Of a stretch of DNA of 64,000 bases, positions 1 to 64,000 are shown piece after piece. The notes beneath the pieces are model-generated. The model was not told the DNA's origin and ran no database searches. It saw only the letters and a program-made list of their open reading frames with translations. Source of the stretch: an uncultured delta proteobacterium. Lineage in GTDB: Bacteria > Myxococcota > Myxococcia > Myxococcales > Myxococcaceae. Location: positions 64,001-128,000 of the forward strand of contig CAWCKH010000004.1 of assembly GCA_963796055.1 (NCBI GenBank), written 5' to 3'. How positions within the stretch are numbered: the first letter of the stretch is position 1; every line of letters begins with the position of its first letter. A program made the position numbers and the translations under genes.

Positions 1-590
1 TCCTGGCGGAGCGCGCTCTTCAGCGCCTGGCTGAAGGAGATCGTATCCACCCCGACCTCGCGCTGGTTCACGATCGACCGCTTGTCGCGGATGAGGAACT
101 CGATCGGATCCTCGATGGTCATGATGTGGTCGGTCTCGTTGGCGTTGATGTGATCGATCATCGCCGCCAGGGTGGTGCTCTTGCCCGAGCCGGTGGTGCC
201 GGTCACCAGGATCAGCCCACGCTCCTCCAGGGCGATGGACTCGAGCACCGGGGGCAACAGGAGGTCCCGGATGGTCATCACCTTGAAGGGGATGACGCGG
301 AGCACGGCGCCCAGGGTGCCGCGCTGCTGGAACACGTTGACCCGGAAGCGGCCCAGGCCCGGGACGCCGTAGGCGAGATCCACCTCGTTTGAATTCTTGA
401 ACTTGTCCCGCTGGTACTCGTTCATGATCCCGAAGGCCATGCGCGCCACCTCCTCGGGGGGGAGGCGCTTGCCGTCCTTCAGCGGGACCAGCGAGCCGTC
501 CACCCGGAACATGGGGGGCAGACCGGCCTTGAGATGGATGTCGCTCGCGCCGCCGCGCAGCGCAACCTGGAGGATCTCGTTGAGTTCCAC
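1..590 (-). CDS. pilT: PilT/PilU-family type IV pilus retraction ATPase (3' end runs off the window)
   Basis: Manual translation from GTG at 590: MELNEILQVALRGGASDIHLKAGLPPMFRVDG...GTTGSGKST (Walker A)...TIEDPIE...NQREVG...ALKSALRQ. Absent from the ORF track because it is truncated. Confidence 0.93.
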   Translation of the reverse strand, partial: MELNEILQVALRGGASDIHLKAGLPPMFRVDGSLVPLKDGKRLPPEEVARMAFGIMNEYQRDKFKNSNEVDLAYGVPGLGRFRVNVFQQRGTLGAVLRVIPFKVMTIRDLLLPPVLESIALEERGLILVTGTTGSGKSTTLAAMIDHINANETDHIMTIEDPIEFLIRDKRSIVNQREVGVDTISFSQALKSALRQ

Positions 591-653
591 GCGCCTCGGA
601 GCCTAGCACCCGACCGAGCGAGCCCGTCTATGCGGACGGGGCCTACATGCCCG

Positions 654-1055
654 TTACCGCTTGCTGAACTGGAACCGGCGGCGAGCGCCAGGCTGGCCGT
701 ACTTCTTTCGCTCCACCACGCGTGCATCGCGGGTGAGGAAGCCAGCCTTCTTCAGCGGGGTGCGGAACTCGGGATTGAGCAGGCACAGCGCGCGGCTGAG
801 CCCGTGGCGGATGGCGCCGGCCTGTCCGGAGAGTCCGCCGCCGACCACGTTCACCGTCACGTTGACCTTGCCCACCTGCTCGAGGATCTGCAGCGGCTGG
901 TTGAGGATCATCTTCGACGTCTCGCGCCCGAAGTACTCGTCGAGCGGACGGCCGTTGACGACGATGGTCCCGTTTCCTTCCTTCACCCACACCCGGGCCG
1001 TGGACTCCTTGCGGCGGCCGGTGGCGTAGAACCCGTTCTCGGTCTGGATCGGCAT
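654..1055 (-). CDS. rpsI: 30S ribosomal protein S9
   Basis: [27 protein letters not shown]-terminal ERKKYG...FQFSKR. Confidence 0.99.
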
Positions 1056-1060
1056 GTTCC

Positions 1061-1507
1061 TCAGGCCTCCACCTGGCGCGGCTCGGGCTTCTGCGCGGCA
1101 TGGGGATGCTGCTCGCCCGGGTACACCTTGAGCTTGGTCATCATCTTCCGGCCCAGCGCGTTGCGCGGGAGCATGCGGCGGACGGCGTTGATGACGATGT
1201 CCTCGGGGTGCCGGGCACGGAGGTCCGCCAGATTGGTGGTCTTCAGCGCACCGGGAAAGCCTGCCCGCGGGTGCCGGTGGTAGAGCTTGTTGGTCTCCTT
1301 GGAGCCAGTGACCTTCACCTTCGCCGCGTTGATCACGATGACGTGGTCACCGGTGTCCATCGACGGCGTGTAGATGGGCTTGAGCTTGCCCTTGAGAATC
1401 GAGGCAATCTGGCTCGCTGCACGACCGAGCACCTTGTCGCTCACGTCGATGACGAGCCATGCCCGCTTCACGTCCGCGGGCTTCGCGCTGTACGTCCTGT
1501 TCGACAT
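1061..1507 (-). CDS. rplM: 50S ribosomal protein L13
   Basis: WLVID...VLGRAAS...[16 protein letters not shown]...AVRRMLP...LKVY...HPHAAQKP; start placed at the [10 protein letters not shown]; in operon with rpsI. Confidence 0.98.
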
Positions 1508-1554
1508 CTGGAGACACTCCGCCACCGGAGGGGTGCCCCCCGGAAAAGACGGGC

Positions 1555-1583
1555 GATGTAGAGGTCTTGCCGCCTCAAGTCAA
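1555..1583 (-). promoter_or_regulatory. Candidate sigma70 promoter of rplM-rpsI
   Basis: Minus strand TTGACT-N17-TACATC about 50 nt upstream of rplM. Confidence 0.5.
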
Positions 1584-3543
1584 GCAGACGGAGGAGGCGA
1601 GCCCCCCTGGAGCCTGGCCTTGAGGCTCCGGAAGAAGCCCTGCTCCGCCTCGCTCGGCGGCCCCGGGGGTGGGACCGTGGTGTCTGGGACCGTGGTGTCA
1701 GACACCTCCAGCACCGCCTCCGGGATGTCGCCGAGGAAGCGGGAGGGCGTCCGGGGCACCTCCCTGCCCCGCCGCAGCCGGGTGGCCGCCCGGGTGAGAA
1801 TCAGCTCTTCCCGGGCCCGGGTGATGCCCACGTAGCAGAGCCGGCGTTCCTCCTCGAGGTTCGGAGGCTCACCCTGCATCCCCCCGTGGGGGAGAAGGCC
1901 CTCCTCCATCCCCACGAGGAAAACCGTCCGGAATTCCAGCCCCTTGGCACCATGCAAGGTCAGCAGGGTGACCCTGGCCGGGGTACGTCCGGAGGTCGGA
2001 CCTGGGCCCTTCCCGGCGCTCGAACTGCTCCAGGGAGGCGAGGATGCCCTCCACGCCCTTCAGCTTCCGGTCCACCGCGGCCGCCGATGGGGTGCTGGCG
2101 CGGGCGGCGGCCTCGAAGCCGATGTCCCGGAGGAGCGCCCGGGTGACGACCGAGAGCGGCTCGGCCCGGAGCCGGGCCCGCGTCCTGTGGATCAGCTCGG
2201 AGAACTCCTGGACCGCCCGCGCGGCGCCAGGGGTCAGCTGGGGGACCGAGCCGGCAGGGGCGAGCACGTCGGACAGCGGCAGGCCGCGGCCCCGCGCGTG
2301 GGCGACCAGGTGCTCCACCGTGACGTCCCCGATTCCGCGGGCGGGCACGTTGACGATGCGCAGCAGCGAGACCTCGTCCGTGGGGTTGGCCAGGACCTTG
2401 AGGTAGGCGAGCACGTCGCGCACCTCGCGCCGGTCGAAGAACTCGGTCCCCCCCACCACCTCGTACCCGACGCCCCGGGCGCGGAGCGCCTCCTCGAACG
2501 GGCGAGACTGGCCGTTGGTGCGGTAGAGGACCGCGACGTCGTCGGGCCGCACCCCGCGGGCGAGCCGCGCCTCGATGCCGCGCGCGACGTACACTGCCTC
2601 CTCGTCCTCGCCAGGGAGGACCACCAGCTGGACCCTGGGCCCACCCACCGTGGCGGTCCACAGCTTCTTCGCCCGCCGCTCCGGGAGCTGCGCCACGATC
2701 CCGTGCGCGGCCTCCAGCACGGTCGGGACGCTGCGGTAGTTCTGCTCCACCCGGACCTCGGTGGCACCAGGGAACGCCTCCTCGAAGCGGAGGATGTTCC
2801 GCACCTCGGCGCCTCGCCAGCCGTAGATGCACTGGTCGTCGTCGCCCACCGCGCACACGTTCCGGCGCTCGGCGGCCAGAAGCCGCACCAGCTCGAGCTG
2901 CGCGCCGTTGGTGTCCGCGCCGGACGTAGCCGCCGAGCACCTCGGGGTGCTCGCGGAACAGCCGGAGCGGCAGGAGCAGCAGATCGTCGAAGTCGACCGC
3001 GCCCTGCGCCTTGAGCGCCCGCTGGTAGAGGGGGAAGACCTCGGCGGCGGCGATCTCCCGGTCGCTCGGGGCATCGCCGGTGAGGCTCGGCGCGCGGTCG
3101 GCGTTCTTCGCCCGGCTGATGGCGGTGAGGATCCGGCGGGGGTCGAGGTCGGACCGGCCGTCGATGGGACGCTCGCGCAGCGCCCGCTGCACCAGGGAGA
3201 TCTGATCCGACGTGTCGGCGATGGCGAACTTCCTGGGCCAGCCGAGCCGATGCACGTGCTGCCGGAGCACCTCCGCACCGAAGGCGTGGAAGGTACAGAC
3301 GGTGAGCGCCTGTGCGCCCTGCCCCACCAGCCGCACCACCCGTTCCTTCATCTCGGCGGCGGCCTTGTTGGTGAACGTGACCGCGAGGATGGCGCGGGCC
3401 GGCACGCGCTGCGCGAGCAGCCAGGCGATGCGGTGGGTGATGACCCGTGTCTTCCCGCTCCCGGCTCCGGCGAGCACGAGGAGGGGGCCCTCGGTGGTGG
3501 TGACGGCAAGGCGCTGGGGAGGGTTCAGTCCGGAGAGGTCCAC
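1580..3543 (-). pseudogene. UvrD/Rep/PcrA-family helicase split over three frames (pseudogene or assembly error)
   Basis: Frame 1 from GTG 3543: VDLSGLNPPQ...LAGAGSGKT...TFTNKAA...DFDDLL...YVRR. Frame 2 from 2915: DTNGAQ...VGDDDQCIYGWRGA...EQNYRS. Frame 3 from 1981: [14 protein letters not shown]...[13 protein letters not shown]. The Walker B (VDExQ) segment is missing at the 2916 junction. Confidence 0.88.
1671..1700. repeat. 15-bp tandem duplication (encodes DTTVP twice in the helicase tail)
   Basis: gggaccgtggtgtct gggaccgtggtgtca. Confidence 0.8.
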
Positions 3544-3603
3544 GCAGGACGGACGCGTATAGCCTCGGGGGCCGACGGCGCTGCTAGAGTCCTCGGTCGA
3601 CCG

Positions 3604-4113
3604 ATGGCCGCCTCCCCCGCGCGCGTTCCCGTCCAGCCGTCCACCGCCGAGCTCGACAACCAGGCCCGGGAGGCGCGCGCCGCCGTGGCCCGGCTCGGCC
3701 GCCGCGAGTTCCTCGACCAGCTGGCCGCGCTCGGCCGCGCCTTCGCCGCCGACCCGGGCAACCCGGGCAGCTACGCCTGCAAGGACTGCGAGCGCTGCGC
3801 CAACTGCATGTTCTGCCGGGACTGCGTGGGCTGCTACCAGTGTACCCACTGCGTGGGCTGCGACGGCTGCAGCAACTGCAGCCACTGCGTGGAGAGCAAG
3901 GGCTGCCAGTCCTCGGCCTATCTCCTCCAGTCCGAGTCCTGTACCCACTCGGCATATCTCGTGATGTGCCGGACTCTCTCCGACTGCAACTACTGCTTCG
4001 GCTGCGTGGGCCTCAGCAAGAAGGACTTCCACATCCTCAACGTGGCCTTCCCCCGGAAGGAATACTTCGAGATCACCGCCCGCCTGCGGAAGGAGCTCGG
4101 ACTGCCGAGCTGA
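3604..4113 (+). CDS. Cysteine-rich CxxCxxC-repeat protein of unknown function
   Basis: CKDCERCANCMFCRDCVGCYQCTHCVGCDGCSNCSHC...CNYCFGCVGLSKKDFHILN; coding-like codon usage; divergent from the helicase. Confidence 0.85.
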   Translation: MAASPARVPVQPSTAELDNQAREARAAVARLGRREFLDQLAALGRAFAADPGNPGSYACKDCERCANCMFCRDCVGCYQCTHCVGCDGCSNCSHCVESKGCQSSAYLLQSESCTHSAYLVMCRTLSDCNYCFGCVGLSKKDFHILNVAFPRKEYFEITARLRKELGLPS

Positions 4114-4181
4114 GCGTTGTCTGTTGCCTGAGCGGCTCCGGCCTGCCAGCGTGAGGCCGCTGGCACGACCGGAGGGCCGTC

Positions 4182-4643
4182 ATGGCGCGCGTCTCGGGAG
4201 AGGTCACCTCGTCGACCCCGGCGGACGTCGTCCTCGGAGCGCTGACCGACTTCAGCCCCCGCCGGCCCGAGCTGTGGCCGAACCTGTCGCCGAAGCTCTA
4301 CCAGGTGCACTCGGTGGGGCAGACCGAGGCCGAGGTCACCGAGGGGTCGGCGGTGCTCGGCGGCGTCTGGGAACGCGCGCGGTACGACTGGAGCGAGCCA
4401 GGGGTGGTGCTGATCGAGGTCGAGGACTCCAACGCCTTCGCCGCGGGGAGCTGGTGGCGGTACCAGGTGGAGCCGGTGGGCAGCGGCAGCCGGGTGCGGT
4501 TCCAGTTCGACCGGCGGCCGAAGAACTTGAAGGGTCGCATCGTCGCGCTCCTTCTCGGGCTGGGTGGGAAGCGGATATTCACCCGCTCGCTCGAGGAGAC
4601 GCTCCGGCGGCTCGGGGCTCCCGCGGGGGCGGCGGCCGGATGA
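4182..4643 (+). CDS. SRPBCC/polyketide cyclase-like family protein
   Basis: ALTDFSPRRPELWPNL...VTEGS...WERARYDWS; GGAGG RBS upstream. Confidence 0.7.
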   Translation: MARVSGEVTSSTPADVVLGALTDFSPRRPELWPNLSPKLYQVHSVGQTEAEVTEGSAVLGGVWERARYDWSEPGVVLIEVEDSNAFAAGSWWRYQVEPVGSGSRVRFQFDRRPKNLKGRIVALLLGLGGKRIFTRSLEETLRRLGAPAGAAAG

Positions 4644-4682
4644 GGGCAGCGGTCGCGGGAGTCACGGCGACAGGCCGCGGTT

Positions 4683-5168
4683 TCAGGAACCGCGCGCTGC
4701 GGCCTCGATGCGCGGGAGATCGATCTTCTTCATGTCCATGACCGCGGTCATCACCCGGTCCGCCTTCTTTTGATCCGGGCCGCTCACCGCACGGATCAGC
4801 GCCGACGGGACGACCTGCCAGGAGACCCCCCAGCGGTCCTTGAGCCAGCCGCACATGCCCTCCTGGCCACCGTTGGAGGTGAGCGCCTTCCAGAGCCGGT
4901 CGACCTCCTGCTGGGTCTCGCACTCAATCGCCAGGGAGATGGCCTCGCTGAACTTGAACTGCGGACCGCCGTTGAGCGCCACGAATTCCTGGTCGCCGAG
5001 GCGGAAGCTCACCGTCATCACCGAGCCCTTCGGCCCGGGGCCCACCTCCCCGTAGCGGGTCACCTCGAGGATCTTCGAGTTGGAAAAGAGCGAGACGTAG
5101 AACTTCGCCGCCTCCTCCGCCTGCCCGTCGAACCACAGCATCGGCCGGATCTTCTGCGTCTCCGCCAT
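4683..5168 (-). CDS. VOC/PhnB-like (3-demethylubiquinone-9 3-methyltransferase family) protein
   Basis: LWFDGQAEEAAKFY...ALNGGPQFKFSEAISL...CGWLKDRWGVSWQVVP...MKKID. Confidence 0.9.
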   Translation of the reverse strand: MAETQKIRPMLWFDGQAEEAAKFYVSLFSNSKILEVTRYGEVGPGPKGSVMTVSFRLGDQEFVALNGGPQFKFSEAISLAIECETQQEVDRLWKALTSNGGQEGMCGWLKDRWGVSWQVVPSALIRAVSGPDQKKADRVMTAVMDMKKIDLPRIEAAARGS

Positions 5169-5187
5169 CGGGTCGTCTCCGTGAGAG

Positions 5188-5208
5188 GCTCTCCGGGAAA
5201 CGGAGAGC
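5188..5208. other. Perfect 8-bp hairpin just upstream of the VOC gene RBS
   Basis: GCTCTCCG-GGAAA-CGGAGAGC. Confidence 0.55.
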
Positions 5209-5333
5209 GGGTCCTGGGATGAGACGCCGGTGGCCCGCGAAAATCATCGGCTGGGCCGGCGGAAGGGGGTGCATGCCCGGGGAGCGAGGAACCGGGCTCA
5301 ACCGACCCGCTGCGAAGGGCCGGGAGTCACAGG

Positions 5334-6521
5334 TCAGAGCGGCCGGACGAAGAACGCCTTGAGGTACTCCGTCTCCGGCAATCCGCCGAGCGCGGGGTGG
5401 TCCACCGCCGGGCCCCGGCGCTCGAGGATCTGCACCGGCCGCCGCACGTCGTCCGCCGCTCCGAGCAGCATCTCCTCGAAGTCCGGTGGCTTGACCTTGC
5501 CGGAGCAGGAGCAGGTCACCAGCAGGCCGCCCGGCCGGAGAAGCCGCAGCGCCCGCACGTTCAGCTCGCGGTAGGCGCGCAGCGCCGTCCGAGCTCCTTC
5601 CTTCCGCTTCGCCAGGCCCGGCGGATCGAGCACCACCGTATCGAACCGCTCCCCGTCCCGGTCCATCTGGTGGAGCACGTCGAAGGCATTCGCCTCCCGG
5701 GCCTCGACGTTCGACAGGCCGTTGCGGCGCACGTTCTCCACGAGTCGGGCCGCCGCCGCCGGGTCCTGCTCCAGCGCCAGCACCGAGGTGCACCGCCCCG
5801 CCAGCGCCAGGGCGAAGCCCCCGTGGTAGCTGAAGGCGTCCAGCGCCCGCCCGCGGCACAGCTCGGCGGCGCGGAGGTGATTCTCCGCCTGGTCGAGGAA
5901 GGCCCCGGTCTTCATGTCGTGCAGGAGGTCGGTGCGGAGGACCGCTTGCCCCTCGCGCCACTCCACCATCGCCTCGGGCGGACCGAGCAGGACCCGGGAC
6001 TCCCGGGGGAGCTGCTCGAAGGCGCGCCCCGAGCCATCGTCCCGCGCCAGGACCTGAACTGCCCCGGTGAGCGTCACCAGCGCGGCGGCGAGCGACTCCT
6101 TCCGCGCATCCATTCCCTCGGCCAGGGTCTGCAGCACCAGCCGGTCGCGGTAGCGGTCGACGAACAGGCCCGGCAGCCCGTCCGCCTCGCCGTGCACCAG
6201 CCGCAGGGCCTCGCGGCCCAGCGACGAGCGCCGGGCGATCGATGCCTCGAGCCGTGCCCGGAACCACCCGTCGTCCACACGCTCCTCCGCCGGGGCCCGC
6301 CGGGTGAGCAACCGCAGCGCGAGCGGGCTGCGGGCCGCCCACAGCGCCTGGCCTGCCGGCTGGCCCCGGGGGTCCACCACCGCCACCACCGCGCCACCGG
6401 GCGCATCGGGCGGCTCGAGCACGTCCTTGCGCCACACCCAGGGCCGCAGGTGCCGGAGCGCCCGCGCGCCGTCGGCCGACACGCGCACCGTCGGCGGAGG
6501 ACCGCGCTGAGTGCTGCTCAT
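5334..6521 (-). CDS. rlmI: RlmI-like class I SAM-dependent rRNA methyltransferase
   Basis: RLVHGEADGLPGLFVDRY, KTGAFLDQ, LDAFSYHGGF, VLDPP, TCSCS, PETEYLK; ATG overlaps the upstream stop (ATGA). Confidence 0.85.
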   Translation of the reverse strand: MSSTQRGPPPTVRVSADGARALRHLRPWVWRKDVLEPPDAPGGAVVAVVDPRGQPAGQALWAARSPLALRLLTRRAPAEERVDDGWFRARLEASIARRSSLGREALRLVHGEADGLPGLFVDRYRDRLVLQTLAEGMDARKESLAAALVTLTGAVQVLARDDGSGRAFEQLPRESRVLLGPPEAMVEWREGQAVLRTDLLHDMKTGAFLDQAENHLRAAELCRGRALDAFSYHGGFALALAGRCTSVLALEQDPAAAARLVENVRRNGLSNVEAREANAFDVLHQMDRDGERFDTVVLDPPGLAKRKEGARTALRAYRELNVRALRLLRPGGLLVTCSCSGKVKPPDFEEMLLGAADDVRRPVQILERRGPAVDHPALGGLPETEYLKAFFVRPL

Positions 6522-7726
6522 TCGAGCCCGCGGGCCGCCAGCTCGAGGTCGTCCTCGCCCCGGAGGTGTCCGATCTCGTGGAGCAAGGTCACGCGGATCT
6601 GCTCCAGCAGCTCCTCCCGGGAGGTCACCGCCCGGGCCAGGTTCTTCCGGTACAGCACCACCGAGCGGCACACCGGGCCGTCCTCGGCGCTGCACGCCTC
6701 GCCGATGGGTGGGCCGCGGAAGAGCCCGAGGATGGTGGGCGACAGCGGCGGGTCACCCTCGAGAAGGTCCTCCGACCGGGGGATGTCCTCCACCGTCACC
6801 GGAACCCCGCCGAGGTCCTTCCGCATGTCGGCGGGGAGCGCGGCCACCGCCCGGTCCACCTCGCGCCGGAATTCCTTCTCCGACAGCAGCTGCGGCGGCG
6901 GAAAGTCGTCCGGGGACAGCTCGTGCGCCTTGCGGAAGTGCATCTCGGCCTCGGGCAGCTTCCCGGTCCGCTCGAGCAGCAGTCCGAGGTGGTGGTGCGC
7001 ATGCGCCCCGTGCTCGTCATCCGAGAGGAGCCGGCTGAACGCCTCCTGCGCCTCCTTGAACCGGCAGAGCTCGAAGAGGGCCACTGCACGCTCGTAGGCC
7101 GCGTCGGGGTCGGTGCCCCGCTCCTCGGCGGCCTCCTCGCTGCGCTCGAGCGCGACCTGCGCCTCCCCGAGGTCGTTGGCCGCCATCGCCCCGAGCAGCG
7201 CGAACTGCGAGGCCAGCTCGCCGTCACCCGCCTCCCGTGCCAGCTTCCTTCCGCGCTCGGCGTAGACGAAGGCCAGCTCGTCGTGGTCGCGGTTGCTGGG
7301 CAGGCTCACCCCGTAGAGGTGCGCAGCCCCGAGCAGCGAATCGAGGTGCTCGGGGTCCAGCGCCAGCGCCCGGGCGTAGGCCAGCTTGGCCTCGTCGAAG
7401 CGCCCCAGCGCCGACAGCGCGGCGCCGCGCTCGCTGTGGGCATCCGGCTCGTCCGGCGCCCGGGCCGACGCCTCGGCGGCGCACGACAGCGCCCGGTCGT
7501 ATTCCCGGGCGTCGTAGGCCGCCCGGGCCGCGTCCAGCGGATCCAGCCCCCGCGCGTCGCACACCGCCAGCGGCTCCACCGGTGGTGGCCGCGAGGGATG
7601 GTGGCTGGGGGCGGTGGGGAGCCCGGGGCTGGTGGCCGCGCTCTTCGGCGGCGGGTCGGCCGGCGTCGCCCGGTGACAGGCGGATACGACGCAGAGGCAG
7701 CACAGAAGACCCAGCCGGCGGAGCAT
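6518..7726 (-). CDS. Lipoprotein with TPR repeats and a C-terminal zincin-like metallopeptidase domain
   Basis: Signal/lipobox ...CVVSAC, TPR-like helices, LGLFRG...LYRKNL...VTLLHEIGHLRGEDD (HExxH). Confidence 0.85.
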   Translation of the reverse strand: MLRRLGLLCCLCVVSACHRATPADPPPKSAATSPGLPTAPSHHPSRPPPVEPLAVCDARGLDPLDAARAAYDAREYDRALSCAAEASARAPDEPDAHSERGAALSALGRFDEAKLAYARALALDPEHLDSLLGAAHLYGVSLPSNRDHDELAFVYAERGRKLAREAGDGELASQFALLGAMAANDLGEAQVALERSEEAAEERGTDPDAAYERAVALFELCRFKEAQEAFSRLLSDDEHGAHAHHHLGLLLERTGKLPEAEMHFRKAHELSPDDFPPPQLLSEKEFRREVDRAVAALPADMRKDLGGVPVTVEDIPRSEDLLEGDPPLSPTILGLFRGPPIGEACSAEDGPVCRSVVLYRKNLARAVTSREELLEQIRVTLLHEIGHLRGEDDLELAARGLE

Positions 7727-7782
7727 GGGGTCAATCTAACAGACGGCCCGACCGCGTCGGGGCCGGCACACGCCTCCGGGAC

Positions 7783-8370
7783 TCAGTTGCAACCGGCGTC
7801 GCCCGCGCCGCAGGACAGCAGTCTCGGCTGCCCGCTCAGCGGCTCCAGGAGCAGCTGACGGTCGTCCTGGTGCGCGATCGCCGCGCGGAGGGTGAGGACC
7901 CCCGCGGGCGGTGCGGCCAGACAGTCGCCCACCCCCGCCACCCGGGGGACGGCCTGTCCCGTCCCACCCCGGAAGCACAGCCCGGCCCAGGAGCTGAGGT
8001 CGACGGTGGCGGGCACCGTCATCCAGGCCCCGCTTTCCCGGCAGGGGCAAGAGCCGGTCCCGCACATGTCGGTGGTGGCGCATCCGGCCGAGGGGCAGCC
8101 GATCCCGAACACCTCGTTGTCACAGGGGAGCCGCTCCCACCGCGCCTGCGCCACTCCGCCGTCCACCACCATCGCCAGACGAACCGGCTGGTTGGCGGTG
8201 CGGGCCAGCTTCCGGGCGGTGAGCAGCTGCCCGTAGACGCCGGTCACCGCGTCGCTGGCGCGGGCCCGGGCGATGGCCGCGGTCCAGCTGTCGACCGCCA
8301 GGGCGGTGAGGACGGTGATGACCGCGCAGGTGGTCATCGCCTCGAGCAGGGTGATGCCTCGCCGGGCCAT
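7783..8370 (-). CDS. fimU: Minor pilin, FimU/FimT-like
   Basis: Class III signal RRG|ITLLE plus hydrophobic helix; last gene of the minor-pilin cluster. Confidence 0.8.
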   Translation of the reverse strand: MARRGITLLEAMTTCAVITVLTALAVDSWTAAIARARASDAVTGVYGQLLTARKLARTANQPVRLAMVVDGGVAQARWERLPCDNEVFGIGCPSAGCATTDMCGTGSCPCRESGAWMTVPATVDLSSWAGLCFRGGTGQAVPRVAGVGDCLAAPPAGVLTLRAAIAHQDDRQLLLEPLSGQPRLLSCGAGDAGCN

Positions 8371-9542
8371 CAGAAGCTCCCCGCCAGCTGGTAGTTCCGG
8401 GGCGCGAGCGTCAGCACCAGCGTGCGCCGGACCAGGCCGTCGTCAGGATTGCCCTCCTCGTCGCGGGCGAAGCCCCCGCCGTCGGAGGCCGCGACGCCGG
8501 GCCGCTCTCGCCGGGTCGAGCGAGCGACGAGGCGAACCTCCACCGCGCGCACCCGCCGCATGAGGGCGTCCCAGGCGGTGGGATCCAGTGCCAGAGGCCC
8601 CATGCCACCCGGAACGGCGCAGTCGCCACTCGGGCTCATCCCGGCGCACTGGTCGATGGAGACTCCGCCGTCCGCACCCGGGAACCAGGTGAGCGGCACG
8701 CCGGCATCGGTGGTCAGGTCCCGGACCCCGAAGGCCACGGTCATCTGTTCCACGTCACGGCTGACCTCGGTCCAGGTGTCGGAAGGAAGCGGCGGAGCGC
8801 GGGTGGTGTACTCGAGCACCGGCGCGCCGCTCGCCCAGTTGACCCGCAGGGTGACGCCTCCGGCGGGCATCACCACCGTGCGCTGGGTGGCGAACAGCGA
8901 GCCTCCCATCGCACAGCCGTCTCCAGCCGGTGCGTCGTTGGAGTTCGGATAGGGCGTGGTCGGCAGGGTCGCGGCGTGCACACCCGGCGTCCCGGCGCCC
9001 GCCAGCCCGGTGACGATCTGCGAGCAGGCCTCGGGCAGGTCCGGGTTGACGACGAACACCGGCGTCCCGGCGTCGAAGGTGGTGGCCGCGGTCGGGGTGC
9101 ACAGCCCCGCGCTCTCGCGGGAGAAGCCGCCGGTGCCCCCGTCGGCGCCGGAGAGGGCACAGGAGGCCAGCGGCACCAGCGCGGTGGGGTCGCCCCAGCG
9201 AAGCTGCAGCGAGTCGGAGATGCGGTCGGCGTAGATCGGCGGCGGCGGCGCGAAGTTCGGGAATCCGGTGAAGGGGTCCGCGGTGGTCACCTGGATGGCG
9301 TAGGCGAAGGTGGTCCCGCCGAGGTTGATGCGGGCGTTACCCATCCCCTCCCCCGCCCGCTGCAGCATCGGTCCGAAGAAGTCGGTCACCGCCTGCGTCC
9401 CGCCCTGGATCAACGAGCTCTGCTGCTCGATGAACGCCTTGCGCTGGAACTGCAGACCGACGCTGAGGGTCGCGGTGAGCACCACCAGTCCCATGGCGCT
9501 GGCCAGCATGGCCTCCATCAAGGTGTAGCCGCGCCGGGTCAT
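8370..9542 (-). CDS. pilW: Minor pilin, PilW-like
   Basis: MTRRG|YTLMEAMLASAMGLVVL, LQRAGEG, VSRDVEQMTVAFG, C-terminal LAPRN. Confidence 0.82.
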   Translation of the reverse strand: MTRRGYTLMEAMLASAMGLVVLTATLSVGLQFQRKAFIEQQSSLIQGGTQAVTDFFGPMLQRAGEGMGNARINLGGTTFAYAIQVTTADPFTGFPNFAPPPPIYADRISDSLQLRWGDPTALVPLASCALSGADGGTGGFSRESAGLCTPTAATTFDAGTPVFVVNPDLPEACSQIVTGLAGAGTPGVHAATLPTTPYPNSNDAPAGDGCAMGGSLFATQRTVVMPAGGVTLRVNWASGAPVLEYTTRAPPLPSDTWTEVSRDVEQMTVAFGVRDLTTDAGVPLTWFPGADGGVSIDQCAGMSPSGDCAVPGGMGPLALDPTAWDALMRRVRAVEVRLVARSTRRERPGVAASDGGGFARDEEGNPDDGLVRRTLVLTLAPRNYQLAGSF

Positions 9543-10060
9543 GGGGCCACCCGCGTCTGGAGGGCGACCGACTGCCGCGCCCGGTCGCGTTCCAGCCAGC
9601 TCACCGTCACCCGGACGTTGAGCACGTGCGGCGCGGGCTGGCCCGGCACCAGGGCCCTGGCGAGCAGCGGCGCGCCGGTCTCGTTGCCCTCGAAGCAGGG
9701 GGCACCGCCGTTGCAGGTCCCGGGGCCGTCCACGTCGACGTCCACGTGGTACGAACGGGTGGATCCGGTGGGGGCGCTCCCCAGCATCGTCGAGGCGCCC
9801 CAGCTCACGTCGTAACCCGTGCGGTCCAGGGCGCGGACGTTGTCGCAGAAGGCCGTGTCCGAGCCTCCGTTGCTGCAGCCCAGCGCCAGCACGCGCTCCA
9901 GCTCGCGCTGGGCGATGGCCTCGGCCTGGGCGTTGGCGAGCGTGCGCCGGTTCTGCGCCGTGGCGGAGAGCACCAGCGAGCCGACGGCGGCGATGCCCAT
10001 GGCCATCACCCCCATCGCCATCACCACCTCGAGCAGCGTGGTGCCTCGGCGCGTCCTCAC
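9539..10060 (-). CDS. pilV: Minor pilin, PilV-like
   Basis: GTG start, RTRRG|TTLLEVVMAMGVMAMG, C-terminal VRVTVSW. Confidence 0.82.
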   Translation of the reverse strand: MRTRRGTTLLEVVMAMGVMAMGIAAVGSLVLSATAQNRRTLANAQAEAIAQRELERVLALGCSNGGSDTAFCDNVRALDRTGYDVSWGASTMLGSAPTGSTRSYHVDVDVDGPGTCNGGAPCFEGNETGAPLLARALVPGQPAPHVLNVRVTVSWLERDRARQSVALQTRVAP

Positions 10061-13000
10061 TTGGGGAGCTGCGACTGTGTCGAGACGTCCCACAGGATGA
10101 CCCTCGGCGCCGTGGCCGGCGTGAAGTTGGTCCGGTTGTTCCATGCCGCGTCACCGTAGGCCGTGGCCTGTCCGGTGACGCTGACGCTGAGCACGTGGCC
10201 GTCGTAGATGACCGGGGAGTTGAGGGAGTGACCGCCGAGGTCCTTGCCGCTGCCCGACTGGGCCGAGCCGTCACCCTGGCCGAAGCTGTAGTACTTGCCG
10301 CTGGTGTCGTTGCTCAGGTTGCATGCGTCGGCGGCGTTGCCGACCGCGGTGGTGACGTAGACGAAGTTGGCGTCCAGCGACACGCCACCCCACACCCGCT
10401 GGCCCGGGTCCAGCGCGTTGCTCCAGGTGGGCGCCACCGGAGCGGGCGGGCAGGTGCCCAGCGGATCGGGGTCGGTGTATCCGAAGACGTAGTACCGCGA
10501 GGCGGTGGCATCGTAGGGGTCGTCCGGGCTGTCCGCCGTGCCGAAGAAGAACATCACCGTGTTCTTCCCGTCGGTGATCGGGCCTGGACGGGAGACCAGG
10601 CCGGAGTGGATCTCCTGGTAGGGCCCGTCGCTGCCTCCCACCGCCAGCGGCGCGCTGGCGATGAGACACTTGGGAACCCGGGAACCGAGCGTCAGGGACT
10701 CGTCCCGCTTGCTCAGGTTCAGGCGGTACACCCGCCCGCTGGTCGAGGGGACGTAGAGCACGTCCGAGGTTCCGTCCCCGGGGGTGGCGTCTCCGTAGGT
10801 GGGCTCCCCGCCGATGCCCTCACCCTGCTCGATGGGCACCACACCCACCTGCTTGCCGTTGACCACCACCGGCAGCCCGGTGGCGAGGTCGATGAGGTAG
10901 ATGGCCCCGGCGTAGCCGGAGGCGGGGACGTAGTCGCTGGCCACCGCGGCGATCCACTTGCGGCAGCTCCCCTGGCCGCCCCCGCAGTCCGCGGTGGCGC
11001 TGGTGCCGAAGTCCACCCGGGCGATGACCGGGGCGTGGCGGGTGCCGTTGGTGTCCGGGAGCAGGATGCTGGGGTTGCCCAGCCGCGCGGTGGCGAACGC
11101 GCCGCTCACCGAGCTCATGTCGAACTCCCACTGGAAGATGGGGTAGGTGTCGAGGTCGGGCTGGGTGATGTCCAGCGCGAAGACGCTGCTCTGCCCGCGG
11201 CCCGCCGCCGAGACCAGCATCGTCTTCGCCCCCAGGCCCACCTTGTTGCTGATGGTCCAGGGGAGCACGGTGCTCCCCAGCCCTCCCAGGTCCACGTCGC
11301 CGACCGCGGGCGAGGCGTCCAGCGACGCCGCCGGCGCGCCGGTGATGGTCGGCCCCACGTAGCTGTTGACGTACCGTCCCAGCAGGCGGCGGGGGAGGAA
11401 GGCGAAGCGCTCGGCGCCGTTGCCGTAGTTGCGGGCGTTGATGCCCGGTGGGGTCACGCAGGCGCCGGTGGGCTGGAAGAAGCCCCGGTACAAGGTCTGC
11501 CCCATCTGGCCGAGGCAGGGGTCCGAGGTGGAGGGCGAGTAGTGGCCGGCGGCGAACGCATGCAGCATCCCGCTGCTGGTGTTCACGTACGTATAGGTGT
11601 TGCGCGCCGAGAGCGGGCTGCCATTCAGGATGCCGCTCATGAAACGGGTCTGGAACGAGGTCTGCTCGTCGCCGGTGGTGTTGTAGTACCAGGACGGGAA
11701 GGTGGGCGGCCCCACGACCGCCGGGGTGGAGAGGTTCACTCCCCCCATCGGCCAGGCGCGGCGCACGTTGCTCGGCGCCGGATTCTGGTTGTCCTCCCAG
11801 CCGTAGAGCCAGTCCTTGAGGAAGTCTCGATCGGTCGAGGTGCAGACCCCGTCCTGGTTCAGGTCGAAGACGTACTTGCCGCCGTTGACCCGGCAGAGCT
11901 GGGTGGCCGGGAGCAGCAGATCCTCGGCGGAGTTCACCGTGGAGAGCGCGGCGATCTTCCCGGTCGAGTCCACGGTGAGCAACCGCCGGGTCGACGGTGA
12001 GCCGGCGGTGAGGTCGGTCACCATCTTCCCGCCCGAGTCCCAGCGCTGCACGCCGTGGGTCACGGTGGGCTGCTCCGGATCGTAGATGGACTTGAGGTAG
12101 AGGTGACCGCGGATCGCGAGGTCCCGCTTGGCGTCGTAGTTCCGGGTGGAGGGCGCCGGAGGGCTCGAGGGCCAGGGTCCGGTCCAGCTCTGGCCGGGGG
12201 TCTCGTAGGTGCCGTAGACGAAGGCGTTGCCCACGGTGGAGAGGCTGGAGCGGGAGTAGGAGCCGGCGCGCACCGCCTGGTAACCCACCGAGATGCTCTT
12301 GATGGTGGGCTGGCAGTACTGGTTGGGGCTGGAGAGCCGGGCCTGCCAGCAGAGCTGCGAGCCGGTGAACCCCAGGTCCAGCACGTTGAAGGTGACCTCG
12401 GACGGGTTGCCTGACGGCAGCGGCACCCGGGTCCAGGAGGGGTCGGGGTTGGTGGTGCAGATCCCGCTCGCGCAGAGGTTGCAGTCCACCGCCACGTAGT
12501 AGTCGATGCTCGCCTTGGGCGGCCCGTTGCAGGCGTTGGCCGGGCCGGAGGCCTGGAAGGCGGTGTCGTCGTCCTTGCGGAAGCGGATGTTGGTGATGGT
12601 GAGGTCCGCGACATCGGTGGGGCTGATGTCGCTGGAGACCAGGCCCGAGGTCGCCGTCCCCCCGTTGCTCTTGTTGATCTGGAACACCACGTCGTTGAAG
12701 TCGCGGTCACCACCGCCGCTGAGGTCCTCGAAGCCCAGGATCCAGCGGAACGGGTCGGTGCTCGGCGCGCCCACGATGACGTGCGGCATGCGGTTGGTGG
12801 TGGAGCGAGGAACGCTCACCACCTCGTGAGGCATGGTCAGGTTGTAGCCCCCGTCGGGCGAGGCCAGGCGGGTCAGGGTGGCCTGGTCGAGCCAGCCGGT
12901 GTACGTGCCGCCGTCCACGTTGCACGTGTTCGGGTAGCCGCATCCGATGTCCACCTGGGCCGCAGGGTTGGTCATGTTCAGGTTCTCGTCCATGTTCAGG

Positions 13001-14055
13001 TCGGTGCGGCTGAAGTGGACGACGATCGGGGTGTTGAGCCAGAGCTTGCATACCCCGCCGATCCGGCCGAGGCAGCCCGCCTGCGGCTGGCCGGTGTAGA
13101 AGGTGACCAGGTAGAAGATGATCTCCCGGTTGCCTGGCAGCGTGCCGAGGTTGAGCGTCCGGTCGTAGAGCGACACGCCCGGATCGGGATTGCTGCCCGC
13201 CGGTAGGAGCCGGCCGTTCCCGTCGTAGGCGCTCACGTCGTAGTCCGGCACGCCGTCCGCCTTGCTGGAGATGTCCTTCACCGGGACCAGCGCCTTGGTG
13301 GTGGTGTCGGTGTCGTCGTCGGCGTTGAGGAAGACCAGGTGCCCGAGGCCCAGGCCACCGTTCGCCGGGTCCGCGGGCTCGAGGAGGTTGGGGACGCGGG
13401 CGTAGAGGCCGTTGTCGGTGTACTCGAGGTTCGGGGTGGTGGGCGTGCTGCCATTGGCCTTCCCCACCTGCCAGCCCGAGACCGAGCCCATCCCGCCGTC
13501 GGCGAGGAAGGCGGTCTTGCTGGTGGTCCCGTACGTCGTGCCGCAGGCGTCGGTGGCGATCTCCGGCTCCACCAGCTTCACCCCGTTCCAGGTGAAGGTG
13601 GGCGGGGTCGCGCCACACTTGCGGAACTTCCCGATGTAGCGGTTCTGGGAGAGGTTGTAGATGTCCTCGTGGAGGTCGGGGATGCCGTCCGCATCGGAGT
13701 CGAGCAGGTTCCCGCTCGCGTCCATGTACCCCCGCTTCACCAGGTCGTCGGCGTACAGCCAGCCCAGCGCCCAGCCGGCGCCGCCGGCGTTGTAGACGTA
13801 GCTGATGCTCACGTTCTGGTCGAACGGGAGCTGGATCTTCTGCGGGTTCAGCACGTCGAGGTTGGTGTTCAGCCGGAGCACCGCCGGATTGCCCACCACC
13901 TGGACGGTCTTCAGGCTCTGGAAGCCTCCGTCGGCGAAGTCCGGCTGGCGATTTTGTGCGAGGTCGTCCTTGCAGAGCGCGGCCAGGTTGCCGCCCTGCG
14001 CCACCAGTGCCCAGCAACAGACGAGCACCGCCAGTGCCGTTGCCAGCCGCTTCAT
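10057..14055 (-). CDS. pilY1: PilY1 pilus-tip adhesin with DUF4114-type Ca-binding domain
   Basis: Signal peptide; GFEDLSGGGDRDFNDVVF (DUF4114-like); C-terminal PilY1 propeller motifs STPAVVG, GMLHAF, ERFAFLP, VFALDIT, FFGT; many Cys. Confidence 0.88.
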   Translation of the reverse strand: MKRLATALAVLVCCWALVAQGGNLAALCKDDLAQNRQPDFADGGFQSLKTVQVVGNPAVLRLNTNLDVLNPQKIQLPFDQNVSISYVYNAGGAGWALGWLYADDLVKRGYMDASGNLLDSDADGIPDLHEDIYNLSQNRYIGKFRKCGATPPTFTWNGVKLVEPEIATDACGTTYGTTSKTAFLADGGMGSVSGWQVGKANGSTPTTPNLEYTDNGLYARVPNLLEPADPANGGLGLGHLVFLNADDDTDTTTKALVPVKDISSKADGVPDYDVSAYDGNGRLLPAGSNPDPGVSLYDRTLNLGTLPGNREIIFYLVTFYTGQPQAGCLGRIGGVCKLWLNTPIVVHFSRTDLNMDENLNMTNPAAQVDIGCGYPNTCNVDGGTYTGWLDQATLTRLASPDGGYNLTMPHEVVSVPRSTTNRMPHVIVGAPSTDPFRWILGFEDLSGGGDRDFNDVVFQINKSNGGTATSGLVSSDISPTDVADLTITNIRFRKDDDTAFQASGPANACNGPPKASIDYYVAVDCNLCASGICTTNPDPSWTRVPLPSGNPSEVTFNVLDLGFTGSQLCWQARLSSPNQYCQPTIKSISVGYQAVRAGSYSRSSLSTVGNAFVYGTYETPGQSWTGPWPSSPPAPSTRNYDAKRDLAIRGHLYLKSIYDPEQPTVTHGVQRWDSGGKMVTDLTAGSPSTRRLLTVDSTGKIAALSTVNSAEDLLLPATQLCRVNGGKYVFDLNQDGVCTSTDRDFLKDWLYGWEDNQNPAPSNVRRAWPMGGVNLSTPAVVGPPTFPSWYYNTTGDEQTSFQTRFMSGILNGSPLSARNTYTYVNTSSGMLHAFAAGHYSPSTSDPCLGQMGQTLYRGFFQPTGACVTPPGINARNYGNGAERFAFLPRRLLGRYVNSYVGPTITGAPAASLDASPAVGDVDLGGLGSTVLPWTISNKVGLGAKTMLVSAAGRGQSSVFALDITQPDLDTYPIFQWEFDMSSVSGAFATARLGNPSILLPDTNGTRHAPVIARVDFGTSATADCGGGQGSCRKWIAAVASDYVPASGYAGAIYLIDLATGLPVVVNGKQVGVVPIEQGEGIGGEPTYGDATPGDGTSDVLYVPSTSGRVYRLNLSKRDESLTLGSRVPKCLIASAPLAVGGSDGPYQEIHSGLVSRPGPITDGKNTVMFFFGTADSPDDPYDATASRYYVFGYTDPDPLGTCPPAPVAPTWSNALDPGQRVWGGVSLDANFVYVTTAVGNAADACNLSNDTSGKYYSFGQGDGSAQSGSGKDLGGHSLNSPVIYDGHVLSVSVTGQATAYGDAAWNNRTNFTPATAPRVILWDVSTQSQLPK

Positions 14056-14504
14056 GGCCGCTTCCCTCCTCGCCTCGCCCGGGCGGTGGGGACGCCGGCC
14101 TTCGCGGCCCGCGCCTGATCCTGGGCCAGCGACTGGCGGAGGCGCTCCTTGCGCGGAGGCGCCTCGGGCACCACCCGGGACATCAGGAAGGCCATGACGT
14201 CGTCCAGCTGCGCCGCCGGCAGCTGCCGCGTGTCACAGCTCGTGTCGCGCCGTACCGCGACCGGGTTCTGGATCCACGCCCGAGCCGGATCGTAGCCCTT
14301 GGACAGGAGCGCCTCGGTCAAATCCGGGCCGGCGCCGGGGCGGGCGTTTCGCCGGTCGGCGTGTGGCTCCCGCTCCCCGGCGGGGACCTGGCTCGCCGCG
14401 TGGCACCGGGCGCAGGCGGAGGCGAACGCACTGGCGCCCACGTCGGGGTCGGCCGCCAGGGCGGGCAAGGAGAGCAGCAGGGCGATGGAGACAAGGCGAG
14501 GCAC
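14052..14504 (-). CDS. tfcP: TfcP-like non-canonical cytochrome c
   Basis: Signal peptide, CARCH heme motif, GPDL, WIQNP...DTSCD (Cys where class I cytochromes have the distal Met), charged C-terminal extension; between pilX and pilY1. Confidence 0.82.
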   Translation of the reverse strand: MPRLVSIALLLSLPALAADPDVGASAFASACARCHAASQVPAGEREPHADRRNARPGAGPDLTEALLSKGYDPARAWIQNPVAVRRDTSCDTRQLPAAQLDDVMAFLMSRVVPEAPPRKERLRQSLAQDQARAAKAGVPTARARRGGKRP

Positions 14505-14514
14505 GTCTGTCCTC

Positions 14515-15249
14515 TCAGAGGCTGGTGGTCTGGTTGGCGTTGATGGGGGCGTTCTCGTTCAGGTGAACGGGATCCCGAATCTTGTCGGAGTAGCTGTACC
14601 CGGTGCCGACTGCGCCGGTGCCCGGGCGCACCAGCGCGCGCACCACCGCCTGCACCGGGACACCGGCGCCGACCTGCACCTGCCCCACCGCGACCAGCCA
14701 CACCGTGCCGTTGGTATCGACGGTGAGGTCGCCATCCCCGTCGTCGTCGTCGCGAAGGAAGACGCGGTAGGCGACACGCGAGGCGTCCGGGTAGCTGGTG
14801 TAGGGGGCGCCGTCCGAGGCGACGAGCTCCAGGCCGGCGGTGGTGACGTCCGAGTCCAGGGCCTGCGCCCCGCTGGCGTCGGGCGCCCGCGACAGCACGT
14901 ACCCCACCCAGGCCTCCGGCGTGCTGCCCAGCGGGACCTGGTACCAGGGGTCGCCGGCGACGCCCACGTCCGCCGCGGGGGCGAGCGCGGCGAGGATGGC
15001 GTTGGTCGGCTGCGGTGAGGGGATCGCCGCGGTCTGCAGCCGGAGCCACTCGCGCGCCTCGGCCAGGCCTGCCTCGGCGGCGAAGAACGCCTCCTTCGCC
15101 CGGCGATCCTGCCCCGCCGGATCCGACTGCGCGGTGATGAGGTTGAGCGTGGTGATGGCGCCGAGGGTGAGAAAGGTCACCACCCCCAGCGACAGCAGCA
15201 GCGTCGCACCGCGCGGGTGTCTCGCTCTCGCTCTGGGTCGGCGGCTCAT
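14515..15249 (-). CDS. pilX: Minor pilin, PilX-like
   Basis: HPRG|ATLLLSLGVV (no Glu5, typical of PilX), AFFAAEAGLAEAR, RVFLRDDDD. Confidence 0.82.
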   Translation of the reverse strand: MSRRPRARARHPRGATLLLSLGVVTFLTLGAITTLNLITAQSDPAGQDRRAKEAFFAAEAGLAEAREWLRLQTAAIPSPQPTNAILAALAPAADVGVAGDPWYQVPLGSTPEAWVGYVLSRAPDASGAQALDSDVTTAGLELVASDGAPYTSYPDASRVAYRVFLRDDDDGDGDLTVDTNGTVWLVAVGQVQVGAGVPVQAVVRALVRPGTGAVGTGYSYSDKIRDPVHLNENAPINANQTTSL

Positions 15250-15400
15250 TGCGCCGGCCCAACAGTGCAAGCCCTTGTCCCAGCACCAAGAGCCCGAGTT
15301 CCGGGGACTCGTCCCGTGGACGGGGTGGGTCATCACCGGCCCGGTGGGTCGGCAAAGCTTGCGGCAGCCCCGGCGACGATGTGAGACAGCGGCCCCGACC

Positions 15401-15967
15401 ATGCGATTGCTTCTCGCCTCGACCTCGCCGGCGCGCCGGGCGCTGCTCGACGCGCTGGGGGTGCCCTACTCCGCCGAGGCGCCCGGCGTGGACGAGGAGG
15501 TGCCCGAGGGAACTCCGGTGGAGGACGCGGTCCGGATGCTCGCGCTGCGGAAGGCGCGGGCGGTCTCCGCGCGGCATGCCGATGCGCTGGTGCTCGGCGC
15601 CGACCAGCTCGCCGAGGTGGACGGCCGGGTGCTCGGAAAGCCGGAGTCGCGGGAGGCGGCGGGCGCGCAGCTCGGGTCATTGCTCGGACGGAGCCACCGG
15701 CTGCTGACCGCCGTGGCGCTGGTGGGCGGCGGCGACGAGCAGCTCGCGCTGGACGTGGTCACCCTGCGCTTCCACCCGTTGGCTCCCGAGGAGCTGGAGC
15801 GCTACCTCGACACCGGGGAGTGGCGGGGGTGCGCCGGCGGCTACCGCATCGAGGGCCGCGGACAGGCGCTGGTGGCCGCGCTCGACGGGGACCGCACCTC
15901 GGTCCAGGGGCTGCCGATGCTCCCCGTGGTCCGGATGCTCCGCGCCCGCGGCTTCCCGCTTCTGTAA
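15401..15967 (+). CDS. maf: Maf family nucleoside triphosphate pyrophosphatase
   Basis: LLLASTSPARRALL, VDE, KAR, GADQ, LGKP, AGGYRIEG, VQGLP. Confidence 0.93.
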   Translation: MRLLLASTSPARRALLDALGVPYSAEAPGVDEEVPEGTPVEDAVRMLALRKARAVSARHADALVLGADQLAEVDGRVLGKPESREAAGAQLGSLLGRSHRLLTAVALVGGGDEQLALDVVTLRFHPLAPEELERYLDTGEWRGCAGGYRIEGRGQALVAALDGDRTSVQGLPMLPVVRMLRARGFPLL

Positions 15968-15968
15968 G

Positions 15969-16063
15969 TCAGGGCGGTCGCGCCCGACGGCCTGGTCGAA
16001 GACTCTCAGGCCCGCAGTCATCGAGATCAGGGCGGCCGCGGCACGGTCGTCAGGGCGGCCGCG
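15969..16063. repeat. Three dispersed 14-bp direct repeats TCAGGGCGG[T/C]CGCG in a convergent intergenic gap
   Basis: Copies at 15969-15982, 16027-16040 and 16050-16063. Confidence 0.75.
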
Positions 16064-16080
16064 TCCGAGCTCCCCCGGGC

Positions 16081-17058
16081 TCAGGCCGAGGCGGTCACCG
16101 GCTCCCTGCGCAGCTCCTCGGCGATGGAACGGGCCGCCTCGCGCGCCCGGGGAAGCTCGTCGGGCCTGAAGCTCATCGCCGCCACCACCGGGTGCCCGCC
16201 GCCGCCCCAGCGCTCGGCGATGGCCGACAGGTCGTGGCGCCGCAGCTCCGGCCGCCAGGGGTTGCTGCCGATGGAGACCTTGGACCGCTTCGCTCCGCGG
16301 CCCACCCAGACCACGTAGCGGGCGTCGGGGAAGAGATCGTAGGCGATGAACTTGTTCATCGCGTCCAGCCCCTCGTCCGCGACGTCGAAGAAGACCACCC
16401 CGCGGTCGATGGCCGCCTTCCTCCGCACCACCTCGCGGTTGTGCTGGTGGCGCTCGAGGAGCGGACGGAACGGCTCCTGGATCATCGGCCGCGATGCCAC
16501 CTCGGAGAGCGTGTGGCGGTGCAGAAGCCGGATGACCTCCGGGATGAGCTCCGGGTCGTGGTTGGCCTCGAGCACCGTCATCAGCTGGAGCGCGGGCTCG
16601 CGGAGCCCCACTGCCATCTGGGGGCTGGGGAACTGCGCCCCGTCGATGATCTCCGCCCACTCCAGCAGCTCGGTCATCGGCCCGGGATCGAACCCGAAGC
16701 GGGCCCGGGCCACGTCCGCCAGGTACACCGTGCAGCTCTTCCGCCGGGCATCGTGGAACTTTCGTCCCGAGGCGTCGGCCAGGAAGTGGGCCGCGTCCCC
16801 GTCGTTCTGGAAGGCCGAGGCATGGTGGTCGAACCACCAGGTCAGCTTCGGAGACTGGCTGTACCGGAAGTCGACGATGGCGTTCTCGTCCCCCTGGAAC
16901 GCCGAGTCGGGCAGCGCGGCGCCGCCCGCCTGGTGTGACACACCTTGATACGTGAGTGTGGCACCCGGACGGATCCGCTCCAGATAGAAGCGCGAGAAGA
17001 CTGCGGCGCTCGCCGCGCCATCGAAGCAATTGTCGTGGAAGAGCACGTGCATCCGCAT
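16081..17058 (-). CDS. DHH-family phosphoesterase
   Basis: FHDNCFDG, IVDF, WWFDHH, WGGGGHP. Confidence 0.88.
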   Translation of the reverse strand: MRMHVLFHDNCFDGAASAAVFSRFYLERIRPGATLTYQGVSHQAGGAALPDSAFQGDENAIVDFRYSQSPKLTWWFDHHASAFQNDGDAAHFLADASGRKFHDARRKSCTVYLADVARARFGFDPGPMTELLEWAEIIDGAQFPSPQMAVGLREPALQLMTVLEANHDPELIPEVIRLLHRHTLSEVASRPMIQEPFRPLLERHQHNREVVRRKAAIDRGVVFFDVADEGLDAMNKFIAYDLFPDARYVVWVGRGAKRSKVSIGSNPWRPELRRHDLSAIAERWGGGGHPVVAAMSFRPDELPRAREAARSIAEELRREPVTASA

Positions 17059-17252
17059 CTTGGTAGGACGGACTACCACCCCACCCCGTCGCTGCGGGAG
17101 AGGGAATTCGCCCCCTTCGCTCGACGCCCCGGGGACGCTCCACCTCCGACCTGCCGCCCTCGAGCCTGAAAGAACGACAGCCCGTCGGCTTCCCGACAGG
17201 GGCCGTGTCACGGACTCCCTGGAAGAACACACGTTCTCCCCCGGTCCCCGCA

Positions 17253-17268
17253 CGGCACGGTGCCTGCT
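17253..17268 (+). promoter_or_regulatory. Candidate sigma54 (-24/-12) promoter
   Basis: CGGCACG-GTGC-CTGCT with GG-N10-GC spacing, about 50 nt upstream of ORF 17321. Confidence 0.55.
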
Positions 17269-17320
17269 ACGGACCTCCACCAGATTCGCCGGACATCGCT
17301 CCGGCTCCCACGGAGGGAAC

Positions 17321-17530
17321 ATGCGAAAGTCGTCGGGGAAGAAGAACACGCGGTTGCAGCGGCTGAAGCAGCGGGCCAGGGCGCACCACCAGGCCGTGCA
17401 GACCACCCTCGGTGAGCTCATTGCCGCTGCCTTCGACACCGTGGGCAACGAGGTGAAGGACGTGGCCCGCCTGCTGTCCTCCCGGGAGATCGGCCGGGCG
17501 GCGCACGCGCGCATCGTCCTGGTCCAGTAG
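17321..17530 (+). CDS. Small basic hypothetical protein (69 aa)
   Basis: GGAGGG RBS; MRKSSGKKNTRLQRLK...TTLGELIAAAFDTVG...RIVLVQ; GC3-rich codons. Confidence 0.75.
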   Translation: MRKSSGKKNTRLQRLKQRARAHHQAVQTTLGELIAAAFDTVGNEVKDVARLLSSREIGRAAHARIVLVQ

Positions 17531-17575
17531 CTCCCGGCCGGCCTAGCCTCGACTGCTCCCCACGAGGTTGGCCGG

Positions 17576-18388
17576 CTGATCGACACCCATTGCCACCTGG
17601 ACGTCCCCCGGTTCGACCCGGACCGTGACGCGGTGCTCGCGCGCGCGTGGGCGGCAGGGGTGAAAGGCATCCTGGTTCCGGCCATCGGACCGGATGCCTG
17701 GGAGGGGCTGCTCGGCCTGCCCCGGAGCGACCCGAGGCTGGAGGTGGCGCTGGGCATTCACCCCCAGTTGCTCCCCACACTTCCGGAAAGCCAGGACGGG
17801 CCCTCGCTCGAGCGGCTCGATGCGCTCCTCGGCTCGGGCGCTGCGATCGCGGTCGGCGAATGCGGGCTGGATGGCCCCAGTGTCCCCGGCGCCCCGATGG
17901 AGCGTCAGCTCCGGGTGCTCGACGCGCATGCGCGGCTCGCCCGGAAGCACCAGCTCCCGCTGCTCGTGCACTGCCAGCGGGCACACCCCGCGCTGGAGGA
18001 GTGGCTGGCACGCGCGCAGCTGCCCGACGCCGGGGTGGTGCTCCACAGCTACAGCGGTGGGCCGGGCCGGGTCGGGGCGTACGTGGCCCGCGGCTGTCAC
18101 CTGAGCTTCGCCGGACCGGTGAGCTGGCCCGAGGCCCGGAAGCCGCTGGAGGCGCTCCGGCTCACCCCCCGCGAGCGGCTGCTGGTCGAGACCGACGCGC
18201 CCGACCAGGCGCCCGCCCCGCACCGGGGAGGACGGAACGAGCCGGCGTTCCTGGTGCAGGTGGTCGAGGCGACGGCGGCGGCCCTCGGGGAGCCGGTCGA
18301 GGCCACCGGTGCGCTGGTGGCGGAGAACGCCCGGCGGCTCTTCCCGGCGTTCCGCGGTCCCCGCGCGCCGGCGAGCGGGACGCGCTAG
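17576..18388 (+). CDS. tatD: TatD-family nuclease (probable CTG start)
   Basis: IDTHCHLD, LGIHP, AVGECGLD, VLHSYSG, LVETDAPD, RNEPA; HxH lies upstream of the ORF-track start at 17633. Confidence 0.92.
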   Translation: MIDTHCHLDVPRFDPDRDAVLARAWAAGVKGILVPAIGPDAWEGLLGLPRSDPRLEVALGIHPQLLPTLPESQDGPSLERLDALLGSGAAIAVGECGLDGPSVPGAPMERQLRVLDAHARLARKHQLPLLVHCQRAHPALEEWLARAQLPDAGVVLHSYSGGPGRVGAYVARGCHLSFAGPVSWPEARKPLEALRLTPRERLLVETDAPDQAPAPHRGGRNEPAFLVQVVEATAAALGEPVEATGALVAENARRLFPAFRGPRAPASGTR

Positions 18389-18401
18389 AGAAGGGCCGCC
18401 C

Positions 18402-19226
18402 ATGACCGCTCCCTCGCAGACCGCCCGCGCCTTCCGGCTGTCGCGACGGTGGGACCGCACCGGCCGCCTGCTCGGGGACGCCGCCATGGAGCGGCTCGCC
18501 CGCGCACGGGTCATCGTCTTCGGCCTCGGCGGCGTGGGCAGCTACGCGGTGGAGGGGCTGGTCCGGAGCGGCGTGGGCCACCTCACCCTGGTGGACTTCG
18601 ACGAGGTCTGCGTCACCAACCTGAATCGCCAGCTGCATGCGACGGTGCGCACCGTGGGCAAGAGCAAGGCGGAGCTGATGGCCCAGCGCTGCCGCGAGGT
18701 GAACCCCGACTGCACCGTGGAGGCGGTGCCCGAGTTCTACCGGGCCGAGACCTCCGAGCAGCTGCTCCAGCCCCGCTGGGACTTCGTGGTGGACGCCATC
18801 GACAACGTGAAGGCCAAGCTCCATCTGCTGTCCCGCTGCATCCAGCTCGGGCTCCCGGTGGTGAGCAGCATGGGCGCAGCGGGTCGCCTCGACCCGACGG
18901 CCATCCGGGTCGATGACCTCTGCGAGACCATCATGGACCCCTTCGCCAAGGACATCCGCAAGCTCCTCAGGCGCAAGTACGGGGTGGAGACCGACCGGCG
19001 CACCGGCATCACCGCGGTGTACTCGGTCGAGCCACCCCGGACGCCGGTGCCGCTCAGCTACGACGCGGCGACCGAGGGGTTCCTCTGCGTGTGCCCCAGC
19101 CGCGAGAACGACTTCCACACCTGCGACCACCGCACCCAGGTGAACGGCAGCGTGGGCTTCGTCACCAGCGTGTTCGGGATGAACGCCGCCGGCGTGGTGG
19201 TCCGCCGCATCGCCCACGGCCGCTGA
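18402..19226 (+). CDS. tcdA: tRNA threonylcarbamoyladenosine dehydratase (ThiF/E1-like)
   Basis: FGLGGVGS, VDFDEVCVTNLNRQL, VDAID, SSMGAAGRLDPT, DPFAK. Confidence 0.88.
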   Translation: MTAPSQTARAFRLSRRWDRTGRLLGDAAMERLARARVIVFGLGGVGSYAVEGLVRSGVGHLTLVDFDEVCVTNLNRQLHATVRTVGKSKAELMAQRCREVNPDCTVEAVPEFYRAETSEQLLQPRWDFVVDAIDNVKAKLHLLSRCIQLGLPVVSSMGAAGRLDPTAIRVDDLCETIMDPFAKDIRKLLRRKYGVETDRRTGITAVYSVEPPRTPVPLSYDAATEGFLCVCPSRENDFHTCDHRTQVNGSVGFVTSVFGMNAAGVVVRRIAHGR

Positions 19227-19255
19227 GCCCCCGGGCCGCCGGGCCGGCCTCATTA

Positions 19256-20254
19256 TCAGGCCGCGGATGCGCTCGGGCCATCCGGCTGCGGCGTCCGCGG
19301 TGGGAGCGAGGCGAACGTCACCCCTTCCCGGCCACAGGCCCGCCGGAACGGGCAGCGGGCGCACTGCGACAGCTCCTCGGTCATGGGGAACTGGGCCGCG
19401 TCGAGCGGGGTGTTCGCCGCGGCGTTCACCAGCAGCTCGCGCATCCGCTGCACGGACTGCCGGAAGTGTACCGAGAAGTGCTGCACCGTCTGGGCGTCGA
19501 TCGGGACCTCGACCTCCTGCCCGGCGTTGAGGAACACCAGCCGGCAGCGGATCTGCTGCGGCTCCACCCGGTGGCGGTGGGCGAGGTACAGCGCGTAGCC
19601 CACCACCTGGTCCTCGTAGCCGGTGTGCGGCGCGCCGGTCTTCCAGTCCACCACGGTGATGTGGCCGTCGTGATCGCGGAAGGCGAAGTCCGGGATGGCG
19701 AACATCTTCACCCCGTCCATCTCGAACCAGCTGTGATCGGCGCCCTCGTCCACCTCCAGCCACTGCTGTGGCTGCAGCGCCCGCGCCCGCTCGAGCCACG
19801 GCGAGTGGAAGAACCAGCTCAGCGCCCCCTCCGCCCCGTCCCAGGTGCGCTTCCACTCGGCGTCCGGCAACGGCTCGCCGTACTCGTGCTCCATGAGCCC
19901 CATGAACTCGAGCCGGCGACGCTCCTTCCAGTAGGCCCGGGCGCGGGAATGCTTGTAGTCCTCGCGCATGATCGCCCGCGCCCGGATGATGGCCCTCGCC
20001 CCGTCCGGCCGGCGCCCGGCCCGGACCTCGAGCAGGGCATCCTTGATGACTGCGTGGACCACGCTGCCTGCCCAGTTGAAGCGGTTGGCGAGCTTCTTCA
20101 GAATCCACAGCTGGCGGAGCTCGGGGTGCGCCTCGTCCTCCCAGCCGCCCCAGCTGCCGTAGTAATGGAGGTAGTAGGCCCGCCGGCAGTCCTGGAACTT
20201 CTCGTGGCGGCTCTTCGACCAGCTGAAATCGTTGCTGAGGACGTTCTGGCCCAT
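19256..20254 (-). CDS. PD-(D/E)XK nuclease, AddB/Cas4-like with a probable Fe-S Cys set
   Basis: SWS...FQDCRRAYY, AIPDF, VVDWKTG, QVVGYA, C-terminal CARCPFRRAC. Confidence 0.85.
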   Translation of the reverse strand: MGQNVLSNDFSWSKSRHEKFQDCRRAYYLHYYGSWGGWEDEAHPELRQLWILKKLANRFNWAGSVVHAVIKDALLEVRAGRRPDGARAIIRARAIMREDYKHSRARAYWKERRRLEFMGLMEHEYGEPLPDAEWKRTWDGAEGALSWFFHSPWLERARALQPQQWLEVDEGADHSWFEMDGVKMFAIPDFAFRDHDGHITVVDWKTGAPHTGYEDQVVGYALYLAHRHRVEPQQIRCRLVFLNAGQEVEVPIDAQTVQHFSVHFRQSVQRMRELLVNAAANTPLDAAQFPMTEELSQCARCPFRRACGREGVTFASLPPRTPQPDGPSASAA

Positions 20255-20305
20255 TCCGGTTCGACGAGGACTGTAGCCCGCGGCCCTGTCACCGGGGGCC
20301 CGAAG

Positions 20306-21427
20306 GTGAAGCGACGGGGAGCGCGCCCGCCCGCCGTGCCTGCCGGCTCCGAGCTCCGCGGCGCGCTGCTCCGCTGGTACGGGACCCAGGCCCGCGATCT
20401 CCCGTGGCGGCGCACCCGGGACCCCTACGCCATCTGGGTGAGCGAGGTGATGCTCCAGCAGACCCAGGTGCCAGTGGTCCTGCCCTACTGGACGGCGTTC
20501 CTGGCGCGGTTTCCGGACGTGCGCGCGCTTGCCCGGGCGAGCCTGGACGAGGTGCTCGCCGCGTGGCGTGGCCTCGGCTACTACGCGCGGGCACGGAACC
20601 TTCACCGCGCAGCCCAGGTGGTGCTCGAGCACCACGCCGGTCGCCTCCCCGACGACGTCGAAGCGCTGCGCGCCCTGCCCGGCTTCGGACGGTACACGGT
20701 GGGAGCGGTGGCCTCGATCGCCTTCGGGCGTCCGGTCGCGCTGGTGGATGGCAACGTCGCCCGGGTGCTCGCGCGGCTGTTCGCCATCGCGGGGGCGACG
20801 GGGGACCCCGCGCGGGAAACGCGGCTGTGGTCGCTCGCCGAGGTGCTGGTCCAGGGCGAGCGCCCGGGGGACTGGAACCAGGGGCTGATGGAGCTCGGGG
20901 CGACGGTGTGCCGGCCCGAGCAGCCCACCTGTCTGCTCTGCCCGGTGCGCGCCCACTGCGCCGCCCTCACCGCGGGACGGGTGGAGGCGATTCCCGAGCC
21001 CAAGGTCCGCACCGCGCGGCGGCCGCTCCACCTGGCGGTTGCGGCGGTGCGGATGGGGGACGCGGTGCTGCTCGTCCGCCGCGACTGGACCGGGCTCTTC
21101 GGCGGGCTGTGGGAGCTCCCCGGGGTGGAGTGCGCGCCGGGCGGCGAGGTCGAGGCGCTCCGTGCGCGCTGGCCGGAGATCGGCGAGACGCTGCGTCCAC
21201 TGGGGAAGGTGGAGCGGACGCTCACCCACCGTGCGCTGACGATCGAGGTCTACGCGGTGGAAGCCCTCGCGCCGCCCGAGGGTGCACGGTGGGCGACCGC
21301 CCAGCAGATCGAATCGCTGGGCGTATCCGCCGCCATGCAGGCGGTGCTCCGGCGAGTATTCGGCGCAGAGGCGCCTGGAGGAGGCAAGGCATGGAGGAGC
21401 TCTCGCTCACCACGCTCGCGCGGATGA
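20306..21427 (+). CDS. mutY: A/G-specific adenine glycosylase
   Basis: RDLPWR, WVSEVMLQQTQV, WRGLGYYARARNL, LPGFGRYT, VDGNVARV, CRPEQPTCLLCPVRAHC, GLWELPG. Confidence 0.96.
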   Translation: MKRRGARPPAVPAGSELRGALLRWYGTQARDLPWRRTRDPYAIWVSEVMLQQTQVPVVLPYWTAFLARFPDVRALARASLDEVLAAWRGLGYYARARNLHRAAQVVLEHHAGRLPDDVEALRALPGFGRYTVGAVASIAFGRPVALVDGNVARVLARLFAIAGATGDPARETRLWSLAEVLVQGERPGDWNQGLMELGATVCRPEQPTCLLCPVRAHCAALTAGRVEAIPEPKVRTARRPLHLAVAAVRMGDAVLLVRRDWTGLFGGLWELPGVECAPGGEVEALRARWPEIGETLRPLGKVERTLTHRALTIEVYAVEALAPPEGARWATAQQIESLGVSAAMQAVLRRVFGAEAPGGGKAWRSSRSPRSRG

Positions 21428-21690
21428 TCGCCGCCGACCTGCTCCGGGCACATCCGGCGGTCGGGACGGCTGGAGGGGAGGAGATCGCCCACCGGCTGGA
21501 GACCGGGCTGCGGACCGCCGTGCGTCAGGAACGGCTGGCCTGCGTGGGCGAGTGCGAGCGCCGGCGGGACCTCTGGACGGCCACCGAGGAGCGCGCGGGC
21601 ACCCCACCCTCGCTGCGGACCGAGGCGCGCTTCCGGGCGAACGAGGCGGCAGTGCTCGCCGACGCCCTGCGCGCCCGGTCGACTGGCTGA
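21391..21690 (+). CDS. Hypothetical helical protein (99 aa)
   Basis: GGAGG RBS; MEELSLTTLARMIAADLL...EARFRANEAAVLADALR; fills the gap between mutY and the DUF2252 gene. Confidence 0.6.
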   Translation: MEELSLTTLARMIAADLLRAHPAVGTAGGEEIAHRLETGLRTAVRQERLACVGECERRRDLWTATEERAGTPPSLRTEARFRANEAAVLADALRARSTG

Positions 21691-21703
21691 GAGGAGTTCC
21701 CCG

Positions 21704-22933
21704 ATGGCCGACGCCACCGGCAAGCTTCGCCCCTTCGAGCTGGCCCGCTGGCAGCTCGAGCGCGACCAGGAACGGATGCGCCGCAGGCCCGAGGTGCTCG
21801 CGCGCAAGCAGGCGCGGATGGCGGCCTCGCCGTTCGCCTTCCTCCGCGGCTCGGCCCCGCTCTTCTACCGCCTGCTCCGCAACGCACCGCGCCTGGCGCG
21901 TGGGCCGGAGGAGGAGGGGCTGCTCTACGGCGACCTCCATCTCGAGAACTTCGGCGTCTATCGACCCGACCGCCCGTCGCGGGGCGGCGATCGCGTCGCC
22001 TTCGACCTGAACGATGCGGACGAGGCGTTCATCGGCCACCTCCACCTGGACGTGCTCCGGGTGCTCACCAGCGTGCTGCTCGCCGCGCGGGGCTGGGGCG
22101 CCACCACCGACGGTGCGCTCGGCCTCGCCGGCGAGCTACTGGACGGGTACAGCCGGGCGCGCGGCTCGGGACGGCTCCCGCCCGTCCCCGAACCGGTGTC
22201 GGCCCTGCTGGCGGAGGTCGCAGCCCGGAAGCGTCGCACGCTGCTCGACCGCTTCACGCGGGTCTCGGGGCACCATCGCCGCTTCATCCTGGGCGAGAAC
22301 CTCCTGCCGCTCCCCCGCGGGGTGAAGGCCGCCTGCGCGCGCGCCTTCACCCGGTTCGCGCAGCAGGACTTGAAGCAGGCCGGACATCCTCCCGAGCGTT
22401 TCGGGATCCTCGACGTCGCGTTTCGCCTCGCCGGTACCGGCAGCCTGGGTACCTTCCGGGTCGCGGTGCTCGCCGAGGGTCACGGCGCTCGCGACGGGGC
22501 GTGGATGTTCGACATGAAGGCCATGGGTGAGCCGGCAGGAGCGGCGCTCGCCGCGCGGGCTCCGGAGTTCGGGCCGGAGCGGGTGGTGCACGCGCTGCGG
22601 ACGCTGCTTCGCCAGCCGCCGGCGATGCTGGGGACGGTGCGCGTGCTCCGGCACGGGCTCCTGGTCCGCCGCCTCACGCCTCAGGACGACCGGCTCGACT
22701 GGAAGACGCTCCCCGCCGCGCAGCGCGGCCCGACGCTGGCCTTCCTCGGGGCGCTCACCGGGGTGGCGCATCGCCGGGGAGCTCGGCGGAAGCTCCCCCC
22801 GCTCGACGAGGCCCACGCGCGACGGCTCCTGCGGAACGCGGTCGAGCTGGCCGGGGTGCACGAGGCGGCGGCACTCGCCTATGTCGCCGAGGCCCGTCGA
22901 GGGCGCGAGGCGCTGGCGCCGCGACTCGCCTAG
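21704..22933 (+). CDS. DUF2252-family (kinase-like) protein
   Basis: RMAASPFAFLRGSA, GDLHLENFG, FDLNDADEA, AGTGSLG. Confidence 0.85.
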   Translation: MADATGKLRPFELARWQLERDQERMRRRPEVLARKQARMAASPFAFLRGSAPLFYRLLRNAPRLARGPEEEGLLYGDLHLENFGVYRPDRPSRGGDRVAFDLNDADEAFIGHLHLDVLRVLTSVLLAARGWGATTDGALGLAGELLDGYSRARGSGRLPPVPEPVSALLAEVAARKRRTLLDRFTRVSGHHRRFILGENLLPLPRGVKAACARAFTRFAQQDLKQAGHPPERFGILDVAFRLAGTGSLGTFRVAVLAEGHGARDGAWMFDMKAMGEPAGAALAARAPEFGPERVVHALRTLLRQPPAMLGTVRVLRHGLLVRRLTPQDDRLDWKTLPAAQRGPTLAFLGALTGVAHRRGARRKLPPLDEAHARRLLRNAVELAGVHEAAALAYVAEARRGREALAPRLA

Positions 22934-22947
22934 GCTCCCGGCCGGAA

Positions 22948-23721
22948 ATGGAGACCGCCGCCGAGATCCTCTGGAGGCACTGGCGACAGGGAACGCAGCT
23001 CGATGCGCTCCCCGAGAGCGTGCGTCCGCGCACGCGGGCCGAGGGCTACGCCATCCAGCGCGAGGTACAGGCCTGCGCGGGGCAGGGGCTCGCCGGGTGG
23101 AAGATCGCCGCCACCAGCATTCCGGGCCAGCGCCACATCGGCGTCGATGGGCCGATGGCCGGCAGACTAGTGGCGGAACGCGCCTTCCCCGGCGGCAGCG
23201 AGGTGTCGCTGGCCGGCAACATCATGCGGGTGGCCGAGCCCGAGTTCGCGTTCGCCTTTGGCCGCGACCTCGCACCGCGCGAGGCGCGCCACGCCGTCGG
23301 CGAGGTCCTGGACGCGGTGGCCAGCCTGCACCCGGCGATCGAGGTTCCGGACTCGCGCTACGCCGACTTCGTGCGTGCCGGGGAGGCTCAGCTGATCGCC
23401 GACAACGCCTGCGCGAGCTACCTCGTCCTCGGGCCTGCGACGCGGTTCCCGTGGCGGAGCCTGGACCTCGTCACCCACCGGGTGAGCGCCGAGGTGGTGG
23501 GCAGGTACGTGCGCGGGGGAAGCGGCGCCGCCGTCCTCGGCGATCCCCGCGTGGCCCTCACCTGGCTGGTCAACGAGCTGTCGGCGATCGGCGAGACGCT
23601 ACGGGCCGGTCAGGTGGTCATCACCGGAACCTGCATGGCCCCGCTGGAGATCCAGGAGGGGGACGAGGTGCGTGCCGACTTCGGGGTGCTCGGCTCGGTG
23701 GAAGCACGATTTCGCGGGTGA
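22948..23721 (+). CDS. 2-keto-4-pentenoate hydratase-like (FAA hydrolase family)
   Basis: GWKIAATS, AEPEFAF, AIEVPDSR, IADNA, GDP..ALTWL, GQVVITGT. Confidence 0.88.
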   Translation: METAAEILWRHWRQGTQLDALPESVRPRTRAEGYAIQREVQACAGQGLAGWKIAATSIPGQRHIGVDGPMAGRLVAERAFPGGSEVSLAGNIMRVAEPEFAFAFGRDLAPREARHAVGEVLDAVASLHPAIEVPDSRYADFVRAGEAQLIADNACASYLVLGPATRFPWRSLDLVTHRVSAEVVGRYVRGGSGAAVLGDPRVALTWLVNELSAIGETLRAGQVVITGTCMAPLEIQEGDEVRADFGVLGSVEARFRG

Positions 23722-23742
23722 GCACGCCCAGATCCCTCCGGG

Positions 23743-24336
23743 TCAGCGGGCAAGGGCGATGGCCGCCACCAGCCCCAGCGGAAGCAGGAGCAGCACCGCC
23801 AGCAGCACCCAGGCGGCGGGCCGGGCGAAGTTGAACGTCCAGCCGACTCCCCAGCGCTTGGGAACCACCAGCCTGGGGTCCGAGGGGTTGACGTAGAACA
23901 GCCCGCCGCGCGAGCCCTCGGTGCTCGCCGGGGCCAGGCGCGGAGCCCGTGCGATCTGGACCACCACCACCAGGACCATCGCTCCGGCGCCGACCAGCAC
24001 GGGAGTCGGTCCCCACAGGGGAACGAAGGCGGACGGGGTCGCCATGAGCCCGATCATCCAGCGGATCGGCGCCAGCAACCGGCGGACGCCCTCGGTCATC
24101 GCCGGCGGACCCACCCGTGCCCCGCTGGCCACGATGCCGTCGAGGAAGAGGAGGAGCCCGCCCAGGAAGAGGATGGGGAAGGCCATCGCCAGCGGCGTCC
24201 GGGGAAAGAAGCCGTTGGGTCGACCGGCGAGGTCCCAGTGCACCGGCATGGGCGAGGGGAATCGGTCGGCGAAGAGGACCAGTGCCACCGCGGGCGGCAC
24301 GAGCAAGAGGTAGGGGCCGACGGTGCGAAACTTCAT
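23743..24336 (-). CDS. DUF1648/DUF5808 membrane protein
   Basis: [14 protein letters not shown] (DUF1648-like); [25 protein letters not shown] (DUF5808-like); several TM helices. Confidence 0.82.
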
Positions 24337-24401
24337 CGATGTCCTCCGCGTACCGAGTGAGTCTGGCACGCCCCCGGGGCGGGCCTTAGAAAGTGGACGC
24401 C

Positions 24402-25061
<660 letters not shown>

Positions 25062-25074
25062 GGCCGCCCCGGGC

Positions 25075-27513
25075 TCAGGGCACGGAGGGTTCCGGGGAAA
25101 CCAACCCGCCGCTCGTAGCCCGCGGCATTCTCCGGTGTCCCCGTCCCGCCACGGTCGACAGCACCGCCGCGACGGCGTACGCCGCGCCGGCGAGGACCAG
25201 GAGAACCCGGGAGCCCCGCTCCAGCGAGACCAGTGCCGAAAGCGGGGCGGCCGCGACCGAGGCGAAGCCGTTCGAGGCCCAGGCCCAGGCCAGGGTCCCA
25301 CCCCTCGGGGCGAGCTGACGGAGGCCGAGCGGGAAGGGGCGCCCCATCAGGTAAGCGAGCGGCCCGAGGCAGACCAGCATCGCCACCGCGCGAAGCGGCC
25401 AGGGCGCCGGCACGAGGGCGTGCACCACCCGGAGCAGCACCAGCGCGGCAATCCAGAGGAGGAGGGCCAGCACCCCGCAGGTCGGGCGGGCACGCGAGAC
25501 GGCGACCCTATCCGACCGGACGCTCCCCACCCCGGAAAGGGTCAGGAAAATCACCAGCACCGCCGCCACGGCGTAGACCGGATGGCCGAAGAGGAGCCCC
25601 AGCTGCTGGATGGCGGCGATCTCGGCCGCCATGTAGCCGCAGCCGAGGGCGCCGAAGTACCCGAGCACGGCCCACCGCGGGGCGATCCACCGCGCCCGGT
25701 GGCCCCGGAGCGCGACCGGGACGAGCAGCAGCAGCGCGGCGACGAGAACCGTCTGTACCAGGGTGGCGAGCAGCGCGATCGGCCCCCACTCGGCAAAGGG
25801 AAGCCAGGAACCGTGGGCGCCTCGCAACAGCGCGGGAAGGCTCCTCAGCCGCAGGAAGTGGTGCGGGTACGGCCGCGCGTCGTCCACCGGCGCCACGTCG
25901 AAGGGGTACCGCGCCGCGAAGCGGGCAACCTCCTCCGGAGAGCGGGTGGCAACGGCCGCCGCTTCCCGGAGCGAAGAGTCCTCGAGCACGTTGAAGGGAG
26001 CCGCAGAGGCGGATTCGTCCAGGGGCCAGTCGAGATCGAGCCCCCGGGCACGGGCGAGCTCCCGGACCTGCTCGAGCTCCGCGGCGCTGAAGGCGACCGG
26101 CCGGGCCAGGACGGTGACCGTCCCCCAGCTCCGTAGCACGAGCATGGTGAGCGACGGGGAGTGGCCGAGCCGCCGCAGTGCCGCGCCGGCGGTGAGAATG
26201 GTCCGCACGCTCTCGCGTGGCGGCGTCGAGAGCCAGGTGGTGACCGAGAGAACCCCCTCCGGCTCGAGGTGGCTCAGGAAGAGCTCGTATGCGTCGATGG
26301 TGTGGAGAAAGTCCTGGTCCAAGGCTCGAACCCCGCCCACCGAGGCCCCGTGGCCCGTGGCAGGCGCCAGCGAGATGAGATCGAAGGTCTCCCGTCCCCG
26401 GGCCAGAACTGCTCGGGCCTGCCCGACCCGGTCGTCGAGCAGTGCCGACTGCCAGAACTTGAGCTGTCCGAGCTGGCGCGCGAGGCGGAGCACATCCGGG
26501 TCTGGCTCCACCGTCACCACCCGCTCGGCGTCGGCTTCGAGCGCCGCCTCGAGGTCGAGCCCGTCCCCCACCCCGACCAGGAGGACGCGACGGCGCTTGG
26601 CCAGCGCGTATGGCACCGAGGTCGGGAGCGCGGCGGCCAGCGCCGCCACCCCGGGATCGGTCAGGTCGGTCGCTGCCCCGACGACGTCACCGTCGACGAG
26701 CAGCGCGGTCTGCCTAGGGAAGCTCCCGAAGAACGTCAGGGACAGGCCCGGCGCGAGGTGGAACGACGGCGCTTCCATTGCCAGGACCCATCCCAGGGGA
26801 CTGAAGCGCTCGGCGACGCGGTGCGCGCCGGGGAGCGCCGACAGCTGGGGCAGGCTCTTGTAGGGGGTGAGCTGAGCGTCCCATCCCGGTCCGAGAAAGA
26901 GTCCCGCCCCGAGGAACCCGCCGGCCGTCGCCACCCACCCGGCCCGGCTCCGCCATCCCAGCGCCAGCGCCCCGATGGCGGCGAGCACCGGCGGGAGGAC
27001 GAGCGCCCTCGCGGGCGGAAGGACGAAGAGGACGAGCAGCGCCAGCGCGACCCCCAGCGCACCCCCGGCGAAGCTCGCCCCGTAGAGGCGGCCGGTGCGC
27101 CCAGGCGCGAGCACGAAGCCGGTCAGGGTGGCGAGCCCGCCGGCGAGGAACGGCAAAGCGAGCACCGCGACCAGCACCGCCAGCCGGAGCCACTGGCCAC
27201 GCTCGAAGGGCAGCTGCGTCGGCTCCACGTTCACCCGGTGGGAGAGCCAGGGCGAGGCGACCAGCGCCAGCGCGGTCGCCGTCGCGGTCGTGCGCAGCCG
27301 TCGGCCCGCGGATGCCGCGTCGGCCGGGGGGCGGAGCGCGCCCAGCGTTCCACTGGCGCCGAGGCCCAGCAGCGCCACCCCGATGGCCATCGTGGCGAAG
27401 TGATGGAACTGCTCCACCCCGAACAGGCGGACCAGGAGAATCTCGTACCCGGTGGTCGAGGCCGAGAGCAGCGCGACTGCCGGCGCGAGCCCGCGCTGCT
27501 CCGGTCCGGTCAC
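25075..27513 (-). CDS. Polytopic membrane protein with a central spermidine-synthase-like SAM-binding domain
   Basis: N- and C-terminal TM bundles; [46 protein letters not shown] overlaps the pcm stop. Confidence 0.8.
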
Positions 27514-28220
27514 CGGAGCCCGCTCAGCATCGGCACGAAGGCCACCGGGAGCAGGATGCGGGTCCGCACCACGCCGGCGGCGTCCTTGTCCACCTGCAGC
27601 AGATTCTGCGCGCCGAACATGCTTCCCACCGGGATGACCATCCTCCCACCGGGTTTGAGCTGCTCGATCAGCGCCGGCGGGACGTGCGACGACGCGGCGG
27701 TCACCACGATGGCGTCGAACGGCGCCTCCTCGGGCCAGCCCAGGTTCCCGTCGCCGTGGCGCACGGTGGCGCGGTAGCCCAGCCGCTCCAGGCGCTGCCT
27801 GGCGCTGGTGGCCAGCTCGGCGAAGATCTCCATGGTGTAGACCCGGGCTCCGGCGGCGGCGAGCACCGCGGCCTGGTAGCCCGAACCGGTCCCGACCTCG
27901 AGGATCTTCATGCCCTCGCGGGGCCGCACGACCTCGGTCTGATAGGCCACGATGTACGGCTGGGAGATGGTCTGGCCGAGGCCGATCGGCAGCGGGCGGT
28001 TCTCGTAGGCCGCGGACGACAGCCCCGGAGGCACGAACTCGTGCCGGGGCACGGTTCGCATGGCTTGCAGCGTGGCCGGATCACGGATCCCCTCGGACAC
28101 CAGGTACCGCTGGACCATGTCCAGCCGCTCGGCGGCGCGGGAGTCCGGGGCCCGCCCGGCGTCGGGAGCGTCGGCCAGGGCCAGACTTTCCAGGACGAAG
28201 ACCGCGATCAGAGAGCGCAC
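27510..28220 (-). CDS. pcm: Protein-L-isoaspartate O-methyltransferase with a signal-like N-terminal extension
   Basis: VPRHEFV, LPIGLGQTISQPYIVA, LEVGTGSGYQAAVL, APFDAIVVTAA, QLKPGGRMVIPVG, VAFVP. Confidence 0.95.
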   Translation of the reverse strand: MRSLIAVFVLESLALADAPDAGRAPDSRAAERLDMVQRYLVSEGIRDPATLQAMRTVPRHEFVPPGLSSAAYENRPLPIGLGQTISQPYIVAYQTEVVRPREGMKILEVGTGSGYQAAVLAAAGARVYTMEIFAELATSARQRLERLGYRATVRHGDGNLGWPEEAPFDAIVVTAASSHVPPALIEQLKPGGRMVIPVGSMFGAQNLLQVDKDAAGVVRTRILLPVAFVPMLSGLR

Positions 28221-28341
28221 GGTGCCTCCTCCGCTCGTTCTCCCGGGAGTCTAGGACACCCGTGGAGGCCCGGGGACGTCGGAAGGTGAATCCTTCCTCG
28301 AGACCTCGCGTCGGGTGAGGATGCGCACCCCCGGAGAGCTC

Positions 28342-28713
28342 ATGCACCGTTGCGCGGTCGGGTGGATGCTCGTTTCCGCACTGGGAACCGCCTGCACCGG
28401 CGCGGCCTCGGCTGTGCCCGCTCCACTCGATGCCGGTAGCGACCCTGGAGCTCGGGCGATCTCGCCGCACCCGGTACAGGCGGAGCGGAGCTCCGGGTTC
28501 CGGGCGTCGCCCTCGACCGACGGCCCAGATGCGGGTGTTCCCATCGGGCTTCGGCGCCCGTCCGCCCCGATTCCCACGCTGGACGAGCACCGCCGGGTGA
28601 AGCCGCCGCCCCTGGATCCGCGACGGACTCCGCCTCCCGGCCCGATCTTCCTTCCCCGCCCTTCCGAGGCGTCGCCCGGAACGGGCGATGATGCCGGTCC
28701 CCTGAAGCAGTGA
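28342..28713 (+). CDS. Putative Pro-rich lipoprotein
   Basis: GGAG RBS; lipobox-like LGTAC; low-complexity Pro-rich tail with DAG motifs. Confidence 0.45.
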   Translation: MHRCAVGWMLVSALGTACTGAASAVPAPLDAGSDPGARAISPHPVQAERSSGFRASPSTDGPDAGVPIGLRRPSAPIPTLDEHRRVKPPPLDPRRTPPPGPIFLPRPSEASPGTGDDAGPLKQ

Positions 28714-28807
28714 CCGGTGGCGCGGCCGAGCGTCGCCGCCCGACCTGCACTGCAGGGGTTCACGGCCCCGGCGACCGCACACGCCGCCGTGGCCGTCGTG
28801 CCCCTCC

Positions 28808-31800
28808 CTACGCCCGCCGCCGCCGAAGCAGCGCGAAGGCCGCCACGACGAGGAGGGCGACCGCGGAGCTCGGAGCGCCCGTGCTGGAGCAGCCGCCCGA
28901 ATCCTGGGGAGGCTTCGAGATGGTCAGGTTCTTCGTCGCGGTGGAGGTGAGCCCGGTCGTATCGGTCACCTTCAGCGAGATCACCACGGTGCCCGCGGTG
29001 GTCGCGGTGAAGGTGACGTGGGCTGCGGTCGCCGAGCTGAAGGTCCCCGCCGGTCCCGAGGCCTGACTCCAGGCGTAGGTGAGAGTCTGGCCGTCCGGAT
29101 CGGTCGACGCGTTGCCGTCCAGCTGAACCGCTTGACCCGTCTTCGCGCTGCTCGGACCGTTGATCCGCGCCACGGGTGGACTGCCGAGGTCGTGGACCGT
29201 GACGTGGGTATCCGACGTCCGCGTCCCGTTCTGGCCGGTGGCGGTCAGCCGGAAGGTGAGCACCGTGTCCTGATCGACCATGGGCGCGGTGAAGGTCGTG
29301 GTCAGGGCCACGGGGCTCAGGGTGACAGCTGGACCTCCGATCTGGCTCCACGCGGTGGACACCTCGCCGCCGCTCAGGTCGGGCGCCGAGCCGGTGAGGG
29401 TCGCGGTGGCGCCCTCGTTCACCGTCTGGTCAGGCCCGGCATCGGCGATCGGGATGCAGACGTGGCGATCGGCGACGTCCTCGAGGAACGGAGTGTTCGC
29501 CGCGTTGCTCACCGCGAAGTCGTCCAGCTCGTACAGGAAGATGGTGTTGAAATCGTCGAACCCGCCGCCGTAGCGGAACCGTACCCGGACCGATTTCCCC
29601 GCGAGGCTGGCATGGAAGTTGGCGGTGGTGGTGAGGAAGCCCGGCGCGCTCGCGTCGGCGGCGGTGAACGCCATCCGCCCGGCGAGCGGGCTCTGGTACT
29701 GCGGAATGGCGCCGGCGCGGCTCGCGACCTCGTGGTTGTACCCGTTGGTGATGGTCGCTCCGAACACCGGGTCGGTCATGTCCGTCCAGGTCGTCCCGTC
29801 GTCGGTCGAGACCTCCACCACCACGCCACCCAGGTAGGGGATGGCCGTCACCGCGCCGTTGGCGAAGATCGCGGCGATGCTCGACCAGGAGAGGATGAAA
29901 TCACCCGCCGCACCGACCTGGATCGGCGGCGAGATGAGCGACTCGTCCGCCTGAATGTTGTTGGCGACGTCCCAGCTGATTGAACCGCTGTCCAGTTCCC
30001 CCCGGAACCAGCTGCTGAGTGCGGGAGAGCTCTGGCCGTGCGGCGGGTACTCGATCGCCCAGTTGGAGTTGATCGCCTCGAACCCGTCGGTGGTGGCTGT
30101 CGCCACGTCGTCGAAGTTGGTCGGCGCCCCCCCGTTGTCCCCGTTCTGGGGTGTGGTGGCCAGGGTCGAGCCCTCCACCGTCGCGGTGACCGTCACCGAA
30201 CCCGGGGTGGTGACTCCGTTGAGCGCGATCTTCGCGGTGGCCACGCCGGTCGCGCCGGGGGCGATGGCCGGGAAGGTCAGCGACGGCCCGTCGGGGAAGG
30301 TGATCCCGGGGTCGGTGCTGGACACGGTCCCGGTGACGCCGGTGACGGTGTCCTTGCCCACGTTCCGGAGGGTCACCGAGACCAGGGCGACCTCGCCGCT
30401 GTCGAGGATGCCGTCCCCGTCGCAGTTGGACGGCCCATCCACGACGGCCACGCTCTCCAGCCGGACGTTGGTGCCCCAGGTGAAGTCCTCGACCAGGCCG
30501 GCGTGATCCGCGCTCGCCCGGTCGGGCGCGACCGCGGCCACTCCCAGTCCGCGCCGGGCGAAGGCTTTCCCGAACGCCTGGTAATCGGCATCACTGCTCG
30601 CCGCCGCGACCTGGAGCAGCGCATCACGCGCCTCGACGAAGGTCGGATACGCCGGCGTCACCTTGTAGGCGGCGACCAGGTAGTCCTTCATCCGCTGCTG
30701 CGCCTCGGTGAACGAGTAGGCGTTGAGCAGCGAGGCGTAGCAGTCCCAGAGCATGGTGGCCCAGATCTCGCCGGTGTTGTGGACCTCCGCGGGGTTGTCC
30801 GCAGCCGAGCCACCCCAGGGGAAGGTGACGCTGCCCGGGGCGAAGGCGGTGTTGATGAACTTGAAGGTGGTGCCGTTCTTCGCCAGGTCCGTGGAGTAGG
30901 TGACCCGGCGAATGCCGAACCAGATCGGATCGGAGATGAGCCCGGCGGTGGCGTAGGTCGCCGCACCGTAGGCTCCCTGCCACTGGTCGTTTCCGGGGAC
31001 CGTGCTGTCCTCCTCACGCACCAGCATCAGGAGCGCGTGGAAGTCGGACCAGCCCTCGCCCATTCCGCGACCCTGACAGCTGTCGCAGAGGTCCAGGGCT
31101 CCGCCGGCGATCAGCCGGTGAGCGATGAAGTGCCCCCACTCGTGGGCGACGATCCCGCTGTCGATCGCTCCATCGAGGTCGGGCTTGGTGACCCGCTTCA
31201 TGTGAACGTTGAGCCCCGCGCCATTCGCCGCGGCGATGAGCGTCAGCCCGTCGGCGTTGGACACCAGGTATGCGGGGAGGTCGAACCCGAGGCTCACGTT
31301 CGTCGCGCCGTTGGTGGCATTGCGGAAGATCACGCCGATCGCCCCCGCCGCCTGCACCGCGGCCGCCTTGGCGGCAAAGCTGCACGTGCCGCGATCCACC
31401 AGGGCGATCTTCCCGGCCAGGGCCGCGCCGTTGGTCACCGCGGTGCACGCCAGCGCAGGGTTCGCCTGGACCACGTTCTGGGTGATGTCGAAGCTCGTCG
31501 GCGAGTTGCTCATGACGACCACCGGCACGTCGCCGTTCGGGAAGCCCAGGGTGTCGTTCCCGTTCACGTGCAGCGTGGGGATGGTCTGACCGTCGAACAC
31601 GTACATCTGCATCCGCGGAGACGCGCCGTCCGCGGGGGTCCACATGTTCGCGTTGTCCCGCCCGCTGAAGTCGAACGCCTCGGCGAAGAGCGGGTCCTGG
31701 TCGCCGCCCGAGGGGCCGCGGCCGTAATTGTCGCTCTGCGCGTTCCCCGAGGCCTCGCTGAATCCCGAGTCGTAGTACCAGTCGTGGAACCAGTTGTTCA

Positions 31801-33076
31801 GGAAGAAGAGGTGGACGATTGCCGCCTTGTTGCTCGACGTGTCGGTGCCGGCGGGCACGAGGTCGGTCCAGAGGTACTTGAAGGCGCGCGTCCCGGTCAG
31901 CTGGGCCCGGTAGTCCGGCCCGTTGGGGTCCGGCGTGTAGCCGTCCTCGCCGCCCAGGTCCGCGTAGGCGTCGACGTTGTTCCCCACCGTCTCGGTGGCG
32001 TCGTCAGGAAGCCAGGGATCTCCGGTGCTGATCGGGCCGGACACCAGCTTGACGTCCTGCGGCGCCATCACCGGCGGGGCGACGAACGGCGTGACCGGCC
32101 CGGACTGCGGCGCGGGCGAGAGCGCGTTGCCGTAGGGAGAGTCCCACGGCCGGTAGTCGCCCTGGTCATCCGCCCACACGCGATAGGTGAAGGCCTGGGC
32201 GGACGCGGAGAGGTTGGTCCGCACCAGCACCCGGCCGTCACTCCCGGAGATGACGTAGGCGTAGTAGTCGAGCGTCCTCGCCTCCGGGTCCCGCGAGGCG
32301 ACCTCGACGTAGTACGCGGGCTCGAGCGAGCCCGGCTGGTGGAAGAGGACCTGCCTGGCGCGGGCGGGGAAGCGCAGCGGGGACGGAGTGGAGACGTCGG
32401 CGCGGATCTGGACCCCGCGGTAGTCCCCCCGGATGACGCCGTTCTCCTCGAACGCGCCGGCGCCCAGTGGCGTGCCGGTGAGGTCGCCGTAGGCCGCTGC
32501 CACCGCTGCGGCGTGGCTCACCTGGAAGCTCGGCTGCGGCTGCCGGACGCTGCTCGCCGTGGCGGAGAAGAGCGCCGCCGCGGATTCCGGCGTGGAGACG
32601 TAGCCGGTGAGCCCGACCAGCCGGAGCTTCCGGTCCATCACCACGTTCAGCTGCTCGCCCCAGACCTCGAGACCGCCGGGACGCGAGACCAGGTTGACGA
32701 TGATCGCCCCCCGGCCCGTGTCGTGGACCTGCTTGACGGTGAGCGCGTCGGCGTCTGCCGACCGGAGGAAGTACGCGCCGGCGTACGAGCGCAGGTGCTC
32801 CCGCGCTGCGTCCGCAGGCGTGCGCGCGCTCGGCACGGGGCCCACCGCGCTGTACGGCGCACGGATGACCGTCGGCAGCGCGAACCGCGCCTCGGCGGCC
32901 TTGACCGAGCTGGTTTGCGGGAGGCGCCGGTTCACGGCCTGCAACGTGCTGCTCGTCGCCGGTCGCGAGGGTCCGGAGTAGACCGCGTGGTAGTTGGGCA
33001 GATCGCGCGCGAGCGCGGGGACGGAGAGCAGCAGAAGAGCGGCCGTCAAGCGGACGCCCGGAGTGCGACGACGCAT
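28808..33076 (-). CDS. M36 (fungalysin) metallopeptidase with PA and PKD/Ig domains and a MYXO-CTERM anchor
   Basis: Signal peptide, propeptide, NNWFHD...GFSEASGNAQ, TPADG.SPRMQM, PA insert (KIALVDRGTC), HEWGH...GEGWSD, EVHNTGEIW, C-terminal GGCSSTG-hydrophobic-RRRRA. Confidence 0.93.
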   Translation of the reverse strand: MRRRTPGVRLTAALLLLSVPALARDLPNYHAVYSGPSRPATSSTLQAVNRRLPQTSSVKAAEARFALPTVIRAPYSAVGPVPSARTPADAAREHLRSYAGAYFLRSADADALTVKQVHDTGRGAIIVNLVSRPGGLEVWGEQLNVVMDRKLRLVGLTGYVSTPESAAALFSATASSVRQPQPSFQVSHAAAVAAAYGDLTGTPLGAGAFEENGVIRGDYRGVQIRADVSTPSPLRFPARARQVLFHQPGSLEPAYYVEVASRDPEARTLDYYAYVISGSDGRVLVRTNLSASAQAFTYRVWADDQGDYRPWDSPYGNALSPAPQSGPVTPFVAPPVMAPQDVKLVSGPISTGDPWLPDDATETVGNNVDAYADLGGEDGYTPDPNGPDYRAQLTGTRAFKYLWTDLVPAGTDTSSNKAAIVHLFFLNNWFHDWYYDSGFSEASGNAQSDNYGRGPSGGDQDPLFAEAFDFSGRDNANMWTPADGASPRMQMYVFDGQTIPTLHVNGNDTLGFPNGDVPVVVMSNSPTSFDITQNVVQANPALACTAVTNGAALAGKIALVDRGTCSFAAKAAAVQAAGAIGVIFRNATNGATNVSLGFDLPAYLVSNADGLTLIAAANGAGLNVHMKRVTKPDLDGAIDSGIVAHEWGHFIAHRLIAGGALDLCDSCQGRGMGEGWSDFHALLMLVREEDSTVPGNDQWQGAYGAATYATAGLISDPIWFGIRRVTYSTDLAKNGTTFKFINTAFAPGSVTFPWGGSAADNPAEVHNTGEIWATMLWDCYASLLNAYSFTEAQQRMKDYLVAAYKVTPAYPTFVEARDALLQVAAASSDADYQAFGKAFARRGLGVAAVAPDRASADHAGLVEDFTWGTNVRLESVAVVDGPSNCDGDGILDSGEVALVSVTLRNVGKDTVTGVTGTVSSTDPGITFPDGPSLTFPAIAPGATGVATAKIALNGVTTPGSVTVTATVEGSTLATTPQNGDNGGAPTNFDDVATATTDGFEAINSNWAIEYPPHGQSSPALSSWFRGELDSGSISWDVANNIQADESLISPPIQVGAAGDFILSWSSIAAIFANGAVTAIPYLGGVVVEVSTDDGTTWTDMTDPVFGATITNGYNHEVASRAGAIPQYQSPLAGRMAFTAADASAPGFLTTTANFHASLAGKSVRVRFRYGGGFDDFNTIFLYELDDFAVSNAANTPFLEDVADRHVCIPIADAGPDQTVNEGATATLTGSAPDLSGGEVSTAWSQIGGPAVTLSPVALTTTFTAPMVDQDTVLTFRLTATGQNGTRTSDTHVTVHDLGSPPVARINGPSSAKTGQAVQLDGNASTDPDGQTLTYAWSQASGPAGTFSSATAAHVTFTATTAGTVVISLKVTDTTGLTSTATKNLTISKPPQDSGGCSSTGAPSSAVALLVVAAFALLRRRRA

Positions 33077-33344
33077 GCGAACCTCGGCGGGGATGGGAGG
33101 GGCGGCGACGGCGCGCGCGCAATGCACCTGCACGGACCGGCCGTGTTGGCGAGCCATCGACCCCCTCCCTCCAGAGCGACAGGACGCTAGAGGATGGCGC
33201 CGCACCGGGAGCCCGCAGTTTTCCGGGAAATTCAGAGGGACCCACCCCTCCAGCGTTCAGAGGTGAACAAAACCCCTCTGCGCCGAGGTCTTCGGATGCG
33301 GCGTGGGGGGAGCAGTCTCGAATCTCGCGGCCCGGACACCGAGC

Positions 33345-34055
33345 TCAGAGCCCGAGGTACGCCTCGCGGATGCTCGCGTCGGAGATGAGCTGGGACGCCG
33401 CCCCTTCCTTCACCAGCTTTCCGTGCTCGATGACGTAGCCCCGGTCGGAGATCTCCAGCCCCTCCATCACCTTCTGCTCGACGATCAGCACCGTGACCGA
33501 CTTGGAGATCTCCCGCACCGCCGCCAGGGTCTGCTCGGTCAGCTTGGGTGACAGCCCCAGCGACGGCTCGTCGAGCATCAGGAGCTTCGGCTCGGACATC
33601 AGGGCCCGGCTGATGGCCACCATCTGCTGCTCGCCGCCGGAGAGCGTCCCCGCCAGCTGCTTCCGCCGCTCCGCCAGGCGGGGGAAGAGCGCGTACATCC
33701 GCTCGAGGTTGGCGGAGCGCTGGGCTCGGGCCCGGGAGAGCTGCGAGCCGAGGTAGAGGTTCTCCTCCACCGTCATCTCCGGAAAGAGCTGGCGCCCCTC
33801 GGGGACGTGGCCAATGCCGAGGTCGACGATGGTGTCCGCAGCGGTGCGGGTGATGTCCTTCCCCTCGAAGTGCACCGAACCCGACCGCGGCCGGAGCAGA
33901 CCGGAGATGACCCGGAGACAGGTCGTCTTCCCCGCCCCGTTTCCCCCGAGCAGCGCCAGGACCTCGTTGGGCCGCACCTCGAAGCTCACTCCGAACAGCG
34001 CCTGGAAGTCGCCGTAGTAGGCAACGACGTCGCGGAGCTCGAGCAGCGCGGTCAT
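33345..34055 (-). CDS. livF: Branched-chain amino acid ABC transporter ATPase
   Basis: GGNGAGKTT, VPEGRQLF, LSGGEQQM, LDEPSLGLSP. Confidence 0.93.
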   Translation of the reverse strand: MTALLELRDVVAYYGDFQALFGVSFEVRPNEVLALLGGNGAGKTTCLRVISGLLRPRSGSVHFEGKDITRTAADTIVDLGIGHVPEGRQLFPEMTVEENLYLGSQLSRARAQRSANLERMYALFPRLAERRKQLAGTLSGGEQQMVAISRALMSEPKLLMLDEPSLGLSPKLTEQTLAAVREISKSVTVLIVEQKVMEGLEISDRGYVIEHGKLVKEGAASQLISDASIREAYLGL

Positions 34056-34792
34056 CGCCCAGCCCCGGCCATGAACTTCGAGCCCAGGTAGGCCTCGATC
34101 ACCTTCGGGTCCCGCACCACCTCCGCTGGAGGTCCCTCGGCGATCTTCCGTCCCTGGTCGAGCACCACCACCCGGGAAGCCAGCGACATCACGATCCGCA
34201 TGATGTGCTCCACCCCACCCACGCTGGTGATGCCGAACTCCCGGAGCCGCTTGATCAGCGCCACCACCTCCTCGCCTTCGCGCGGATTGAGACCGGCCAT
34301 CACCTCGTCCAGGAGCAACAGCCGTGCCCCGGTGCCGATGGCCCGGGCGACCTCCAGGAGCTTGCGCTGGGCGAGCGGAAGCCCGCTGGCCAGCTGATCG
34401 GCCCGCGCCCCCAGACCGATGAAGGCCAGGATCTCGTCTGCCCGCGCCGCCGCATCCGCGCGCCGCGGGTGCTGGAGGAACGTTCCCAGCATCACGTTCT
34501 CGCGCACCGTCAGCGCGGGGAGCGGCTGGACCACCTGGAACGTCCGTCCGATGCCCAGCCGAGTCGCCTGATACGGCTCGCCCCCGGTGATGTCCCGTCC
34601 GGCGAAGCGAATGGTGCCCGCGTCCGGCTTCACGAAGCCAGTGATGAGGTTGAAGACGGTGGTCTTCCCCGCACCATTGGGGCCAATCAGAAAGACGATT
34701 TCCCCCTCGTCGACGTGAAAGCTGACGTCGTTGGTGGCAATCAACCCTCCGAAGCGCTTGATCACCTTCTCGAACTCGAGGATTCGCGGCAT
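34052..34792 (-). CDS. livG: Branched-chain amino acid ABC transporter ATPase
   Basis: GPNGAGKTT, GIGRTFQ, LLDEVMAGL, VIEAYLG. Confidence 0.93.
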   Translation of the reverse strand: MPRILEFEKVIKRFGGLIATNDVSFHVDEGEIVFLIGPNGAGKTTVFNLITGFVKPDAGTIRFAGRDITGGEPYQATRLGIGRTFQVVQPLPALTVRENVMLGTFLQHPRRADAAARADEILAFIGLGARADQLASGLPLAQRKLLEVARAIGTGARLLLLDEVMAGLNPREGEEVVALIKRLREFGITSVGGVEHIMRIVMSLASRVVVLDQGRKIAEGPPAEVVRDPKVIEAYLGSKFMAGAGR

Positions 34793-34795
34793 GGC

Positions 34796-35758
34796 CTAGC
34801 CCTGGACCGAGCCGATGGGGCCGGCCTCACGCCTGAACCGCCGACGCCCCTCGAAGAGGGAGATCACCCCCCCGGGAAGGAACACCACCACCACGATCAG
34901 CAGCAGGCCGTAGACCACCAGGTGGGTGTGCTCGAAGTAGGTCTTGAAGATCTCCGCGGTGAGCGTGAGGACGATCGAGCCGAGGATCGGCCCCCACACC
35001 GTCCCCGCGCCCCCGAGCATGGCGATCAGCGCCGCCTGCACCGAGATCTCGATGTTGAGCACCGTGTCCGGGCCCACGAAGCTGAAGTAACTGGCGTAGA
35101 TGCTCCCGGCCAGCGCGGTGAACATCGCGCTGGGGATCAGCGCCAGCAGCTTCTCCCGGGCCGGGTTCACCCCGACAGCCATCGCGGTGTCCTCGTTCTC
35201 CCGGATGGCCCGGAGCCGGTACCCGAAGCGCGAGGAGTGGATCCAGGTCGCCAGGGCGAACGCCGCCCCCAGCAGGGGGATGGACCCGAAGAAGAACTTG
35301 GCGTCCAGATCCGGCGCCTGGAACAGGAGCGGCGCGTTGGTGCCCACCGCGCCATGGGTGAGCTCGTCCTGGTTCTGCACCAGCACCCGGATGATCTCCG
35401 CTGCGGCGATGGTGGAGAGGGCGAAGTACGGCCCCCGGAGCCGGAAGGTGATGCTCCCGATGAGCAGCGCGGCGACGGCCGCCAGCACCGCACCGAGCAC
35501 CACCCCCAGCCAGGGGTTCCAGCCGATGCGCTCGGTGGAGAGCGTCATCGCGTAGGCGCCGATCCCGAAGTACGCCACGTGGCCGAGGCTCAGCTGCCCG
35601 GCGTAACCGCCCACGAGGTTCCAGGCGATGCCCAGGACCGCGAAGACGATGACCCGGAACACCAGCTGCAGCACGTACCCGTCGTGCATCCACAGGGGGA
35701 AGCTGGCCAGGGCGACGAAGAACGCCGCGGTCAGTCCCCAGCGACGGAGCCGGCTCAT
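34796..35758 (-). CDS. livM: Branched-chain amino acid ABC transporter permease
   Basis: WNLVGGYAGQLSLGH, RLRGPYFALST, AIRENE, LGGAGTVWGP. Confidence 0.92.
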   Translation of the reverse strand: MSRLRRWGLTAAFFVALASFPLWMHDGYVLQLVFRVIVFAVLGIAWNLVGGYAGQLSLGHVAYFGIGAYAMTLSTERIGWNPWLGVVLGAVLAAVAALLIGSITFRLRGPYFALSTIAAAEIIRVLVQNQDELTHGAVGTNAPLLFQAPDLDAKFFFGSIPLLGAAFALATWIHSSRFGYRLRAIRENEDTAMAVGVNPAREKLLALIPSAMFTALAGSIYASYFSFVGPDTVLNIEISVQAALIAMLGGAGTVWGPILGSIVLTLTAEIFKTYFEHTHLVVYGLLLIVVVVFLPGGVISLFEGRRRFRREAGPIGSVQG

Positions 35759-36615
35759 GTTTTCCCCCCGAAGAGCCCCTGGGGCCGGAAGACCAGTACC
35801 AGGAGGAAGATGACGAAGTTCACCACCTCGGCGTAGCGGTCGGCCCAGGTGTACGCGGTGAACTGCTCCGCCACCCCGAGCAGCAGCCCCCCCAGCGCCG
35901 CGCCCTGCACGCTCCCCATGCCCCCCAGCACCACGATGACGAAGGACTTCAGGGTGTAGGGCCCGCCCACCGTGGGGTTGGTCCAGAAGATGGGCAGCAG
36001 CAACGCTCCTGCCACCCCGGCGCAGGCGACGCCCAGCCCGAAAGTGATGGCCGACACCCGCTCCACCCGGATGCCCATCAGCGGGGCCACGGTGCGGTTC
36101 TGGGCCACCGCGCGGATGGCCCGGCCCATCTCGGTGTGCCCGAGGAACTGGCGCAGCGCGACGACCAGCGCCAGCGACACCGCGAAGGACAGGATGTACC
36201 CCACGCTGAAGTGCAGCTGGCCGAGGCTGGTGATGCGGTTGGCGATGGGGAGATTGATCTGCCGGTAGTCCGCCCCGAAGACCAGCTGGGCCAGCCCCAC
36301 CAGGGTCAGGCTGATCCCCTCGGTGAGGAGGATCTGCAGGAAGTCGTTGGCCCCCATCACCCGTCGCACCAGGAGCCGGTAGACGCCCACCGCGAACACG
36401 AAGAGCACCGCGCCCCAGACCGGGAACGCGAGGTAGGGGTTGAGACCCAGGAGCACCCAGCCGTAGTAGCTGAGGTACGTCCCGAGCATCAGGAAGGCCC
36501 CGTGGGCGAAGTTCACCAGGCGCATGACGCCGAAGATCAGCGCCATGCCACTGGCGATCAGCGCGTAGACGCCTCCCACCAGCAGGCCGTTGAGAAAGGC
36601 CTGCAGGAATTGCAC
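35755..36615 (-). CDS. livH: Branched-chain amino acid ABC transporter permease
   Basis: YALIASGMALIFGVMRLVNFAHG, GRAIRAVAQN, VVLGGMGS, RPQGLFG. Confidence 0.93.
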   Translation of the reverse strand: MQFLQAFLNGLLVGGVYALIASGMALIFGVMRLVNFAHGAFLMLGTYLSYYGWVLLGLNPYLAFPVWGAVLFVFAVGVYRLLVRRVMGANDFLQILLTEGISLTLVGLAQLVFGADYRQINLPIANRITSLGQLHFSVGYILSFAVSLALVVALRQFLGHTEMGRAIRAVAQNRTVAPLMGIRVERVSAITFGLGVACAGVAGALLLPIFWTNPTVGGPYTLKSFVIVVLGGMGSVQGAALGGLLLGVAEQFTAYTWADRYAEVVNFVIFLLVLVFRPQGLFGGKT

Positions 36616-36616
36616 G

Positions 36617-37795
36617 TCAGCGCTCGCTCCACTTCGGGGTGGGGACGATCGCGTCGCCAGTGGCCTCGGCCTTGGGGGAAACGATCACGTACTTTCCCTT
36701 CTGGATCTGGGTCACCAGGACCGGATGCGCGTTCTGCCCCCGGGCGTCGAACTTCACCGGGCCGAAGGTGGTCTGGGGCATGTCGGTGGCCTTCAGCGCG
36801 TCGCGGATCGCGACCGGGTCCCACTTGCCGGCCCGCTTCACCGCGTCGGCCATCACCTTCAGCGCGGTGTAGGCCTGCACCGCGTGGTAGGCGGGGATGG
36901 ACCCGTACTTCGCCTCGAACTTCTTGGCGAACTCGGCGCTCCCCGGCCACTTCGATTCCGGCATCCACTGGGTGACGCTGAAGGTGTACTCGGCGTCCTT
37001 CCCGGCTCCCTTCTCCGCGGTCGGGAACTCGGGGGCGCTGAAGCCGGTGCCCGCCGCGGTGTAGTACCGAGGGTTCAGATCCACCTGCCGCGCCTGGTGC
37101 ATCAGGCTCGTCGCATCCAGCAGGTAGCTGGCGAAGTAGATCGTGTCCGGGTTCTTCTCCTTCACCTTCTGGAGCATGGCGGTGTAGCTCGGGGACTTGG
37201 CGGTGTACGACTCGTCGGCGACGATGGGGATGCCCGCCTCGGTGGCCGCCTTCTTCATCGACGCCCCGTTGGCCTGCCCGAAGTTGGTGTTCTCGTAGAT
37301 GATCGCCAGGGCCTTCGGCACTCCCACTTCCTTGAAGAAGACCATCATGGCGTTGGCGTAGCCGGTGGCTCCGGCGCAGAGCCGGAAGCTCCAGCCCTCG
37401 GTGTTGTCGAGCACGTTGTCCGCGGTGGCGGTGGGCATCAGCAGTGGCACACCGCGCCGGGCCACCAGCGGGACGATGGCCTTGGTGCTCTCCGACGAGT
37501 AGGACCCGATGAGCGCGCTCACCTTGTCCTGGTCCACCAGCTTGGCGACGCCCGAGGCGGCGATGTCGGCCTTGCTCTGGTCGTCGTACTTCACGATCTC
37601 CAGCGGCTTTCCGAGCACGCCACCCGAGGCGTTGATCTCCTCGAGGGCGATCTCGTAGCCCCGGTCGTGGGCCTGACCAAACGCCTGCTGGCTTCCGGTG
37701 AGCGCGGTGATGATTCCGATCCGGCCGGGCTTGCTCTGTGGACAGGCGGTGAGAGCGAGGACGGCGAAGGCGAGGACGAGGCGACGGGGGGGCAT
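36617..37795 (-). CDS. livK: LivK-like ABC substrate-binding lipoprotein
   Basis: Lipobox LTAC; ALTG, INASGGVLG, YDDQS, GSYSS, FGPVKFD; GAGGAG RBS. Confidence 0.88.
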   Translation of the reverse strand: MPPRRLVLAFAVLALTACPQSKPGRIGIITALTGSQQAFGQAHDRGYEIALEEINASGGVLGKPLEIVKYDDQSKADIAASGVAKLVDQDKVSALIGSYSSESTKAIVPLVARRGVPLLMPTATADNVLDNTEGWSFRLCAGATGYANAMMVFFKEVGVPKALAIIYENTNFGQANGASMKKAATEAGIPIVADESYTAKSPSYTAMLQKVKEKNPDTIYFASYLLDATSLMHQARQVDLNPRYYTAAGTGFSAPEFPTAEKGAGKDAEYTFSVTQWMPESKWPGSAEFAKKFEAKYGSIPAYHAVQAYTALKVMADAVKRAGKWDPVAIRDALKATDMPQTTFGPVKFDARGQNAHPVLVTQIQKGKYVIVSPKAEATGDAIVPTPKWSER

Positions 37796-37804
37796 CGATT
37801 CACT

Positions 37805-38049
37805 CCTCTGTGCGTTCCACTCGGAGTAGGTCAGCCCAGGTATCCGGCACCAGCGAAAAAGAGACGGCCGTGCAGCAACCGCACATCAGCATCGTGACGC
37901 TCTGCGTTGATTCCTGCCCGGTGGACGACGCCCCGCGTCTTCTGCGGAACATTGCCTGGTTTTTCGCCCATCGCTGAACGGCGAGGACACCCCGTATCTG
38001 GACTGACCCCGCCGCTCGGGTGGAGAGAAGAGGTTGGAACGCAAAGAGG
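37805..38049. repeat. 15-bp inverted repeat (14/15 match) at the two ends of a divergent intergenic region
   Basis: cctctgtgcgttcca (37805-37819) versus tggaacgcaaagagg (38035-38049). Confidence 0.7.
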
Positions 38050-38063
38050 GAGACAGATTGCCG

Positions 38064-38387
38064 ATGCCGTCGAAGAGGAACTTCGTCGCCCAGGAGACCC
38101 CCGAGCCCTCCGGCTCCCCCCAGCCGACCGAGCAGGCGCCGAAGGGGCGCACGCGCCCGGCCCGGACCCCGCGCCCGTCCCGGGGCGCCGCGGTCATCCC
38201 CGCGCCGCGCAAGGCCGAGCTCCACCGGGTACCCATGCCGCCCCGGCCCATGCCCACCCGGGAGCAGATCGCCCGGCGGGCCTACGAGATCTGGCTGCAG
38301 AGCGGGTGCCTGTGCGGTCGCGACGACGAGAACTGGGCCCAGGCCGAGCGCGAGCTGTCGGCCGGATGCTCAGCGCAGCAGGGCTGA
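38064..38387 (+). CDS. DUF2934-domain protein
   Basis: PTREQIARRAYEIWLQSG...GRDDENWAQAEREL. Confidence 0.8.
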   Translation: MPSKRNFVAQETPEPSGSPQPTEQAPKGRTRPARTPRPSRGAAVIPAPRKAELHRVPMPPRPMPTREQIARRAYEIWLQSGCLCGRDDENWAQAERELSAGCSAQQG

Positions 38388-39401
38388 CCGGGCGGCCCTG
38401 AGCTGCTCGAAGACCCGCTCGGCCTCGAGAACCGAGCGCATGGCCAGCCCGCACGCCGGCGTGGCCACGAAGTGACGCAGCGCCTCGGGCCGGTCCGGCA
38501 GCGCAGCGGCGAACGAGGTCTCCACCGCCCGGGCCAATTCCTGAGGATCCGCCTCCTGGCCGAGATCCGTCGGGACCAGCCCCAACGAGAAGGCCCCGCC
38601 CTGGTCCAGGAAGCGCCGCACCGCCCGCGGCTCGTCCAGCACCGCATCCAGCGACAGCCGGACATCGAAGGACAAGAGATCCACGCCCAGGTCGAGCAGC
38701 GCTCCCCAGCGGGTGTTGCCGCAGCAGTGCACCCCCACCAGCGCCCCTTGCTGGCGGAGCGCGGAGACCAGCAGGCGCAGCTCCGAGAGCACCGCCAGAT
38801 GCTCGGGGTCGGTGGTGTCCAGCGCGTAGAGCCCCGGCTCGTCCAGGTAGAACAGCACCGTCGCCCCCGCCGCCCGGAGCGCCTGCACCAGCGCCAGCGA
38901 GCGCACCAGCACCAGCCGGAACACCTGCGCATCGAGCCCGGGGTGGTCCGAGAGCGGCGCGCCGCCGGAGAGCCGCGAGCTCCAGCGTACCGTCGCCGGT
39001 CCGGCGATCTGGGCCTTGGCGAAGGCGAGCTTCCGCTCCCGGACCTCCCAGAGGAACGGCCGGAGCGCGCGCGCCGCGGTGACGCCGGGGAGGAAGGCCG
39101 AGGCGTCGCCGGTCCGGAGCGCCGTGTCGATGCGCGCGTCCAGCTCCCCGCGCCCTGCCTCCCACGCCCCGAGGTTCACGGTGCACACCCCGTCGTCGGT
39201 GGCCTGCAGCCCGGGGAGCCCCTCCAGGGCGGCCGGCACCATCAGCTCCGAGGGGTTGTCGGCCGGAAGCTGGGGCAGGTAGGGCACGTCCACCGCCAGC
39301 GCCATCTGCAGCGCCAGCTCCATCTGGGTGTGCGGCAGGCTGCCGATCCCGGTGATGGCACCGCGGGGAAGCAGCGCGAGGGCAGCCCGGACGTCGGCCA
39401 T
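38370..39401 (-). CDS. Core (single-barrel) MetE-like methionine synthase family protein
   Basis: TGIGSLPH, YLPQLP, KAQIAGP, YLDEP, GVHCCG, LSFD, LGLVPT, TPACGL (His/Cys/Cys Zn ligands present). Confidence 0.78.
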   Translation of the reverse strand: MADVRAALALLPRGAITGIGSLPHTQMELALQMALAVDVPYLPQLPADNPSELMVPAALEGLPGLQATDDGVCTVNLGAWEAGRGELDARIDTALRTGDASAFLPGVTAARALRPFLWEVRERKLAFAKAQIAGPATVRWSSRLSGGAPLSDHPGLDAQVFRLVLVRSLALVQALRAAGATVLFYLDEPGLYALDTTDPEHLAVLSELRLLVSALRQQGALVGVHCCGNTRWGALLDLGVDLLSFDVRLSLDAVLDEPRAVRRFLDQGGAFSLGLVPTDLGQEADPQELARAVETSFAAALPDRPEALRHFVATPACGLAMRSVLEAERVFEQLRAARSALLR

Positions 39402-39442
39402 TCAATGCTCCGACCAGGGTGTGGTGAGCATGGCGGGGAGCA

Positions 39443-42400
39443 TTAGGTCACCGAGAAGTAGAAGGCGTCGGGGTGGTGGAAGACCAGCGCCGACACCGAG
39501 GCCTCGGGCTCCATCATGCAACCCTCGGTCAGGGTGACGCCGATGTCCTCCGGCCGGAGCACGCCGAAGAGCTGGTGCTGGTCCTCGAGCCGCGGGCAGG
39601 CCGGGTATCCAAACGAGTAGCGCTTCCCGGAGTACTCGGCGCGAAAGCGCTCCAGCATCGTCATCTCCGGTCCGTCCGGCGTGCCCCACATGCTCCGGAT
39701 GCGGGAGTGGAGCAGCTCGGCGTAGGCCTCCGCGCTCTCCAGCGCCAGCGCCTGGACCCCGTGCATCTTCACGAAGTCGCCGGAGGCCTTGAAGCGCTCC
39801 GACAGCTTGCGGACACCCTTGCCCGCTGTCACCACGAAGAGGCAGAGGTTGTCGGTGGGCCGGCCGGACTCGAGCGGCTTCACGAAATCGGCCAGGCAGA
39901 TGCCGCCTGGCCGGGCCTGGCGCTGGAACTCGAAGGACGTCACCTCGGCACCGGTGTCGCCGTCGAAGAGGACCAGGCGGTTCCCCTCCGAGCCCGCCCG
40001 GTAGAACCGGAACACCGCCCGGGCCTCCAAGGTCCCCTTCAGCTCGTCCTTGAGCCCGTCCAGCGCCGCCTTGAGCGCCAGCGCCTTCCGCCCGTCCTCG
40101 GTGTCGGCCAGCTTCGCCTCCGCCGGGGTGCCCAGGGCGCGTGCCGCCGAGCCCTTCACCCCGAAGTGGCGGCCGTAGAGCATCACCGGGTTGACGAAGC
40201 GCCAGATCTGCTCCAGCGGGGTATTGGAGATCACGTGCCGTTCCCAGTCCGGCGGGGTGGGGACGGACTCGAGGATGCGCACCTCGCGCGAGCGGGTGGC
40301 CGGAGCGCTCGGCGTGGGCGCCGGGCGGTTGGCCGTCTCCGCCGCCAGCTTCTCCCGGCGGACCCGCAGCTCGTCGTTCAGCCGCTTCAGCCCACCCGGG
40401 TCCACGATCTGCTTGGCCAGCTCCAGCCCGCTCATCGCGTCCTGGGCGTAGGCCACGGTGCCGGCGTAGGCCGGGGCGATGGAGCGGTCCACGAAGTTGC
40501 GAGACAGCGCCGCGCCCCCCACCAGGACCGGAAGGTTCACCCCGGCGCGCGAGAGGTCCTCCGCCGTGGCCACCATCTGGTGCGCGCTCTTCACCAGCAG
40601 GCCGGAGAGCCCGAGAATGTCCGGATTGTGCTGGCGCACCGCCGCCACCAGCTGCTCGGGCGGAACCTTGATTCCCAGATTGACCACCTGGAAGCCGTTG
40701 TTGGCGAAGATGATCTCCACCAGGTTCTTGCCGATGTCGTGGACGTCGCCCTTCACCGTGGCCAGCACCACCTTGCCCCGGGTGGCGCTGGAGGCCTTGT
40801 CCATGTGCGGCTCGAGGTAGCTCACCGCGGCCTTCATCACTTCCGCGCTCTGCAGCACCTCGGCCACGATCAGCTCGTTCTTCCCGAAGAGCCGTCCCAC
40901 CTCGTCCATCCCGGCCATCAGCGGGCCATTGATGATCTCCAGGGGCTTCTTGCCCTTCAGCGCCAGCTCGAGATCGGGGAGGAGCCCGTCGCGGCTCCCC
41001 TCGATGACGTAGCGCTGCAGCCGCTCCTCCAGCGGCAGCGTGTTCGTCGCCCGTGCGGGTGGCTTGCGCTCGCGGAAGTGCGCGGCGAAGGGGGTGATGG
41101 GGTCCGGGCCGCGGTTGAACAGGAGATCCTCGGACAGCCGCCGCTCCTCCTCGGGCAAGGAGGGGTAGCGCTCCAGCTTCTCCGAGTTGACCAGCGCCAT
41201 GTCCAGGCCGGCCTGGGTGCAGTGGTAGAGGAACACCGAGTTCAGCACCTCGCGTCCGGCGGTCGGCAGGCCGAAGGACACGTTGGAGATGCCGAGCACG
41301 GTCTTGCTCCGCGGGAAGCGCTGCTTGATGGCCCGGACGCCCTCGATGGTCTCCACCGCGCTGCCCACGTACTGCTGGTCGCCGGAGGCGCAGGGGAACA
41401 CCAGGGGGTCGAAGTACAGGTCCTCCTCGTGCAGGCCGTACTTCCCGGTCAGCAGGGCGTGGCTGCGCTCCGCCACCTCCAGCTTCCGCCCCCGGCTCAC
41501 CGCCATGCCGGTCTCGTCGATGCAACCCACGATGACCGCCGCGCCATAACGGCGGGCGAGTGGGACCACCTTGTGGAATCGCTCCTCGCCGTCCTCGAGG
41601 TTGATGGAGTTGATGATCGCCTTGCCCTGGCAGTAGGTGAGCGCGCGCTCCACCACCTTCTCGTCGGTGGAGTCGATCATCAAGGGCACGCGAACCTTCC
41701 GGATCACCGCGGCCAGGAAGCGCTCCATGTCCTGGAGCTCGTCCCGGTCAGGGTTGGCGAGGCAGAGGTCGAGCACCTGGGCGCCGCGCTTCACCTGGGC
41801 GCGGGCGATCTCCGAGGCGTCCTCCCACTGCTCGGCGACGATCAGGTCCTTGAACTTGCGGCTGCCGATGACGTTGGTGCGCTCGCCGACGATGACCGGG
41901 CGCACGTCCTCGCCCACCTCGAGGTAGTCCACCCCCGAGAGCCGGGAGGCACGCCGCGGCTGGGCACGGCGAGGTGGCAGGCCCCGGACCGCCTCGGCGA
42001 TGGCCCGGACGTGCTCGGGGGTGGTCCCGCAGCAGCCGCCGACGACGTTCAGCCAGCCCTCCTCGGCGAAGCGGCGCAGGGTCCGGGCGAGCATCGCCGG
42101 TGTCTCGAGATAGCGGCCGTTCTCGTCGGGGAGGCCGGCGTTCGGCACGCAGCCCACGGCGAACCCGGTCAGCTGGGCCAGCGACCGGATGTGGTCGGTC
42201 ATGAACTCGGGGCCGGTGGCGCAGTTGAGCCCGAGGTACAGCAGATCGACGTGCTCCACCGAGGTGGCCAGCGCCTCCACTGACTGGCCGGCGAGCATCG
42301 TGCCCATCGGCTCGATGGTCCCGGAGACGGCGATGGGGATGCGCCGCCCGACCTTGGCCAAGGCCCGCTCGCAGCCGAGCAGCGCCGCCTTGACGTTGCG

Positions 42401-42922
42401 GGTGTCCTGGGCGGTCTCGATGAGCAGGAAGTCCGCCCCGCCGACCACCAGGCCCTCGGCCTGCACCGCGAAGGTGTCGGTCAGAGCGTCGAAGCCGATG
42501 CCGCCGGTGACGCTGATCGCCTTGGTGGTCGGGCCGATGGAGCCGGCCACCCAGCGCGGTCGACCGTCCGCGGCCTCGGCGGCGTCCGACGCTTCACGGG
42601 CGAGCTCGGCTGCCCGGGCGTTGATCCGGAGCGCCTGGTCTTGCAGCCCGTACTCAGCAAGCACCAGCGGCGTGCCGCCGAACGTGTCGGTCTCGGTCAC
42701 GTCGGCGCCGGCCTCGAAGTAGGCCCGGTGGATGTCGCGGATCAGCTCCGGGCGGGTGAGGACGAGGTTCTCGTTGCACCCCTCGAGCTCGGGGCCACCG
42801 AAGTCCGCCGCCTTGAGGTTCTTCGACTGGATGAGCGTTCCCATCGCCCCGTCCAGGACCAGGATGCGCTGCTGGAGCGCCTCCCGTAGCCGCTGGATGC
42901 GCTGGTCGGTGGACGCGCTCAT
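39443..42922 (-). CDS. metH: Cobalamin-dependent methionine synthase
   Basis: [41 protein letters not shown] (B12 motif), [10 protein letters not shown]. Confidence 0.97.
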
Positions 42923-43812
42923 CGCCGCTCTCCGGATATCAGAAAGACCCGGAAGGGCGAGCTCGCCTGCCGTGGATGCACCTCGCGGGTGAGCGACTCG
43001 AAGCCGGCGGCCAGCAGGGTGGACTCGAGCTCCCCGGGGTCGAAGCCCAGGTGCCGGTGGCCGAGACGGTCACGGACCCAGTTCTCGTCGTGCCGCATCA
43101 GCTCCAGGACCACCAGCTTGCCTCCGGGGGCGAGGATGCGTGCCGCCTCGCCCAGCACCGCCGCGGGCTCCTCCACGTGGTGGAGGCTCTGCGAGAGCAC
43201 GACCAGGCCGGTCCTGCCCGAGGGCAGGGACAGGTGGTGCAGGTCCTCGCGGAGGAAGGTCACGTTGCGGAGCCCCTCGCGCTTCGCCCGGGCCCGTGCC
43301 TGGGCGAGCGCCGCCCGGCTCTGGTCGATGGCCACCACCGAGCGCGCCCAGCGGGCGATGGACACGCTGAGCACTCCGGTGCCGCAGCCGAAGTCGGCCA
43401 CGTCCAGCGGCGGGAGCAGCGAGGCCAGCGCCCCCGCCCACAGGAACCAGGACTGGCCGGGCTCGAGGAGGCGCTCGTTGAGCAGCTGGCGGTCCTCGCG
43501 CTGGCGGAGCAGGTCCTTGAGGCGGGCCAGGTCCCCGGTGCCGTCCTCGGCCTCGCAGGCCATCTTGATCAGCGGCGCCTGAACGTCGCCGGCGTCCACC
43601 GCCAGCGAGTAGTAGGTGAAGCCCGCAGCGCGCTCCTCGCGCACCAGCCCCAGCTGGCGGAGCTTGCCCAGGTGGTGGCTCATCGAGGACTGAGCGACGC
43701 CGACCACCGAGACCAGCTCGGAGACGTTGAGTGGCGCGGCGGCGACCAGGCGGAGGATGCGCAGGCGGGTCGGGTCGCCGAGGGCGCGGAAGGACTGGGA
43801 GAGCGCCTCCAT
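42919..43812 (-). CDS. ArsR-HTH plus SAM-methyltransferase-domain regulator (SahR/SamR-like)
   Basis: FRALGDPTRLRIL...SHHLGKL; VADFGCGTG; SLHH; HRHLGF; stop overlaps the metH start (ATGA). Confidence 0.88.
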   Translation of the reverse strand: MEALSQSFRALGDPTRLRILRLVAAAPLNVSELVSVVGVAQSSMSHHLGKLRQLGLVREERAAGFTYYSLAVDAGDVQAPLIKMACEAEDGTGDLARLKDLLRQREDRQLLNERLLEPGQSWFLWAGALASLLPPLDVADFGCGTGVLSVSIARWARSVVAIDQSRAALAQARARAKREGLRNVTFLREDLHHLSLPSGRTGLVVLSQSLHHVEEPAAVLGEAARILAPGGKLVVLELMRHDENWVRDRLGHRHLGFDPGELESTLLAAGFESLTREVHPRQASSPFRVFLISGERR

Positions 43813-43852
43813 ATCAATGGGTGTTCATATGTCGATGGGAGGGTTCCGGCAA
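43811..43852 (-). promoter_or_regulatory. SahR-type palindromic operator overlapping a sigma70-like -10 element and the start codon
   Basis: ATATCAA-TGGGTG-TTCATAT (43811-43830, one mismatch from a perfect palindrome); minus-strand TTGCCG-N17-TATGAA (43852-43824). Confidence 0.72.
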
Positions 43853-43979
43853 GCTGGGGTGTCGGGAAACGGCCCATCGCGGTGACCAGGGCGCCTGGCC
43901 AGGACGGAAGCCGGGACCTGGCACGACGCGGGCGGGGGGCCGCGGGGCCGCCATGTGTCGGCGCCCCGACCCAGCTCCC

Positions 43980-44026
43980 CGACCGGTTTGGTATGTGGAA
44001 GCGCCCTGGGCATACCGAATCGGTCG
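43980..44026. repeat. 16-bp inverted repeat with a 15-nt spacer
   Basis: CGACCGGTTTGGTATG-N15-CATACCGAATCGGTCG; both mismatches are G-U pairs in plus-strand RNA. Confidence 0.75.
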
Positions 44027-44081
44027 CCCGGCCGGGGCGGCTTGCCGCGCACCCGCGAGTCAAGCAGAAACGGGCCCACGG

Positions 44082-44100
44082 GCAGCAGCGCTTCTGCTGC
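44082..44100. terminator. Hairpin just downstream of the CBS gene, possible terminator
   Basis: GCAGCAG-CGCTT-CTGCTGC; no clear U-tract. Confidence 0.4.
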
Positions 44101-44119
44101 GCCGGAACGCCCGTCCACG

Positions 44120-45289
44120 TCAGCTGAAGAGACTCCAGAACGAGCGCCGCGAGGAGATGCGCTCAAAGGCGTCTTGCAGGTCCTCGTCGTAGTCGGCGCG
44201 GTTGGCGATGTCGGCCATGCTGATGATGCCCAGGAGCCGATCGTTCCGGTCCACCACCGGCACCCGGCGGATCTGCCGGCGACCCATGAGGTCCAGCACC
44301 GAGGTCAGCGGCTCGTCCTCGGTCACCGCCGACACGTCGTCGGTCATCACGCCCTCGATCAGCCGGTCCCCGCCCAGCTCCACCAGTCCACGGACCACGA
44401 TGTCGCGATCGGTGAGGATGCCCTGCAGCCGCCCCGAGGCGTCCACCACCGGCACCACGCCGCAGTTCTCGTCGCGCATGATGATCGCCGCCTCCCGGAT
44501 GGGGCTCTCGCGGTCGACGGTCCTCGGGTTACGGGTCATCACGTCGCGCGCGGCCAACGGCTCGCGCTGCCAGAATCGGCGGCCCTGGCCCTCGTCGCGG
44601 TCGCGCGCCATCTCGCCCCAGTCCGCCAGGCGCTCCTCCTCGCGCACGAAGCCGAACGACGCGCCCGAGCCCGCGTACCCGGTGGACATGCCCGTCGCCC
44701 CGCTCTGGGCGCTCTGCTCGCCCCAGCGCTCCGCGCCCCGGTTCCAGTCCTCCCGGCCCTGCTCGGAGATCCGGGGAAGCCCCCCGCCCTGGCCCTGGCT
44801 GGGGCCCCGCGCGCGCTGACCCAGCGGCTGACTGCCGCGGTCCTGGGAGGACTCGTCGCTGCCCGGGTCCTGACCGTATGGCCGGCCCGTCGTGCCCTGC
44901 CCGTAGTCGACCCTCCCAGTCCCCTGTCGGCTGCTCTGGAGTCGCTCGTAGCTTCCCGCGATGTCGCCGGACGGACCCGCGCGGTAGCTCCGGTTCCGAT
45001 TGTCGCGCGCGCGACCCAGGTCTCTCCACTCGCCCCGGTCGCGGTCGCGGTCCCGGCGCGGGTCGTCATCGTCGTGGCCGGCGATGCGCTCCATCGCCCG
45101 CCGGAAGAAGCGGCCAATCTTCTCGCCCGGGGACTCGTCTTGCCGGGCGCGGACGTCGCGCTCCGCGGTGGTCTCGCCTGGGGCCGCGCCTCCTCCGTTC
45201 CCCCGCGGGTCGGTGAGGCCGTTCGGTGAGGTGTAAGGGCTGTTCAGGACGCCTTCGGGGAGCCGGCTGCTGGGATCTTTGGTCGCCAT
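44120..45289 (-). CDS. CBS-pair protein with a long R/G/Q/D-rich disordered N-terminus
   Basis: ARDVMTRNP...CGVVPVVD...GILTDRDIVVR...VMTDD...IRRVPVVD...GIISMADIA. Confidence 0.85.
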   Translation of the reverse strand: MATKDPSSRLPEGVLNSPYTSPNGLTDPRGNGGGAAPGETTAERDVRARQDESPGEKIGRFFRRAMERIAGHDDDDPRRDRDRDRGEWRDLGRARDNRNRSYRAGPSGDIAGSYERLQSSRQGTGRVDYGQGTTGRPYGQDPGSDESSQDRGSQPLGQRARGPSQGQGGGLPRISEQGREDWNRGAERWGEQSAQSGATGMSTGYAGSGASFGFVREEERLADWGEMARDRDEGQGRRFWQREPLAARDVMTRNPRTVDRESPIREAAIIMRDENCGVVPVVDASGRLQGILTDRDIVVRGLVELGGDRLIEGVMTDDVSAVTEDEPLTSVLDLMGRRQIRRVPVVDRNDRLLGIISMADIANRADYDEDLQDAFERISSRRSFWSLFS

Positions 45290-45433
45290 GCCCTCAGGAT
45301 CGGCACCGCTCACCGCACCGGCCATGATCGGCCGGACAGGGCTCGCGCTCGTCCTACCCCCAGACGGCCGAGCGAGCTTCGGGCCCCGCACACCGGGGAC
45401 GCCTGCGAAGCGGCGCACAGGCGCCGCGCGGGC

Positions 45434-45874
45434 TCACCCGCGCGCGTAGCGCCGGTGGTCCACCATCAGGCAGCGGTCCTGCACCACGTCGATGCCCGCT
45501 GCCGCCAGGCGTTCGGCCACCGCGTCGTTCCGGATCCCCGCCTGGAGCCAGACCGCCTTCGGCTTCTTGGCCAGGATGTCGTCGAGGTGGCCCTCGAGGT
45601 CCTTGGGGCGCCGGAACACGTCCACCAGGTCGAGCTCTCCGGGGATGTCCACCAGCCTCCGGTAGACCGGCTTGCCGAGGATCTCCTTCACCTCCGGGTA
45701 GTACACCGGCACCGGCACCACCTCGATGCCGACCGAGTTCAGGTACTCGGGCACGTAGAACGCCGGCTGGTCCGACTGCGCATCGGTCTTGATGCCCAGC
45801 ACCGCCACGCGGAGGATGCGCCTGACGAGATCCCGGACGGCTTCCTCGGTTTCCAGAAGATGGGGCGATGCCAT
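45434..45874 (-). CDS. CoA-binding (YccU-like) protein
   Basis: VAVLG, LDLVDVFRR, KAVWLQAGI, VVQDRCLMVDH. Confidence 0.9.
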   Translation of the reverse strand: MASPHLLETEEAVRDLVRRILRVAVLGIKTDAQSDQPAFYVPEYLNSVGIEVVPVPVYYPEVKEILGKPVYRRLVDIPGELDLVDVFRRPKDLEGHLDDILAKKPKAVWLQAGIRNDAVAERLAAAGIDVVQDRCLMVDHRRYARG

Positions 45875-45956
45875 GGCCGGGACACTACATCGCCCCGCGT
45901 CAAGGATGGCGGGTGTCGGGAAGGGGCCCCGGTTGACCGCCGGGGGGCGGGCGGGC

Positions 45957-46214
45957 ATGAACCAGGGCGTGGACGACTTCTTCCCCGCCGCGGAGGCACT
46001 GCTGGAGCAGATGATCTCGCAGCAGCGGGTCAAGGTGCTCCGGCTGGCCCGTGAAGCCGTGCCCAACATCGGGCCGGAGGACGTGCTCAACCCCCACGAC
46101 TTCCCGGAGCTGAAGGCCCACCCCACCTTCGAGTTCGAGGACGGACTCCTCAGCGGCCTGGTCGCCGCCCAGATCGCGCTCCGCGCCGAGCACCGGAAGC
46201 GAACGGCTCCCTGA
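45957..46214 (+). CDS. Conserved-looking hypothetical protein (85 aa)
   Basis: LEQMISQQRVKVL...LNPHDFPELKAHPTFEFEDG; stop overlaps the next start. Confidence 0.75.
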   Translation: MNQGVDDFFPAAEALLEQMISQQRVKVLRLAREAVPNIGPEDVLNPHDFPELKAHPTFEFEDGLLSGLVAAQIALRAEHRKRTAP

Positions 46215-47056
46215 TGCGAAGCCTGACCCTCCACAGCAGCCGGGCGCGCGCGCTCCTCTCCGAGGGGCTGGCCTCGGAGCCTCCCCGGCTCGACCTCGCG
46301 GCCTGCGCCGTCGCCGCGCTCGAGGACGAGGCGCTGGACCTGGGGCGGGTGCTCCACACGCTCGATGCGCTGGGGGCGCGGGTGCAGGCGCTGGAGCCGG
46401 CACGGCTGGACGCGCTCGGCCGGGCCCAGGCGCTGCGGCGCGTGCTGGCCGACGAGGAGGGATTCTGGGGGGACACCGACACCTACGACGCCCCCGAGAA
46501 CAGCTTCCTGGACCGGGTGCTCGCCCGGAAGAAGGGGCTCCCCATCACCCTCGCCGTCGTCTACCTCGAGGTGGCCAGGCGGGCCGGCGTGCCGCTCTTC
46601 GGCGTCTCCTTCCCCGGCCACTTCCTCGTCGCCTGCCCCTCCGAGGAGGGCAAGCTGGTGCTCGACCCGTTCCAGGGCGGGAAGATCCTCACCGAGGCCG
46701 GCTGTCAGGATCTGCTGGCGAAGGTCGCGCCCCAGGTCCGGTTCCAGCCGCGGCTGCTCGCCCCCGCGCCGGCGAAGGTCATCGTCTGGCGCATGCTCAA
46801 CAACGTGAAGCGCTCCTGGCTCGAGCGGACGCAGGGAGAACGCGCCGCGCGCGCGGTGGACCTCTTGCTCCAGCTCCACCCCGACCATCCCGGCGAGCTG
46901 CGCGCCCGGGCCACCATCCTCTCCGCCCTCGGCGCCTACCGCGCGGCGCTGGCCGACGTGGAGCGGTGCCTCGAGCTGTCTCCCGACGCGCCGGACCAGG
47001 CGCAGCTCGAGCTCACCGCGCAGGCGCTTCGCCACCGGCTGGAGTTCCTGAATTGA
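46214..47056 (+). CDS. SirB1-family (transglutaminase-like plus TPR) protein
   Basis: GFWGDTDTYDAPENSFLDRVLARKKGLPITL, FPGHFLV, LDPFQGG, RMLNNVK, C-terminal TPR. Confidence 0.9.
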   Translation: MRSLTLHSSRARALLSEGLASEPPRLDLAACAVAALEDEALDLGRVLHTLDALGARVQALEPARLDALGRAQALRRVLADEEGFWGDTDTYDAPENSFLDRVLARKKGLPITLAVVYLEVARRAGVPLFGVSFPGHFLVACPSEEGKLVLDPFQGGKILTEAGCQDLLAKVAPQVRFQPRLLAPAPAKVIVWRMLNNVKRSWLERTQGERAARAVDLLLQLHPDHPGELRARATILSALGAYRAALADVERCLELSPDAPDQAQLELTAQALRHRLEFLN

Positions 47057-47595
47057 GCACCGGCTGGCGGACACTCCGCCGGGGCGAGGAGCACGACTTC
47101 ACCATCCTCCGCATCCGCGAGGACGTGGTGGCCGACCCGCACGGGCACGAGCACCCGAGGGTCATCATCTCCGCCCCGGACTGGGTGCACGTGCTGGCGC
47201 TCACCACCGATGGGCAGGCGGTGATGGTCCGGCAGTTCCGCGCGGGAATCCACGCCGACACCCTGGAGTTCCCGGGCGGCATGGTGGATCCCGGAGAGAC
47301 GCCCGAGGCCGCGGCGGCGCGCGAGCTGGAGGAGGAGACAGGCTTCGTCGCTGCGCGCTGGACGGCGCTCGGCGCCTGCCAGCCCAACCCCGCCATCCAG
47401 GAGAACCGCCTGCACAGCTTCCTCGCGCTCGACTGTCGCCGGAGGACGGAGCCGAAGCTCGACTCGGGCGAGGACGTCCGGGTCGAGCTGGTGCCCGCCG
47501 CCTCGCTCCGCGCACGGGTGGCAAGCGGGGAGATCACCCATGGCCTGGTGCTCGCCTCGATGTGCCAGGCGCTGGTGCGAGGGCTGCTCCCGTGA
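47053..47595 (+). CDS. NUDIX hydrolase (ADP-ribose pyrophosphatase-like)
   Basis: VRQFR, LEFPGGMVDPGETPEAAAARELEEETG (Nudix box); TTG start overlapping the upstream stop. Confidence 0.9.
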   Translation: MSTGWRTLRRGEEHDFTILRIREDVVADPHGHEHPRVIISAPDWVHVLALTTDGQAVMVRQFRAGIHADTLEFPGGMVDPGETPEAAAARELEEETGFVAARWTALGACQPNPAIQENRLHSFLALDCRRRTEPKLDSGEDVRVELVPAASLRARVASGEITHGLVLASMCQALVRGLLP

Positions 47596-48224
47596 GCGCG
47601 GTGCTGGCGCTGGTGCTCTCGCTGGCGATGTCGCCGGAGGCGGCCCGGGCGCGGCAGGGTCCGCTGCTCTTCGGGGCCGGGCAGGCCCAGTTCCTGCTCC
47701 TTTCTCCGGACGGTCCGGGTGACACCTTGCGCCTGACCCGGGTGCGGGTCCTCCACGACGATCTGGCGCAAGGCCGCAGCTTCGACGACGCCGAGTACCA
47801 CCTCGCGGTCGACGCGCCCCCGGCGCTCCACCCGGGGCAGCACCTCACCGGAGTGCTGTGGCGCTTCGGTGCCGAGAGCCCCGACGGCCGGAAACAGGTG
47901 GACGGGGTGGTGCGCGTGGAGGTCGAGCGCGAGGACCGGATCGCTCCGACCAAGGGCCGGGGCCTCGCCTACCGCGCGATGGGCACGCAGGACCGTCTGT
48001 ACCTGGTGCACGCCGGGATTGGCTTCGTGCAGGTGATCCGCGTCCAGCCGGCGAGCGAGGTGGAGATCCCACCGGCCGGGATCCCGGTCCGGGTCGACCG
48101 TCCGTCCGACGAGCCGGCCACCCGGCTTCTTCCCGGCGAGTACGCGAAGGTCGTCTTCGGTGATGGACGGACGGGCCGGGTCACCGCAAGGAGCGAGATC
48201 TGGTTCGTCGCCGCCTCCCGCTGA
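47592..48224 (+). CDS. Hypothetical exported beta-rich protein
   Basis: GTG overlaps the NUDIX stop; hydrophobic N-terminus ending AARA. Confidence 0.65.
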   Translation: MSAVLALVLSLAMSPEAARARQGPLLFGAGQAQFLLLSPDGPGDTLRLTRVRVLHDDLAQGRSFDDAEYHLAVDAPPALHPGQHLTGVLWRFGAESPDGRKQVDGVVRVEVEREDRIAPTKGRGLAYRAMGTQDRLYLVHAGIGFVQVIRVQPASEVEIPPAGIPVRVDRPSDEPATRLLPGEYAKVVFGDGRTGRVTARSEIWFVAASR

Positions 48225-48257
48225 CCCGGGCCAGCTCGGCCGGGCTATGGTCGCGCC

Positions 48258-48881
48258 GTGGCGTCGGCTGAACCTTCACCGGGCGCCGTGGCGCTCGGGT
48301 TCTCGGTCCACACGGGCTGGGCGGCGCTGGTCGCGGTGTCGCGATCGGCCTCGTCGATGGCCGTGCTCGACCGCCGCCGGGTGGGGATGCTGCCGGTGCC
48401 GCCCACGCCGCGCCAGGACGCCTATCCGCACGTCTATCACGCCGCACGCGAGCTCCCGCTCGAGGAGGCGGAGCGGTTCGTGCGCATCGCCGAGCAGGAG
48501 GCGCGCTCCAAGGCGCGACAGGTTCTCGGGGCGGCCATCGAGGATCTCCGGGAAGCGGGGCATCACGTTCTGGGCAGTGCGGTCATCATCGCCAGGGAGG
48601 GGCCTCCGCGGTCGCTGGAGGAGATCCTCCGCAGCCACACCCTGGTCCACGCCGCGGAGGGCACGCTCTTCCGCGCGGTCATCCGTGGCGCGAGCGAGGA
48701 CCTGGGGCTCGCCGTCCTCCAGGTTCCTGCACCGGAGCTCGTGCAGCGGGCGGCGCGCGCCCTCGGCCTCTCCAAGGAGGAGGTCCCCGGTTACCTGGAG
48801 CGGGTGGGGCGCGAGCTCGGACCGCCCTGGACCGCGGACCACAAGGCCGCGAGCCTGGCCGCGGTCCTCGCGCTGAGCTGA
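48258..48881 (+). CDS. Hypothetical protein
   Basis: ALGFSVHTGWAALVAV...ILRSHTLVHAAEG...GPPWTADHKAA; coding-like codon usage. Confidence 0.7.
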   Translation: MASAEPSPGAVALGFSVHTGWAALVAVSRSASSMAVLDRRRVGMLPVPPTPRQDAYPHVYHAARELPLEEAERFVRIAEQEARSKARQVLGAAIEDLREAGHHVLGSAVIIAREGPPRSLEEILRSHTLVHAAEGTLFRAVIRGASEDLGLAVLQVPAPELVQRAARALGLSKEEVPGYLERVGRELGPPWTADHKAASLAAVLALS

Positions 48882-48916
48882 GCGCTCCCCGAGCCAGGGT
48901 CCCGTCGTTTCGCGGC

Positions 48917-51865
48917 TCAGTGCCGGACGCCGGCAGCGGGTGCGTGGGGAATCTCCGCCCAGTCTCCCTGGAGCACGAAGGCAGCCCAGGTGTACGGAGC
49001 GTCGAAGGGGCGCGTGCGGGCGAGCTTGCGTTGCGCCTGCCGGAGCGCCGCGGACGGACGCTGGCCTTCGACCAGCATCGCCCGGTAGAGCTCCTTCATC
49101 AGCTCGGCCGTCCCCTGGTCCGAGACCTTCCACAGGCTCGCCAGCACCTGCCGCGCCCCGGCGTGGATGAAGCCGCGGGTGAGGCCCACCATTCCCTCAC
49201 CCCGGATGCGCTTTCCCAGCGCCGTCTGGCAAGCGCTGAGGACCACCAGGTCAGCACCGATGTGCATGCCGTAGATGTCCTGGAGCCGGAGGAACCCGTT
49301 CTGTGGCTTCCCGGCCGGGTCGACCAGGGAGAGCACGAGACCCGAGAGCTCGGGGTGCTGGCTGTTCAGCAGCCCGTGGGTGGCGAAGTGGAGGATGCGG
49401 TACGCGCTCACCGAGGGGTCCATCGCCAGCGCCCGGCGGGCCTCGAACCCCGTCGCAGCGAGGCTCTGACCCCGGGGGGCGAGAGCGAGGATGCCCTCGG
49501 CGTCGAGACGTGTCCCCGGGAGCCGCACCAGCCGCTGCAGGCCCAGCTCGTCCATGGAACGCTGGAGGTCTGCCGGGACCAGCGCCGCCGCCAGGCCTGT
49601 CCTCGCCTGCAGACGCGGATCCCCCCGATCGAACACCGGATCTGCGAGCACCGCGACCGCGCCGGCATGCCGGTCGGCGTGCTCGGCTGCCCGCACTGCG
49701 GCCACGGCCGATGCCGAGGGCACGAGGATGACCTCGTGTTCCTCGACCAGCCGGCGCTGGGTCCGAGGCAGCACCAGCGCGGGAAAGGGCAGCTCGTGAA
49801 GGACACCATCGGCGGCGATTGCCAGGCGCTTGCCACGGATCCGCTCCAGCGCCGGCTCCAGCACCATCCTCCCCAGCCGCGAGGCCAGGCGCCGTTCGGC
49901 GGTCGGGTCCGACACGGGCGACTGCCAGAGCTGGGCGAGCCTGCGCGCCTCTCGCTCGATGCGCCCGCGCGCCGGGAGCACCCGGACGTCGATCGATCCG
50001 GGGGTCACGACGAAGAGGAAGCTCCGGTCGGTCCCCAGGAGGTACTGGAGCAGCACCGTGTCCCCGTCGAGCACCCGTGACTGCACCGCGGACAGGCGGA
50101 GAGGTTCGCCCCCTGCCAGCGCCGCGAGCCGCGGATTGCTCTGACGCATCCGGGCCCGGACGTCGTCGAGCTCGGTCATCACCCGCCGGAGCTCCGGGAC
50201 GTCGGTGGACACCCGGGCTCCCGCGGCTGTGCGCCGGGCCACATCCGCGGAGACACGCTCCGCTTCCTCCAGCAGCCGGCGCTCGCGGGCCACCAGCTCC
50301 GGGTCGGCGCCGCGCCTGATGTCCACCCGCGCCTCGAGTAGGAGATCGAGCAGACTCCGGGCCCGCGCCCGCTCGCTGATCCAGAACATCTCCGCCAGAC
50401 GGGCCGGATCGGGCGCGCGCTGCTGGAGGTCCCACAGCACCGAGACGAGCAGCTCGTAGCGGTCGCGGTTCCGGGCGGTCCAGTCGCTGCGCACGCTCCC
50501 ACCGGGGCGCAGGAGGCGGCCGGAGTCGGTGAGGTCCACCGCCTGGACCAGCGAGTCGCGGCTCTCCTCGAGGCGGCCGAGCGCGCGCTGCGCCTTTGCG
50601 AGATTCGTCAGCGAGACCGCCTGCTGGTTGGTGTCGGGCGCCTCCTGCGCCATCCGCAGCGCGGCACCGTGCAGCGTCACCGCCTCCTCCGGCCGGCCCT
50701 CCAGCTGCAAGATCTCCCCCAGCCCATCGTGGGTGATGGCGAGATTGACCCGGTCTCCGATCGGGGTGAGGAGCTCGATGGCCTCGCGGTAGGCGCGCTT
50801 GGCCTCGGCGAGCCGGTGCGTGTCTCCGTACACCCAGCCCAGATGGTAGAGCGAGACGGCCTGGTTCCGGCGGTCCCCCAGTGCCCGGTGCGCCTCCAGG
50901 GCCTGGCGGAACTGGCCCTCCGCCTCGGCGTATCGCTCGAGATCGTAGAGCACCACCCCGATGACGTCCTTGGTGGTGCCCCGGCGTTCCGGGCGCGGCT
51001 CGGTGCGCTCGGCCGCCCGCAGGAACTCGAGCGCCCGCTCCCACTGCTTGGAGGTCAGGTGGTTGAAGCCCAGGTTGTGGAGGATCATCGCCTTCAGCCC
51101 GGGGCGGGCCAGCGGCTCGGCCAGCTCGCGCGCACGTCGGAGGTCCTCCAGGGCCCCCACCGAGTTGGAGAGGCTGTCCCGGATCACCCCGCGGTCGTTG
51201 TACGCCAGGGCGAGCGCGCGCGGGTCGCCGAGCTGCTCGCGGAGCTCGATGGCACGGGTGATCGACGTCTCGGCACGCTCCAGCTCCCCCAGCTCCCAGA
51301 GGATGCTTGCCACCGTGGCGTGGACGTCGGACTCACCGCGCCCATCACCCGCCTGGCGCGCGAGCGCCGCGGCGCGCGCCTCCAAATCGACCGCCTCCCG
51401 GAGGGTGGGCTCCGCGTGCTCGGCCCAGAGCACCATGGCGCGCTGGTGCAGCCGCTCGGCCTGGATCCGCTTCTCGTCGAGCAGCGTGGGTGCGCGCGGC
51501 GGCTCGATGCGCACCACTGCCTCCCCGGCCGGCTCCGAGGAGGTGCCGAGGATGAGCTGACAGACTCCGGAACGGGTGGGCACCGCGGCCGCCGGGAGCT
51601 CCTCCGGCTCATCCGGGTCCAAGGAGTTTCGCACCTCGGCCAGGATCTCGCCGGATGGATCGCGCAGCTGGACGCGCACCGGCTGGAGATCCGGATCGAC
51701 GGTCGTCCGGAGGAGCACGCCGGCGGTGCAGGGGAGCTCGACGATGCTCGGCTCGCCGGCGGTGAGCTTCACCGTCCGTACCTCCGCGGGGGCTGGTGCC
51801 GGCGCCGCATCGGCGGCCAGCGCTGCGAGGAGGGCCGGGAGAAGGAGCGAGCAGCGCGAAGGCAA
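48917..51865 (-). CDS. Putatively exported TPR-CHAT (caspase-like, clan CD) protease
   Basis: TTG start then signal-like PSRCSLLLPALLAALAADA; beta-sandwich-like region; TPR array; ERARARSLLD; catalytic ILHFATHG and VVLSACQT; ASLWKVSD, WAAFVLQG. The frame stays open to ATG 52144, so the start is uncertain. Confidence 0.9.
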   Translation of the reverse strand: MPSRCSLLLPALLAALAADAAPAPAPAEVRTVKLTAGEPSIVELPCTAGVLLRTTVDPDLQPVRVQLRDPSGEILAEVRNSLDPDEPEELPAAAVPTRSGVCQLILGTSSEPAGEAVVRIEPPRAPTLLDEKRIQAERLHQRAMVLWAEHAEPTLREAVDLEARAAALARQAGDGRGESDVHATVASILWELGELERAETSITRAIELREQLGDPRALALAYNDRGVIRDSLSNSVGALEDLRRARELAEPLARPGLKAMILHNLGFNHLTSKQWERALEFLRAAERTEPRPERRGTTKDVIGVVLYDLERYAEAEGQFRQALEAHRALGDRRNQAVSLYHLGWVYGDTHRLAEAKRAYREAIELLTPIGDRVNLAITHDGLGEILQLEGRPEEAVTLHGAALRMAQEAPDTNQQAVSLTNLAKAQRALGRLEESRDSLVQAVDLTDSGRLLRPGGSVRSDWTARNRDRYELLVSVLWDLQQRAPDPARLAEMFWISERARARSLLDLLLEARVDIRRGADPELVARERRLLEEAERVSADVARRTAAGARVSTDVPELRRVMTELDDVRARMRQSNPRLAALAGGEPLRLSAVQSRVLDGDTVLLQYLLGTDRSFLFVVTPGSIDVRVLPARGRIEREARRLAQLWQSPVSDPTAERRLASRLGRMVLEPALERIRGKRLAIAADGVLHELPFPALVLPRTQRRLVEEHEVILVPSASAVAAVRAAEHADRHAGAVAVLADPVFDRGDPRLQARTGLAAALVPADLQRSMDELGLQRLVRLPGTRLDAEGILALAPRGQSLAATGFEARRALAMDPSVSAYRILHFATHGLLNSQHPELSGLVLSLVDPAGKPQNGFLRLQDIYGMHIGADLVVLSACQTALGKRIRGEGMVGLTRGFIHAGARQVLASLWKVSDQGTAELMKELYRAMLVEGQRPSAALRQAQRKLARTRPFDAPYTWAAFVLQGDWAEIPHAPAAGVRH

Positions 51866-51874
51866 CGGCCAGGG

Positions 51875-51905
51875 GCGGTGCGAACCCGAGAAGACCAAGG
51901 GCTCG
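51875..51905 (+). promoter_or_regulatory. Candidate ECF-type promoter, degenerate copy, for the hidden peptide gene
   Basis: GCGGTGCGA-N17-GCTCG; the 12-mer GGGGCGGTGCGA (51872-51883) is identical to 53588-53599. Confidence 0.5.
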
Positions 51906-51911
51906 ATCAGG

Positions 51912-52034
51912 GTGGTGGCGGTGATGTTCCTCGCGGTGTCCCTCGTCGGGCTGCTCTTGTCGTTCGCGGCCGCGACCTCGACCGCGGCGCAGGACTCACA
52001 GGACGTCTCGGTGGAGAGCATCCAGGGCACTTGA
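51912..52034 (+). CDS. Tiny putative secreted peptide (36-40 aa), antisense to the cassette
   Basis: (MVAV)MFLAVSLVGLLLSFAAATSTAA-QDSQDVSVESIQGT*; starts GTG 51912 or ATG 51924; promoter-like motif upstream and hairpin downstream. Confidence 0.55.
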   Translation: MVAVMFLAVSLVGLLLSFAAATSTAAQDSQDVSVESIQGT

Positions 52035-52081
52035 CCAGCGGTCCGAGGACCGGACACGCCACCCCCTGTCGACCCACTCCG

Positions 52082-52109
52082 GGAGGTCTCCTCGAAAGAG
52101 GGGACCTCC
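52082..52109 (+). terminator. 12-bp GAAA-tetraloop hairpin between the peptide stop and the anti-sigma stop
   Basis: GGAGGTCTCCTC-GAAA-GAGGGGACCTCC (one U-G pair). Confidence 0.6.
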
Positions 52110-52140
52110 TCGTCGTTGCTGGAGAAGGGGCTCGAGAGGC

Positions 52141-52953
52141 TCATCGCTGCGCAGCAGGAAGGGTCCGGAACTCGTGCGTGGAGACGGGCAGGCGCCGCCC
52201 GCTCCGGGCCTCACCCTCGAGCAGGAGGGTGTACCGGCCCGGGGGCAGCAGCGCGCCGTCGACGACCAGGAGGAGCGCCTCCCGCGTGGCAGGCATGAGC
52301 GCGTCCTCGAGGATGGTGGTGCCCTGCTGCGAGCGGACCGTCACCCGGTACCGCTCGAAGCGCGCCGGCAGCTCCCGCTCGATCCACAGCGCGACGGGCT
52401 GTCCGGGCGAAGGGAGGGTCAGGGTCGGCAGCTGGGCGCCCCGGGTGGTCAGCAGCGCGAGCACGGGCACCGGTGTCCCTCCGCTCGACCTCGGAGCCCC
52501 GACACCGGTCTTTGGCGCCCGCGTGGGGGCCTGTTCCAGCTGCGAGCGGGCGCGGGCGAGCTCCGCCTCGGTGCGGGCGAGCGCGTCCGTCTTCTCCGCC
52601 AGCCTCTGCTCCACCTTCCGGATGCGCAGGGAACTCGCCCAGAGCAGCCCGGCAAACGCCGCGGTCGCGGCCAGTCCCACCGCCAGGCGCATGCGGGTGG
52701 CCCTGCGAGGCGGCGCCCGTCGCTGCGCGCGGCGCGCCTCGGCGGCGGGCGTTCGCTGCTCGAGGGTCAAGAAGCCGTCCCGCATCCTCTCGGCGGACTC
52801 GACCCGGTCGAGGCACTCGGAGCAGCCCACCAGGTGAGCCTCGAACGACGGGCGCCGCTCCGCGGAGAGCTGTCCGGTGGCGTACTCCTCGGGCACACTC
52901 GTCTCGTGCCACTCCGACCCCTGTCCGCGACCGGCGTCCATCTCCCCAGTCAT
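52141..52953 (-). CDS. Zinc-finger (zf-HC2/ZAS) membrane anti-sigma factor
   Basis: FEAHLVGCSEC (HxxxCxxC), one TM helix (LAVGLAATAAFAGLLWA), coiled coil, C-terminal beta domain (RYRVTV...LPPGRYTLLL); coupled to the sigma gene. Confidence 0.85.
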   Translation of the reverse strand: MTGEMDAGRGQGSEWHETSVPEEYATGQLSAERRPSFEAHLVGCSECLDRVESAERMRDGFLTLEQRTPAAEARRAQRRAPPRRATRMRLAVGLAATAAFAGLLWASSLRIRKVEQRLAEKTDALARTEAELARARSQLEQAPTRAPKTGVGAPRSSGGTPVPVLALLTTRGAQLPTLTLPSPGQPVALWIERELPARFERYRVTVRSQQGTTILEDALMPATREALLLVVDGALLPPGRYTLLLEGEARSGRRLPVSTHEFRTLPAAQR

Positions 52954-53537
52954 GTGTGAGAACCCCCCGAATTATCGCTCCGCTCCCAGAGTGCCCGGAA
53001 CCGCTCGCGGGCGCGGTGGACGATGCGATTGAACTGGAGCCGATCGACCCCCAGCTCGGCGCAGAGCAGGTCCTTGTCCTCCTGGCCCAGGTAGAAACGC
53101 CGTAGCACTGCTCGGTCCCGCTCGGTGGGGAGCGCCTCGAGGACCTTCTCCACCCGCCGCGCGTCCTCCTCTCGCTCCAGCCGCTCGGTGGGGGATGGAT
53201 CCGGGGACTCCAGCCGGTCCAGTCCCGCGTCGTCCTCGGGCACCGAGCGGCGCGCCTTCCGGAAGTGCTCGATGGCCAGGTTGCGGGCGAGCCCCGCGAG
53301 AAACCCCCCGAGCTGCGAGGCATCCCGGAGCGCACCCGCGCGGATTCGCTCCAGCCCGATCCGGAAGGTCTCCTGGTGCAGGTCCTCCACCAGCGCCGCG
53401 TCACGCGCGATGTGCCGGAGGATGACCCGGATGCCGCGGCTGAAGGTGTGGACCAGCTCGGCCTCGGCAGAGCGGTCTCCGTCGCGGATGCGCTGGGCGA
53501 AGGTCGCGGCGGCTGCGGCAAGGTCCGTCACCTGCAT
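52950..53537 (-). CDS. ECF RNA polymerase sigma factor
   Basis: Region 2 EDLHQETF...FLAGLARNLAIEHFRK; region 4 LEALPTERDRAVLRRFY...HRARERFR. Confidence 0.92.
   Translation of the reverse strand: MQVTDLAAAAATFAQRIRDGDRSAEAELVHTFSRGIRVILRHIARDAALVEDLHQETFRIGLERIRAGALRDASQLGGFLAGLARNLAIEHFRKARRSVPEDDAGLDRLESPDPSPTERLEREEDARRVEKVLEALPTERDRAVLRRFYLGQEDKDLLCAELGVDRLQFNRIVHRARERFRALWERSDNSGGSHT
52953..52983 (-). promoter_or_regulatory. Candidate ECF promoter inside the sigma gene 3' end, facing the anti-sigma
   Basis: Minus strand GCGGAGCGA-N17-ACACA, same spacing as the copy at 53591. Confidence 0.55.
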
Positions 53538-53590
53538 CCGATGCTGCCACGATCTGGAGATCCTGAAGTAGCCGCCCGCTCCCGACCGGG

Positions 53591-53621
53591 GCGGTGCGAC
53601 TTCCAGCCCGGCCCCGACACA
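53591..53621 (+). promoter_or_regulatory. Candidate ECF promoter for the divergent peptide genes
   Basis: GCGGTGCGA-N17-ACACA, followed by AGGAG RBS (53645-53649) and ATG 53656. Confidence 0.6.
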
Positions 53622-53655
53622 GGACCTGGTGATTCACCCAACCCAGGAGCCGCCC

Positions 53656-53892
53656 ATGACTACCGCCGCCCGGAAGCACACGTTCCTCTTCCTCGTCGTC
53701 TTGTCTGCCCTGGCGGTGCTCTCGTCCGCCGGGAGTCGACAGGTCACCGCCCACGCCGCGGTCACCCCGGCCGTCGAGGGCAACCCGGACGGAGCCACGG
53801 CCGAGCGGCAGACGTTCCACATCGCGAGCGGGGACCAGGACGTCGGGCCGGGCGATGCCGAGCCCGCCCTCGCCCGGCACAGCTTCCAGTGA
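53656..53892 (+). CDS. Small secreted peptide precursor (78 aa)
   Basis: AGGAG RBS; Sec-type signal MTTAARKHTFLFLVVLSALAVLSSA...AHA; acidic unstructured mature part. Confidence 0.7.
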   Translation: MTTAARKHTFLFLVVLSALAVLSSAGSRQVTAHAAVTPAVEGNPDGATAERQTFHIASGDQDVGPGDAEPALARHSFQ

Positions 53893-54092
53893 ACGTGCGT
53901 GGGATGGCCAGGAAGTACCCGCTGCTCAGGGTCATCGTGCTCAACGTCCTCGCGGTGCTGACCTACGACACCGTCCGGCAGCCCTCGGCCCGCGCGGCCC
54001 TGCTCAGGGCGGCGCGCACGATGACCGCGGTCCAGTCCTCGGCCGGCGCCACGCGGGCGAGCGCGGGCGAGCTGCCGCTGGTGTCCCGGTGA
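53889..54092 (+). CDS. Small hypothetical membrane/secreted peptide (62-67 aa)
   Basis: GTG overlaps the upstream stop (GTGA), alternative ATG 53904; MARKYPLLRVIVLNVLAVLTY... Confidence 0.5.
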   Translation: MNVRGMARKYPLLRVIVLNVLAVLTYDTVRQPSARAALLRAARTMTAVQSSAGATRASAGELPLVSR

Positions 54093-54105
54093 GTGGTCGG
54101 ACAGG

Positions 54106-54867
54106 TCAGCGCCGCAGGAACAGCCCCACGGCGCTGATCAGGGCCACCACGGCGAAGATTCCCCGAAGCGCCCGCTCGGGCAGCCGGTGGGCGAGGGCCA
54201 CCCCGAGCGGCATCGTGGCCACCCCGCCCACCGCGAGGGCCAGCCCCCGGACCCAGTCGATGTTGCCCGCCCGCCCGTAGACGACGAGGTTCACCACCGT
54301 CCCCGGCGCCACCAGCGCAAGCCCCATGCCCTGGGCCGTTGCCTGTCCCATGGCGTGCAGGGTGGTCATGAGCGGCACGGTGAGGAGCGAACCGCCGACC
54401 CCGAACACGCCGGAGACGAACCCGCCGACCAGCCCGAAGACGACGGCGATCCGGGGCGGGAGCCGGGCATCGGGGTCAACGCGGATTTCCGCCGAGCGGC
54501 TCCGGAGCCCGTAGAAGAGCGCGAGCGAGAGGAGGAACGCCGCGAACCCGACCCGGAGCGCGCTGGACGGGGCAACGGTCGCCAGCCGCGCGCCGACGTA
54601 GGTGGAGAACGGAGCGAGGAGCGCGAGCAGCTGCGCCCCGCGCGGGTCGAAGCCGCGGTGGCGGGCATAGCGCCAGAGCCCGACGAGGACGTTCGGGACC
54701 ACCATCACCAGCGCGGTGCCCTGCGCGCGCTGCTGGTTGAGACCGAAGAACACGCCGAGCAGCGGGATGATGAACAGCCCGCCGCCGATGCCCACGATGC
54801 CGCTGAGGACGCCGATGCCGGCGCCGAGCACCACATCCAGGGCGACCTCCGCCGGGGCGATGACCAT
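54106..54867 (-). CDS. TauE/SafE-family sulfite exporter
   Basis: Duplicated GxxGIGGG / GVFGVGG motifs, AQGT; about 8 TM helices. Confidence 0.88.
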   Translation of the reverse strand: MVIAPAEVALDVVLGAGIGVLSGIVGIGGGLFIIPLLGVFFGLNQQRAQGTALVMVVPNVLVGLWRYARHRGFDPRGAQLLALLAPFSTYVGARLATVAPSSALRVGFAAFLLSLALFYGLRSRSAEIRVDPDARLPPRIAVVFGLVGGFVSGVFGVGGSLLTVPLMTTLHAMGQATAQGMGLALVAPGTVVNLVVYGRAGNIDWVRGLALAVGGVATMPLGVALAHRLPERALRGIFAVVALISAVGLFLRR

Positions 54868-54887
54868 CCAGAGCCTCGACCGGTGCC

Positions 54888-55331
54888 CTACCCTGCCGAG
54901 CCGCGGTGCCAGGTGCCGGTGCGGCCGCCGGCCTTGTGCTCCAGCTGCAGCGACTCGACGACCATCCCCCGGTCGACGCTCTTCACCATGTCGTAGATGG
55001 TCAGCGCCGCAGTCGCCGCCGCGGTGAGCGCCTCCATCTCCACGCCCGTGCGGTCGAGCGTCTTCACCTCGGCCCGGACCTGCGCACCGTTGTCGTCGAG
55101 CGTGACCTCCACCGTGACTCCGGTCAGGGCGATGGGATGGCAGAGGGGAATGAGGTCCGGGGTGCGCTTGGTGGCCATCACCCCGGCGAGGCGCGCGGCG
55201 GCGAGCACGTCGCCCTTCTCCACCCGGCCCTCGCGGATGCGGGCCACCGTCGCCGGCTGCATCCGGAGCCGGGCGGTGGCCACGGCGACCCGTTCGGTGC
55301 GCTCCTTGCCGCCGACGTCGACCATCTTCAT
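54888..55331 (-). CDS. moaC: Cyclic pyranopterin monophosphate synthase
   Basis: [41 protein letters not shown]. Confidence 0.96.
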
Positions 55332-56521
55332 GGCCGGCCCACCGCCTGGAGGAGGTCGTCAGCGATGTCGTCCGGATCCTCGAGACCGACCGAGACCCGG
55401 ATCAGGTTCTCGCCGATGCCTGCCGCGGCGCGCTCCTCCCCAGTGAGTCGCCGGGCGCTGGCGCTCGCCGCGTGCATCACCAGGGTGGTCACGTCCCCGA
55501 GCGACGGCGCCGGACGGCAGAGCTTCAGCGCCTCGAGGAAGCGGAAGCACTCGGCCCGGCCCGCGCCGGCAATCTCGAACGCCACCATCCCCCCGAAGCC
55601 GCCCTGGAGGAGCGTCCGGGCGGTCGGGTGGTCGGGATGGTCCGGCAGCCCGGGATAGAGCACCCGGTCGATGCCCCGGTGCTCCCGGAGGCGCCGCGCC
55701 ACGTGGAGCGCGTGCGCGCAGTGCGCGGCCATCCGGACCGGGAGCGTGCGGAGCCCGCGGAGGGTGAGCCAGGACTCGAAGGGCCCGAGCAGAGCTCCCT
55801 CGAGCACCCGCGCACCCCGGAGCGGCTCGATGCGCGTCCGCGTGCCGGAGACGACGCCGCCGGTCGCATCCGAGTGGCCGTTGATCCACTTGGTGGTCGA
55901 GTGCAGCGCGTAGTCCGCGCCCTGGGCAAGTGTCCGCTGCAGCACCGGGGAGGTGAAGGTCCCGTCCACCACCAGCACCGCGCCGGCTGCGTGCGCCGCC
56001 CGGGCGATGGCCGGCAGGTCGGGCACGGCGAGCAGAGGGTTGGTCATGCTCTCCACCAGGACCAGCTTCGGACGGATCGCGGCGATGCGCTCGACGGCCG
56101 CCGCATCGCTGAGGCGGAGCGGGTGCAACTCGACCTTCTGCTGCTCGGCCAGCCGCTTGAAGAGCGCCCGGGTCGCGCCGTAGCCGTCCACCGGCAGCAC
56201 CACCCGGTCACCCGGGGCGAGGCCCTGCGCGTCGAACACCGCCCGGAGCGCCGCCATCCCGCTGCCGAACACCGCCGCCGCCTCGGCGCCCTCGAGCGCG
56301 GCAACCGCGTCCTCGAGCAGCACCGAGTTCTCGCCCCGGATGCGGGTGTAGACGAAGTCCTTGCCGTCCAGCGCCGCGTCGAGCTCGTCGGCCGAGTCGA
56401 ACCAGCTCACCGCCGCGGTATGGACTGCGGGGGTGATGGGGACGGCGCTGCTCTCCGGCAGCCGGCTCCCGGCGTGGATGGCCAGGGTCGCCACGGTGGC
56501 CGGTTTCCGGTCCGAGCTCAC
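55328..56521 (-). CDS. PLP-dependent trans-sulfuration enzyme (cystathionine gamma-synthase / methionine gamma-lyase family)
   Basis: [46 protein letters not shown]. Confidence 0.9.
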
Positions 56522-57480
56522 TCCCCGTGCTCCACCAGGAAGCGCTCGGCCTCGATGGCCGCCATGCAGCCCGTGCCGGCGGCGGTGACCGCCTGGCGGT
56601 AGAACGCGTCCTGCACGTCACCGCAGGCGAAGACGCCGTCCAGGCTGGTGCGGGTGCTGCCGGGGACGGTCTTGACGTAGCCGACGTCGTCGGTCTCCAG
56701 CCAATCGTCGAACAGCTGGGTGGTCGGCTTGTGACCGATGGCCACGAAGACGCCGCCGCCGCTCAAGGACATCACCTCGCCGGTCTTGACGTTCCGCACC
56801 CGGACGCCGGTGACCCGCTTGCCGTCACCGAGCACTTCCTCGACCACCGTGTTCCACACCACCGAGATCTTCGGATTGGAGAGCACCCGGTGCTGCATGA
56901 TCTTCGAGGCCCGGAACTGATCGCGCCGGTGGAGCAGGGTCACCTTGTTGACGATCTTCGCCAGGTAGGTGGCCTCCTCCATCGCGGTGTCGCCGCCGCC
57001 GACCACGAACACCTCCTCGCCCTTGAAGAAGGCCCCGTCGCAGGTGGCGCAGGCCGAGACCCCTCGGTTGGCGTACTCGGTCTCGCCGGGCACGCACAGC
57101 CACTTGGCCGAGGCGCCGGTGGCGATGATCACCGTCCTGGTCTTCACCGCGCGTCCGCTCTCGTCCCACAGCGTGAAGGGGCGGGCCGAGAGGTCCACCT
57201 TCATCACGTTCTCCAGGTGAATGACCGTCCCGAACCGCTCCGCCTGGGCCTTGAACCGCTCCATGAGCTCCGGGCCGGTGATGGCCTCGGGGAAGCCCGG
57301 GTAGTTCTCGACATCGGTGGTGATCATCAGCTGGCCGCCTGGCACCCGGGCCGGGTCATCCAGAGCCGGTCCTCCGGCGTAGAGGACGGGCCGGAGGTTC
57401 GCCCGGGCGGCGTAGATCGCGGCGGTGTAGCCCGCTGGCCCGGAGCCAACGATGGTGACGGAATGCACGGTGTCGGCCAT
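56518..57480 (-). CDS. trxB: Thioredoxin reductase
   Basis: GSGPAGYTAA, TTDVENYPGF, SACATCDG, GGGDTAMEEA, FACGDV, QAVTAAGTG. Confidence 0.97.
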   Translation of the reverse strand: MADTVHSVTIVGSGPAGYTAAIYAARANLRPVLYAGGPALDDPARVPGGQLMITTDVENYPGFPEAITGPELMERFKAQAERFGTVIHLENVMKVDLSARPFTLWDESGRAVKTRTVIIATGASAKWLCVPGETEYANRGVSACATCDGAFFKGEEVFVVGGGDTAMEEATYLAKIVNKVTLLHRRDQFRASKIMQHRVLSNPKISVVWNTVVEEVLGDGKRVTGVRVRNVKTGEVMSLSGGGVFVAIGHKPTTQLFDDWLETDDVGYVKTVPGSTRTSLDGVFACGDVQDAFYRQAVTAAGTGCMAAIEAERFLVEHGE

Positions 57481-57515
57481 GGCGGAAAGAGTGCTACGAG
57501 GGTGGCACGAATGCC

Positions 57516-57977
57516 ATGAATCTCGACCTGCTCGGGCGGGTGCCACTGTTCGAAGGCTTGAGCCAGGCCCAGCTCAAGAAGCTCGCCGGTGTCTGCGAGA
57601 CGGAGCGGGTCCCCCGCGGCAAGTACGTGTTCCGGGAGGGCGAGCCCGGCGCATCGATGTACGTCATCGTCGAGGGGAGGGTCCGGATCTCCCGGCAGCT
57701 GCCAGGGATGGGGGAGGAGGCGCTGGCGATCCTCGATCCCGGTGCCGCCTTCGGGGAGATGGCGGTGGTGGAGGAGGGCGTGCGGTCGGCGGACGCGATC
57801 GCCCACGAGGGGGAAGCGGTCCTGCTGCGGATCGGCCGGGACCCGCTGGACCAGCTGCTGTTCACCGACAAGGAGCTGGCGTACTCGGTGCTCTGGGCGC
57901 TGGTGCGGACGCTGTCCGGCAGGCTCCGCGACACCAACGAGAAGATGAAGGCGCTCTTCGCGATGTCCAAGTTCTAG
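57516..57977 (+). CDS. Stand-alone cyclic-nucleotide-binding domain protein
   Basis: VFREGEPG, MYVIVEGRV, FGEMA, RSADA; no HTH. Confidence 0.88.
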   Translation: MNLDLLGRVPLFEGLSQAQLKKLAGVCETERVPRGKYVFREGEPGASMYVIVEGRVRISRQLPGMGEEALAILDPGAAFGEMAVVEEGVRSADAIAHEGEAVLLRIGRDPLDQLLFTDKELAYSVLWALVRTLSGRLRDTNEKMKALFAMSKF

Positions 57978-58008
57978 GACCTGGACGGCCGCCGCTGCGG
58001 ACGGGGTG

Positions 58009-58025
58009 CTGAACCGGCGTTCAAG
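58009..58025. promoter_or_regulatory. LexA-like (SOS) box upstream of radC-recQ
   Basis: CTGAAC-CGGC-GTTCAAG, a TGAAC-N4-GTTCA palindrome resembling the Myxococcus LexA site. Confidence 0.55.
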
Positions 58026-58035
58026 AGCACGCCGC

Positions 58036-58051
58036 AGGCACGTGACTTGCT
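58036..58051 (+). promoter_or_regulatory. Candidate sigma54 promoter of radC-recQ
   Basis: AGGCACG-TGAC-TTGCT, one mismatch from TGGCACG-N4-TTGCW. Confidence 0.65.
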
Positions 58052-58066
58052 CTGCTGCGCAGGGCC

Positions 58067-58792
58067 GTGGAGCGGGGATTTGCCGAGACAGAGGACGGAC
58101 GACTTCGAGACTCGCGCGAGCGGCTGCTGGAGGCGCCGGACTCCCTGGACGACGCCGAGCTCCTCGGACTGCTCTTCGGCGGCCGGAGCCGGACGGTGCG
58201 CGGGCTCGGCGAGTCGCTGCTCGCGGCCGCGGGCGGGCTCCGGGCGCTGGCGAGCATGGAGCCGACCGAGCTGTGCACCGCCGCCGGCCTGGGTCGGGAG
58301 CGCGCCGCCCAGGTGCTGGCCGCGCTCGAGCTCGCCCGGCGCGCGCACCTCGCCCCGGACGGACGGCCCCGGCTGCGCACCGCCGGCGAGGTGTACCGCT
58401 ACCTGGCGCCTCGCATCGCCCTGCTCCGGCACGAGGTCTTCCACGTCCTGTCGTTCAACACCCGGAACGTGCTGCTCGCGGATGCGCGGGTGGCGCAGGG
58501 GACGACGGACGCCTGCACCGTGGATCCGCGGGAGGTCTTCCGGGCCGCGCTCGCCGCCCGGGCCACCGCGGTCATCTTCGCCCACAACCACCCCTCGGGA
58601 GACCCGGAGCCGTCCGAGTCAGACTTGATGTTGACCCGCGAGCTGCAGGCCGGCGCCAGAATTTTCCACCTCCGCGTCCTGGACCACGTGGTGGTCGGAG
58701 CCGGGCGGTACGTCTCGCTGGCCCGGGCCGGGCTCCTCCAGGTGCTCCCTCCGGGCTCGGCGGAGGCGTTGACGGCGGGAGGCAAACGGTGA
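58067..58792 (+). CDS. radC: RadC/JAB-domain protein
   Basis: RERLL...LDDAELL, HhH region, VDPREVF, AHNHPSGDPEPSESD, LDHVVV. Confidence 0.95.
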   Translation: MERGFAETEDGRLRDSRERLLEAPDSLDDAELLGLLFGGRSRTVRGLGESLLAAAGGLRALASMEPTELCTAAGLGRERAAQVLAALELARRAHLAPDGRPRLRTAGEVYRYLAPRIALLRHEVFHVLSFNTRNVLLADARVAQGTTDACTVDPREVFRAALAARATAVIFAHNHPSGDPEPSESDLMLTRELQAGARIFHLRVLDHVVVGAGRYVSLARAGLLQVLPPGSAEALTAGGKR

Positions 58793-58803
58793 AGATGCGG
58801 AGC

Positions 58804-60822
58804 ATGACGGAGCCGCTCCGGTTCCACGACGACGCGCGCGCGGAGCTCGAGCAGAGTTTCGGTCTCACCGCCTTCCGGCCGGGCCAGGTCGAGGTGGTGG
58901 ATTCGGTCCTCGCCGGTCGCAACGTGGTGGTGGTGATGCCCACCGGTGCCGGGAAGAGCCTCTGCTACCAGCTGCCGGCGGTGATGCTGAAGGGGCTGAC
59001 CCTGGTGGTCTCTCCGCTCATCGCCCTGATGAAGGACCAGGTGGAGCAGCTCGAGGCGCGTGGGATCCCCGCGACGCTGATCAACTCCACCGTCCCCGAG
59101 CTCGAGCGGGCCGAGCGCATCCGCCGGATGCGCGCCGGGGCGTACCGGCTGGTCTACGTGGCCCCGGAGCGATTCCGGAGCCCGAGCTTCCTCGACGCCC
59201 TCGGCGAGGTGGGGGTGGAGCTGCTGGCGGTGGATGAGGCCCACTGCATCAGCCAGTGGGGGCACGACTTCCGGCCGGACTACGCGCTGCTGGGGCAGGT
59301 ACGGAAGCGGCTCCGGCCGCCGCGCACCGTGGCGCTGACCGCGACCGCCAGCCCCGAGGTGCGGGAGGACATCGTCCGGAGCCTGCTGATGAAGGACCCC
59401 CGGGTGTTCGTCGCCGGGTTCGACCGCCCCAATCTCTTCCTGGAGGTGCTGCGGATCTCGGGGGACGAGGAGCGCCGGGCGGCGTGCGCGCGGGTCATCG
59501 CCGAGGGCGGCAGCGGGATCGTCTACTGCGCCACCCGGAAGCAGGCCGACGCGATGCAGGCCGCCCTCCGGCTCCGCGGGCACGACCCGGTGGTCTACCA
59601 CGCGGGGATGGACGAGGCGGAGCGGCACAAGGCGCAGGACCGCTTCATGGGCGACCCGTCGTCCGTGGCGGTGGCCACCAACGCCTTCGGGATGGGGATC
59701 GACAAGCCGGACATCCGTTTCGTCATCCACGCCAACATCCCGCGCGCAGTGGAGGCCTACTACCAGGAGGTGGGCCGGGCGGGCCGGGACGGGAAGGCGG
59801 CGCACGCGCTGCTCCTCTTCAACCACGCCGACGTCTTCACCCAGGAGCGGCTCATCGAGAGCAACCACCCGTCCGAGGCGGTCATTGCCGACGTGTGGAA
59901 CGTGCTCCAGACGGCGGAGGTCTTCGCCCGGGGGCAGGAGGCGCTGGCCGCCGCGGTGGGGGCGAGCGAGTTCGAGATCTCGGCGGCGCTGCGCATCCTC
60001 GAACGCGAGGGGCTCGTCGAGATGCAGGCACCCGGGGCGGGCGCCCACGCGATCAAGGTTCTGGAGACGAAGGTGGAGCTGCACTCCCGCTCGGCGAGGG
60101 CCTTGCTGGAGACGCTCCTGGCGGATGCCGGTGCGGGCGGGACCCTGTCGGTCCAGCTCCGGGCGCTCTCGACCCGTTCCGGCCTTCAGGACAAGGACCT
60201 GCGCCGGGCGCTGTCGGCGCTGGAGCGGTCGAAGGCGATCTCGGTTCGCAAGCCCTTCGCCGGGCGGGCCATCCGGGCGCTCCGGCGCGTCCCCTTTCAT
60301 GCACTGGACCTCTCGCTGGAGAAGGTACGCCGGCAGGAGCGCCGGGCGCTGCTCCTGCTCCGCCGGATGACCGACTACGCCTACGCGAAGAGCTGCCGGC
60401 GGGCGTTCGTGCTTGACTACTTCGGCGAGGACACGCGTCACCTCGACTGCAACGGCTGCGACGTCTGCACCGGTCAGCGGACGCGGATCGAGCTGCCGCC
60501 GCCGCGGTCGACCACGAAGTCCGGGGGCATCTACAAGTCCAGGGAGCGCGTCGCCGAGGGGCCGATGAACGACCAGGCCGCCGAGGCGCTGCGCCGGTTC
60601 CGCCGCGACCTGTCGCGGGACCTGGACCTGCCGCCGTTCATCCTCTTCACCGACAGGACGTTGCAGGCGCTGGCCACGGCGCTGCCGCTCACCCGGGAGG
60701 ACTTCCTGGCGGTGAAGGGCACCGGAGCCACCAGCTGGGAGCGCTTCGGCCCCAAGGTCGTCGAGATCTGCCGCGGTGCCCTGGAGCAGTCACGGAAGGT
60801 GGAGAGCGGAAGCGCGGGCTGA
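58804..60822 (+). CDS. recQ: RecQ-family helicase with C-terminal HRDC domain
   Basis: MPTGAGKSLCYQ, VDEAHCISQWGHDFRPDY, LTATA, ATNAFGMGIDK, QEVGRAGRDG, CRR...CNGCDVC, HRDC. Confidence 0.94.
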   Translation: MTEPLRFHDDARAELEQSFGLTAFRPGQVEVVDSVLAGRNVVVVMPTGAGKSLCYQLPAVMLKGLTLVVSPLIALMKDQVEQLEARGIPATLINSTVPELERAERIRRMRAGAYRLVYVAPERFRSPSFLDALGEVGVELLAVDEAHCISQWGHDFRPDYALLGQVRKRLRPPRTVALTATASPEVREDIVRSLLMKDPRVFVAGFDRPNLFLEVLRISGDEERRAACARVIAEGGSGIVYCATRKQADAMQAALRLRGHDPVVYHAGMDEAERHKAQDRFMGDPSSVAVATNAFGMGIDKPDIRFVIHANIPRAVEAYYQEVGRAGRDGKAAHALLLFNHADVFTQERLIESNHPSEAVIADVWNVLQTAEVFARGQEALAAAVGASEFEISAALRILEREGLVEMQAPGAGAHAIKVLETKVELHSRSARALLETLLADAGAGGTLSVQLRALSTRSGLQDKDLRRALSALERSKAISVRKPFAGRAIRALRRVPFHALDLSLEKVRRQERRALLLLRRMTDYAYAKSCRRAFVLDYFGEDTRHLDCNGCDVCTGQRTRIELPPPRSTTKSGGIYKSRERVAEGPMNDQAAEALRRFRRDLSRDLDLPPFILFTDRTLQALATALPLTREDFLAVKGTGATSWERFGPKVVEICRGALEQSRKVESGSAG

Positions 60823-60855
60823 GGAGCCATCCGCTCGCCGAAGCAAAATCCCGGC

Positions 60856-61209
60856 TCACGGTTCCACCGGCCGCCGCCGCCGGACCAGGAGCTCCCGCAC
60901 CAGCAAGGTCGCCGCCGCCAGCGCCAGCGCCAGCACGAACACGAATCCCACCGCGGTGGCGCCAAACACCAGCCGCACCATCGACTCGCCGATGCGTCCG
61001 TCGGTGTAGGCCTCCTTGAGGGGGGCGAGCAGCCCCAGCCGCTCCAGCACCCGCGCGGGAAGCGCATCGAGCGCGTACGACACCCGCAGCACCGCGGTGG
61101 ATGGAGCCTGCACGCGCAGCGCCTCCACCATCACCCCGATGGCCAGGTACAGCGCCGACAGCGCGAGCGCGTTGCCGGCGACGACCTGGAGGAAGCGCCT
61201 CGGGTTCAC
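60856..61209 (-). CDS. Small two-TM hypothetical membrane protein
   Basis: Two hydrophobic helices; GTG overlaps the TPR gene stop. Confidence 0.7.
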   Translation of the reverse strand: MNPRRFLQVVAGNALALSALYLAIGVMVEALRVQAPSTAVLRVSYALDALPARVLERLGLLAPLKEAYTDGRIGESMVRLVFGATAVGFVFVLALALAAATLLVRELLVRRRRPVEP

Positions 61210-64000
61210 GGAGCCCGGGCCGCCCGCTTCTTCAGCGCGGGGAGGAGCTTCTTCACCCGGGCCAGGTCGGGCGACTTCGGGGCGAGGCGGGTGAAGTTCA
61301 CGTACTCGTCGTAAGCCCGGCGGGCATCGCTGTCACCCCCCGCGACGTAGGCATCGGCGAGCGCCAGACGGGTCGGTCCGTCCGACGGGTCGAGCTGCAC
61401 CGCCTTGATCAGCAGCTCGCGTGCCTTGGTCTCGTCGCGCAGCTTGCGGAGCACCAGCGCCTCGGCCAGAGCCGCGTCGGAGAAGTACGGCTGGAGCTCC
61501 ACCGCCAGCTCGGCGCTGTGCTTCGCGTCCTGCACCCGGCCATTGGCCAGCGCCACCCGTGAGGCGGCCACCGCGGCCAGGGCCCGGTCGCTCGCCTTCG
61601 GTGCCGCCGACGAGAGCCCCTGCAGCTTCGACAGCTGCGGCTTGCCTGCGGCGGGCTTGAGCAGCACCTCGCCGGCCAGTGCGCAGACGCTGGTCGGGTC
61701 CTCGCGCCCCGCCGCCTGGTAGGCCTTCTGTGCCTGCTGGAGGTTGCCCTGGCGCGTGTAGGCACGGCCGATGGCGCAGAAGACCTCGCTGTCCTTGGGA
61801 GCCATCGTGTTCGCCTTCTGCAGCGCTGCGAAGCCGGCGCGGCCATCACCCCTGGTGAACATGAGGCTCGCCCGGAGCCGGTGGGACTCGGCGTCCTGCG
61901 GGTCGAGCTTCAGCGAGCGGTTCACCGCCGCCTCCGCCTCCTTCCACTTGCCCTGCTGCGCGAGCGCCAGGGCGATGTCCTTCTGGGCGGCGGCGCTGGA
62001 CGGGTTCTCCGCGGCCCACGCCTCGGCCTGGGCCAGCGAGTCGGCCGGCTTGGCCAGGGCGAGGAATACCCGGGCGAGCGCGTGCCGGCTCTCGCCGTGG
62101 GCGCGGTTGCGCTGGATGGAGAGCTGGAGCGGCTCCACCGCCCGCTCGGGAGAGCCGGAGAGCCACACCAGGCGCCCCAGGGAGCACGCGCCCTCGTAGT
62201 CGCGGGGGTCGCGGCTGGCACCCTCGAACTGGGCCTTGGCCCGGTCGAGGATGCCCCGCTGCCAGTAGACCTTCCCCAGCGCCACTGCCACGTCGGCCCG
62301 CGGGCGCTTCGCCGCCCCCAGGGTGCGCTCCAGCACCGACTGCGCCTTGTCCGGATCACCCTCGGCGGCGTCGGCCAGCGCGAGCCAGGCGACCGCCTCG
62401 ATGGGGAACTTGCCGGCGACCGACGTCCGGGCCAGCTCGGCCCGGGCGCGCTTCCAGTCCTTCAGACGGCCCCAGGCGATGCCCCGGAGCAGGGACATGC
62501 GCCGGCCGGCGTCGTCGGCGAAGCGCTGCAGGAGCTCGCGCTCGCGGTCGCGGCCGAGCAGCACCCGCCCCAGGGCCTCCTTGGCCTCTTCGCTCTTCGG
62601 CCGCTGCTTGACCGCGGCCTCGAGGGACCTCTGCGCCGCGGCGAGGTCGCCGCTCGCCCGCAGCGCGTCGCCGAGCGCCACCTGGAAGTCGAAGGCGCGC
62701 TTGCCGGCGGAGGACGCTCCCTCGGTGAGCACCCTGACCGCCTGGTCGTGCGCCCCGTTCGCCGAGAGCAGCCGGCCGCGGTCGAGCGCGCGCCGGGCGG
62801 CCATCTCCGGGGTCAGCGCGTCGGGAACCAGCTTGTCCACCTCGGCCAGCGCCTGGGTGAGGTCCTGCTCCAGGGCGAACCGGCTCTCGGCCTCGCCGAG
62901 GGCGCGGCCCGGATGGTCGGGCGAGAGCTGCTCGGCGGTGCCATAGACGGTGAGCGCCGCCGCGTCGTCGCCCGCCTCGCGGTAGTAGTCGCCGAGGGCG
63001 ACGAGGGCGCGCACGTTGCCCGCGTTCAGCTCCAGGGCGCGCTTGAAGTGGAGCACCGCGCCCTTGGCGTCACCCTTGGCCAGGAGCAGCCGCCCCGCGG
63101 CGTCGTGCACCTCGCTCAGGTCCAGCGGCGAGTCGAGGATGGCCTTCCGGGCGGCGTCGCGCTCGGTGCCCTCGGCGGCCATCGCCCGGGCGACGAGCAC
63201 CAGCCCGGGGTGGCTGGTACCGATCTTCGGCCGGGCGAGCGCGGCCGCCGCTTGCGCCCGGTCCTGCGGCGTCCCGCCGTGCTCGTCGGCGAGCATCGCG
63301 TGCGCGTAGGCCTTGAAGTCCCACGCCTCGATGCTGTCCTCCTCCATGCGCAGCGCCTGGGCGAGTGACTCGAGGGCGGCCCGGTCCCCGGCGGCGGTGT
63401 CAAGCGCCAGCGCCTTGCGCGCCGACGACAGCGCGTCGGCCAGGTTCCGGCCCTGGTTCACCACCCGGGTGTGCCGGTAGACCAGGCCGCCGGCCACCAC
63501 CGCCACCGTCGCCACGATGGCGATGGCCAGCTTCAGGGCGTGGACCTGGAGCCAGCTCCTCTGCTTCGCCTTCTCGTCGACCCTTGCCCGGAGCGTCTTC
63601 TCGTACTCCTTGGCGATGGCCTCGGTGGTCCCGGTGGTCAGCGGGCGCTTCACCGCCGGCATCGATCCGGTGGGCAGCGGCGCGTCGGGCACGTCGGCGA
63701 GGAGGCTCGGCTCGGTGACGTCGTTCGTGCCCGCCTCGCCGCCGCGCGGCTCGCCTCCGCTGGCGCGGGCGCTGGCCGGGTAATCGGCCGGGCCCGGTGC
63801 GGTCGGTCCGTCGCCCACCGCGGAGAAGGAGCCCGAGCCCTTCCGCTCGGGCAGCGGAGTGAAGCCAGCCGCCTCGCTCAGCGCCTCGGGCGGAGGAGGC
63901 GGCGGCATCGAACCGGTGCGGGTCGGGCGAACGGCCGCCGCGCTCCCGCTGGGCGACCCGTTGGTGCGTGGGCGAAGCGGGCGCTCCGGGGGGTTGTCGA
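61206..64000 (-). CDS. Large membrane-anchored TPR protein (5' end off the window)
   Basis: Pro-rich linker, one TM (LAIAIVATVAVVAGGLVY), long TPR array; frame open to the window edge. Confidence 0.85.
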   Translation of the reverse strand, partial: DNPPERPLRPRTNGSPSGSAAAVRPTRTGSMPPPPPPEALSEAAGFTPLPERKGSGSFSAVGDGPTAPGPADYPASARASGGEPRGGEAGTNDVTEPSLLADVPDAPLPTGSMPAVKRPLTTGTTEAIAKEYEKTLRARVDEKAKQRSWLQVHALKLAIAIVATVAVVAGGLVYRHTRVVNQGRNLADALSSARKALALDTAAGDRAALESLAQALRMEEDSIEAWDFKAYAHAMLADEHGGTPQDRAQAAAALARPKIGTSHPGLVLVARAMAAEGTERDAARKAILDSPLDLSEVHDAAGRLLLAKGDAKGAVLHFKRALELNAGNVRALVALGDYYREAGDDAAALTVYGTAEQLSPDHPGRALGEAESRFALEQDLTQALAEVDKLVPDALTPEMAARRALDRGRLLSANGAHDQAVRVLTEGASSAGKRAFDFQVALGDALRASGDLAAAQRSLEAAVKQRPKSEEAKEALGRVLLGRDRERELLQRFADDAGRRMSLLRGIAWGRLKDWKRARAELARTSVAGKFPIEAVAWLALADAAEGDPDKAQSVLERTLGAAKRPRADVAVALGKVYWQRGILDRAKAQFEGASRDPRDYEGACSLGRLVWLSGSPERAVEPLQLSIQRNRAHGESRHALARVFLALAKPADSLAQAEAWAAENPSSAAAQKDIALALAQQGKWKEAEAAVNRSLKLDPQDAESHRLRASLMFTRGDGRAGFAALQKANTMAPKDSEVFCAIGRAYTRQGNLQQAQKAYQAAGREDPTSVCALAGEVLLKPAAGKPQLSKLQGLSSAAPKASDRALAAVAASRVALANGRVQDAKHSAELAVELQPYFSDAALAEALVLRKLRDETKARELLIKAVQLDPSDGPTRLALADAYVAGGDSDARRAYDEYVNFTRLAPKSPDLARVKKLLPALKKRAARAP

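Follow-up and report, generated by a model that had tools for sequence, protein, structure and literature searches.

A split sigma factor/anti-sigma factor/TPR-CHAT locus of a member of the Myxococcaceae, compared with the DdvS/DdvA regulator

What kind of switch is formed by an ECF sigma factor, an anti-sigma factor held in the membrane, a separately encoded TPR-CHAT protein, and several very small hydrophobic proteins, and what might turn it on? The question arose from a sequence-only reading of a 64,000-nucleotide stretch of genomic DNA (here, the window), which proposed a loop of peptide-activated proteolysis and knew of no characterized myxobacterial system like it. One does exist: DdvS/DdvA of Myxococcus xanthus (PMC11506125), described as a Myxococcus phage defense regulator (PMC11506125, PMC6061681), for which the published account gives a structure, dependence on RseP, and a proposed site 1 protease role for CHAT (PMC11506125). 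We moderately favor the view that the present locus is a split version of that switch. Its logic is already published for DdvA; what is added is the split form with a separate TPR-CHAT protein, on which no paper was found in the literature searched. The features of the locus are as follows.

48917..51865, minus strand: TPR-CHAT protein, 982 aa from TTG 51865 (Pfam CHAT and TPR, alignment of 14 homologs, structure model)
49229..49231, minus strand: catalytic Cys879, in LSAC, invariant in 14/14 aligned homologs
49376..49378, minus strand: catalytic His830, the second H of HFATHG, invariant in 14/14 aligned homologs
51872..51888, plus strand: left half of a promoter-like motif, and the point at which a net 60 nt are deleted, as seen in a pairwise alignment to the relative G058
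51888..52034, plus strand: sA, gene for a small hydrophobic protein, truncated at its 5' end here (the product has 48 aa, from an ATG, in G058 and 45 aa in three further relatives)
52081..52109, plus strand: strong hairpin lying between the sA and anti-sigma factor genes, whose 3' ends converge
52141-52953, minus strand: anti-sigma factor, 270 aa, with an HxxxCxxC zinc-type domain, one TM helix leading into a helical stalk, and an Ig-like beta-sandwich ectodomain
52441..52443, minus strand: Arg171 in TTRG, in the loop opening the anti-sigma ectodomain, a candidate site 1 cleavage site
52950-53537, minus strand: ECF sigma factor, 195 aa (TIGR02937)
52951..52979, minus strand: variant promoter-like motif AGCGAT-N17-CACA, in the 3' end of the sigma gene, upstream of the anti-sigma gene
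53595..53621, plus strand: promoter-like motif TGCGAC-N17-CACA, 61 nt ahead of the sB start and in the same place in relatives
53656..53892, plus strand: sB, 78 aa, with an AGGAG ribosome-binding site, hydrophobic N terminus, a linker that varies, and a conserved C-terminal core, DQDVGPGDAEPALA
53904..54092, plus strand: sC, decayed sB family paralog, N-terminal half recognizable, core lost

The regulatory pair is as the sequence-only reading had described it, an ECF sigma gene overlapping that of a zinc-type, single-TM anti-sigma factor with an extracytoplasmic domain. The sigma factor scored 60 bits in a profile search (TIGR02937 cutoff, 42.9), and its gene sits directly upstream of the anti-sigma gene both here and in 66/66 held-out loci. 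The zinc-type motif, here HLVGCSEC, is invariant in 23/23 aligned anti-sigma factors and present in 61/66 held-out loci; the zf-HC2 score of 20.7 bits is slightly below the Pfam cutoff of 22.2, and the closest solved chain is 3hug_B (E = 0.0013). A single weak hydrophobic helix (residues ~90 to 108; hydrophobicity, 1.62) is predicted to cross the membrane, and the C terminus is modeled as a beta domain. The conserved start is Met5.

The TPR-CHAT and anti-sigma genes are separate, read in different frames and parted by a stop. The TPR-CHAT model (pLDDT 80) consists of a signal-like helix (~3 to 19), a beta domain (~28 to 120), a TPR superhelix (~128 to 510) resembling the peptide-binding superhelix of LGN/Pins, and a CHAT domain (~600 to 970; Pfam E = 9.8e-63). 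Its best Foldseek matches were DdvA (8rw5 and 8rot), with Craspase and separase next. The invariance of His830 and Cys879 upholds the earlier claim of an intact catalytic dyad. The claim of a signal-like N terminus needs relocating: the segment is present, but it does not open the full ORF of 1,075 aa, whose stop-to-stop frame reaches 52144; it begins at TTG 51865, matching the ATG position of relatives. The 93 codons upstream have a coding score of 0.012, versus 0.43 to 0.50 for sA on the opposite strand, and the TTG lacks a ribosome-binding motif and has lost DNA upstream of it. We rejected an ATGA overlap of the 1,075-aa ORF with the anti-sigma stop as evidence of coupling, because it stems from Arg-stop and, in relatives, a stop follows at once. 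The closest relative, too, has the extended frame open. Export to the periplasm, as the earlier reading held, is predicted; judged from hydrophobicity alone, a crude test, 36 of 44 complete held-out CHAT proteins have signal-like starts.

The sigma/anti-sigma/CHAT trio is a family found in Myxococcaceae and Acidobacteriota, and a search of genome contigs yielded 258 relatives of the sigma factor among species-representative genomes. Relatives with names belong to Myxococcota and Acidobacteriota, and all those seen are metagenome assembled. Among the 66 held-out loci (one from Myxococcaceae, the others mostly from Acidobacteriota), an anti-sigma gene is present in all and a CHAT gene lies within 6 kb in 60, or in 38 of the 39 with full flanks; the trio is tightly linked, in line with the earlier reading. 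The module moves as a unit: the same chromosomal site holds it in full in five genomes, is empty in G091, where no such sigma factor was found, and in G078 bears a deletion scar in which what is left of CHAT is fused to the promoter and the peptide gene. Five CHAT genes were found in the genome under study, all beside sigma and zinc-type anti-sigma genes (three of these sigma/anti-sigma calls were made by eye), and one encodes a fused, DdvA-like protein of 963 aa.

How close is this locus to known systems? As described in PMC11506125, DdvS/DdvA has the same myxobacterial parts (ECF sigma factor, zinc-type single-TM anti-sigma factor, periplasmic TPR-CHAT with a His-Cys dyad) and the same proposed order of events, a CHAT site 1 cut and then RseP. 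There, however, TPR-CHAT is fused to the anti-sigma factor, whereas here it is a separate, signal-like protein with an N-terminal beta domain and the anti-sigma factor has its own Ig-like ectodomain; the N-terminal Cys of the DdvA CHCC site has no clear counterpart in it. The cargo is CBASS and CRISPR there and small peptides here, and the DdvS promoter, GTAA-n16-CGT (absent from the window, where chance would give 0.75 matches), differs from the TG[CA]GA[TC]-N17-CA[CG] conserved here. A further trait of the DdvA kind is a CHAT domain that is without the three-helix motif and becomes complete in a dimer. The DdvA survey took in fused proteins only (PMC11506125).

Other candidates fit less well. 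ECF54 sigma factors share a conserved context with a TPR-CHAT gene but, according to the part of PMC7826278 that covers them, are 100% actinobacterial, have no putative anti-sigma factor, lie near subtilase and carboxypeptidase-regulatory genes, and have a GTATCAG/CTCC motif. Membership was rejected on the anti-sigma factor present here, the myxococcotal and acidobacterial relatives, and the neighbors of the cassette in the window, TauE and housekeeping genes. The type III-E Craspase (Csx29/Csx30/sigma; PMC10028731) and, compared alongside it, the type III-B SAVED-CHAT cascade (10.1101/2023.06.23.546230) have a TPR-CHAT fold and a sigma-linked protease but are described as cytoplasmic and triggered by RNA or cOA. 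The Csx29 model scored 13 bits against a cutoff of 300, and the locus is without CRISPR context, as first noted: the window has no CRISPR-like array, and a search of the genome, 98.5% complete, did not find Cas1. Craspase membership was rejected on these results. RRNPP receptors are cytoplasmic TPR superhelices that read reimported peptides and have an HTH or phosphatase output. A TPR superhelix with a small exported precursor nearby recalls them, but the protein here is predicted to be periplasmic and ends in a protease; with its signal-like start, its CHAT output, and no HTH family matched, RRNPP membership was also rejected.

If the locus is indeed a split DdvS/DdvA-like switch, the zinc-type domain of the anti-sigma factor would, from what is known of the family, hold the sigma factor at the inner membrane, while TPR-CHAT would be exported and rest inactive in the periplasm. 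When its beta/TPR part binds a signal, His830 and Cys879 may be brought into line, and the protein would then cut the anti-sigma ectodomain, most likely after Arg171. This residue is invariant in 23/23 aligned anti-sigma factors and in the 63/63 held-out rows that align (3/66 are gapped), and is followed by G, S, D, or A in 62 held-out rows. According to PMC11506125, the residue cut is Arg for separase and Met or Leu for craspases; in the Runella gasdermin it is Leu. Because the sites vary between known proteases, the invariance of Arg171 may be structural. An RseP-type intramembrane protease, for which a 540-aa M50 protein with HELGH is the candidate in this genome, would complete the cleavage, in the way reported for DdvA lacking TPR-CHAT, which RseP degrades (PMC11506125). 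The freed sigma factor would transcribe from TG[CA]GA[TC]-N17-CA[CG] sites the anti-sigma gene, as a reset, along with a small number of cargo genes close by, in this locus for small exported or membrane-anchored peptides. The sequence itself establishes which parts are there, how they are linked, the catalytic residues, where the motif lies and that it is enriched, and that the peptides are conserved; export, cleavage, recognition of the promoter, and what the signal is are inferred.

The motif precedes anti-sigma and small cargo genes. Because it was derived from Myxococcaceae and the first Acidobacteriota loci, a fair test comes from the held-out count alone, in loci that are still kin: 106 sites in 59/66 loci at spacer 17, versus 10 to 29 sites at other spacers (13 to 21 tested). 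Ten loci of other ECF/anti-sigma/CHAT types had 3 sites versus 1 to 4. Within the window by itself the motif does not exceed chance (2 sites against 3.0 expected), and its strict form shows no enrichment across the genome (9 with spacer 17 versus 7 to 15). A looser form lies upstream of the anti-sigma gene in 11/13 Myxococcaceae rows. The earlier wiring, in which the sigma factor makes more peptide and more anti-sigma factor, thus gains support from sequence, since one motif precedes both.

The three short plus-strand ORFs with hydrophobic N termini are all present, as first reported, but only sB is intact. Between the anti-sigma and CHAT genes, sA has suffered a net 60-nt deletion at 51883/51888, relative to the 91%-identical G058, that took the right half of its motif, its ribosome-binding site and ATG, and the DNA just upstream of the CHAT start; in-frame GTG 51912 and ATG 51924 remain, and its dN/dS is 0.40 versus G058 and 0.48 to 0.50 among other relatives. 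Past the sigma gene lie sB and sC. Belonging to an unnamed family with the core DxDVGPGxxEP, sB had no match in Pfam or in an Atlas sequence look-up; at E ≤ 0.001 the library gave 59 matching proteins, of which 56 are 53 to 110 aa long. In sC the family profile matches only positions 4 to 54 (E = 1.5e-6), the core is absent from all three frames, and DNA alignment agrees with decay; G058 has lost sC save five or six codons. Small hydrophobic ORFs recur at Myxococcaceae loci, as the earlier reading expected, but from at least four unrelated families, and the sB family is encoded in 0/66 held-out loci.

A first alternative is that the peptides serve purely as output, being effectors for export or substrates of CHAT that act elsewhere, and the trigger is an unrelated envelope or phage cue. 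We consider this doubtful, though worth serious attention. Cargo behind the motif is highly varied from one member of the family to another (some of it secreted, some lacking signal peptides, with a possible RiPP precursor among it), some sB family genes adjoin transporter, HD-domain, and aminopeptidase-like genes, and DdvS drives unrelated defense cargo (PMC11506125). A free cargo slot, however, would not need a conserved-tail small gene to adjoin CHAT repeatedly, and 20 of 28 promoters of nonsecreted, midsize cargo start ≤60 nt from a CHAT stop.

Whatever the mechanism, this copy may be decaying, the working system of the genome being a paralogous locus on contig C7 (sigma factor 74% and CHAT domain 50% identical); we think this rather unlikely. 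The deletion at the divergent sA/CHAT starts, the state of sC, and the loss of the cassette in G078 speak for it. The sigma, anti-sigma, and CHAT frames, however, are intact (dN/dS 0.18, 0.51, and 0.42, respectively), and no listed sequence piece bridges the deletion junction. A depth-2 contig agrees with the window, apart from 1 difference, starting exactly at 51888, but the 47 letters that precede this point in it are others; the deletion may therefore be strain specific or an assembly error.

As a special case of the split switch, a processed peptide core, of the sB type or, for this CHAT clade, the sA type, could be the ligand activating TPR-CHAT, giving positive feedback and periplasmic cell-to-cell signaling. 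Besides its family of short proteins, sB resembles a precursor in its hydrophobic N terminus, free linker (dN/dS 1.08 versus G058), and conserved acidic core; all 11 inspected copies at a sigma/CHAT or syntenic site have the motif, and the TPR part resembles a peptide-binding superhelix, that of LGN/Pins. In a quick tree, 6/6 CHATs of the window's clade adjoin an sA-type gene and 5/7 of the sister clade an sB-type gene, but as kin have labels in common the pattern does not count as independent evidence, and two sister-clade loci have a different peptide. Unrelated acidobacterial cargo proteins have common short C-terminal tails (e.g., DQVGVWGA and DVGSGTFTA), by eye loosely like the sB core. 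Held-out motif-driven cargo, by contrast, is mostly 110 to 250 aa without a signal peptide, or larger and secreted; one peptide of three is whole here; and dN/dS, on small counts, is 0.87 for sB overall (versus G058) and 0.8 to 0.9 for a further family, sD. Because the sB family is absent from the held-out loci and occurs away from such loci (8/19 inspected copies lie elsewhere without the motif, and G014 and G091 have the family where this sigma factor was not found), we hold this reading to be unlikely, much as we do decay.

Its fullest form, a Gram-negative peptide circuit, is quite improbable: the sigma factor would make a membrane-anchored precursor whose acidic tail binds the periplasmic TPR-CHAT of its own or a neighboring cell, which cuts the anti-sigma factor after the invariant Arg, tail type and CHAT clade setting the signaling group. 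The tails would be DxDVGPGxxEP in these myxobacteria; related ones are on nonexported Acidobacteriota cargo, whose release would need lysis.

It is more improbable that CHAT leaves the anti-sigma factor uncut, being a coregulated protease or a binding shield while the anti-sigma factor senses through its Ig-like domain. The motif lies ahead of the CHAT gene itself in five Myxococcaceae loci, as for a target gene, and DdvA catalytic mutants are described as wild type at rest, the site 1 role still being a proposal (PMC11506125). Among held-out loci, however, zero motif-led ORFs were called as CHAT, so the protein looks premade and sensor-like, and that DdvA has these parts fused speaks for a direct link between CHAT and anti-sigma factor. 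Least probable by far are peptides as feedback inhibitors, securin-like pseudosubstrates closing the protease after induction: they share a motif with the anti-sigma factor, a known off switch, and securin inhibits separase (PMC11506125), but on this reading a locus without sA, as here, might be expected to stay switched on.

The locus bears on what DdvA senses and on the proposed site 1 role of its CHAT (PMC11506125): in the split system, protease, substrate, and candidate ligand can be produced apart and combined, and the analysis offers a promoter for building a reporter, a cut site, and peptides, all of them candidates, within a broad family. Were the peptide circuit true, it would supply the missing signal class for DdvA-like sensors.

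A T-run terminator was not found at the hairpin between sA and the anti-sigma gene, which is more stable on the plus strand (z = -2.96; 1/200 shuffles equally stable) than on the minus strand (z = -1.47).

The core of the locus is three genes on the minus strand, with the ECF sigma gene overlapping the anti-sigma gene as the sequence-only reading had described:

52950-53537, minus strand: ECF sigma factor gene
52141-52953, minus strand: anti-sigma factor gene (270 aa), overlapping the sigma gene
48917-52144, minus strand: TPR-CHAT frame; likeliest start TTG 51865, giving 982 aa

The three short ORFs with hydrophobic N-termini that the same reading had placed on the opposite strand were recovered on the plus strand: sA lies between the anti-sigma and CHAT genes, and sB and sC lie beyond the sigma gene. 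Its signal-like N-terminus for the CHAT protein stood as to the helix but not as to the frame, since homologue alignment places that helix at TTG 51865, inside the longer frame, where relatives have ATG. The catalytic residues taken to be intact, His830 and Cys879, are invariant in all 14 homologues. The nearest named relatives are metagenome-assembled Myxococcaceae genomes, with sigma identities of 72-81%. Translational coupling at the ATGA overlap of the anti-sigma and CHAT frames was considered and is not supported, although that frame is open in the closest relative as well. Neither sigma-70 promoters nor T-run terminators were found in 48700-54300.

The model of the TPR-CHAT protein (pLDDT 80) comprises a signal helix, a beta domain, a TPR superhelix, and a protease domain, and its top fold matches are structures of DdvA of Myxococcus xanthus. 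DdvA is a transmembrane anti-sigma factor with a periplasmic TPR-CHAT, forms truncated to remove the TPR-CHAT are degraded by RseP, and self-cleavage by CHAT is a proposal (PMC11506125). The sequence-only reading knew of no characterized myxobacterial system like this one; its logic does have a published precedent in DdvA. Membership of the window's locus in DdvS/DdvA itself was ruled out because the protease is a separate protein and the promoter differs. We lean toward reading the locus as a split DdvS/DdvA-like switch, in which the exported TPR-CHAT protein would act as sensor and site-1 protease, RseP would perform the second proteolytic step, and the sigma factor would drive its own anti-sigma gene and local cargo. 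ECF54 sigma factors have CHAT neighbors as here but lack an anti-sigma factor, and in the ECF reclassification "CHAT" is absent from the main text and, in the part of the supplement covered, appears only with ECF54 (PMC7826278). A search of the literature, covering mainly freely accessible papers, turned up nothing on the split form or its peptides.

The anti-sigma ectodomain was modeled as a beta sandwich on a helical stalk, Ig-like by fold search; fold matches with domains of a phage neck and of T-cell receptors were taken as no more than "Ig-like," and its Atlas matches are nameless acidobacterial clusters. Arg171, in a loop at the start of the ectodomain, is invariant in 23 of 23 sequences and in all 63 aligned held-out rows, and the next residue is almost always G, S, D, or A. 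This conservation makes Arg171 a candidate CHAT cut site, but only a lead, because the residue after which such proteases cut varies: Arg for separase, Met or Leu for other CHATs.

A sigma profile search found 258 relatives and returned 80 loci. Fourteen were set aside (ten from Myxococcota and four acidobacterial loci already examined), leaving 66 held-out loci, one from Myxococcaceae and the rest mostly from Acidobacteriota. The anti-sigma gene was present in all 66, and a CHAT gene lay within 6 kb in 60 (38/39 among those with full flanks); by a crude test, 36 of 44 complete held-out CHATs had a signal-like start. The trio is thus a family in which sigma, anti-sigma, and CHAT are linked. 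Of 150 other Myxococcaceae genomes, 9 carry the sigma factor, and these belong to two genera. At L001:1985-8147 a tandem duplication covers the CHAT gene, a small ORF, and the 3' end of the anti-sigma gene. A secreted cytochrome c protein (CCP_MauG-like) adjoins cassettes in both phyla (L051, L052, L053, L112, and L116), sometimes behind the promoter-like motif described below.

In the window's genome a paralogous locus lies on contig C7, and CHAT genes occur at three further places, each adjoining a sigma and a zinc-type anti-sigma gene, with three of the sigma and anti-sigma assignments made by eye. The C7 locus (L027:5613-10780) comprises CHAT, sigma, anti-sigma, and two different small ORFs, of 55 and 69 aa, with the motif upstream of CHAT and of the 55-aa ORF. 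One of the three further CHATs belongs to a 963-aa zf-HC2-TPR-CHAT fusion, encoded after a sigma gene as a DdvS/DdvA-like pair (L032:3632-7032; contig C4, about 773600-777000); no CRISPR was seen in the 12 kb around it. Two more sigma/HxxxCxxC anti-sigma/CHAT sets (L028:4719-8577 and L029:6009-9920) are of another type, without the motif, and comparable sets are present in further genomes from the genus.

In Myxococcaceae loci the sequence TGCGA[CT]-N17-CAC lies upstream of nearly all small hydrophobic ORFs, 55-81 nt from the start, is shared across four unrelated small-ORF families, and also precedes CHAT in five loci; the window's site ahead of sB is at 53595. A TGAGAT variant takes the equivalent position in Acidobacteriota; it was spotted by eye in the first acidobacterial loci, where unguided motif enumeration gave only GC-rich background, and was then tested on the held-out loci. 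There the joint pattern yielded 106 sites in 59 of the 66 loci, and other spacer lengths yielded 10-29 sites. Ten loci carrying other ECF/CHAT types showed no excess. Ahead of the anti-sigma gene, where the sigma gene ends, six held-out sites were called and about 12 more recognized by position; of 13 Myxococcaceae rows, 11 have a looser motif in this place, the window's row among them. Taken by itself, the window holds no more motif sites than chance would give (2 versus 3.0 expected), and the motif is not enriched across the window's genome, which rules out a large regulon and argues for a local one. Recognition of the motif by the trio's sigma factor is inferred. That the peptides are an output of the switch is a tentative reading.

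The 106 held-out sites lead to 29 mid-size proteins without a signal peptide, 19 secreted proteins of mid-size or greater length, seven small ORFs, seven other long ORFs, and six anti-sigma genes; 38 have no called ORF. This cargo, mostly mid-size or secreted, argues against a peptide loop as a universal rule, as does the absence of the sB family from all 66 loci. It is rather doubtful that the peptides are the ligand of the switch, and quite improbable that they are its inhibitor. Many mid-size cargo proteins of unrelated families share short C-terminal tails, and 20 of 28 begin directly after the CHAT stop. Some tails resemble the sB core by eye. One family of 140-154-aa proteins without a signal peptide ends in GDP[DE]Q[VM][GA]VWG; its genes directly follow CHAT in L123, L138, L159-L161, L163, L164, L172, and L178, and two members scanned had no Pfam match. 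At L021 the motif precedes an 81-aa ORF and then, by eye, an apparent RiPP-modifying gene (8585-9300); L021 also encodes, at 1624-1926, a secreted protein whose tail repeats DKGYGIDPDG.

The unnamed sB family has 59 members in the protein library at E<=0.001, and 56 of these are 53-110 aa long. Its core is A-x-A-D-x-D-[VFIL]-G-P-G-x-x-E-P-x-L, in which the G-P-G columns were partly fixed by the search pattern. Among ten clusters looked up, eight are nameless and two are "hypothetical protein." Each of the ten genomes examined from the window's genus has the family, which is also present in a second genus; the seven positives among 300 other genomes of the phylum fall within those two genera. 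Weak profile matches in other genera (E 5e-4 to 0.009, mostly in long open frames) were taken as chance, and in the phylum sample no such match passed 1e-4. Among 19 copies inspected, 11 lie at a sigma/CHAT locus or the window's chromosomal site, with the motif, and eight lie elsewhere without it. The sB gene is upstream of sigma on the same strand in four relatives (G110, G128, G119, and G095) and divergent only in the window and its closest relative, G058, whose locus keeps all the gene starts.

Copies of sB-family genes in the second genus (L066:1483-2275, L069:1483-1704, and L183:1507-1725) bear a lipobox-like LAGC, which suggests that they are lipoprotein precursors. Others carry a terminal Cys pair, GPGQCEPCV (L030:7560-7811 and L031:9828-10100); these follow immediately on an HD-domain gene, with a DUF4062/NB-ARC gene nearby, in a region that looks duplicated. 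A pair of sB-family genes accompanied by a third, truncated one, without the motif (contig C4 of the window's genome, about 3599800-3602500; L064 and L068), is conserved in the genus. The group lies between a gene that looks penicillin-binding-protein-like and an apparent operon for a branched-chain amino acid transporter, both named by eye.

sA represents a second peptide family, with dN/dS of 0.4-0.5. In a quick tree built from the final 470 residues of 18 proteins, with no bootstrap, each of the six CHATs in the window's clade has an sA-type gene next to it. In the window, sA has lost its ATG, ribosome-binding site, and half of its promoter through a net 60-nt deletion at 51883/51888; among contigs that cover the locus only piecemeal, one of low depth points to nearly identical DNA that lacks the deletion junction. 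sC is paralogous to sB and lacks its core; in the closest relative it is deleted. That the window's copy is decaying is conceivable, if somewhat unlikely. Five genomes have the complete cassette at the same chromosomal site; two keep just motif and peptide there, with sigma located elsewhere; one shows a deletion scar; and in one, which has no sigma, the site is empty. The insertion site is flanked by two conserved genes (47562-48224 and 48258-48881), neither of which has a notable match in Pfam or NCBIfam.

Follow-up and report, generated by a model that had tools for sequence, protein, structure and literature searches.

Among the described systems closest to the locus studied here is DdvS/DdvA of Myxococcus xanthus, for which the available text of PMC11506125 proposes site-1 cleavage by CHAT, followed by release through site-2 cleavage by RseP. 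The same text presents DdvA as the one studied case of an extracytoplasmic TPR-CHAT protein, states that its trigger is unknown, and summarises the craspase CHAT as cleaving an anti-sigma-like target. The window analysed in this work (the whole stretch of 64,000 nt) shares with DdvS/DdvA, as far as that text describes it, a myxobacterial ECF sigma factor, a single-pass anti-sigma with a zinc finger, and a TPR-CHAT protein located outside the cytoplasm and bearing a His-Cys dyad, but it differs from DdvA in that its TPR-CHAT is a separate exported protein bearing an extra N-terminal beta domain, while the anti-sigma is unfused. The predicted promoter motifs differ as well: GTGCGAY-N17-CAC in the window versus the GTAA-N16-CGT pattern of DdvS (available part of PMC6061681). 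The DdvS promoters control a CBASS/CRISPR island, whereas the window-type regulon apparently comprises microproteins, the anti-sigma and the protease. No CBASS/CRISPR genes were noticed on inspection of the neighbourhoods of the window-type loci. We conclude that the window module resembles DdvS/DdvA in its proposed mode of action without belonging to that system.

AlgW is a serine protease of the HtrA/DegS type. In the DimA-AlgW-MucA-AlgU pathway of Pseudomonas aeruginosa, the C-terminal motif of DimA activates this periplasmic site-1 protease on the anti-sigma in a positive feedback, as stated in the accessible part of PMC12780092. Both systems, so far as that part goes, have an exported microprotein with a conserved C-terminal motif; the DimA system relies on AlgW, a WTF motif and control by AlgB, while in the window we find a caspase-like CHAT and a (V/I)QGx motif, and activation would be by inference. 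The RRNPPA pairs (PMC9765709) resemble our locus in that the gene for a short Sec/SPI propeptide, with the mature signal at its C-terminus, adjoins a gene for a TPR protein, and loss of the peptide gene has occurred there in some systems, termed “eavesdroppers”, according to the accessible text. The RRNPPA receptors are described in the same text as cytoplasmic proteins of Firmicutes, with an HTH or a 3-helix bundle and Opp import; the window TPR protein is, in contrast, an exported protease with a CHAT domain in a Gram-negative host. Since this TPR protein is exported, the window module is not an RRNPPA system.

The ECF54 context (PMC7826278) likewise brings an ECF sigma factor next to a TPR-CHAT protein, but the available description assigns ECF54 entirely (100%) to Actinobacteria and reports no putative anti-sigma, whereas the relatives here belong to Myxococcaceae and an anti-sigma follows the ECF gene; the ECF54 description thus sets the window ECF apart from that group. 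The craspase Csx29/Csx30/CASP-sigma (PMC10028731) is, in the part available, cytoplasmic and RNA-guided, while the window CHAT is exported. No exported microprotein is mentioned in the accessible portions of the ECF54 and craspase descriptions. As in the noncontiguous operons of PMC11034616 (as described in its available part), a gene of opposite direction lies inside a probable operon; among window-type loci this geometry is found in two of seven, where co-transcription across the gene is a prediction. The literature searched, most of it open access, held no description of the split module or of the microproteins reported below.

Results

Gene organisation of the locus

The locus lies on the minus strand and comprises the genes for a 195-aa ECF sigma factor (52950..53537; Sigma70_r2, with TIGR02937 above the cut-off), a single-pass anti-sigma of 270 aa (52141..52953; Pfam zf-HC2, E 4.6e-4; NCBIfam antisigma, E 2e-4) and an exported TPR-CHAT protease (48917..51865; Pfam CHAT, E 9.8e-63), the deposited call of which extends to 52144. 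An alignment of 12 anti-sigma proteins showed a zf-HC2 N-terminus, a TM helix, a coiled coil, a Pro-rich linker and a C-terminal extracytoplasmic domain; M50 site-2 proteases are encoded in the genome. The protease is built of a signal peptide, an N-terminal beta domain, a TPR array and the CHAT domain, where the motifs HFATHG and LSAC provide the His-Cys dyad. In 93 homologues, H795/H799 (P0032 numbering) are invariant and C848 nearly so. The structure model (pLDDT 89.9) has DdvA and Csx29 as its top structural matches. In the window and in all loci compared, the CHAT gene is separate from that of the anti-sigma and encodes its own signal peptide. On the plus strand, the neighbouring genes encode a 78-aa exported microprotein of the GPG family (53656..53892), with the C-terminal motif D-V-G-P-G-x-A-E-P, and a 62-aa paralogue without a clear C-terminal motif (53904..54092), which is absent at that site from G010, the closest genome (92% identity over the window stretch).

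An earlier note on this DNA had drawn attention to the CHAT frame being open up to ATG 52144, with 93 first codons that are S/T-rich and read like antisense text, and this description proved correct. The extension (51866..52144, minus strand), included in the deposited protein of 1075 aa, contains 29% S/T against 9% in the protein body. An equally open frame arose by chance in 42% of the 5000 null sequences examined (P≈0.42), and at least 100 open codons precede the aligned start at 8 of the 14 CHAT loci. Ten of the 14 closest CHAT homologues have a Met-led signal-like peptide directly at the start. G010 shares the open frame, which the net indels (−60, +3) preserve; codons differing between the window and G010 change the residue in the extension frame in 8 of 10 cases in the overlap and in 6 of 10 in the intergenic part. 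Its high GC3 (0.88) is borrowed, because its third codon positions are at the same time third positions of the plus-strand gene considered below. As judged from these comparisons, the extension is an antisense shadow frame and not protein.

The 5′ lesion in the window

Opposite the extension, the plus strand bears a 36-aa ORF running from ATG 51924–51926 to TGA 52032–52034 (51924..52034; MFLAVSLVGLLLSFAAATSTAAQDSQDVSVESIQGT), with an in-frame GTG upstream at 51912. This is the hidden peptide gene that the earlier note had proposed, and the gene caller did absorb it into CHAT, as had been expected: an exact look-up showed that the 36-aa sequence is absent from the protein collection. The ORF begins at an internal ATG, preceded by an SD-like stretch (anti-SD duplex −11.0 kcal/mol), and has no n-region. 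Comparison with relatives revealed it to be the residue of a real gene for a small exported protein, but in a broken copy: a 5′-truncated gene of a 45–48-aa exported microprotein, which has lost its start codon and retains codons 2 to stop at 51888..52034 (EKTKGSIRVVAVMFLAVSLVGLLLSFAAATSTAAQDSQDVSVESIQGT). The remnant is 89% identical to the intact 48-aa protein of G010, which begins MEKTKGSIRVV… and is identical to P0014, a hypothetical protein of a Myxococcaceae bacterium in the protein collection.

The lesion was located at the junction 51884..51887, where the window has 4 nt and G010 has 64 nt, a net loss of 60 nt. The X20 contig, which is independent of G010, also has 64 letters between 51883 and 51888, and the X8 piece starts at 51888, this being letter 78 of its own contig. 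The 64-nt stretch of G010 ends with AAGGAG, a 9-nt spacer and the ATG that opens the 48-aa protein (MEKTKGSIRVVVMFLAVSLVGLLLSFGAATSTAAQDPQDISVESDQGI). On the plus strand, the loss takes away the −10 box, the 5′ leader, the RBS and the ATG of the microprotein gene, and on the minus strand, the best SD and TTG for CHAT. It also explains why the basic n-region is missing. Deletion of one base after GTG 51878, proposed earlier as the correction of a possible 1-nt error, does yield xRTEKTKGSIRVVAV, but the relatives differ by 60 nt, so that a 1-nt error at 51884–51890 is rejected.

The near-identical short-read contig X2 has no differences over 51910–52069 and 52057–52245, which supports the ORF, the stop and the hairpin of the window; none of the pieces listed for the near-identical runs X1 and X2 crosses the junction 51884–51887. 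Over 112 kb aligned between G000, the window genome, and G010, the 1-nt indels number 72 against 67, and indels of at least 9 nt are common and balanced in both directions. Such symmetry argues for an assembly without deletion bias. We therefore regard the 60-nt loss as probably a true deletion, an assembly error being considerably less probable. Since the −10 box, RBS and ATG are gone, the window copy is predicted to be probably silent.

The deletion may impair CHAT as well, because its best SD and TTG lie in the lost stretch: in G010, the best CHAT start near the signal peptide is this TTG (SD −6.7 kcal/mol), while the window TTG 51865 has no SD (−3.2). A G-rich SD-like stretch (−10.3) precedes GTG 52057 in both the window and G010. 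Damage at the 5′ end affects two of the eight DNA copies of the microprotein gene, i.e., the window copy and the second copy of G006. In the CHAT homologues P0156/P0275, which are 81% identical to P0032, the first ~28 anti-sigma residues are joined straight to the CHAT signal region, which is probably another deletion spanning the anti-sigma and microprotein genes. Decay is frequent at the ECF/CHAT/microprotein loci.

The microprotein family

A profile search yielded 28 clusters from 104 candidates, for which 6 representatives suffice at an identity level of 50%. In a set of 208 genomes of the bacterial family, strong matches came only from G000 and from 4 of its 12 congeners. The plus-strand frame thus almost certainly belongs to a real gene family. 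Its members, of 44–49 aa, consist of a basic n-region, an h-region with the consensus F-L-G/A-V-S-L-V-G-L-L-L-S, small residues at candidate signal-peptidase sites and an acidic tail, and have no Cys; the n/h/c layout was judged by eye and charge, and the tail length (13–19 residues) by eye. In all 26 full-length matches with an n-region, the first nine residues are net positive, the tail is acidic and Cys is absent; P0029 is N-terminally partial. From this architecture we infer a Sec-type propeptide that would be cut by signal peptidase. In the intact copies, the start is well furnished, with an SD of −7.5 to −10.7 kcal/mol before the ATG in 5 of 5 tested.

The tail ends with (V/I)-Q-G-x, where Q occupies position −3 in 21 of 29 rows and G position −2 in 23 of 29, and the QG is kept in all three further distant members despite their differing tail lengths. 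The N-terminal part is nevertheless the better conserved. The mean identity over 21 sequences is 84% for the first 25 residues (N+TM) versus 63% for the tail, all the invariant and near-invariant columns fall within residues 1–24, and pN/pS, pooled from 6 copies, reaches 0.95 in the tail as against 0.41 in N+TM, the alignment between subgroups being uncertain. Signal peptides of the same CHAT clade have a mean identity of 61% (11 sequences). That N+TM is more conserved than both the tail and the CHAT signal peptides counts against a pure “leader plus pheromone” reading.

No match was found in Pfam for the in-frame 152-aa ORF containing the peptide, or in NCBIfam for P0014 and P0002, and the ESM Atlas gave leads under 0.9 only (the best, 0.87, to an unnamed cluster). 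When metagenomes were scanned using the 6-row alignment, 171 candidates yielded 3 loci, two of which show the peptide and layout of G010 and G006; the locus L067 was dropped as an unrelated signal peptide. Three weak genome matches inside frames of 474–1355 aa were discarded as chance; a match at L078 with E 0.34 was dropped as well. Profile comparison revealed no homology of the 45–48-aa family with the GPG family (probability 0.2%). The idea that the tail mimics the anti-sigma cleavage site was also abandoned: the linker showed no common motif or conserved Asp in the 12 sequences aligned (by eye).

A common motif, probably a promoter

Upstream of the microprotein gene and of unrelated small genes of the same loci we found the motif GTGCGAY-N17-CAC, mostly ~30–40 nt before the ATG. 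A matrix was built from 18 sites, which had been picked by the motif itself; the 17-nt spacer is fixed at all of them, across unrelated gene families. The motif precedes all six intact microprotein copies with upstream DNA available. Outside the training set, every one of 12 loci has a held-out match (scores 7.9–15.3) before the anti-sigma start, at the ECF 3′ end, with a genome background of 0.18 per kb at score 8. The motif sits there inside the ECF coding tail, so that protein constraint could help to conserve it. In the window, this site maps to 52952..52982 on the minus strand (score 15.3; outside the training set), and another precedes the GPG microprotein gene (53592..53621, plus strand; score 14.5). 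Before the microprotein remnant, only the left (−35-like) half, CGGTGCGA, is preserved (51876..51883, plus strand), the right half being gone; the remnant scores −8.1 versus 24.4 for the intact G010 site (leave-one-out). Neither the window nor G010 has the motif directly before CHAT, the nearest being the anti-sigma site.

In G140, a genome of another genus, the motif stands at three gene starts of an ECF locus, namely those of a GPG microprotein, the anti-sigma and CHAT. A motif-like site scoring 15.6 is present in G008 (92% complete), although the window ECF was not found there. Taken together, the distribution of the motif makes it probable that the ECF reads it. The sigma factor would accordingly transcribe its own anti-sigma and the genes of the microproteins, as well as that of the protease at most loci; besides anti-sigma and protease, the predicted regulon would thus contain between one and three exported microproteins.

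In other genomes, the motif was also seen before larger exported or lipoprotein-like genes close to ECF/CHAT loci (L017, −12697 and −10736; L092, −13595 and −10366), which we list as candidate regulon outputs.

Linkage to one CHAT clade

In a tree of 14 CHAT proteins, the microprotein gene or its remnant adjoins all seven members of one clade (SH-aLRT 100), and no homologue of it was found at the remaining 7 of the 14 CHAT loci. Five of the seven loci have the gene in convergent orientation next to the 3′ end of CHAT, with gaps of 9–13 nt in the four measured; in the window and G010, it lies between the anti-sigma and CHAT genes. In G012, it has been duplicated together with CHAT. The linkage in two geometries and the joint duplication indicate that the gene exists apart from the CHAT frame and travels with the protease. 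Its association with one CHAT clade is a single inherited event and not independent co-evolution, and the layout between anti-sigma and CHAT is derived and secondary. The antisense orientation to an anti-sigma-to-CHAT read-through, which had been suggested from the window alone, is indeed the geometry of the window and G010, but being derived and limited to 2 of 7 loci, with the other five convergent, it leaves no room for antisense control as the core function.

Two further loci, L076 (G006:C163) and L077 (G008:C79), keep only a GPG microprotein gene and a motif-like site at the same chromosomal position, between a 207-aa gene and a 253-aa membrane-protein gene, but no ECF/CHAT, which indicates that the cassette was gained or lost at that site.

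The hairpin and the 3′ flank

The GAAA-loop hairpin that had been noticed after the ORF is present (52081..52110, plus strand; loop at 52094–52097). Its stem has 13 bp including two G-U pairs, or 12 bp if it is ended at 52109, as originally written. It folds with −25.4 kcal/mol as plus-strand RNA but with −20.0 on the minus strand, where the two G-U pairs turn into mismatches; of 31,985 plus-strand slices of 30 nt taken across the window at step 2, one folds equally stably, and the 116-nt hairpin region has a folding z of −2.46. The hairpin belongs to a 53-nt block with no differences to G010, while 9 of 44 positions differ just upstream. It is probably the 3′ end or terminator of the microprotein transcript. 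Scans for a U-tract terminator at the hairpin and for sigma-70 promoters gave zero hits each, and Rfam had no match for the hairpin/peptide region. As a family-wide feature the hairpin was rejected, four intact convergent copies carrying other hairpins, which overlap the CHAT end. The segment 52111–52131 past the hairpin is also invariant between the window and G010; it contains a minus-strand GAGGAGG with no start codon behind it.

Discussion

The data point to a split variant of DdvA-like signalling that includes a microprotein, and to a so far undescribed peptide feedback on a protease-controlled gene switch. In the mechanism that we tentatively propose, and to which we would give slightly less than an even chance, the ECF sigma would induce the genes of the microprotein, the anti-sigma and, at most loci, the protease. 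The microprotein would be exported by Sec and then cut by signal peptidase, and its acidic tail of 13–19 residues with the (V/I)-Q-G-x end would bind the TPR groove of the cognate CHAT, by analogy with the action of DimA on AlgW (PMC12780092) and of RRNPPA propeptides on their TPR receptors (PMC9765709). The exported CHAT would serve as the site-1 protease of the anti-sigma, as is proposed for the fused DdvA in the available text of PMC11506125; tail binding would tune this cleavage, and subsequent site-2 cleavage of the RseP type would release the sigma factor, closing a feedback loop. Of the two possible effects of the tail on CHAT, activation seems slightly favoured over inhibition. In the window and G010, where the microprotein gene has moved between anti-sigma and CHAT, the latter would be reached by read-through across it, with the hairpin, favoured on the plus strand, ending the microprotein RNA and leaking on the minus strand. 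What counts against this feedback reading is that other microproteins with the sigma motif (the GPG family and genes of 55–89 aa) are encoded at the same loci, any of which could be the ligand.

A different part of the protein could be the active one. Through its membrane helix, left uncleaved, the microprotein might regulate the TM segment of the anti-sigma from within the inner membrane or act as a decoy for the site-2 protease, the tail being secondary. Such a role agrees with the confinement of the invariant and near-invariant columns to residues 1–24, with the lower pN/pS of N+TM relative to the tail (0.41 vs. 0.95), and with its conservation above that of the adjoining CHAT signal peptides. 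We still consider it rather unlikely, given that in 5 of 7 loci the gene has CHAT as its neighbour rather than the anti-sigma, that its duplication included CHAT, and that the protein has a classical n/h/c layout, small residues at candidate cut sites and a conserved C-terminal QG.

It is unlikely, too, that the microprotein has no part in the switch and is a mere output of the sigma regulon (e.g., an effector of envelope stress or cell contact) or a CHAT substrate. In favour of this, the same motif precedes microprotein genes of several families without relationship to each other and a number of larger genes for exported proteins, and 2 of 8 DNA copies are damaged at the 5′ end, which shows the gene to be dispensable; against it stands the strict link to one protease clade, maintained through rearrangement and duplication.

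An antisense or transcriptional-interference control of CHAT, as in a noncontiguous operon, is highly unlikely to be the main role at the window locus. The CHAT mRNA would cross an oppositely oriented gene there, the nearest motif being the anti-sigma site, and the hairpin is strand-biased and lies within the invariant 53-nt block, but this geometry holds for 2 of 7 loci only while the protein is under purifying selection in all, and in the window the plus-strand promoter is broken. Finally, translation of the CHAT extension from the ATGA overlap with the anti-sigma stop, i.e., dual coding that would give a membrane-anchored protease, is extremely improbable: the frame is kept open in the window and G010 by the net indels (−60, +3), ATG 52144 overlaps that stop, and with no SD (−3.2) at TTG 51865 it may serve by default in the window strain, but 42% of the nulls are open too, as are at least 100 codons upstream at 8 of 14 CHAT loci, the codon differences mostly change the residue (8/10 in the overlap, 6/10 intergenic), the high GC3 is borrowed from the plus-strand gene, and the ATG simply results from CGA-TGA, with which the anti-sigma terminates even in relatives that have no CHAT after it.

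Returning to the tail as a possible ligand of CHAT, a broader generalisation is conceivable but doubtful, namely a hormone-like extracytoplasmic circuit: sigma-induced exported microproteins, both of the 45–48-aa and the GPG families, might serve in a clade-specific manner as ligands for secreted, caspase-like receptor-proteases of the TPR-CHAT type, with a membrane anti-sigma as the substrate. If true, a periplasmic caspase would be reading a peptide signal for quorum sensing in Gram-negative bacteria, and DdvA-like CHAT switches would have the kind of trigger that has been missing for them. If the ligand reading is true, the window strain would be a mutant that has lost the signal naturally, either an eavesdropper or the carrier of a locus in decay. 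As a test system, the locus is small and fully specified: it has a sigma factor with a predicted promoter, an anti-sigma and a protease of its own, its candidate ligands are short and accessible to synthesis, and natural tail variants matched to protease subclades are available. For annotation, the lesson is that a broken gene lay concealed beneath a GC-rich shadow frame, through which the protease acquired a false N-terminus of 93 residues.

Related loci and further microprotein types

The wider GPG family comprises exported microproteins of 65–125 aa with the C-terminal A-D-x-D-(V/N/I)-G-P-G-x-x-E, encoded beside ECF/CHAT loci, in tandem pairs or alone, some of them near apparent sigma-54 activator or kinase genes (by eye). 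Matches, some of which arise by chance, occur in 17 of 301 genomes of the order; Pfam had no match for the window member, nor NCBIfam for three members. In G000, further members map to C4 near 1161601, 1163077, 3600894, 3602311 and 3653890, and other loci of the family are L016, L018, L019, L020 and L039-L065.

A second ECF/anti-sigma/TPR-CHAT locus is present at G000:C7:41630-46669 (L024), its ECF being 74–77% identical. The same motif precedes a 55-aa microprotein, the anti-sigma and CHAT there, which makes cross-talk with the window locus likely. A third type of microprotein (66–89 aa, MRHxLPFD...) is encoded between the anti-sigma and CHAT at L012 (4692-5214), L013 (1985-2185, 5540-5740), L014 (5615-5815) and L022 (5638-5880). 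In several of these loci, the promoter motif overlaps the anti-sigma stop (GTG CGA TGA), and the leader could pair with its own RBS. Two more CHAT genes of G000 (C4:2021227-2023920, L079, and C4:2922976-2926577, L078) have no homologue of the window ECF beside them, and each of them adjoins a small ORF of anti-sigma-like zinc-finger type (by eye).
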